A stretch of 6,803 bases of DNA from a virus. Taxonomy: Duplodnaviria; Heunggongvirae; Uroviricota; Caudoviricetes. How positions within the stretch are numbered: the first letter of the stretch is position 1; every line of letters begins with the position of its first letter. The translations under genes and the position numbers were made by a program. Shown here one piece after another: positions 1 through 6,803 of the stretch. Below the pieces are notes generated by a model. The model had not been told where the DNA came from. It searched no databases and was given only the letters and a program-made list of their open reading frames with translations. The DNA lies in the IMG/VR virus record IMGVR_UViG_2778261347_000004; one strand, 5' to 3'.

Positions 1-5241: not shown

Positions 5242-5282
5242 GGCTCTTTAACATTGATGGGATTGTCCCGCCGAAATGCGGG
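5242..5282 (+). promoter_or_regulatory. nutL: boxA GGCTCTTTAACA (5242-5253) and boxB hairpin CCCGCCGAAATGCGGG (5267-5282)
   Basis: About 40 nt downstream of the predicted pL start; boxB is identical to the nutR copy. Confidence 0.65.
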
Positions 5283-5294
5283 AACCAAAGAGTA

Positions 5295-5376
5295 GTTGGC
5301 TTTGGGGTGACGTGAAGTGCAGCTGCAAGACGGCAACCGGAAGATAAGCACGCGGCGCGTCACCGCCAAAGTCAAT
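5295..5376 (+). other. Long imperfect RNA hairpin in the N leader, candidate RNase III / translational control element
   Basis: 5' arm 5300-5312 (CTTTGGGGTGACG) pairs with 3' arm 5358-5371 (CGTCACC-G-CCAAAG) as 13 bp with a one-nucleotide bulge, extendable with G-U pairs to 5295/5376; the 3' arm ends 5 nt before the N Shine-Dalgarno GGAGG (5381-5385). Confidence 0.45.
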
Positions 5377-5390
5377 CATCGGAGGTCAAC

Positions 5391-5663
5391 ATGACAGTAG
5401 TCATTACATATCTGGCTGACGATAACGCCAGAAATCGCCGCAGAGCACGCAGACAGGCTCAACGTGAACAGGCAATGCAAGAACAGCGATTGGCACGAAA
5501 AATTGCGCTAAAGCTCTCTGGTTGCGTCAGAGCAGATAAAGCAGCATCACTCGGAAGCCTTCGCTGCAAGAAGGCAGATGAATGCAGTGGAAGTATTTGC
5601 CTGCCAAACGTAGCCATTTACGCGGCAGGCTACCGGAAATCAAAACAACTGACGGCGAGGTAA
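5391..5663 (+). CDS. N: N-like transcription antitermination protein with N-terminal arginine-rich motif, 90 aa
   Basis: First gene after pL/nutL; GGAGG Shine-Dalgarno; arginine-rich motif NARNRRRARRQAQREQ resembles lambda N (QTRRRERRAEKQAQWK); C-terminal tail ...YAAGYRKSKQLTAR resembles P22 gene 24 product as recalled. Confidence 0.85.
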   Translation: MTVVITYLADDNARNRRRARRQAQREQAMQEQRLARKIALKLSGCVRADKAASLGSLRCKKADECSGSICLPNVAIYAAGYRKSKQLTAR

Positions 5664-5665
5664 TT

Positions 5666-6028
5666 ATGGGTCAGGAAGAAAAATATGAGCTTAAAAAGCT
5701 CATTGGAGAAGACGCCATAGAAGAAATTGCAGCATTAACAACAGCTATAAAGAATATTAGGTATGCGCTAAATACGCTTATCTCCTCATGCGACAAAAAT
5801 AGCAGGGAATTTTTGATACTTGGCGCAGCTCTAGGAATAGTTGATGCGGCAACGCTTCACCTAATTACTCATGACGATATTCTTATTGAGCCGTATGAAA
5901 CATTACTGCTTGTCAGGCAAAAAATGGCTGATGCCGCAGCAAATGGAGACCTTCAACTTTACATCGACTTAAGGAAAGTATTAAGGCGAATGGTCAAAAC
6001 TGAAGGAGATATCCCCCTGACAAAGTAA
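5666..6028 (+). CDS. Hypothetical protein, 120 aa from ATG 5666, second gene of the pL operon
   Basis: ORF-track ORF 5582..6028 overlaps N by 82 nt; the internal ATG 5666 has GAGG 5 nt upstream and starts 2 nt after the N stop codon; predicted soluble, mostly helical; no recognisable motif. Confidence 0.55.
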   Translation: MGQEEKYELKKLIGEDAIEEIAALTTAIKNIRYALNTLISSCDKNSREFLILGAALGIVDAATLHLITHDDILIEPYETLLLVRQKMADAAANGDLQLYIDLRKVLRRMVKTEGDIPLTK

Positions 6029-6058
6029 GGGGGTGAAGAGGCCATTTCAGGAATAAAA

Positions 6059-6553
6059 TTAATAATTTGTCAGCGGCGGTACATATACAGGCTTAGGGTC
6101 TGGCGCTCTATACATCCGGTATTCATTCTTACAGCGAGGACATGAATGCACAAAGAACCCATTAGATTTTATAGTAACCGTGCTTGGTTGAAGTATCGAT
6201 ATTTTATGTTCGCCGAAGCAATGTGCACAAAGGTTATGCTGCTGAATAGAAGGATCGGAATGACTCTTAGGTCGATACACGACAGAACCACCTTCAGTTG
6301 TATGAAGTTCATAATTCTCAGCTTGCACAACAAACATCTTGATTTTTCTATTTTCATCTCGAAGCTTCATTGCGATCTCCTTCTCGGCCTGATAAAGGCC
6401 AGAGAGCTCCGCATTAAGCATCTGTAAGTCAGTTATTCTTTGGTGTAGATCACCAATAGCTTTAGCGATAACAGCATCGTCTCTGGTTTCTTTTATTGTC
6501 TTCAGCAGATCATAAGCCTGTTTCGCGGCAGTTATACCAGATAACACATCCAT
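6059..6553 (-). CDS. Hypothetical protein, 164 aa, N-terminal coiled-coil-like region plus C-terminal CxxC-X25-CxxC zinc ribbon; oriented against the pL operon
   Basis: ORF track; ATG 6553 with AAGAGAG upstream (minus); C-terminal CAHC...CPRC pair; convergent with the gene at 5666..6028 with only 30 nt between stops. Confidence 0.65.
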   Translation of the reverse strand: MDVLSGITAAKQAYDLLKTIKETRDDAVIAKAIGDLHQRITDLQMLNAELSGLYQAEKEIAMKLRDENRKIKMFVVQAENYELHTTEGGSVVYRPKSHSDPSIQQHNLCAHCFGEHKISILQPSTVTIKSNGFFVHSCPRCKNEYRMYRAPDPKPVYVPPLTNY

Positions 6554-6569
6554 ATAAATTACTCTCTTA

Positions 6570-6614
6570 CTGTAGGGGTAAGAGGATTTTACTATTTTTC
6601 TCGCTGTAGGGGTA
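6570..6614. repeat. Two exact copies of 11-bp direct repeat CTGTAGGGGTA (6570-6580 and 6604-6614) upstream of the zinc-ribbon gene
   Basis: Exact 11-mer twice, 34 bp apart, between the minus-strand ATG 6553 and the divergent plus-strand gene at 6754; they flank a candidate minus-strand -10 (TAAAAT, plus 6585-6590). Confidence 0.6.
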
Positions 6615-6753
6615 CACGAGAACCACCGAGCCTGATGTGGTTAAAAGACAGGCACAATCTTTACTACCGCAAGCCACGCAGTGAAATGGGTGTGACTTGT
6701 GTTGGTCGCCAGAAAATGAAATTAGACAGCAAACCACTTATTTGAGGTGAGAT

Positions 6754-6803
6754 ATGACAAAATCATGGAGCGTACCTTTTCCTGAATCAGAAACTGAACA
6801 TGA
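6754..6803 (+). CDS. Hypothetical protein, 5' end only (continues beyond window end); N-terminus MTKSWSVPFPESETEH
   Basis: ATG 6754 preceded by GAGGTGA Shine-Dalgarno; frame open to window edge. Confidence 0.4.
   Translation, partial: MTKSWSVPFPESETEH

Follow-up and report, generated by a model that had tools for sequence, protein, structure and literature searches.

Many small inhibitors of host machinery, among them Ral, Gam, Abc2, Kil, and cIII, are classically known from the left operons (pL) of lambdoid phages, and in lambda and P22 the small products of these operons that lie outside recombination are mostly protein inhibitors. Several described systems of this type provide points of comparison for the gene considered here. 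Ral, known from lambda and P22, is a small (66 aa), Cys-rich, non-essential early product encoded in the variable region between N and cIII/kil, and gp17 of P22 (PF17420, "superinfection exclusion gene product 17") is an accessory protein of the early left operon. A different arrangement is found in the Esc/SieB pair of P22 and lambda and in the Ati/Tai pair of phi80, in which an inverted, presumably prophage-expressed gene lies inside a lytic operon and is adjoined by a small lytic-operon gene; Esc is an in-frame fragment of SieB, while Ati accompanies Tai in the late operon. The phi80 pair has been described as a "non-contiguous operon", with an inverted defence gene placed within the lytic operon and its antidote adjoining (PMC11364771).

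Here we analysed a stretch of 6,803 nucleotides (the window), which represents the immunity/early region of a lambdoid prophage in the orientation opposite to the usual lambda map, with a focus on hkaQ, a gene directly downstream of the antiterminator gene N (Table 1). Its product resembles Ral in being a small and non-essential product of the pL operon, apparently made early, from the same variable region, in which Ral itself occurs in relatives carrying the same N as the window; it differs in being a 120-aa protein of predicted helical structure. The resemblance to gp17 is likewise one of operon and position: gp17 is encoded a few genes 3′ of hkaQ in several relatives, the same phage can carry both, and the two proteins have no sequence similarity. 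With the Esc- and Ati-type systems the locus shares its layout, given that hkaQ and the inverted gene hkaP converge within the pL operon, but the two genes do not consistently occur together, and HkaQ, unlike Esc, has no sequence relationship to the genes beside it, from which it is also distributed independently.

The protein has been annotated as "unknown" ever since the record of phage HK620 was deposited (PHROG 7374). Searches of the literature on hkaQ, on its PGAP name, and on HK620, HK629, or HK630 in connection with defence yielded no functional study; the only paper found to mention the gene placed an insertion between hkaP and hkaQ of HK620, treating this intergenic region as neutral, and obtained viable phage (PMC4506075). 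HkaQ is also absent from the supplements of both accessory-gene screens of Silas et al. (about 200 genes). We therefore have an uncharacterised pL-operon gene with an unusually fixed and apparently very early expression context, present both in tractable model phages (HK620, HK630, and HK629) and in Stx1a-converting prophages of pathogenic E. coli. If HkaQ is truly a counter-defence or takeover factor, it would represent a new protein family with a new target; otherwise it is one of many phage ORFans.

The locus and its phage backbone

The window has a lambdoid immunity region resembling that of Stx1a phages: positions 775–6803 are 100% identical to the Stx1a-converting phage Stx1a_10051, and positions ~5199–6654 share 99.3% identity with coliphages HK620 and HK630. 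The window protein is identical over all its amino acids to HkaQ of HK620 (AAK28865.1) and HK630 and 99% identical to that of HK629, and in all three phages the gene is flanked as in the window by N upstream and convergent hkaP downstream. Thus the gene itself does not differ between HK620 and the window, whereas the phage backbone does, being that of an Stx1a-converting-type prophage here. The match to the phrog_7374 profile is full length (E 1.3e-79, residues 1–120 against profile positions 1–120 of 120), and the 90% identity cluster to which the protein belongs has 497 members. These comparisons indicate that hkaQ is a genuine phage gene rather than a chance ORF, already catalogued under that name in HK620. 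A scan of the window against Rfam returned no known RNA families.

Table 1 Features of the window (positions in nucleotides from the first letter of the 6,803-nt stretch).
Feature	Position	Strand	Basis and remarks
DnaB-type helicase gene	845-2221	-	
O-like initiator gene	2277-3005	-	
cII and cro		-	
cI	3883-4620	+	
Membrane ORF, 98 aa	4661-4957	+	
pL-like promoter, TTGACC-17-TATCTT	5168-5196	+	Promoter scan; matches the annotated pL position of HK620 at a 299-nt offset; would drive N and hkaQ
nutL	5243-5282	+	Read from sequence; coincides with the annotated nutL of HK620, identical in alignment
nutL boxA-like, GCTCTTTAACA	5243-5253	+	
nutL boxB hairpin, CCCGC-CGAAAT-GCGGG	5267-5282	+	
N, antiterminator, 90 aa	5391-5663	+	Pfam N_peptide, E 1.1e-15; phrog_271
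hkaQ Shine-Dalgarno, GAGG	5657-5660	+	Within the N coding sequence
hkaQ, 120 codons, 120 aa	5666-6028	+	ATG 5666-5668, TAA 6026-6028; ORF list, phrog_7374, identity to HK620 hkaQ
HkaQ conserved core, residues 18-80	5717-5905	+	Alignments; short forms match PHROG profile positions 19-80
Most conserved HkaQ motif, IVDAATLHLI-T-HDD-ILIEPY, residues 58-77	5837-5896	+	End of hydrophobic helix into low-confidence loop
hkaP, 164 aa, coiled-coil and zinc ribbon (CxxC...CxxC)	6059-6553	-	phrog_1244; convergent, in the lambda sieB slot
tL1-like hairpin and U-run	6563-6595	+	Terminator scan; first terminator-like site on the pL strand; fold z-score -3.0 for 6555-6625

Start codon and annotation of hkaQ

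The immediate surroundings of the gene are as an earlier note on this DNA had described them. The N stop codon (TAA, 5661–5663) is separated by 2 nt from the ATG of hkaQ, a Shine-Dalgarno sequence of its own lies 5 nt upstream of that ATG, and the 3′ end is 30 nt from the 3′ end of the convergent gene with the CxxC...CxxC zinc ribbon. The Shine-Dalgarno sequence is supplied by the final codons of N (ACG GCG AGG TAA), as seen in the sequence and in a comparison of junctions: diverged homologues in a metagenomic locus (L004) and in Yersinia (L011) keep GCGAGG followed by the stop codon, 2 nt, and ATG, and two further loci (L007 and L008) have GCGAGGTGAAATATG. The diverged homologues in L004 and L011 begin at the codon that corresponds to the ATG at 5666, again after GCGAGG, and this supports that ATG as the start of hkaQ. 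Longer database forms of 148 and 158 aa begin inside N in another frame, and the 148-aa form, which starts from an ATG at 5582, is an annotation variant.

In the RefSeq annotations of L009 and L010, HkaQ carries the NCBI PGAP name "antitermination N domain protein", and some records start it at the ATG at 5582. Pfam searches at E ≤ 10 with the 120-, 130-, 148-, and 158-aa forms found no N_peptide or N-like domain, and no arginine-rich motif is visible in the HkaQ sequence; the PGAP name appears to be an annotation artefact. This name and the frame that is open back to 5582 also raised the idea of an N-HkaQ frameshift fusion, which we rejected, as the last N codons have no X XXY YYZ slippery site and the long forms have no N-like domain.

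Transcription and translation signals

The pL-like promoter and nutL of the window are identical to those annotated in HK620. On the + strand, the terminator scan found no terminator-like site from pL up to position 6563. We therefore infer that hkaQ would lie on the first, antitermination-independent pL transcript together with N, which would make it an immediate-early gene and not, as the earlier note had it, the first delayed-early product after N. Since the ribosome-binding site of hkaQ is made of the last N codons, the two genes are probably translationally coupled. The intergenic region between hkaQ and hkaP has no significant RNA structure (z −0.4 and −0.1).

The order of N and hkaQ is conserved in distant relatives

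In every lineage recovered, down to homologues of 41–44% identity, hkaQ lies directly 3′ of an N-type gene (the window; L004, L005, and L006; L007 and L008; Yersinia L011; and IMG/VR L059), and at 42 of 43 IMG/VR viral loci it is directly behind N. The proposal that it is an early pL-operon gene adjoining N is thus borne out by a gene order kept in all four lineages. In phages carrying the homologue with 64% identity, similarity in N is confined to its last 28 residues (68%), the remainder being a different allele, and an E. coli prophage (L010) retains hkaQ behind a 69-nt remnant of N; hkaQ therefore travels with the 3′ end of N.

The reverse association is far looser. In phage phi367, the gene after the same N is not hkaQ but an unrelated one of 74 aa, accompanied by ral. 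The full-length N allele is present in 226 complete E. coli genomes as opposed to 96 of 5426 for hkaQ, which is chromosomal every time, and among 359 phage records that match this region only 7 carry hkaQ. GC content also differs, at 40% for hkaQ compared to 50% for N. Given the difference in GC content, the narrower distribution relative to N, and the alternative gene in phi367, genome comparison indicates that hkaQ is a dispensable accessory gene of lambdoid phages that is transcribed from pL with N.

The earlier note had placed the gene in the ral position and likened it to ral, and neither the position nor the equivalence survived comparison. In lambda, N adjoins the convergent sieB, and ral lies ~750 nt further on; the sieB slot is therefore filled by hkaP, and no lambda gene corresponds in position to hkaQ. 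BLASTP of four members of the HkaQ family against Ral gave 0 matches at E ≤ 10, and there were no Ral matches in Pfam or PHROG either. Moreover, ral is found downstream of hkaQ in three IMG/VR phages (L038, L039, and L041), and this coexistence argues that HkaQ is no substitute for Ral. By these comparisons HkaQ is neither a homologue nor a positional equivalent of Ral.

A small protein family under purifying selection

The HkaQ family is tiny, comprising four lineages that occur in E. coli/E. albertii, in Yersinia, in one other genome, and in metagenomes. When 1.84 billion representative proteins were searched exhaustively with an HMMER profile, 8 matched, of which only P0003 and P0008 are true additional lineages. 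P0003 (148 aa, 64% identity to HkaQ) comes from metagenomic assemblies, and P0008 is a protein of 93 aa with 41% identity. Three other matches are fragments of HkaQ-family proteins, and the last three are repeat proteins that proved spurious on inspection: one of eukaryotic origin, one with an armadillo-like repeat, and one with the Calx-beta-like repeat "IIPHDDHLVE". A 92-aa homologue in Yersinia pekkanenii and one viral contig with a protein of this short type came to light when reference genomes and IMG/VR were scanned. PHROG 7374 is the sole PHROG matched by P0003, P0008, and the Yersinia protein.

The short forms of 92–93 aa contain the conserved core alone. Within its most conserved motif the alignment has invariant columns at I58, V59, D60, A61, T63, L64, H65, L66, I67, H69, D70, D71, L73, E75, and P76, and the invariant positions of the core also include N30 and R32. 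Within E. coli the protein is near-invariant (≥ 95% identity). Relative to the homologues of 64% and 41–44% identity, dN/dS by the Nei-Gojobori method is 0.17–0.19, and hkaQ is thus under purifying selection (dN/dS ~0.18), which also speaks for a genuine gene.

Predicted properties of the protein

HkaQ has a mass of 13.4 kDa and a pI of 5.2. An AlphaFold2 model built from a four-sequence alignment (pLDDT 76, pTM 0.56) places helices at residues 3–40, 47–66, 78–92, and 96–111, so that the protein is predicted, from a model of moderate confidence, to be small, mildly acidic, and composed of four helices. The pLDDT falls below 50 at residues 68–75, and the invariant HDD-EP segment lies in this low-confidence loop; H65-x3-H69-D70-D71-x3-E75-P76 is predicted to form a surface-exposed loop that is invariant across the family.

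Residues 49–67 reach a Kyte-Doolittle value of 2.03 (19-residue window), where the usual threshold was taken as 1.6. This stretch includes the invariant D60 and H65, the corresponding segment of the short forms scores 1.5, and the AlphaFold model buries it as the core helix of the bundle. Of the earlier description as soluble, helical, and without a recognisable motif, the helical character and the lack of a recognisable motif hold up, while solubility is only probable in view of this hydrophobic helix, which could instead associate with a membrane; on the model, HkaQ is likely soluble.

Searches for remote relatives returned little. Pfam and NCBIfam scans of HkaQ and all family members at E ≤ 10 gave nothing, and hence no enzyme or DNA-binding family; a PADLOC-DB scan of HkaQ gave 0 families at E ≤ 1; a sequence profile search of the PDB gave no credible match and no solved relative; and fold searches gave nothing specific. 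The earlier note had named confident homology to a known replication or recombination accessory protein as one finding that would speak against an anti-defence role, and the remote homology searches detected none.

Gene content downstream of hkaQ

The gene lies at the edge of a hypervariable accessory region in which relatives carry ral, gp17, SieB, and other small genes, a point in favour of the earlier note's reading. The inverted hkaP gene, annotated in HK620 as "putative superinfection exclusion protein", adjoins hkaQ in 66 of 96 E. coli genomes and 15 of 43 viral loci, while the remaining 30 genomes and 28 viral contigs have hkaQ without hkaP. Other contents 3′ of hkaQ are a 149-aa membrane protein (phrog_3054), a 62-aa ORF with gp17, ral, or ORFs of 53, 122, 227, or 109 aa; in the P0003 lineage a convergent GhoS-like gene follows the hkaQ homologue, and in the short-form lineages a convergent SieB. 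In total, at least 10 different architectures occur downstream of hkaQ. The variable interval extends from hkaQ (or N) to a conserved 156-aa phrog_1636 gene that starts at 6755 in the window, which holds positions 6029–6754 of it; among loci L017–L059 it has at least 10 gene contents, including ral, gp17, an insertion of an IS-type ATPase, and several ORFans. The accessory region at this position is where lambdoid phages keep anti-restriction and exclusion-related genes, and the interval from N to phrog_1636 is worth mining as such.

Relatives of HkaP occur without hkaQ. They adjoin N directly in a Salmonella phage and in Yersinia nurmii, and relatives of 63–79% identity in Salmonella, Yersinia nurmii, and Serratia are next to N or to a different gene. 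A 96-aa Serratia gene between N and the HkaP homologue was considered as a divergent HkaQ and rejected, since it encodes an arginine-rich N-like protein. Given the independent distributions of the two genes, hkaP is a neighbour of hkaQ rather than an obligate or dedicated partner, and the antagonism between their products that the earlier note had proposed is weakened accordingly. BLASTP of the HkaQ family against HkaP, two SieB proteins, the GhoS-like protein, gp17, Ral, phrog_5305, phrog_3054, phrog_1636, and N detected no similarity.

The HkaP family is itself widespread in Enterobacterales prophages, far more so than the HkaQ family, and members with 27–30% identity are inverted genes in Mu-like Pseudomonas phages (D3112 orf25, DMS3, and JBD30). 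HkaP has no matches in Pfam or PADLOC. It is an uncharacterised candidate for a role in prophage defence or exclusion, and arguably of more interest than hkaQ.

Possible functions of HkaQ

By analogy with other small pL-operon products (Ral, Gam/Abc2, gp17, Esc, cIII, and Kil), we tentatively propose, with a confidence a little short of even, that HkaQ binds a protein of the host or of a resident prophage stoichiometrically, acting in counter-defence, anti-exclusion, or host takeover. Sequence and comparative anatomy place hkaQ on the same terminator-free pL segment as N, with its ribosome-binding site within the last N codons, so that the protein would be made at the same time as N, during the first minutes after infection or induction. 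Under the proposal, it would then bind its target and neutralise or redirect it, with a counter-defence, anti-exclusion, or host-takeover activity as the outcome. The genomic context makes an anti-defence role plausible. The near-invariance in E. coli and the dN/dS of 0.18 point the other way, as they reflect purifying and not diversifying selection, under which arms-race proteins often stand. A more specific version is unlikely as formulated: HkaQ would found a new immediate-early counter-defence family, made in fixed ratio with N from the first pL transcript, and would use its invariant HxxxHDD...EP loop to disable an abortive-infection or exclusion system, of the host or of a prophage, by which early lambdoid functions are sensed, or it would be a second component of the N antitermination module.

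The layout of the window is that of the Tai/Ati "non-contiguous operon" of phi80 (PMC11364771), which raises the possibility of an Esc/Ati-like self-immunity factor. The prophage-expressed inverted gene of the sieB slot (HkaP here, SieB in the Yersinia-type relatives) would abort superinfecting phages, and HkaQ made from pL in lytic growth would neutralise this exclusion protein. In complete E. coli genomes the same 96 match hkaP or hkaQ by megablast, with both adjacent in 66, and the short-form homologues lie directly before a convergent SieB, both of which would fit; yet the 30 genomes and 28 viral contigs with hkaQ but no hkaP, many of them lacking any convergent gene downstream, the HkaP relatives of 63–79% identity that have no hkaQ, and the far wider distribution of the HkaP family make this explanation quite improbable. 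The slot partners HkaP, SieB, and the GhoS-like protein are also mutually unrelated, and HkaQ is unlike all of them, whereas Esc is a fragment of SieB. The constant place directly after N in every lineage would be explained if HkaQ were an accessory of the N system that modulates antitermination, the stability of N (against Lon, for instance), or the transcription machinery of the host. Translational coupling would fix the N:HkaQ ratio, and the C-terminal 28 residues of N have diverged in parallel with HkaQ (68% and 64%) while the other part of N was replaced. Physical linkage accounts for this parallel divergence equally well, however, because there is no intergenic DNA in which recombination could occur. 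Moreover, an identical N works without HkaQ in many phages, as in phi367 and all but 7 of the 359 matching records, L010 keeps hkaQ with N cut to its 69-nt remnant, and HkaQ has no detectable N_peptide or other transcription-factor domain, so that an N accessory seems improbable to a similar degree.

The density of invariant polar residues (N30, R32, D60, H65, H69, D70, D71, and E75) would also be compatible with a small site for metal binding or catalysis. HkaQ could in that case be a small metal-dependent enzyme with an invariant H-x3-H-D-D...E site or, if helix 49–67 is inserted, a membrane-associated effector. Nine invariant polar residues cluster in 30–33 and 60–76, the conserved loop is of low confidence in the model, as ligand-dependent sites often are, and the hydrophobicity of 49–67 exceeds the usual threshold. 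We nevertheless give this pair of explanations very little credence: no enzyme family matched at E ≤ 10, HD domains included, neither profile nor fold searches placed the protein among metal-dependent hydrolases, and the H-x3-HD spacing is unlike the HD-domain pattern. As for the membrane, the hydrophobic segment contains an invariant Asp and His, falls below the threshold in the short forms, and is the core helix of the AlphaFold model. A stoichiometric binder made with N thus remains our preferred, if tentative, reading.

Other features of the window and related loci

Several further observations concern the surroundings of hkaQ. In the P0003 loci (L003–L006) the gene in the sieB slot encodes a GhoS-like protein of 94 aa (Pfam GhoS, E 8.6e-7; positions 1713–1997 on the − strand of L004), which appears to be an orphan endoribonuclease resembling a type V antitoxin, with no GhoT called nearby. 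In the window itself, a frameshift was suspected in the O gene and dropped when its length of 242 aa was found again in L003 and L005.

Directly after cI, in the position of rexAB, the window encodes a 98-aa single-pass membrane protein with a GC content of only 29% (PHROG 18389, no known function). A bidirectional hairpin terminator follows its 3′ end at 4962–4981. This ORF resembles a prophage-expressed moron and looks like a candidate exclusion or defence gene.

Beyond hkaP, the direct repeat TCTnnCTGTAGGGGTA is present at 6565–6580 and 6599–6614, 34 nt apart, with each copy in a hairpin (fold z −3.0 and −3.9). This motif also lies upstream of sieB in an unrelated prophage (L008, 1030–1090), and the repeat may represent a conserved element, be it a boundary, a terminator, or a regulatory site, where the sieB slot meets the remainder of the pL operon.

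Follow-up and report, generated by a model that had tools for sequence, protein, structure and literature searches.

Rip1 (ring interacting pore 1), a pore-forming anti-phage defence encoded by a Pseudomonas aeruginosa prophage, was reportedly characterised experimentally by Patel et al. in 2026 (Nature 651:1060), and the function of the family was established in that year. The prophage gene for this anti-phage protein is located between the small and the large terminase genes, Rip1 alone is not toxic, and escape mutations were found in the portal for Pseudomonas phages and the small terminase for E. coli phages (PMC13434031, PMC12908700). Cryo-EM revealed an 11-mer small-terminase ring surrounded by 12 Rip1 monomers, the C-terminal half of which touches the ring, with an amphipathic helix as the N-terminal part, and such complexes make pores in liposomes and cells, leading to premature lysis of the infected cell (PMC13434031, PMC12908700). 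Published alongside Rip1 was RAZR, a ring-activated zinc-finger RNase which, as in the Rip1 concept, is a small immune protein that assembles around large phage rings such as the portal via a zinc-finger domain, the variable zinc-finger region setting its specificity (Zhang et al. 2026, PMC13017515). A third system, related to the locus described here by its genomic position, is SieB of lambda and P22, an abortive-infection exclusion with control by esc and sas RNA, and PMC10883804 places P22 sieB among the prophage-expressed exclusion functions.

The window (the whole stretch of viral DNA analysed in this study, 6,803 nucleotides) represents the early region of a lambdoid prophage, and its features are compiled in Table 1. 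The OL operators around pL have a TATAACC motif in common with the OR region (3806-3880), which places pL under the resident repressor, and nutL and then N follow downstream. The original prediction, made from the DNA letters, had described a 164-aa ORF on the opposite strand, oriented against pL and ending in a CxxC-X25-CxxC signature. All of this was recovered: the ORF starts with ATG, no longer in-frame start is present, and its cysteines (C109, C112, C138, and C141) match the signature exactly.

Comparison at the nucleotide level revealed an identity of 97% between window 5103-6654 and phage HK620 (99.3% over 5300-6654), with a different cI/cro immunity region in the window and divergence from HK620 beyond position 6654. 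Window 5300-6803, the stretch searched, was 100% identical to the Stx1a-converting phage Stx1a_10051. The ORF corresponds to hkaP of HK620 (AAK28864.1; protein identity of 99.4%), which is also present in HK629 and HK630, and we use this name in the following. The gene is already listed in the record of the HK620 genome (AF335538, 2001), where a function was guessed from its position, namely "putative superinfection exclusion protein". In the literature searched, neither experimental work on HkaP nor anything relevant on HK620p16 or phrog_1244 was found.

Table 1. Features of the 6,803-nt window (positions relative to its first letter)
Feature	Position	Strand	Remarks
DnaB-like helicase	845-2221	-	
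O-like replication protein	2277-3005	-	
cII	3189-3554	-	
cro-like gene	3577-3822	-	
cI-type repressor	3883-4620	+	
98-aa ORF	between cI-type repressor and pL	+	
pL promoter	5168-5196	+	TTGACC-17-TATCTT; origin of early transcription converging on hkaP
N antiterminator	5391-5663	+	first gene of the pL operon; Pfam N_peptide, E 1e-15
hkaQ	5666-6028	+	120 aa; phrog_7374, function not assigned; pL-sense, converges on hkaP
Imperfect direct repeat, downstream copy	6029-6041	-	CCTCTTCACCCCC
hkaP (Rip1-family CDS)	6059-6553	-	164 aa; helices 3-22 and 26-80, C-terminal Cys4 domain
Predicted 5' leader	6554-6579	-	26 nt, ACCCCUACAGUAAGAGAGUAAUUUAU; Shine-Dalgarno-like AAGAGAG 8 nt before ATG
Hairpin	6563-6585	+	pL-sense; 9-bp stem, -10.5 kcal/mol, z -1.8, followed by U-rich AUUUUACUAUUUUU
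Decamer, copy 2	6570-6579	-	ACCCCTACAG; predicted +1 to +10
Imperfect direct repeat, upstream copy	6575-6585		CCTCTTACCCC
Conserved sieB-type promoter block	6580-6660	-	homology to regions upstream of HK446 rip1 and of lambda and P22 sieB
Decamer, copy 1	6604-6613	-	ACCCCTACAG; in -35/spacer part of promoter

An AlphaFold2 model of HkaP built on 21 homologues (mean pLDDT of 82.5) revealed the two helices given in Table 1, after which comes a small C-terminal domain, rich in beta structure, that carries the four cysteines and a conserved SILQP motif. No transmembrane segment was found in the protein, and the N-terminal helices are moderately amphipathic, with a hydrophobic moment of 0.3-0.5. 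The helical, coiled-coil N-terminal half that had been proposed thus stands with regard to the helices, but amphipathic pore-forming helices fit better than a generic coiled coil. All four cysteines are invariant in 21 of 21 enterobacterial homologues, where they belong to a set of 27 invariant positions. C109, C112, and C141 never vary among 55 diverse family members, of which at least 90% also keep C138, Y81, G89, and the SxLQ motif. Variation within the family is concentrated in two loops (97-107 and 124-137) and the C-terminal tail, with helices and Cys4 scaffold kept, and these variable parts may form a diversifying sensor surface.

Searching the PDB by phmmer resulted in a sole significant match, chain L of entry 9oox, named "ring interacting pore 1 (Rip1)" (E 1.8e-10), in which residues 3-146 of HkaP were aligned with residues 14-156 of the chain, both proteins having 164 aa. 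Entry 9oox, released on 2026-02-04, is a cryo-EM structure of Rip1 from Escherichia phage HK446 together with the small terminase of phage T6. A profile of the 21 enterobacterial homologues matched the same chain with an E-value of 1.3e-17. BLASTP analysis revealed identities of 28% to HK446 Rip1 (HK446_037, E 4e-14) and 27% to the Pseudomonas phage protein JBD30_030 (E 1e-16), and phrog_1244, a family with no function assigned, matched the window ORF (E 8e-51), HK446 Rip1 (2e-53), and JBD30_030 (3e-61), spanning most or all of the length of each. The sequence similarity to an experimentally characterised Rip1 is significant and extends over most of the length. Structure prediction, proposed earlier as a check on this ORF, led to the same family: Foldseek with the AlphaFold2 model against the PDB returned only 9oox_M and 9oox_L at E<=0.001 (probability 1.00), with a TM-score normalised to the target of 0.70 for 9oox_M.

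In its predicted architecture (about 160 aa, amphipathic helices at the N-terminus, Cys4 domain at the C-terminus) HkaP agrees with Rip1, and so it does in the type of locus, a separate transcription unit encoded by a prophage and antisense to its flanks. Also in phage JBD30 the homologue lies on the opposite strand, between a gene that takes the small-terminase position and codes for a DUF1804/HTH DNA-binding protein, and the large terminase (phrog_38, E 6.5e-139), next to which a Mu-type portal is encoded; this fits the position between the terminase genes given for Rip1 in PMC13434031. Pfam, NCBIfam, and PADLOC v2 (2023) yielded no significant family model for the ORF, so that none of the three provides an independent curated family assignment, and a PADLOC match to Cas10 (E 0.0035), located in the coiled-coil region, was taken as compositional and discarded. 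Both its sequence and its predicted fold place the window ORF in the Rip1 family as a diverged member.

Furthermore, the ORF had been credited with its own upstream region and with a strong start context. The latter was overstated, the Shine-Dalgarno-like sequence being moderate, while the former is real. About 105 bp upstream of the ORF (about 6554-6660) share c. 99% identity with the sequence that precedes HK446 rip1, although the two proteins are only 28% identical. The same stretch revealed 86-87% identity to the sieB promoter region of lambda and P22, and in Salmonella and Pantoea, too, it is conserved upstream of the homologues. A DNA search with it resulted in 142 phage records, among them lambda and P22, where it is located upstream of sieB. 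Exactly the homologous stretch is annotated in the P22 reference record as promoter and RNA start site of sieB. By alignment to this start site, +1 is predicted at A6579, the -10 element TAAAAT maps to 6591-6586 (-), and the predicted leader is unstructured. A sigma-70 consensus scan revealed no minus-strand promoter upstream of the ORF, and with its poor -35 region the promoter is called here by homology to the P22 annotation. Judged by these alignments, the region upstream of hkaP is a homologue of the annotated promoter of a known exclusion gene.

Both copies of the decamer ACCCCTACAG are invariant in six of six aligned phages. Among at least 120 viral contigs with the promoter core, the nine-base core of copy 2, CCCCTACAG, occurs at a nearly fixed offset in 113, whatever the cargo, and the hexamer at the -10 position is only TAAACT, TAAAAT, or TATAAT. 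The pL-sense hairpin located at the promoter could be a weak intrinsic terminator for unmodified pL transcripts. A role of the hairpin around the second repeat as an mRNA element was rejected, as it does not form part of the predicted mRNA, whose start is within the hairpin. No convincing minus-strand terminator was found downstream of the hkaP stop codon, and a search against Rfam revealed nothing in the window at E<=0.1. With respect to sieB-like control, neither a sas-like promoter nor any plus-strand promoter near the 5' end of the ORF was identified, and an AAGGAG-N6-ATG sequence at M62 (6382-6368, -), considered as an esc-like internal start, is probably due to chance, since M62 is not conserved among the homologues.

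For a survey of the genes driven by this promoter, we used at least 120 viral contigs carrying the promoter core and assigned the cargo by BLASTP to SieB or Rip1 references. SieB-type cargo was detected in 86 contigs and Rip1-type cargo in 22 (15 with the HK446 allele and seven with the HkaP allele). Four further contigs encoded TM-rich proteins of 177-184 aa, one with a weak match to the SieB family (phrog_6399) and another with none, one contig encoded an 83-aa protein with no family assigned, and seven showed no substantial ORF downstream of the promoter. The SieB-like cargoes inspected were rich in hydrophobic segments. Based on these counts, a single conserved promoter slot holds rip1 or sieB as alternative cargo. 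The HK446 rip1 gene, for which GenBank gives the note "similar to HK620p16", i.e., hkaP, immediately follows N and is encoded on the opposite strand.

Five viral contigs join window position 6041 directly to 6575, so that a cassette of 533 bp (6042-6574) bounded by imperfect direct repeats, CCTCTT(C)ACCCC, is precisely absent. The hkaP cassette is therefore dispensable. The neighbouring hkaQ was found together with hkaP in seven of seven phage records. As a required partner or Esc-like self-immunity factor it was rejected nevertheless, since a homologue of 64% identity is located beside a different opposite-strand gene and the five contigs keep hkaQ without hkaP.

Apart from this slot, family members were found between the Q antiterminator and holin genes of an Enterobacter prophage and between yfdP and cI of PhiR29, as well as in vB_EcoM-606R2, where the gene adjoins the repressor and has the same promoter element; in all three cases they were antisense to the flanks. 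In about 30 distinct loci, a rough count using ORFs of at least 90 aa placed the flanking coding sequence mostly on the opposite strand. Recurrence of the homologues beside different neighbours, which had been suggested as a further check, was thus seen, and nearly always they were antisense to lytic genes. Together with the Rip1 family membership and the sieB-type upstream region, this recurrence in prophages supports, at the sequence level, the original prediction of a lysogen-protective prophage defence gene.

Taking these results together, we consider it probable that HkaP is a diverged Rip1, i.e., a single-protein abortive-infection defence of the prophage acting by the proposed ring-triggered pore, and its most likely function would be that of a lysogen-expressed, ring-triggered, pore-forming abortive-infection protein. 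In the lysogen, where pL is repressed, hkaP would be transcribed from its own sieB-type promoter and the protein would accumulate in a harmless and soluble form. An infecting phage would then make packaging rings, either of small terminase or of portal, around which the C-terminal Cys4 domain would bind. Once about 12 copies were gathered, the N-terminal amphipathic helices would form a membrane pore, and the cell would be permeabilised before progeny mature. Ring-templated oligomerisation, pore formation, and defence by HkaP are here extrapolated from the published Rip1 work, and from the same literature we infer that HkaP may be made in the lysogen and stay inert until the rings of an invader appear.

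After induction, convergent N-antiterminated transcription from pL may lower the expression of hkaP, if the analogy with sieB holds, and an antisense RNA like sas of P22 may, again by analogy, do so instead; the antisense control of P22 sieB by sas RNA is the only precedent for such silencing of hkaP. By the same analogy with sieB, HkaP may not respond to rings made by the resident phage itself.

It is possible, and we propose it tentatively, that the sieB-type promoter marks a conserved "defence slot", prone to recombination, in lambdoid phages and their relatives, where unrelated abortive-infection effectors (SieB types, two Rip1 alleles with 28% identity, and the 83-aa protein) are swapped, with the ACCCCTACAG copies serving as exchange or regulatory sites. 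The presence or absence of the 533-bp hkaP stretch would then be the footprint of a cassette exchange, and HkaP, with its divergent sensor loops, would recognise a ring other than the triggers of HK446 and Pseudomonas Rip1.

The serious rival to a ring-triggered pore is that HkaP is a Rip1 homologue by descent, but a diverged allele with a different role, either as a superinfection-exclusion or abortive-infection factor having another trigger or effector mode or with a part in the packaging or lysis timing of the resident phage itself and not against invaders. In line with this, it shares no more than 27-28% identity with the characterised Rip1 proteins, its N-terminus is less hydrophobic than that of HK446 Rip1, and the variation in the two loops and the C-terminal tail means that partners could differ. 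However, most of the length is covered by the alignment, conservation includes the helix lengths as well as the Cys4 and SILQ scaffold, 9oox alone is matched by the predicted fold, and slot and promoter are the same as those of HK446 rip1. In addition, a lysogen-expressed promoter suits late functions of the resident phage poorly. We regard a different role as unlikely.

The distribution of the family bears on a further explanation, namely that hkaP is a silent or decaying moron with no current function that hitch-hikes in recently spread prophages. Homologues of HkaP formed 34 clusters with identities of 48-99%, and an exhaustive profile search resulted in 2133 cluster representatives at E<=1e-3, 262 of them at E<=1e-10. 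Of 5426 complete E. coli genomes, 66 carried near-identical copies of hkaP, 65 of the 66 at a nucleotide identity of at least 99%. Based on these clusters, representatives, and copies, the ORF is not a product of chance. In all 30 inspected records of the 66 matching genomes, the gene is annotated as "hypothetical protein". Several of the inspected hkaP-bearing E. coli were O26 or other Shiga-toxin-producing strains. The precise lack of the cassette in five contigs would agree with a moron of no function, and the E. coli copies, nearly all of them at least 99% identical, are uninformative on selection. Against it, intact homologues of 150-170 aa with identities of 45-79% were found across eight genera (Salmonella, Serratia, Yersinia, Pantoea, Hafnia, Edwardsiella, Sodalis, and Enterobacter) with 27 positions invariant, and the family counts 2133 representatives, which makes a gene devoid of function very improbable.

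Zinc ribbons and long helices are found in some regulators and anti-sigma factors, and Pfam zinc-ribbon matches below the cut-off were seen (Zn_ribbon_SprT, E 0.014), but as no significant regulator-family match was obtained in Pfam, NCBIfam, or the PDB and Rip1 alone was matched significantly, by sequence as well as by fold, the zinc-ribbon transcriptional regulator or anti-sigma-like factor that the original prediction had offered as an alternative is unsupported and can hardly be credited.

With HkaP as a probable ring-triggered defence protein, a likely function can be given for a gene present in HK620 and annotated as hypothetical in all E. coli genomes inspected. Lysogens would be predicted to exclude phages whose small terminase or portal rings fit the HkaP allele. 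The general picture from the 2026 work on Rip1 is unchanged by our analysis, to which the shared sieB-type promoter with its cargo survey and the precise presence/absence polymorphism of the hkaP cassette may be new additions. In practical terms, GTGTACCCCTACAGCGAG ... ACCCCTACAG provides a simple DNA signature for finding more lysogen-expressed defence genes, and HkaP and HK446 Rip1, 28% identical behind the same promoter, represent a natural allele pair for mapping specificity determinants.

In comparison with the known systems, RAZR differs in its effector, an RNase and not a pore, while the N-terminal half of HkaP is purely helical, and no RAZR entry was among the PDB sequence or fold matches of the protein. 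With lambda and P22 sieB, hkaP shares the order of the locus, consisting of N, then the opposite-strand cargo, and then the promoter, as well as the homologous promoter with its two invariant ACCCCTACAG repeats. The proteins are unrelated: P22 SieB belongs to phrog_1301/6399, whereas HkaP matches only phrog_1244, and in contrast to SieB, a hydrophobic membrane protein of about 190 aa, it revealed neither a transmembrane segment nor any SieB similarity. Compared to HK446 and Pseudomonas Rip1, HkaP differs by its low identity of 27-28%, by two loops (97-107 and 124-137) and the C-terminal tail, and by an N-terminus that is less hydrophobic (over the first c. 25 residues in the comparison with HK446 Rip1), and the window carries hkaQ as an extra pL-sense gene between N and the ORF, which the HK446 rip1 locus does not have. 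Like both HK446 and P. aeruginosa Rip1, it belongs to phrog_1244, combines helices at the N-terminus with a Cys4 domain at the C-terminus, and is encoded by a prophage and antisense to the surrounding lytic genes. With HK446 Rip1 in particular, it has in common the length of 164 aa and the same opposite-strand slot following N behind a promoter and leader that are c. 99% identical.

The 533 bp comprising the leader and ORF of hkaP, the diverged Rip1-family gene named after its HK620 counterpart (window 6042-6574), were precisely absent from five viral contigs (L070, L076, L116, L140, and L166), in which the end of hkaQ, the pL-sense gene following N, abutted the sieB-type promoter, a block homologous to the sieB promoter of lambda and P22. 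The junction was located within the imperfect direct repeat CCTCTT(C)ACCCC, and at these hkaP-less sites the promoter was directed antisense into hkaQ and N. Its core consisted of TCGTGTACCCCTACAGCGAGAA, and a second CCCCTACAG came after it at a distance that hardly varied. Of the invariant repeats ACCCCTACAG, one copy was located within the promoter and the other at the predicted +1. Across at least 120 IMG/VR loci, at least three unrelated types of cargo were found behind this core, comprising variants of SieB, Rip1 in the form of two alleles, and, in L055, a protein of 83 aa that revealed no PHROG match.

Coordinates and properties of features (positions refer to the window unless another locus is named)
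Feature	Position	Strand	Properties
Imperfect direct repeat CCTCTT(C)ACCCC	6029-6041 and 6575-6585		At both cassette ends
sieB-type promoter core with second repeat	6570-6613	-	Conserved in at least 120 IMG/VR loci (L055 onward)
AAGGAG and in-frame ATG (M62) of hkaP	6368-6382	-	Perfect AAGGAG, 6 nt before ATG
94-aa gene	about 4430-4714 in L014	-	GhoS-like Pfam match, weak
98-aa ORF	4661-4957	+	Directly 3' of cI; phrog_18389
Terminator-like hairpin	4962-4981		Strong, bidirectional, GC-rich; 3' of the 98-aa ORF

A 94-aa gene unlike hkaP was also observed in L014-L016, occupying the opposite-strand slot that adjoins an hkaQ homolog of 64% identity. It may be another alternative cargo for this slot, and the sieB-type promoter core was absent there. 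In a prophage of the bovine E. coli strain E2865 (NZ_AP018808.1; L006 4016-4995), hkaQ and hkaP were present at 100% identity, but N was annotated as a truncated pseudogene. The early left operon of this prophage may no longer be run; thus, the putative defence gene was retained where the left operon may be inactive.

Within hkaP, a start at M62 would yield a 103-aa product devoid of most of the helices predicted to form a pore, recalling esc inside sieB. Since this position varies among homologs (M, G, or V), such an internal start is probably due to chance. Regarding hkaQ, the longest ORF (148 aa, window 5582-6028, plus strand) starts within N in another frame and appears in some public records as an "antitermination N domain protein" (P0184). 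This form is probably an annotation artefact. HK620 is annotated with the 120-aa form (start at 5666), and the PHROG match of the longer ORF was confined to residues 29-148.

The 98-aa ORF downstream of cI revealed a hydrophobic N-terminus with a charged and helical remainder; its matches in Pfam and PADLOC were all weak and remained below threshold. Following cI, it holds the position of rexAB in lambda; hence, it probably shares a transcript with the repressor gene and could represent a further gene expressed in the lysogen. Compared with HK620, a mosaic joint was detected directly after pL (window about 5095-5200; L001 3796-3900). HK620 differs in immunity type, i.e., in operators and cI/cro genes, with cI proteins unrelated except for the HTH. 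From about 5198 on, through nutL, N, hkaQ, and hkaP, identity to HK620 is 97-100%.

Follow-up and report, generated by a model that had tools for sequence, protein, structure and literature searches.

The window analysed here, by which we mean the whole stretch of 6,803 nucleotides, holds the early-left (pL) operon and the immunity and early region of a lambdoid prophage of the Stx1a/HK620 type, and is 100% identical to a Stx1a-converting phage. Since cI and the gene of an N-type antiterminator lie on the plus strand (Table 1), this strand corresponds to the pL direction. The segment 6000-6654 shares 99.7% identity with HK620 and HK630 and 99.5% with HK629, and the gene order cI, N, hkaQ and hkaP, the last on the minus strand, agrees with the maps of HK620, P22 and lambda. 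The location of hkaP on the minus strand inside the pL operon, downstream of N and antisense to pL, is that of a PsieB-type cassette. Homology to HK620 stops at 6654 and homology to lambda and P22 near 6672, and from 6662-6693 on the window matches the N-L0079 junction of Stx/933W-type phages, which places mosaic joints within 6654-6693. In the record of HK620 a tL1 terminator is annotated at the equivalent of 6440-6463 on the plus (pL) strand, within hkaP, which is antisense to that strand; if this terminator is real, the sas-like region downstream of it would be transcribed solely under N antitermination.

The product of hkaP belongs to PHROG 1244, a family of unknown function, and is labelled "putative superinfection exclusion protein" in the HK620 record. 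HkaP gave no Pfam match, whereas the SieB proteins of P22 and lambda match PF14163; the window thus carries a PsieB-type cassette with a different cargo and not a sieB promoter in the strict sense. At Met62 of HkaP, a strong internal Shine-Dalgarno sequence with an ATG (GAGAAGGAGATCGCAATG, 6368-6385, minus strand) recalls the Esc start within P22 sieB. Only three of 13 HkaP-like genes have this arrangement, so that an Esc-like internal start is not conserved among them.

Table 1. Features of the window and of the cassette upstream of hkaP. Coordinates count from the first nucleotide of the window.
Feature	Coordinates	Strand	Remarks
DnaB-like helicase, O-like protein, cII, cro		-	
cI	3883-4620	+	
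N-type antiterminator	5391-5663	+	PF25694
hkaP	6059-6553	-	164 aa, two CxxC motifs; cargo in the slot held by sieB in lambda and P22
Region equivalent to the P22 sas antisense RNA (127 nt)	6550-6670	+	segment 6597-6670 differs by 1 nt
Predicted 5' leader of hkaP	6554-6579	-	ACCCCUACAGUAAGAGAGUAAUUUAU, 26 nt, predicted unstructured
Hairpin SL1	6563-6585	+	9-bp hairpin around the proximal copy, GUAGG loop, followed by AUUUUACUAUUUUU
Proximal 11-mer	6570-6580	+	CTGTAGGGGTA; complement ACCCCUACAG, predicted to make up nt 1-10 of the hkaP mRNA; in the plus-strand hairpin SL1, the loop and part of the stem
Predicted transcription start	6579	-	A of ACCCCUACAG, seventh base after the -10 hexamer; placed by homology to P22
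-10 hexamer of the PsieB-type promoter	6586-6591	-	TAAAAT; P22 equivalent TAAACT
Hairpin SL2	6598-6622	+	UUCUCG(C)UGUA-GGGG-UACACGAGAA; carries the distal copy
Distal 11-mer	6604-6614	+	CTGTAGGGGTA; overlies the -35 position of the promoter on the minus strand; within SL2 it makes up the 5' inner stem, the GGGG loop and two bases at the start of the 3' arm
Hexamer at the -35 position	6609-6614	-	TACCCC; 17-nt spacer to the -10 hexamer; inside the distal copy
3' element	6622-6653	+	ACCACCGAGCCTGATGTGGTTAAAAGACAGGC, near-invariant 32 nt, ends the cassette

The two exact 11-mers reported in the preliminary description are present on the plus strand, 34 nt apart from start to start, and the similarity between them extends over 16 nt (6565-6580 versus 6599-6614), of which 14 are identical. 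By our own arithmetic about 0.08 exact direct repeats of 11 nt lying within 50 nt would be expected per 6.8 kb. With up to two mismatches the window contains seven matches to the motif, compared with 0.86 ± 1.0 in dinucleotide-shuffled sequences, and none of 200 shuffles reached seven. The repeat is conserved at homologous loci, the distal copy being identical in lambda, P22 and HK620. The proximal copy ACCCCTACAG forms an invariant island, with flanks on either side that have diverged. Furthermore, 15 of 20 unique upstream segments of class A, the repeat class of the window (see below), retain at least nine of the 11 bases of the proximal copy, in loci that had been retrieved without reference to the repeats. 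A further sequence, ACCCCTACA, lies inside cI (4492-4500, plus strand); it is identical to nucleotides 1-9 predicted for the hkaP mRNA and is the complement of the core of the repeat. As a functional site it was rejected, being confined among the related loci to one cI type (10 loci with identical context), and it probably occurs there by chance.

A sensitive DNA search aligned window 6559-6660 at 85-86% identity with the DNA upstream of sieB in lambda (34390-34491) and P22, and the identity runs on to 6672 (about 86% over 6559-6672). In P22 the sieB promoter TGTACCCCTACAGCGAGAAATCGGATAAACT and an RNA start at the A of ACCCCTACAG are annotated (BK000583), and the -35, -10 and start positions were placed in the window by transferring this annotation through the alignment. 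The transfer supports the initial placement of the distal copy in the -35 region and of the proximal copy over the start and leader, the latter copy beginning at the RNA start. The candidate -10 hexamer TAAAAT proposed at the outset exists as well, one base away from its first coordinates, ATTTTA of the plus strand occupying 6586-6591 and not 6585-6590. The -35-position hexamer is poor, matching TTGACA at two of six positions; the P22 promoter feature spans the equivalent hexamer. By homology, the hkaP mRNA would begin with the complement of the proximal copy as its nucleotides +1 to +10. In class A, conservation of the proximal copy sets in exactly at the mapped +1 of P22, and position -1 varies between C, A and T. 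A scan for consensus promoters detected neither the minus-strand promoter nor any plus-strand promoter in the gap. The gap had also been taken as a promoter region shared with the divergent gene that starts at 6754; this is unlikely, as the scan gave no plus-strand promoter in the gap and that gene lies on the strand of the pL operon and directly follows N in 933W-type phages.

On the opposite strand, the pL-sense sequence over the leader and start codon of hkaP is homologous to the sas antisense RNA of P22, with a 5' third that is cargo-specific. RNA-seq of P22 recorded a 127-nt RNA in infected cells only, the sequence of which holds both copies (PMC13397905, Table 2, 2026), and according to a review of 2025 (PMC12197685) the cis-antisense RNA sas, given there as 105 nt, switches translation within sieB. 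A discrete sas RNA of about 105-127 nt during infection is known only for P22 (PMC13397905, PMC12197685); the homology suggests that a sas-like plus-strand RNA may also arise from the window in the present phage. Inspection of P22, lambda and the window by eye did not bring up a convincing promoter from which the antisense RNA could start, and in view of this result processing from pL transcripts is assumed. A scan of the whole window against Rfam 15 (E <= 1) returned zero matches, neither to C4 nor to another family. A literature text search on the motif, hkaP, tL1 and sieB-linked small RNAs yielded nothing useful. Both copies lie in plus-strand hairpins, SL1 and SL2 (Table 1), and the predicted fold of P22 sas has the same arrangement as the hairpins of the window. 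A LexA box (CTGT-N8-ACAG), CsrA GGA sites, a small open reading frame in the conserved element and a hammerhead core were considered and rejected on reading the sequences.

The 3' element adjoins SL2 and is present in over 300 viral contigs and in several enterobacterial genera, all retrieved by anchoring on this element, where the neighbouring hairpins and cargo genes differ strongly. It occurs in two versions, ending in AAAAGACAGGC and in AAAAGCAGGC, and may fold as an H-type pseudoknot (ACCAC/GUGGU plus GCCUG/CAGGC); some of its variants retain G.U pairs on the plus strand and others break pairs. Its minus strand resembles a boxA (UGUCUUUUAACCA).

The comparative survey collected loci that match GTGGTTAAAAGACAGGC, a 17-nt stretch outside the repeats (window 6637-6653), the variant GTGGTTAAAAGCAGGC of this anchor or one of two additional patterns, every retrieval being anchored on the 3' element. 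This yielded about 350 related loci in lambdoid prophages of E. coli, Salmonella, Edwardsiella, Rahnella, Trabulsiella, Izhakiella, Atlantibacter and Hafnia, with a shared layout of the 32-nt element, a hairpin directly to its left and then a minus-strand gene. The cassette, which is never annotated, was counted in 1033 of 5426 complete E. coli genomes. Many of the matches in non-enteric assemblies represent lambda contamination: loci L190-L216, from a scan of genome contigs that mostly gave such matches, carry the exact lambda sequence in low-coverage contigs of unrelated bacteria (Nocardioides, Paenibacillus, Shewanella, Bradyrhizobium and others), some of these contigs being about 48.5 kb long, and represent contamination of public genomes by phage lambda. 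Across the surveyed loci (L001-L358), the slot equivalent to window 6059-6553 holds at least 37 unrelated protein families on the minus strand, among them P22-type and lambda-type SieB (PF14163), HkaP-like proteins, zinc ribbons, small membrane proteins and a ClpP-like protein, and looks like a variable cargo hotspot for prophage-expressed genes.

Pairing in SL2 was assessed by folding each sequence separately and by a chimera test, in place of counting pairs, because a MAFFT alignment lost the register of the stem across classes. The 67 unique sequences contain 40 distinct outer helices (e.g. TTCTCG/CGAGAA, TGCTGG/CCAGCA, TACTGG/CCAGTA, TCTTGG/CCAAGA and TCCTGC/GCAGGA), and pairing is kept in all of them. 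The mean free energy was -9.0 kcal/mol for native hairpins compared with -5.7 kcal/mol for chimeras of unrelated halves, SL2 was more stable on the plus than on the minus strand in 55 of the 67 sequences, and class C includes intermediates with C-G, U.G and U-A at one position of the stem.

More than half of the unique cassettes (40 of 71 and 62 of 109 in two tallies) contain a second copy of the 5' half and loop of the hairpin 32-35 nt to its left; in shuffled sequence the chance of such a copy is 4% at 9/11 identity and 0.1% at 10/11. The repeat motifs number at least six (CTGTAGGGGT, TTGACTGTGGAA, TTGTTGGGGA, TTGCATTGGGG, TTGTGGGGG and ACTATTGGGGA), the two copies of each lying 32-35 nt from one another, with further versions of class motifs such as TTATGTTGGGG and TCGTTGGGGA; the classes differ, yet within a locus both copies carry the same version. 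Motif positions 5 and 10 pair with each other in SL2 only, as A-U in class A and U-A in class C, and nevertheless the proximal copy shows the same change at these positions. The spacers between the copies (GAGAAATCGGATAAACT, AAGGATTCGGTTAATCT and GGAAATGGGTAGACT) appear homologous across classes by eye, and on this reading we infer that the duplication is older than the divergence of the classes and that the copies changed in concert. In about 50 of 56 two-copy cassettes the proximal copy is preceded, at a distance of 4-8 nt, by a -10-like hexamer (TAAACT, TAAAAT, TATAAT, TATATT, TAGACT or TAATAT), so the geometry with the distal copy at -35 and the proximal copy at +1 is general. The repeat class is independent of the cargo, HkaP-like genes occurring with classes A, C and F and the class A repeat occurring with HkaP-like genes and with both P22-type and lambda-type SieB; it is likewise independent of the repressor, the N type and the right-hand neighbour. 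Some cassettes are without the proximal copy or keep AGGGGGT alone, and many consist of a single hairpin with no repeat. A separate group of loci with the 3' element version ending in AAAAGCAGGC (L253, L265, L274, L305, L306, L308, L320 and L357) has a different upstream architecture, in which CTAAGTT(T/A)AGTT is repeated about 33 nt apart and a G-rich hairpin is absent.

We consider it very probable that the repeats are part of the lambdoid PsieB/sas cassette, with hkaP in place of sieB under its control. For their function we favour RNA pairing over a cognate regulator that binds DNA. The mRNA 5' end is predicted to be unpaired and is complementary to both copies in the plus-strand RNA. Counting two G.U pairs, 15 of its first 16 bases can pair with 6599-6614, a stretch that extends into the AAGAGAG Shine-Dalgarno region. 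Between the first 14 nt of the mRNA and the distal copy of the same class, the predicted duplex has -20 to -23 kcal/mol, a value reached by none of 1000 shuffles, while distal copies of other classes give -6 to -14 kcal/mol. As a mechanism, pL transcripts antiterminated by N would yield the plus-strand RNA in lytic growth or superinfection, and the unstructured 5' end of the mRNA (+1 to +10/16, abutting the Shine-Dalgarno sequence) would pair with either copy. The proximal copy would serve as the cis-antisense partner of this 5' end and SL2 with the distal copy as a second, structured entry site, and the pairing would block translation or destabilise the cargo mRNA. Such a pairing requirement is proposed to keep the two copies identical while the motif diversifies between classes. 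In P22, sas is reportedly made by superinfecting phage, which halts SieB synthesis, and not by the prophage (work attributed to Ranade and Poteete, 1993); this fits a plus-strand RNA that arises only when N carries transcription past tL1.

Several observations count against pairing. The distal copy, for which the pairing role was deduced from complementarity, is mostly base-paired in SL2, with GGGG alone in the loop, and a tetraloop is a poor kissing partner. Complementarity of the cis-antisense RNA is already complete by virtue of the proximal copy, which makes a second site dispensable in principle, and the cassettes that lack the proximal copy or have a single hairpin also count against this explanation. 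Mismatches between the copies are biased weakly, and not significantly, towards wobble-compatible transitions (about 10 versus about 5 incompatible ones, by hand count). Taken whole, the explanation of the repeats as two conserved cores of the PsieB/sas cassette that act by RNA pairing is the best available, and we give it somewhat less than an even chance of being right.

The duplication itself may be all that the copies have in common. They could descend, as a relic, from a promoter/hairpin unit that was duplicated in tandem long ago, each copy being conserved for separate reasons, the distal one as -35 region and SL2 stem and the proximal one as start site and leader, with no functional link between them. 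The similarity of the units in P22 and lambda does exceed the 11-mer (GAGAAATCGGAT versus GAGAATCGCCGAT or AGAAATGGAT), there are single-hairpin cassettes in which a -10-like sequence overlaps the hairpin arm, and loss of the proximal copy is tolerated in some cassettes. However, the class motifs differ and still the two copies change alike, even at positions 5 and 10, which are structurally relevant in SL2 only, and the flanks of the proximal copy diverge freely. We therefore regard a mere relic as unlikely.

Less probable still is the reading closest to the preliminary description, which saw the repeats as a pair of binding sites for a factor it left unnamed: a DNA-binding regulator from phage or host would occupy the -35 and +1 sites and control the hkaP promoter as repressor or activator. 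Direct repeats over these two positions are typical of operators, the poor -35 hexamer could mean that an activator is needed, and a concerted change of both copies would also suit a co-evolving regulator. The survey gave this reading no support, as there is no protein whose variation follows that of the repeat: lambda, P22, HK620 and the Stx1a phage share the class A repeat, whereas repressor, N, cargo and right-hand neighbour all differ among class A phages. A single host factor would have to contend with at least six motif classes, and class B cassettes (e.g. L137) are flanked by the window's own pL-operon gene. Moreover, the conservation of the proximal copy ends exactly at the RNA start, the distal copy sits in a hairpin with compensatory changes, and both copies fall within hairpins of the plus-strand RNA, the strand that matches a known antisense RNA.

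A shared RNA-binding protein (Hfq, ProQ or a phage protein) could instead recognise both plus-strand stem-loops, with the loop as recognition motif, since two hairpins of the same motif lie on one RNA with an A/U-rich spacer between them; we hold this to be quite improbable, given that the motif varies widely between classes with no linked protein, that the structural context of the two copies differs and that class A contains no GGA of the kind which CsrA prefers. That the hairpins are two intrinsic terminators stopping pL transcription after the antisense-oriented gene is the most improbable proposal: SL1 with the U-rich AUUUUACUAUUUUU scores terminator-like on the plus strand, but SL2 is without a U tract on both strands, the SL1 equivalents of lambda and P22 are without a good one, and terminators do not require identical sequences, which leaves the concerted change unexplained. 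For SL1 itself a terminator role is possible, and it would likewise not explain the identical sequences.

The repeats are thus not an orphan operator and mark a regulatory cassette first described in P22 in 1993, which is widespread and has been reused for many cargo genes that probably affect phage exclusion. The annotation of HK620-type and Stx1a prophages can be corrected accordingly, with places for a promoter and start site of hkaP and for a sas-like RNA. If the copies are an RNA recognition determinant, the cassette would provide a simple finder of exclusion or defence genes expressed by prophages and a testable model of how a phage spares itself from its own exclusion gene, and would explain which incoming phages bypass which resident prophages. 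A wider interpretation, which we offer tentatively and consider rather doubtful as yet, is that of a portable, antisense-controlled cargo slot, where the near-invariant 32-nt element and a hairpin flank a minus-strand promoter that serves any of at least 37 unrelated small proteins, and in which the duplicated motif of 9-14 nt acts as a class-specific lock and key that joins the 5' end of the cargo mRNA to the pL-derived antisense RNA. The six or more classes would then be traces of an arms race of resident exclusion genes with incoming phages, which use their own antisense RNA to silence these genes. The portable cassette, its many cargo genes, the co-varying repeats and the invariant 32-nt element make the system worth pursuing.

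The closest known system is PsieB/sas of P22, reportedly described by Ranade and Poteete in 1993 in papers said to be in J Bacteriol 175:4712 and Genes Dev 7:1498. The window shares with it the position in the pL operon, the minus-strand orientation, aligned -10, -35 and start positions, the presence of both copies in sas and about 85% identity overall, with a difference of 1 nt from the distal copy to the 3' end. It differs in its cargo, hkaP being unrelated to SieB (no PF14163), and in the leader, which is unrelated after +10. The translational switch from SieB to Esc is a feature of P22; the internal Shine-Dalgarno sequence and ATG at Met62 of HkaP are present in only three of 13 relatives. 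The region upstream of lambda sieB (git), at 34378-34491, also holds the cassette with both copies and the same 3' element, and differs by a T at position 11 of the proximal copy, by the -10 hexamer TAAACT and by its lambda-type SieB cargo; the lambda records annotate no tL1, promoter or antisense RNA in this region. The hkaP regions of HK620, HK630 and HK629 are nearly the same as that of the window (99.5-99.7% identity over 6000-6654), the repeat region being unannotated there and the right flank differing after the mosaic joint at 6654. More distant parallels exist among regulatory RNAs. The c4 RNA of P1/P7 and the CI RNA of P4 are small phage RNAs that recognise their targets through short, repeated stretches of complementarity. 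The cassette is unlike these in having no Rfam match and in the control of an exclusion gene rather than of an antirepressor or of immunity; it resembles them in that short repeats on one transcript match a partner RNA with a specificity that differs between related phages. In IS10, RNA-IN and RNA-OUT begin to pair at the 5' end of the former and the loop of the latter. The window has no sequence relation to IS10 and is not a transposon, its loop motif is duplicated and its antisense RNA probably derives from a long operon transcript, but as in IS10 the mRNA starts within sequence that forms a hairpin loop in the RNA of the opposite strand, so that a free 5' end faces the loop.
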